From assembly GCA_037446215.1 (NCBI GenBank), contig JBBIJB010000047.1, positions 7,181 to 18,674 on the forward strand: a stretch of 11,494 bases of DNA, in the 5' to 3' direction. The position numbers were made by a program, and so were the translations under genes. The notes under the pieces are model-generated. The model did not search any database. It worked only from the letters and a program-made list of their open reading frames with translations, and had not been told where the DNA came from. The stretch comes from Armatimonadota bacterium (GTDB lineage: Bacteria; Sysuimicrobiota; Sysuimicrobiia; Sysuimicrobiales; Humicultoraceae). This document shows, one piece after another, positions 1 to 11,494 of the stretch; the first letter of the stretch is position 1; each line of letters opens with the position of its first letter.

Positions 1-792
1 GTCGAGCTCTGCCCCTATGAGGTGAGCCTCGACGACCACGCGGTCTCCCCCAAAGGTCGGTCTCACCCCCAGGTTGACCGCGGCCGGATAGTCGGTCCCG
101 CCGACGGAGGCGTAGGCCGCATACACGCCGTGGCCCGGCAGTACCTTCTCCGGGTGGTGACTCAGGTTGGCGGTCGGGAATCCCAACCGTCTGCCCATCC
201 CGCTCCCCGCGACTACCACTCCGCGGAGTCCATACCACCGGGCGAGCCACTGCGCCGCCGTCCTGACGTCGCCCGCCCGGAGCCGCTCCCGTATGGCGGT
301 GCTGCTTATCGTAGTGCCCCCGTTGCTGACCGGAGGGACCACGACGATCCCTACGCCTCTCCTCCGTCCCCACTCGATCAGCATCTCTGCCCCGCCCCTT
401 CGGTCTCTCCCGAATGTATGCGAGGAGGAGATAACAAGGTGGCTGGGGTACAGGTGCTCCTCCACCAGCCCCAGCCAGGTTTCGGCCCGCATCTCGCGCA
501 TCGTCTCGTCGAAGCGCAAAACCAGCAGGCTGTCCACGCCGCTTGCGGCGAACAGCTCGATCCTCTCGTCGATCGTGCTGAGCAGATGCGCCCTCCCGGT
601 GGGCGCCACCACCGACACCGGGTGAGGGTCAAAGGTAACCGCCACCGCTTCGCCGCCTTCAGCCGCGGCGACTCCCGCGAGCGCGGCTACCACCGCGCGA
701 TGTCCCCTGTGCATGCCGTCGAATGTTCCAACAGCGAGGCAGACGCGCTTCCCCCCTGGGGCGTATCCGTCAAGCCCTGCGAAGACCTTCAT
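1..792 (-). CDS. ribF: Bifunctional riboflavin kinase / FAD synthetase (partial, 3' end beyond window)
   Basis: Not in the ORF track because it has no stop in the window. Manual translation from ATG 792 gives MKVFAGLDGYAPGGKRVCLAVGTFDGMHRGH...TFDPHP...ISSTAIR...GRRLGFPTAN...GVY...NLGVRPTF...EAHL, covering the FMN-adenylyltransferase and kinase motifs. The start overlaps the truB stop (ATGA, 789-792). Confidence 0.97.
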   Translation of the reverse strand, partial: MKVFAGLDGYAPGGKRVCLAVGTFDGMHRGHRAVVAALAGVAAAEGGEAVAVTFDPHPVSVVAPTGRAHLLSTIDERIELFAASGVDSLLVLRFDETMREMRAETWLGLVEEHLYPSHLVISSSHTFGRDRRGGAEMLIEWGRRRGVGIVVVPPVSNGGTTISSTAIRERLRAGDVRTAAQWLARWYGLRGVVVAGSGMGRRLGFPTANLSHHPEKVLPGHGVYAAYASVGGTDYPAAVNLGVRPTFGGDRVVVEAHLIGAELD

Positions 793-1730
793 GTGCCGTC
801 GCCCCTGAGTACTCGGATCGGCTGGAGGCGTCCCTGCTCCACGCGGCCGATCGCCAGCACACCCCAGCGATCCCGCAGCCTCACCTCGGTGCCGATGGAC
901 ATCTGCTGCCAACCGGGGATCTGGAAGAGCGGAATGGCTCCCCCATCCAACACCTGGCGCCGCTGGGAAGGCGTCAACTCCACGGCCGGCATGTCGGCCA
1001 GCGCTTCATCAACGCTCACCATTGCGCTGTCGAGGCGGCCCGCCGATGCAACGGCCGCGATCTCCTCCAGGGTCAGGCTTCTCTCCAGTGGGAGGCCTCC
1101 AACATGCGTGCGGAGCACGAACGACGCGTGGGCGCCGACCCCGAGGCGCACGCCCAGGTCCCTTGCCAGCGCACGTATGTAGGTCCCCTTTGTGCACTCC
1201 ACGTTCACGAGCGCCCTCGGCTTGATCCCCGGCGTGAACTCGATCAGGCGGAACTCCGAGATCTCGACCCGCCGCGCGGGGACCTCGATCGACTCCCCCC
1301 TTCGCGCCCGCTCGTAGAGCCGGCGGCCGCCCACCTTGACCGCAGAGACCATTGGGGGAACCTGCTGGATCTCGCCTGTGAACTCCGCCAGGGCCGCCTC
1401 CACCTCCTCGCGGCGCAGGCCTGTCGCCTCTACCTGGGAGAGCACCTCCCCGTAGGCGTCCCCCGAGTCCGTATCCACGCCGAATGTGAACTCCGCTCGG
1501 TATCCCTTCTCCTGGCCTGTGAGGAACTCGGCTATCCGTGTCGCACGCCCGACGCAGAGTACCAGGACTCCGCACGCGCCCGGGTCCAGCGTGCCGGTGT
1601 GGCCTATCCTTCGCACGCCCGTGAGCCTGCGCAAGACGTCCACCACGTCATGTGAGGTCATTCCCGGGGGTTTCAGAAGGTTGAGCACCCCTGAGGGGGT
1701 GCGTCCCGGATCGGCGGTTGCCTCAGTCAT
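789..1730 (-). CDS. truB: tRNA pseudouridine(55) synthase TruB
   Basis: Motifs KPPGMTSHDVV, GHTGTLDP (catalytic Asp), QVPPMVSAVKVGGRRLYE and KGTYIRAL, plus a C-terminal PUA-like segment. Start moved from 1856 to ATG 1730, which follows GGAGG-AACCG and overlaps the DHH gene stop by 8 nt. Confidence 0.97.
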   Translation of the reverse strand: MTEATADPGRTPSGVLNLLKPPGMTSHDVVDVLRRLTGVRRIGHTGTLDPGACGVLVLCVGRATRIAEFLTGQEKGYRAEFTFGVDTDSGDAYGEVLSQVEATGLRREEVEAALAEFTGEIQQVPPMVSAVKVGGRRLYERARRGESIEVPARRVEISEFRLIEFTPGIKPRALVNVECTKGTYIRALARDLGVRLGVGAHASFVLRTHVGGLPLERSLTLEEIAAVASAGRLDSAMVSVDEALADMPAVELTPSQRRQVLDGGAIPLFQIPGWQQMSIGTEVRLRDRWGVLAIGRVEQGRLQPIRVLRGDGT

Positions 1731-2709
1731 CGGTTCCTCCCAGATCCCGGACAGCGGCGATCTCCCTGGACGCGGCATCGAGGGCGGCCTGCACCGCCTC
1801 CTCCAGCCGGCCGGAGGTTTCGGCCCCTGCTGCCCCGGGGTGTCCGCCTCCCCCAAAGACGGCAGCCACAGTGTCGGCGCGGGCTCCGTCGCGCGCCCGC
1901 ACGGAGATCCTCACCTCCGGGCCGGTAGCGTCGAAGGCGATCGCCAGCCTGACGCCCCTTACCGTGCGCAGGGCCGCCGCGATGCCCGCTGCCTCGCCGG
2001 GCTCTGCGCCGGCATCCGCGGCCATTTTGGGGGTGACCACGGCAGTGGCCACGCGGCCGCCTTCGTGCAGCCTCAGGCCGGCCAGTGCCGCGCCGAGTAG
2101 CCGAAGGGAGGAGACGGAGACCTCCTCGTAGATCGACCTGACGATCTCCGCGATACTGGCGCCGTACTCCACCATCTCCGCTGCGAGCCTCAGGGTCCGG
2201 GGGCTGGTGTTCTGGAACCTGAACACGCCCGTGTCGGTGAGGAGCGCCGTCAGCAGCGAGATCGCAATCGGCCGGTCGAATGGAACACCGATGAGACGGA
2301 TGAGGTCCGCTACCTGCTCACCGGCCGCGGCAGCCGTCGGGTCCCAGTCTGTCAAGCTGGCGTAGGGGGCGTGTTCCGCGTGGTGGTCGATGGCCACCAC
2401 CGTCCGCGCCCGCACCACGGCCGCCGCCAGCGGCCCGGCCCTCTCTACAGTGCTGCACTCGATCGTTACGACCAGCGGCGGAGCGGGGTCAGGGACTGCC
2501 CGCAGCACCTCAGCCGCCCCGGGTAGGAAGGCAAGCGCATCCGGCACGCCGTCGGCGCAGGCGACAGCCGGGCTGCCACCAACCTTCCGGAGGGCATGCG
2601 CAAGGGCGAGGCTGGATCCAAGAGCGTCGCCGTCCGGCTCTTCGTGGCAGACGATCAGAGGCGAGGGGTCACTCCTGAGGGTCTTCGCTATCGCCGCCCG
2701 GGGTACCAC
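1723..2709 (-). CDS. nrnA: DHH/DHHA1 phosphoesterase (NrnA-like nanoRNase / pAp phosphatase)
   Basis: Motifs HEEPDGDALGS, IDHH, TDTGVF, RISVRA and GGGGHPGAAG; typical position between rbfA and truB. Start placed at GTG 2709 after AGGAG-AGCC, overlapping rbfA by 41 nt. Confidence 0.9.
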   Translation of the reverse strand: MVPRAAIAKTLRSDPSPLIVCHEEPDGDALGSSLALAHALRKVGGSPAVACADGVPDALAFLPGAAEVLRAVPDPAPPLVVTIECSTVERAGPLAAAVVRARTVVAIDHHAEHAPYASLTDWDPTAAAAGEQVADLIRLIGVPFDRPIAISLLTALLTDTGVFRFQNTSPRTLRLAAEMVEYGASIAEIVRSIYEEVSVSSLRLLGAALAGLRLHEGGRVATAVVTPKMAADAGAEPGEAAGIAAALRTVRGVRLAIAFDATGPEVRISVRARDGARADTVAAVFGGGGHPGAAGAETSGRLEEAVQAALDAASREIAAVRDLGGTDD

Positions 2710-3058
2710 GGCTCTCCTCTCGGCTGACCTGCCGGAGCAGGGATGACACACGAGCTCCGCGCTCTATCGACTCGTCGAGGCGGAAGAGGATCTCGGGCAT
2801 GAAGCGCACCTCTATCCGCCGGCTCAGCTCTGAACGGATGTGGCCCTTGGCCTGTTCCAGTCCCTGCATGGCGCGCCGCTTGGCCTCGTCGTCGCCGAAG
2901 ACGCTCACGAAGATCTTGGCATGACGCAGATCCGCGCTCACCATCACATCTGTGACCGAGATGAACCCGATTCGCGGATCGCGCAGGTCCCGCTGGATTA
3001 TCGCGCTGGTTTCCGACCGGATGACCTCGGCCAGCCTCTCGGCCCTGGAAAAGCCCAT
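2669..3058 (-). CDS. rbfA: 30S ribosome-binding factor A
   Basis: RAERLAEVIR...DLRDPRIGFISVTDV..SADLRHAKIFVS...GHIRSEL....RFMPEILFRLDESIE is the RbfA signature; conserved position downstream of infB. Confidence 0.97.
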   Translation of the reverse strand: MGFSRAERLAEVIRSETSAIIQRDLRDPRIGFISVTDVMVSADLRHAKIFVSVFGDDEAKRRAMQGLEQAKGHIRSELSRRIEVRFMPEILFRLDESIERGARVSSLLRQVSREESRGTPGGDSEDPQE

Positions 3059-3066
3059 GGCACCTT

Positions 3067-3348
3067 CTACCTTATCTCAGTGTGGAACTCCATCATTACC
3101 AACTCGGCCTGCCGCGCGATGAACTGCTCGACCTGAGACAGCACCGAGTGGGCGTGGGACGTGGAGGTCGTGATGACCGCGACCCCTACGGCGGCCCTCC
3201 TCCAGGTGTCCTGGTGGTCTATCTCAGCGGCGCTGACGTGAAACCGGCTCTGCAGGCGCTCGATCAGGCCCTTCACGTGGCGGCGCTTGTCCTTGAGCCC
3301 CCTCGCGCCGGGAAGGCTCAGTTCGGCACGGGCCACTCCGACGATGAT
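3067..3348 (-). CDS. ylxP: DUF503 / YlxP family protein
   Basis: LKDKRRHVKGLIERLQSRFHVSAAEIDHQDTWRRAAVGVA matches DUF503, located between infB and rbfA. The ORF track start (GTG 3336) has no SD. SD GGAGGTG (3362-3356) lies 7 nt before ATC 3348, giving a 93-aa protein starting M-I-V-G-V-A. The start is uncertain. Confidence 0.88.
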   Translation of the reverse strand: MIVGVARAELSLPGARGLKDKRRHVKGLIERLQSRFHVSAAEIDHQDTWRRAAVGVAVITTSTSHAHSVLSQVEQFIARQAELVMMEFHTEIR

Positions 3349-3378
3349 CGCCCGGCACCTCCACCCCGCGGGGCAGGG

Positions 3379-6003
3379 CTAGGATTGCGCGGCTACCTGC
3401 TTGATCTCGTAGGCCTCGATCAGGTCTCTCTCCTTGATGTCGCTGAAGCGCTCGAGCCCGATGCCGCACTCGAACCCCTCGACGACCTCTCTGACGTCCT
3501 CTTTGAAACGCCTCAGAGAGCCGATCCGGCCCTCGTAGACCACGGCGCCGTCCCTGATCAGCCTGGCCAGGGCACCCCTGGTGATCTTCCCATCCGTTAC
3601 GTACGAACCGGCAATCGTGCCGATCCTTGAGATCGAGAAGACCTGACGGACCTCCGCCTGGCCGAGCGCCACTTCCTGGGTAGTAGGCGCAACCATGCCG
3701 CGGCGCAGCGACTCGAGATCATCGATCGCCTCGTATATGACCCGGTAGAGACGAACATCAACGTGCTCCGACTCGGCGAGCTTGCGAACGCTGCCGTCGG
3801 GTCGAACGTTGAAGCCGACCACCAACGCCTTGCTCGCGGAGGCGAGCATGATATCCGACTCGATCACATTCCCCACACCCGAGTGGACAACCGTCACGGC
3901 GACCTCCGGACGTGAGAGCCTCGGCAGAGCGGCCACGAGTGCCTCGACCGACCCGTGCGTGTCGGCCTTGACTATCAGCCTGAGTTCCCGCGGGCCGCGT
4001 CCCGCCTCCTCTGCGGGCCCGGCCGCTCGCGCCGCCGCCTGCGCGGCGCTGCGTCGCGTCGAGCCCCGCTCTTCGGCAATGGCACGCGCAGCGCGCTCGT
4101 CCCTGGCCGCCTCCAGGAGATCGCCCGAGCCCGGGACGTCTGCCAAGCCCAGGACCTCCACCGGCATGGATGGCGTGGCCGCGTCCACGCGTTCGCCGGA
4201 TGCGTCCATCATGGCACGGACGCGGCCATGGGTCTCGCCCGCCACAACGGCGTCTCCTATCTTGAGGGTGCCCTCCTGTATCACCACGGTGGCCACCGGG
4301 CCCCGCCCGCGGTCCAACCTGGCCTCGATGATCGTTCCCCTCGCCGGCCTGTCTGTGTCCGCGCGGAGATCCTGGAGGTCGGCGACCAGCAGTATCATCT
4401 CCAGCAGGTGGTCGATGCCGGAACGCTGCCTGGCCGAGACCGGCACGACGATCGTCTCCCCTCCCCACTCCTCGGGCACGAGACCTCGCTCGGCTAGTTC
4501 CTGCTTCACACGGTCGGGATTGGCCTGGGGAAGATCCATCTTGTTGACCGCGACGATTACCGGCACGCCGGCGGCCTTGGCGTGGTTCAGCGCCTCCACC
4601 GTCTGCGGCATGACGCCGTCGTCGGCCGCGACCACCAGGATGGCGATGTCGGTCACCTGAGCCCCGCGGGCCCTCAATGCCGTAAACGCCTCGTGGCCGG
4701 GCGTATCGATGAACACGATCCTGCGGCCGCCCGCCTCCACCACCGAGGCTCCGATGTGCTGTGTTATGCCCCCAAACTCCTGGTCCGCTACCTTCGTGCT
4801 CCTTATGGCGTCCAGGAGCGTCGTCTTTCCGTGATCGACATGTCCCATCACGGTCACGACGGGCGGCCTGGATGCCGCACCCTCCCCTACGTCCACCGAG
4901 AGCCGCTCGAACCTGACTACGCCTTCGGCCCTGGCGCTGCTCGGGCGCGCCATGCGCACCTCCGTACCGAAACCCTCCGCTATGGTAGCTGCCAGATCGA
5001 CCGGCACCTGTTGGTTTATCCCCGCCAGGACGCCGTGGTCGAGAAGTCGCCGGACTACCTCGCCGGTCGGAACATGCAGGCGGGTCGCGAGTTCTCCCAC
5101 GCTGAGCGGCGTGCTGAGCTCGATCTCCTCCGCCACCTGCGGCGGCGCCTCGACGATCCCTGGCTCCACACGCCGCGCAGAGACCGCCCTGCGTCTCGGC
5201 AGGCGTCGCATCGGCCTGCGGGGGTGGATCTGGGGAGCAGGCCGGAAAGGCGGTCGCGCCCCCTCGGTCGGAGCCCTTCTCCGGTCGGCCGCGGGAGGAG
5301 TCCTGGAGGGTGGCGGAGCCGTCGGCTGCGGAGCCGTCGGCTTGCCAGGGGCCTCTCGGGGCGCTTCCCGCGGGGGCTCGCGGCGGGGAGGTCGCACAGG
5401 CGCGATTCGGACAGCTCCCGGGGCTCCTTCCAGGACCGGCCGGGCAGCGGCCGCGGGAGGCGCAGCCTCCTGTCCTTCTGCCGCTGGAGCCGCTGTTGGC
5501 GGGGCTTCCGCCAGGGGCGCAGCCGGCGCCGCCGCGGCAGCCGCTGGGGTCTCGAGATGAGCATCGGCCTCGGGCGCGTCCGGTGCCGCGGCACCGGCCT
5601 CCGCCGTCCCAGCTTCGGGGGTCGATAGGACCGCCTCTGCGGCAGGCAGCTCAGGGGTGAGCGCGGGCGGGACCTCAACCTGCGGCGGCGCGGGCTCCTC
5701 CGGCGCAGGCTCGGGTGCCGGGGGTAGGACGATCTTGCGCATCCCAATGATCCGCTCACCCGTCGGTGTCTTGGCCTCGGGCTTGGCTGGGGCCGTGGGC
5801 GGCGCAGGGGTGGGGGCAGGCGGTCCGGCCGCCTTCTTGCCCTTGCCGGGGCGGGTGGCCGCCACGTGCTTCCTGACGCGGTCCTCCGCTCCCAAAGGCA
5901 GGCTGCTGCTGTGGCTCTTGACGGAGATCTTCAGCGTGCCCAGAACCTCCATCAGTTCCTTGGTTGTTAGCCCGAGTTCCCTTGCCAGCTCGTAAACCCG
6001 CAT
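3379..6003 (-). CDS. infB: Translation initiation factor IF-2
   Basis: N-terminal [13 protein letters not shown]2_N motif, Pro/Ala-rich linker, second IF2_N-like block (LSVGELA), G motifs GHVDHGKTT / DTPGH / NKMD, C-terminal [27 protein letters not shown] 7 nt upstream. Confidence 0.99.
5313..5342. repeat. Perfect 15-nt tandem duplication (GCGGAGCCGTCGGCT x2) in the IF2 low-complexity linker
   Basis: Read directly at 5313-5327 and 5328-5342; encodes PTAPQ-PTAP in infB. Confidence 0.85.
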
Positions 6004-6015
6004 CCAGCGGCCTCC

Positions 6016-6306
6016 TTAGTTCGTGCCCGGCCTTGCAGCGCCTCCGCCGGCGGCTACCCGGAGCTCCTCCAGGACAGCGGCCGGGATCGGTACCCCAAGC
6101 GCGTGCTGCAGCCGGCCTTCCTCAACGGCCGCCCGGACACACGCGGCGTCCGGACAGACATACGCCCCTCGCCCCGAGACCTTTCCCGTGCCGTCCACCC
6201 GGATCTCCCCACCGGCCGCCCTGACAACGCGGACCAGCTCGCGCTTCGGCCGTCCGTGGCGGCAGGCCACGCACTGGCGCATCGGGACGTGCTTCGCCTT
6301 CGCCAT
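6016..6306 (-). CDS. ylxR: YlxR / DUF448 family RNA-binding protein (RNase P modulator RnpM-like)
   Basis: PMRQCVAC...KRELVRVVR...GRGAYVC...C motif; located between nusA and infB. Its TAA stop overlaps the infB SD. Confidence 0.93.
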   Translation of the reverse strand: MAKAKHVPMRQCVACRHGRPKRELVRVVRAAGGEIRVDGTGKVSGRGAYVCPDAACVRAAVEEGRLQHALGVPIPAAVLEELRVAAGGGAARPGTN

Positions 6307-6319
6307 CTCCCCTGAGCCC

Positions 6320-7453
6320 CTAAGCGGGCGGCTCCTCGGTCGCCGCCACCCCCGCCGCGACCTCGGCCTGCTCTGCCTCCTCGGGGATGTCCGCGAAGAT
6401 CTTCTTGGCCTCTATCTCCCTTATCTGCGACTCGCTCTTGATGTCGATCCTCCAGCCTGTCAGCTTGGCCGCCAGGCGGGCGTTCTGCCCCTCTCGCCCG
6501 ATCGCGAGCGAAAGCTGGTGATCGGGAACCACAACGAGGGCCTTCTTGGCACCCTCGTCCAACTCGACCCTGACCACCTTTGCCGGGCTGAGCGCGGCGG
6601 CGGCGAACTGGGCCATGTCCGGGCTCCACGCCACTATGTCGATCTTCTCGCCCCGCATCTCGTCGACGATCGCCTGGACGCGAGAGCCCTTGGGGCCAAC
6701 ACAGGCACCGACCGGGTCGACATTGCGATCACGAGACGCCACGGCGACCTTGCTCCGGGTCCCCGCCTCGCGGGCTATCGCCTTCATCTCGACGATGCCC
6801 TCGTATACCTCCGGGACCTCGATCTCGAACAACCGCTTGAGCAGGCCTGGATGCGTCCGCGAGACTACGATCTGCGGGCCGCGTGATCCCTGGCGGACCT
6901 CAACCACATAGGCCTTCACCCGCTCGCCCTGCCGGTATCCCTCGCGAGGGATCTGCTCGGTCGGGGGAAGAACGGCCTCTATCCGCCCCAGATCGAGGTG
7001 AACATTCTTCCTCTCGATGCGTTGCACGGCGCCGGTTACGATGTCTCCCTCTCGATCGCGGAACTCCTTGTACACCATCTCCCGCTCGGCCTCGCGGAGG
7101 CGCTGGACCACCACCTGCTTCGCGGTCTGCGCGGCGATGCGGCCGAAGTCCTTCGGCGTGACCTCGATCTCCACCATCTCCCCCACCTGCGCGGTGGGAT
7201 CCCACTCCCGCACCTGTGCGAGGGCTATCTGAACCGATGGGTCATCGACCTCCTCGACGATGGTGCGTACCTGGTAGGCACGCATCTCCCCCGTCGTTCG
7301 GTCCATCTCCATACGCATGTTCTGCGCGGTGACGCCGAAGTTCTTCCGGTAGGCCGACAACAGCGCGGCCTCGATCGCCTCGATGATGACTTCCCTGCCT
7401 ATGCCTTTCTCCTCTTCGATCTGCTCCAGCGCGCGCAGCAGCTCGACGTTCAT
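6320..7453 (-). CDS. nusA: Transcription termination/antitermination factor NusA (short form without AR1/AR2 repeats)
   Basis: [13 protein letters not shown]1 domain, [55 protein letters not shown]. Confidence 0.99.
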
Positions 7454-7971
7454 ACCTCCATGCGCCCCCTCCTGGAGAAGTCCTGACGAAGATCGCTCAT
7501 CTCTACAACCAGCCGCGCGGAGGCAACTAGCCCCAGCGGCACCCGCACGATCCGAGCGTCTATCTCCACAACTGCACAGCCGCCGTCGACGCCCACCAGC
7601 CGGCCCTTCCAGCGGCGCCGGCCATCGATCTGCTCAGTCGTCGTGATCTCCACCTTGCGTCCGGCGAAGCGGGCGTAATCTGCCTCGGTCCGCAGCGGGC
7701 GATCCAGCCCGGGCGAGGAAACCTCCAGCGTGTAAGCCGTGGGCACGGGATCGTGAAGATCGAGCGCGCGTCCTAGCTCTTCCGAGATTCGGGCGCACTG
7801 GTCCACGCTCACCCCGACCGGGCTGTCGACGCTGACCCTGACCACGGGCCTGCGAAGATCCCCCGCGATCTCCACGGCCACGAGCTCCACGCCGTGCCGG
7901 GGCGCAACCGCCTCGGCCAGCCGCTCCACACCTTCGACCCAATGTGGTCGTCTCGACTCCCTCATTCGCAT
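7450..7971 (-). CDS. rimP: Ribosome maturation factor RimP
   Basis: GVSVDQCARIS...LDLHDPVPTAYTLEVSSPGLDRPL...YARFAGRKV. The track start (8025) lies inside the leader hairpin region; the likely start is ATG 7971 (or 7965) after GAGGTAGGA. Stop overlaps the nusA start (ATGA). Confidence 0.96.
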   Translation of the reverse strand: MRMRESRRPHWVEGVERLAEAVAPRHGVELVAVEIAGDLRRPVVRVSVDSPVGVSVDQCARISEELGRALDLHDPVPTAYTLEVSSPGLDRPLRTEADYARFAGRKVEITTTEQIDGRRRWKGRLVGVDGGCAVVEIDARIVRVPLGLVASARLVVEMSDLRQDFSRRGRMEV

Positions 7972-7980
7972 TCCTACCTC

Positions 7981-8013
7981 ACAAAAAGCGAGCGGGCAAC
8001 GGCACCCACTCGC
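7981..8013 (-). terminator. rimP-leader intrinsic terminator / attenuator
   Basis: Minus-strand RNA GCGAGUGGGU-GCCGUU-GCCCGCUCGC-UUUUUGU: 10-bp stem with two G-U pairs, a GGG/CCC core and a U-tract, directly upstream of the rimP SD. Matches the known rimP leader architecture. Confidence 0.88.
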
Positions 8014-8070
8014 CAAGAACACCACCAGCCGGCAGAGGACCGGCCGCTATCTGCGACGATCTACGTAAGC

Positions 8071-8099
8071 ATGCTACCACACGGCCGTCTGCACGGCAA
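8071..8099 (-). promoter_or_regulatory. Sigma70/SigA-type promoter for the rimP-nusA-infB operon
   Basis: -35 TTGCCG (8099-8094), 17-nt spacer, extended -10 TG-G-TAGCAT (hexamer 8076-8071); predicted start about 8064, upstream of the leader terminator. Confidence 0.75.
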
Positions 8100-8113
8100 G
8101 CGCGGCTCCCGGG

Positions 8114-9406
8114 CTAGGGCGTGAGCCTGTTAAGCAGCCTTGGGAACGGGACTGCCTCCCGGACGTGGTCCAGCCCACAGATCCATGCCACCGTCCGCTC
8201 GATCCCGATGCCGAAGCCCGAGTGAGGGACCGAGCCGTAGCGTCGCAGGTCCAGGTACCACTGGTAGGTTTCCCGTGACAGGCCGTGCTCGGCTAGGCGT
8301 TCCTCCAGGAGCGCCAGATCGTGCACCCGCTGGCCGCCGCCGATGATCTCGCCGTACCCCTCCGGCGCCAACAGGTCGGCTCCCAGCACCACCTCGGGGC
8401 GAGCCGGATCGGGCTGCATGTAGAATGCCTTGCAGCGGGCGGGATACCTGTGAACGAACACCGGCCTGTCGAACTCCTCGCTGACCGCGGTCTCCTCGTC
8501 GCCCCCCAGATCCTCGCCCCACTCAACGCGCATGCCCTTCCGCTCCAGCCTCCGGAGCGCCTCATCGTAGGAGATCCGCGGGAATGGAGCCGTGACACGT
8601 TCCAGCGGCCCGAGGTCACGCTCAAGAAGCGCGAGCTCGCGCCGGCATCGGTCAAGCACCCTGGCGACCACGCCGGCCACGAAGCCCTCGGCCAGGTCCA
8701 TGTAGCCTTCCAGGTCCATGAACGCTGCTTCGGGCTCCAGCATCCAGAACTCGGTAAGGTGCCGCCGGGTCTTGCTCTTCTCGGCGCGGAATGTCGGACC
8801 GAAGCAGTAGACCCGCCCGAGGGCCATGGCCGCGGCTTCGTTGTAGAGCTGGCCCGACTGCGTGAGGTACGCGTGCCCCAGGTCGAAGTACTCGGTCTGA
8901 AACAGAGTGCTCGTGCCCTCAACCGAGGCCGGCGTGAGTATGGGTGCGTCCACCCGCAGGAAGCCGATTCCGTCCAGGTGGTCGGTCATCGCCCGTACTA
9001 CCTCCGCCCGGACCCGCATCGTCGCCTGCGGCCTGCCGCTTCGGAGCCAGAGGTGTCTGTGGTCCATCAGGAACTCGATCCCGTGGGCCTTGGGGGTTAT
9101 CGGGTATGGTTCTGCTTCGTGGACCACTCGGAGGGAGGTGACGGAGAGCTCAACCCCTCCGGCGGCCCGCGCGTCTGCGCGGACGGTACCGGCGACAATG
9201 ACGCTGCTCTCCTGGGGCAGGCGGCCCGCGGCCTGGAACGCCTCCTCCGGGACTTCTGCCTTGCTGACGACGGCCTGGACCACTCCGGTGCCGTCCCGAA
9301 CGAGCAGGAAGTGAATCCTGCCGCTACTCCGGCTGTTCGCCAGCCAGCCCCTCAATTCGACCTCCACGCCCACCTGGCCGGGCAGGTCGGCGATCGTTAC
9401 GTGCAT
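8114..9406 (-). CDS. asnS: Asparagine--tRNA ligase (class IIb)
   Basis: OB-fold start [90 protein letters not shown]. Start is ATG 9406 (GGAGG 4 nt upstream) or GTG 9421 (GGAGG 7 nt upstream). Confidence 0.96.
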
Positions 9407-9474
9407 CGGGCCTCCGTCCACTCCTCTACCTCCATCGTCACAGGAGGTCGGCCGCCGGTGCTGAATCCAACACG

Positions 9475-10128
9475 GTGATGGTCGGCCCGGCCGGTGCCCC
9501 CATGCTCATGATCTTCGACTTCGACAACACGCTCATAGACTCGTCCATCGACTTCGCCGCTCTTCGAGGCGACCTGGTCAACCTCCTCGCGGGTAGGGGC
9601 ACGCTTCCGATTCCCCGCGAGGCGCTGCTGCGCCTGCCGATCCGCGACATCGTGGAGCACTGCGGGGACGCTTCGCCGGATCTCGTCGCCCTCGCCTGGT
9701 CGACGATCGAGCGCCACGAGGCCGAGGGGCTGCGCGGCGCAGCCGCCGTGCCGCACGCCCACCAGGTCCTCGAGGCCCTGGCAGAGACGGGAGCGATCGT
9801 GGCGCTGCTGACCAACAACACCGGTGAGGCGACGAGGAGGAGCCTCGAGGAGCTCGGCCTCGCCGGGCTGATCTCGATAGTGGTCACGCGCGACGATGTG
9901 CCCGCGCTGAAGCCGGACCCGGCGGGTGTCCACCTCATCCTCGATCGCGCAGCGCCTGTTCGCTCCGCCTACCTCGTCGGGGACTCCTGGATAGACGGCC
10001 TGGCGGCGCAGGGCGCCGGTATCCCGTTCATCGGTTACGGGCCGAGGCGCGCCGAAGCCGAGGCGCGCGGCGTAGTGCCCTGGGCATGGATATCCGACCT
10101 GAGGGAGATCCTCCCGTTGGTGCGGTAG
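9475..10128 (+). CDS. HAD-superfamily hydrolase (subfamily IA, phosphoglycolate-phosphatase-like)
   Basis: Motif I IFDFDNTL, motif II LTNN, motif III KPDP, motif IV GDSWID. Start could be GTG 9475, ATG 9478 or ATG 9502. Substrate not determinable from sequence. Confidence 0.92.
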
Positions 10129-10146
10129 GCCTCTTGCCCTACCACA
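10121..10146. other. Hairpin at the convergent HAD / hypothetical gene junction, no U-tract
   Basis: Minus-strand RNA UGUGGUAGG-GCAAGAGG-CCUACCGCA: 9-bp stem with one G-U pair; the arms contain the two genes' TAG stop codons. Confidence 0.5.
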
Positions 10147-10600
10147 GGTGAGAGAATCTGGCCGCGAACCTGCGTTCCATCTCCTCCCGGTGCAGGTCGT
10201 AGACCGGACAGCCGCGCAGCATGCACAGGTGCAGCGCCGTATTGCAGTACGCCTCATCGACCTCCCAGCATGCGTGGCTGACGTTGTAGGCGGCGCAGAC
10301 GCCCTTCTTCGCGTGAACCGCGATCGGCTCGACGAGGACCTGTTCGGGCGTCTTCCGCTCGCCGATCGGAGGCTCCTGAGCTTGCCGCACCAGCCGAAGG
10401 AGCGGGCGGTCGTCCGCCTGCGATCCTGGGTCAGGCCGCCCCGACTCCTCGCGGGGGATACTCCCCGGAGGAGTCTGCCCCCCCTTCTCCACGGTCTCGT
10501 CCTTGCGCGAGGGTCTCCCGGTCAGGACCTCCATCTCCCGGGAGGCCTCCTCGATAAGGCTCCTAACGCCGCGCCGCAACTCCTCGCGTCCGCTCGGCAT
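10139..10600 (-). CDS. Hypothetical ParA-partner protein with C-terminal Cys-rich (CW-type) putative metal-binding domain
   Basis: Very strong SD AGGAGGTGATC (10615-10605) 4 nt before ATG 10600; overlaps the parA end by 38 nt. Protein: N-terminal GREELRRGVRSLI, P/G/S/E-rich linker, then C102-x8-C111W-x6-C119-x6-C126-x4-C131PVY, ending in Trp153. Confidence 0.85.
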   Translation of the reverse strand: MPSGREELRRGVRSLIEEASREMEVLTGRPSRKDETVEKGGQTPPGSIPREESGRPDPGSQADDRPLLRLVRQAQEPPIGERKTPEQVLVEPIAVHAKKGVCAAYNVSHACWEVDEAYCNTALHLCMLRGCPVYDLHREEMERRFAARFSHLW

Positions 10601-11471
10601 GGGCGATCACCTCCTGGGCGAGACTGGTATACTCCCTTGCGCCGCGTGACTCCGGACTGGTCACGAAGAGCGGCAGCCCCGCCATCGAAGCCTCTACGAG
10701 CTTGATGTTGAAGTGAACCGTGGTCTGGAATACCTTCTCCGGGAAGAAGTCATGGATGCCGGAGAGGATCTCCTTGCTGATCGTTGTGCGCGAGTCGTAC
10801 ATCGTCGGAAGCACACCCAGGATCTCCACGTTGTGGCCCACCTCATCCCGGACCACCTTGAGCGTCCTGAGCAACTGCCGCATCCCCACCAGCGCGTAGT
10901 AGTGAGTCTGGTTGGGAATTATGATCCCGTCGCACGCCACGAGCGCGTTCAGCGTGAGAAGCCCCAGCGACGGGGGGGTGTCGATGACGATGAACGCGTA
11001 CCGATCACGCATGGCCCACAGGCGCCTGCGCAGGGCGTTCTCTCGACCGATACGCGCGGCCAGCTCGAGCTCGGCCGCAGCGAGATCTATCGAGGAAGGA
11101 GCGATCTCCAGCCCCTCGACACGGGTTTGGCGTATCACCGCCTCGAGCTGCAGGCCGTTCTCGTGGTCCGGGTCGATCAGGACGTGGTAGATGGTCCGCT
11201 GCAGGTCCGCGGGGTTGATGCCCAGGCTTATCGTCGCGTTGGCCTGAGGGTCGAGGTCGATCAGCAGGCTCCTGTGCCCCGCCGCCGCGAGGGAAGCGCT
11301 CAGGTTCACGGCGGTAGTCGTCTTGGCGCAGCCGCCCTTCTGGTTCACGAGCCCGATTATCAGTGCTCCCTCCGGCATGGCGGTACCCGAAGACGCCGTC
11401 TCGCCGATCGGCGCCGGATCGGCGGCCGGCTCCCCGGCCGCTTGGTAGCGGGCTCCTGCTGCTGGCTCCAT
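10563..11471 (-). CDS. parA: ParA/Soj-family P-loop ATPase
   Basis: Deviant Walker A NQKGGCAKTTT, IDLDPQANAT, LAAAELEL, IDTPPSLGLLTLNAL, GVLPTMYDSRT, SRGAREY..LAQEV. Start uncertain: ATG 11471 (GGGGAG 11 nt upstream), ATG 11378, or further upstream since the frame is open to the window edge. Confidence 0.93.
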   Translation of the reverse strand: MEPAAGARYQAAGEPAADPAPIGETASSGTAMPEGALIIGLVNQKGGCAKTTTAVNLSASLAAAGHRSLLIDLDPQANATISLGINPADLQRTIYHVLIDPDHENGLQLEAVIRQTRVEGLEIAPSSIDLAAAELELAARIGRENALRRRLWAMRDRYAFIVIDTPPSLGLLTLNALVACDGIIIPNQTHYYALVGMRQLLRTLKVVRDEVGHNVEILGVLPTMYDSRTTISKEILSGIHDFFPEKVFQTTVHFNIKLVEASMAGLPLFVTSPESRGAREYTSLAQEVIAHAERTRGVAARR

Positions 11472-11494
11472 CGGTAGGCGCGCTCCCCGAAGAC

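Follow-up and report, generated by a model that had tools for sequence, protein, structure and literature searches.

ParA/MinD ATPases organise chromosomes, plasmids, organelles and the division site. In the type Ib partition systems ParF-ParG and delta-omega, a small partner activates the ATPase through a flexible or helical N-terminal segment carrying Arg residues. Its C-terminal domain binds the target. The partner may also bind DNA upstream of the operon that encodes it, and type Ib partition proteins repress their own operons. MipZ, PomXYZ and PldP are extra or orphan members of the ParA family that regulate the division site in organisms without a Min system.

In the available part of one overview, many ParA/MinD ATPases are described as orphans whose partner and cargo are unknown. 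The known partners follow a general plan in which an N-terminal interaction peptide, typically positively charged and disordered, is joined to a cargo-binding remainder (PMC10241942). For McdB, the accessible part of a second source describes an invariant Trp that is needed for cargo binding (PMC11321042).

We analysed a window of 11,494 nucleotides, the whole stretch of DNA presented here, from a member of Ca. Sysuimicrobiota. It carries a parA-type gene followed directly by a gene for a small partner protein. We hold it reasonably probable that the pair is a second ParA positioning system with a new family of partner. The genomic evidence that identifies the partner of the second ParA is unusually clean. 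The protein falls into no known family and contains a new small Cys-rich domain.

Table 1. Features of the parA-partner pair, in window coordinates.
Feature	Position	Strand	Remarks	Basis
ParA/Soj-type ATPase gene	10563..11471	minus	302 aa as listed	ORF from first ATG
Deviant Walker A motif KGGCAKTT	11316..11339	minus	signature Lys and family-specific Cys	translation
Partner gene	10139..10600	minus	153 aa, family restricted to one phylum	
Partner Shine-Dalgarno sequence GGAGGTGAT	10606..10614	minus	within ParA Q-E-V-I codons (E-V-I)	
Dual-coding overlap	10563..10600	minus	38 nt; ParA Arg-rich C-terminal tail and partner residues 1-13	
Predicted amphipathic helix of partner	10520..10594	minus	residues 3-27	AlphaFold2, pLDDT 74-88
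Invariant core REELRRG[VIL]R..I	10553..10588	minus	residues 5-16	conservation across family
Predicted disordered linker	10304..10519	minus	Pro/Glu/Ala-rich, variable length	pLDDT 45-54
Short linker motif RP[IL]LRLVR	10385..10408	minus	residues 65-72	conservation
C-terminal domain	10142..10303	minus	about 54 aa, five Cys, terminal aromatic	conservation in 37 sequences

The sequence-only reading had placed the 153-aa gene in the slot of spo0J/parB, overlapping parA by 38 nt and with its ribosome-binding site within the ParA Q-E-V-I codons, and the sequence bears out all three points. Five nucleotides separate GGAGGTGAT from the partner ATG (10598..10600), and a GGAGGT- or GAGGT-type motif is visible by eye at the same place in the 20-nt upstream strings of related loci. 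The overlap measures exactly 38 nt in 59 of 60 parA-partner pairs, L063 being the sole exception, and the ParA stop codon within it is TAG in 59/59. Together with the internal ribosome-binding site, this arrangement spans seven families, while the flanking genes vary. Across 59 pairs, variation in the overlap concentrates at third positions of the partner frame, which are first positions of the ParA frame; this points to selection on the partner frame. The ParA tail over the overlap is variable, with nucleotide changes that are synonymous in the partner.

Whether the partner always lies directly 3' of parA had been left as a check. Of 62 related loci, 61 show this order with both genes on one strand, and the one locus without an upstream parA is a locus without any upstream DNA. 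The two genes are never seen apart wherever both positions are readable. The best reading is that ATPase and partner are made from the same mRNA through translational coupling. The window stops at the contig end just upstream of parA, and the 5' region of the operon therefore lies on another contig (C77).

Based on its deviant Walker A motif and family HMM matches, the upstream gene is predicted to encode a ParA/MinD ATPase of the ParA/Soj branch. Its true start is probably M32 (base 11378), giving 271 aa, because the ParA ORFs of 57 relatives, 265-298 aa long, start 6-14 codons ahead of the NQKGG motif. The Pfam matches to AAA_31 (183.9 bits) and CbiA (74.2 bits) are both above cut-off. The protein scores below every NCBIfam equivalog cut-off, including those of MinD (minD_bact, 38.9 vs 212.9 bits) and ParA_partition (96.4 vs 180). 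The nearest solved structures belong to a ParA family protein (8ray_B, E 1.2e-55) and to the Soj proteins of T. thermophilus (1wcv) and H. pylori (6iub). The basic tail, the low MinD score and the nearest structures suggest that the ATPase is ParA-like and not MinD-like.

In 39 orthologues, residues K14, G15, G16, C17, K19, T20, T21 and T22 (271-aa numbering) are invariant. The Walker A Cys (KGGC[GA]KTT, 39/39) replaces the Val found in canonical ParA and in the solved Soj proteins. Three Asp residues, D41, D43 and D133, are also invariant among the orthologues, and we take them to fill the Walker A' and B roles. A Lys aligns with the DNA-binding Arg of the Soj motif NVRLAEAP, and the C-terminal tail is rich in Arg. 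From these features, the ATPase looks active.

The genome encodes a canonical parA-parB pair on a separate contig, C22, as the sequence-only reading had proposed to check. The ParB_N domain on C22 is the sole one in the genome; among the 34 phylum genomes with a completeness of 95% or more, 33 contain ParB_N. The ParA of the module is the second, non-canonical ParA of the genome, and the parA-partner system is additional to the ordinary ParABS, not a replacement for it. The pair still resembles ParABS type Ia (ParA/Soj with ParB/Spo0J). Its Soj-type ATPase is 47% identical to the genome's own canonical ParA, the partner gene lies directly downstream, and the partner core L-x-R-G-[LV]-x-x-L-I resembles by eye the N-terminal peptide with which ParB activates ParA. 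In contrast to ParB, the partner has no ParB_N/CTPase, HTH or dimerisation domain, is half the size and carries a domain with five cysteines.

The conservation of the N-terminal peptide had been left as a point to check. It is the best-conserved region of the partner: R5, L8, R10, G11 and R13 are identical in 59/59 partners. A likeness to the basic ParB/Spo0J peptide is suggested by eye. The core L-R-R-G-V-R-S-L-I matches L-G-R-G-L-G-A-L-I of the genome's own ParB at 5/9 positions, but residues 1-27, with 5 Arg and 6 Glu, are not net positive and are predicted to be helical. In being a predicted stable helix without net positive charge, the segment differs from the partner peptides described as typical in the available part of PMC10241942. 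We consider the helix a candidate ParA-binding, ATPase-activating peptide. A model of the ParA dimer with 2 ATP, 2 Mg and partner residues 1-40, each built from its own alignment and run without controls, scored 0.00 and is evidence neither way.

The helix is followed by a linker of about residues 28-99, predicted to be disordered in agreement with the low-complexity linker of about 70 aa noted earlier. Within its short motif, P66, L68, L70 and R72 reach 90% conservation or more (37 sequences). The long forms of the partner carry a strongly basic, Arg/Lys-rich stretch just ahead of the C-terminal domain. That domain also agrees with the earlier description of a Cys-rich domain ending in Trp. 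It contains C102, C111, C119, C126 and C131, and the last residue of the protein is W in 36/37 sequences and Y in 1/37. The residues invariant in the 37 sequences are G, C, A, C, W, A, C, A, L, C, R, C, P, L and E, with CW and CP dipeptides among them. The pattern suggests that the domain probably binds a metal, as Zn or Fe-S.

The charge of the C-terminal domain is about neutral. Its model alone is all-helical (mean pLDDT 70.3) and places the terminal Trp within a folded helix. The full-length and domain models, of moderate confidence, are all-helical without a strand and have no PDB match at Z 5. A comparison of the domain model with 48,161 chains (VIA-align) gave a best Z of 2.6, Foldseek returned no match in the PDB, and a feature search of the ESM Atlas reached at best 0.84, to unnamed clusters and below lead level. 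Among 1.84 billion proteins, the only match outside the partner family is P0172 (E 3.1e-5), a singleton with no relatives in a word-index search. The other half of P0172 scores 14.7 bits against the two-CW domain (NF045718; 35-bit cut-off). The partner shares with the two-CW domain a similar Cys/Trp-rich pattern, CW ... C ... C ... CP; however, it gives no match to it at E <= 1, and the link through P0172 is indirect. To our knowledge no function has been assigned to the two-CW domain, and searching the full text of the literature for its name found nothing.

Other profile searches place the partner outside described families. Pfam and NCBIfam gave no match at E <= 1 save a meaningless one to SSB (13 bits). 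ParB_N and HTH models were among those without a match, in line with the earlier observation that the protein lacks the ParB CTPase motif (GxxRxxA) and an HTH. PHROGs contained no matching family, a PDB sequence-profile search gave a single chance match (E 0.35), and the best fold match of the full-length model reached Z 2.8, below the threshold of Z 5. The possibility of a degenerate ParB or a known partition protein had been raised, and none was recognised by Pfam, NCBIfam, the PDB profile search or PHROGs.

The relatives of the partner comprise 125 proteins with full-length coverage among 5.8 billion clusters; a search of 1.84 billion proteins gave no more than 58 representative clusters. 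Owing to differences in the length of the linker, their total length varies between about 109 and 367 aa. Six representative entries (P0134, P0143, P0149, P0157, P0160 and P0166) consist of the C-terminal domain alone and may be truncated gene calls. Of 94 genomes of Ca. Sysuimicrobiota (CSP1-3), 91 carry one copy of the partner gene, including 54/54 high-quality ones; the three genomes without it are only 65-72% complete, and the count is 89/92 when the unpublished G017 and G025 are excluded. The parA-partner pair is core to the phylum. Judged from the database searches, the partner is a real, previously undescribed family confined to Ca. Sysuimicrobiota. The main texts of the Sysuimicrobiota/CSP1-3 genome papers do not mention a ParA gene, partition, cell division, MinD or carboxysomes.

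The neighbours of the pair are housekeeping genes: mnmA-like, a CCA-adding enzyme, FBPase, HAD, an AsnRS/AspRS-type synthetase and rimP-nusA-infB. The conserved gene order may just reflect common descent within one phylum. Single copy number, presence in the phylum core and housekeeping synteny rule out an integrated plasmid or mobile partition cassette. No cargo or BMC gene was found in the neighbourhood.

The sequence-only reading had compared the pair with McdA/McdB. Both consist of a ParA and a small partner that interacts through its N-terminal region, is disordered or variable in the middle and has a conserved aromatic residue at the C-terminus. The part of the analogy concerning the terminal aromatic stands: the extreme C-terminal Trp of McdB, as described in the accessible part of PMC11321042, has its counterpart in the W that ends 36/37 partners. 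The analogy is weakened by the absence of BMC shell genes: PF00936 has no match in the genome itself (91% complete), and shell genes are absent from 59 of 60 phylum genomes at least 90% complete. McdB also lacks a Cys-rich folded domain, and the terminal W of the partner belongs to a helix of such a domain and not to a free tail motif. Since the genome lacks chemoreceptors as well, a carboxysome or other BMC is ruled out as the cargo, and so is a chemoreceptor array for this genome.

The setting is similar to that of MipZ, PomXYZ and PldP. FtsZ occurs in the phylum, including this genome; MinC is above cut-off in 0/94 phylum genomes, and this genome has no MinD above cut-off, no MinE (PF03776) and no DivIVA. 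The partner itself gives no Pfam match to the MinE family. The ATPase differs from MipZ in that its Pfam MipZ match covers the P-loop only (residues 38-77). The divisome is the most attractive candidate cargo because MinC is missing from the phylum, and MinD, MinE, DivIVA and a Noc-type second ParB are missing from this genome.

The layout of the partner fits the general plan given for ParA/MinD partners in the available part of PMC10241942. For a positioning system we infer the following biochemical steps. An ATP-bound sandwich dimer of ParA would bind the nucleoid through a basic surface and its Arg-rich C-terminal tail. The partner helix with REELRRG[VIL]R would dock on the dimer and, like the N-terminal peptide of ParB/Spo0J, stimulate ATP hydrolysis and release. 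The disordered linker could act as a flexible tether, and the five-Cys domain, probably a Zn or Fe-S module, would hold the positioned object. The cargo would have to be common to every member of the phylum. If this mechanism is true, the partner represents a new class of ParA partner, and its 27-residue peptide and 54-residue domain would provide a handle on how these bacteria place the division site or the chromosome terminus. Its gene belongs to the core of a phylum that is widespread, uncultured and without MinC. Its small size makes the pair accessible to direct biochemistry with no need for a culture; chemoautotrophic enrichments have been described for the phylum (PMC11604079).

A bipartite motif, RGGA-N14-RGTCGAAC, occurs upstream of the parA operon as a single copy per locus. 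Its strict form has 48 copies in the related loci (627 kb, both strands), and 46 of these copies lie immediately upstream of the operon and on its strand, accounting for 46/62 loci; the strict form is absent at the other 16. The motif keeps its position when the upstream gene changes or an extra gene lies between it and parA. Five good genomes contain 1-4 matches each, with one at the module in four of them (G001, G039, G069 and G083). In the genome of the window, the copy upstream of parA is degenerate and the strict form has zero matches. These genome-wide counts rule out a general promoter. Rfam gave no family match in the window and seven other sources, and 36 sequences yielded no consensus RNA structure; the motif is therefore more likely a DNA site. 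Around six loci (the window and five relatives), no repeat arrays beyond chance two-copy matches were found.

The position of the module on the chromosome was related to the GC-skew switch, which we take as the terminus. In G001, where dnaA and parB mark the origin of a 3.15-Mb contig, the distance between the module and the plus-to-minus switch is 50-71 kb. It is comparable in G082, at within about 50 kb, and in G083, at about 90-110 kb; these three genomes are kin with conserved synteny and carry the weight of one or two observations. In G069 and G059, two larger genomes, the surroundings of the module show no skew switch within about 100-190 kb.

These results bear on an alternative in which the pair forms a novel type of partition system, the second one for the chromosome. 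The partner would be a centromere-binding protein whose Cys-rich domain, aided by the basic stretch in the long forms, attaches to RGGA-N14-RGTCGAAC, and its N-terminal helix would activate ParA. Segregation or positioning of the region around the site would be the task of the system, with repression of its own operon as a possible further one. The layout of the partner and the possible site upstream of its operon are shared with ParF-ParG and delta-omega. The tight association of the motif with the operon, its constancy among changing neighbours, its rarity elsewhere in the genomes, its likely nature as a DNA site and the basic stretch of the long partner forms agree with such a role, as does the location of the module in G001, G082 and G083. 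The motif, the basic stretch and this location suit a DNA-binding partner no less well than the positioning reading. However, a single motif is not an iterated centromere array, the motif is degenerate in this genome and lacks its strict form at about a quarter of the loci, and it could simply be the promoter of the operon or the operator of another regulator. The near-neutral C-terminal domain has no detectable DNA-binding fold and no known relatives, and the positional evidence comes from kin and is not repeated in G069 and G059. Further differences from type Ib are the chromosomal locus, a core pair syntenic with housekeeping genes; the full-size, Soj-like ParA in place of a short ATPase; and the ribbon-helix-helix fold, which was not detected in models of moderate confidence. 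We consider the partition reading rather unlikely.

A metal- or redox-sensing role of the partner is, in our view, quite improbable. Here the five-Cys domain would sense Fe-S, Zn or thiol state and the N-terminal helix would switch the ATPase, which would itself act, like Soj and MipZ, on DnaA, the nucleoid, FtsZ or a similar target. Five invariant cysteines in a small domain, tightly coupled 1:1 expression and the absence of cargo genes nearby are consistent with a regulator, and the invariant Cys in place of Val in the ParA Walker A motif hints at a shared thiol or metal theme. Yet the cysteines may be purely structural, for example as Zn ligands, none of the domain's relatives is known to be a sensor, and a long, variable, disordered linker suits a tether better than an allosteric regulator. 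That the genes are mere co-expressed neighbours, with a partner function unrelated to ParA, appears very improbable indeed. All evidence for a functional link is genomic, and with gene order conserved region-wide in the phylum, adjacency could be inherited. Against this, the exact overlap and internal ribosome-binding site persist across seven families while the flanks change, neither gene is seen alone where both positions are readable, and the most constrained region of the partner is the one that resembles a ParA-activating peptide.

Returning to the positioning system, we regard a more specific version of it as a long shot. In this version, the module would position a region near the replication terminus, with the five-Cys partner bound to RGGA-N14-RGTCGAAC at the head of the operon. 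A ParA gradient would hold the terminus region and the FtsZ ring at mid-cell, replacing Min, Noc and DivIVA, and the P-loop Cys and the five-Cys domain would make the system responsive to redox state or metal. In several genomes, the motif site lies 10-110 kb from the GC-skew switch.

The ParA-like ATPase gene and the gene of its 153-aa partner lie at the end of the window, which is the terminal 11.5 kb of one contig in a 2.16 Mb, 91% complete genome. The surrounding genes are housekeeping and give no clue to the cargo. The two ORFs share 38 nt, and every feature of the gene pair described in the sequence-only reading is present in the sequence. That reading proposed a ParA with a non-ParB partner as a cargo-positioning module; its observation is confirmed, and its genomic predictions hold. 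On balance, we favor the view that the module is a second, phylum-wide ParA positioning system with a partner of a new family. In this mechanism, the N-terminal helix of the partner would activate ParA, and its C-terminal domain, which contains five Cys (Cys5), would bind a universal target. Known ParA-partner systems follow the same logic, although the partner in this module is unrelated to theirs and carries a new domain.

Features of the window, of related loci (L) and of other contigs (C; G001 is a genome of the phylum)
Feature	Location	Strand	Basis or remark
ribF, truB, DHH/DHHA1 phosphoesterase	window	-	Pfam
rbfA, DUF503 gene	window	-	Pfam
infB, ylxR, nusA, rimP	window	-	Pfam
Class II Asp/Asn/Lys-type tRNA synthetase	window	-	Pfam
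HAD hydrolase	window	+	
ParA-like ORF	10563..11471	-	at window end
Probable true ParA start, M32	11378	-	giving 271 aa
P-loop motif KGGC[GA]KTT	11316..11339	-	
Contig end region	11379..11494		
Partner ORF, 153 aa	10139..10600	-	at window end
Ribosome-binding site GGAGGTGAT	10606..10614	-	within ParA E-V-I codons
Partner motif RP[IL]LRLVR	10385..10408	-	mid-linker
RGGA-N14-RGTCGAAC, examples	L023:5148-5173, L037:5051-5076, L047:5166-5191, G001:C1:2691471-2691496		
Intervening gene, examples	L055:4771-5163, L039:4639-5154		
Duplicate of first 34 ParA codons	C77:10203-10304		contig end, own genome

A separate canonical parA-parB, whose presence the sequence-only reading had left to be checked, was found on contig C22 of the same genome. 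Its parA (266 aa) is 47% identical to the orphan ParA of the module and is followed by parB (301 aa, ParB_N 121.6 bits). Of the 34 genomes of the phylum with ≥95% completeness, 33 contain ParB_N, in most cases as a single copy. The module is therefore extra to ParABS. Just 5' of the canonical pair are ORFs that by eye resemble rsmG and jag.

The orphan ParA matches Pfam AAA_31 (183.9 bits) and CbiA, and falls below every NCBIfam equivalog cut-off. The closest solved structures are a ParA family protein (8ray_B) and the Soj proteins of Thermus and Helicobacter. Identity with MinD was ruled out (38.9 bits against an NCBIfam cut-off of 212.9). Across 39 orthologues, which share 62–82% identity with the ParA of the window, no substitution is seen at the Walker A Lys residues or at three Asp residues. 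A P-loop Cys is likewise present in 39/39, at a position occupied by Val in Soj proteins and in the canonical ParA of this genome. The C-terminal tail is rich in Arg.

The partner is consistently linked to this ATPase. Of 62 loci, taken from one genome per species, 61 have ParA as the adjacent 5' gene in the same orientation, and the remaining locus begins inside the partner gene, which bears out the expectation that the partner always sits directly 3' of parA. In 59 of 60 gene pairs, with the window included, the partner start codon precedes the ParA stop by exactly 38 nt; in the exception, L063, ParA extends to a later stop. The ParA stop codon is TAG in 59/59. Variable nucleotides within the overlap fall on third positions of the partner frame, which are first positions of ParA. 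As a result, partner residues R5, L8, R10, G11 and R13 are identical in 59/59 while the overlapping ParA tail changes, indicating selection on the N-terminal peptide of the partner and not on the ParA tail. The peptide is thus conserved, as the module hypothesis predicted. Its core, L-R-R-G-V-R-S-L-I, matches the L-G-R-G-L-G-A-L-I of the ParB of this genome at 5 of 9 positions, a type of motif that constitutes the ParA-activating peptide of ParB/Spo0J. The excerpted text of PMC10241942 gives as a general rule that partners contact their ATPase via an N-terminal charged peptide.

The partner is a real, narrow and previously undescribed family. At E ≤ 1, searches with Pfam, NCBIfam and PHROGs models gave no match, and a sequence-profile search found no solved structure. 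A database of 5.8 billion clusters contains 125 relatives with full-length coverage, all unnamed or "hypothetical", and exhaustive phmmer searching of 1.84 billion representatives yielded just 58 clusters. Wherever the source is named, it is a Ca. Sysuimicrobiota/CSP1-3 MAG, frequently labelled Armatimonadota, Firmicutes or Bacillota. The partner is a core gene of this phylum, present in 91/94 genomes (89/92 without the unpublished G017 and G025), 54/54 high-quality genomes and 31/31 genera; the three genomes that lack it are 65–72% complete. The literature that we searched contained no description of the module.

Residues 3–27 of the partner are confidently predicted to form an amphipathic helix (pLDDT 74–88) with the core REELRRG[VIL]R..I. 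The following linker is predicted to be disordered and is highly variable, and the protein ranges from ~109 to 367 aa among relatives. A second short motif, RP[IL]LRLVR, is present in most sequences (at least 90% conserved in 37); the long forms, found in family f4, have a looser VLAVEVRE-like motif instead. Long forms also contain an Arg/Lys-rich stretch ahead of the last domain. The C-terminal domain of ~54 residues has five invariant Cys, with invariant CW and CP, and the last residue of the protein is aromatic (W in 36/37). Since the His residues of the domain vary among sequences, a metal site, if any, would be all-Cys. Modelled alone, the domain is helical (pLDDT 70); the best PDB comparison has a Z of 2.6, and Foldseek gave no match. 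Outside the phylum, just one relative of the domain was found, P0172 (144 aa, E 3.1e-5), a singleton in the database that holds two Cys/Trp-rich modules. One resembles the partner domain, and the other has a below-threshold match to a two-CW domain.

The main alternative is that the partner binds DNA, making the module a new partition or terminus-positioning system. We regard this as rather unlikely, and it is favored by a cis element and by chromosomal position. The motif RGGA-N14-RGTCGAAC occurs as a single copy upstream of the operon, on its strand, in 46/62 loci, with only two further matches in 627 kb of loci on both strands. It is rare genome-wide, and is degenerate in the genome of the window (contig C77). 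A second CGAAC often follows after ~7 nt. The motif lies 11–160 nt ahead of parA, or 480–640 nt where an extra gene intervenes. This uncharacterised gene (130–171 aa, several families) has no Pfam match and may be a third operon member. The motif has no Rfam family or consensus RNA fold, and may represent an operator, promoter or centromere-like element. In G001 (contig C1, 3,154,138 bp), dnaA and parB are at 1.03 Mb, where the GC skew turns positive. The skew returns to negative between 2.62 and 2.64 Mb, a switch taken as the replication terminus. The module, at 2.690–2.6915 Mb, is 50–71 kb from this switch and nearly opposite dnaA and parB. It is within ~50 kb of such a switch in G082 (C44, ~108–158 kb) and ~90–110 kb from one in G083 (C12, ~180–290 kb). 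The module lies 10–110 kb beyond a plus-to-minus switch in three genomes of two families, which is suggestive only, as these genomes are related. Two larger f4 genomes, G069 and G059, have no skew switch within ~100–190 kb of the module.

It is less probable still that the partner regulates ParA in response to redox or metal state; the P-loop Cys may share a thiol or metal theme with the Cys5 partner. Mere co-expression of the two genes is very improbable. Under the favored reading, BMCs and chemoreceptor arrays can be set aside as cargo in this genome. According to the excerpted text of PMC11321042, the C-terminal Trp of McdB is required for carboxysome binding, and the sequence-only reading compared the terminal Trp of the partner to it. 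The analogy fails on context: the phylum has almost no BMCs, with shell genes absent from the genome of the window and present in 1/60 near-complete phylum genomes. Chemoreceptors were not found in this genome either. It contains FtsZ, while MinC, MinE and DivIVA were not found and no MinD reached the cut-off (best 52 bits against 212.9); MinC is over cut-off in 0/94 phylum genomes. The single ParB_N of the genome indicates that it lacks Noc. Division-site placement is a conceivable role of the module.

In 57 relatives, ParA starts 6–14 codons ahead of NQKGG, so M32 is probably the true start in the window. The contig ends only 23 bases upstream of the listed start. The end of contig C77 duplicates the first 34 codons with 91% amino-acid identity, and the assembly break is probably due to strain variation. 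The last ~250 bases of C77 also contain a ~48-aa ORF that is predicted to have a single hydrophobic helix; it runs in the same direction as parA and directly precedes it. This ORF is missing from other families and is present in the closer relatives L006, L008, L010, L014, L016, L024 and L027.
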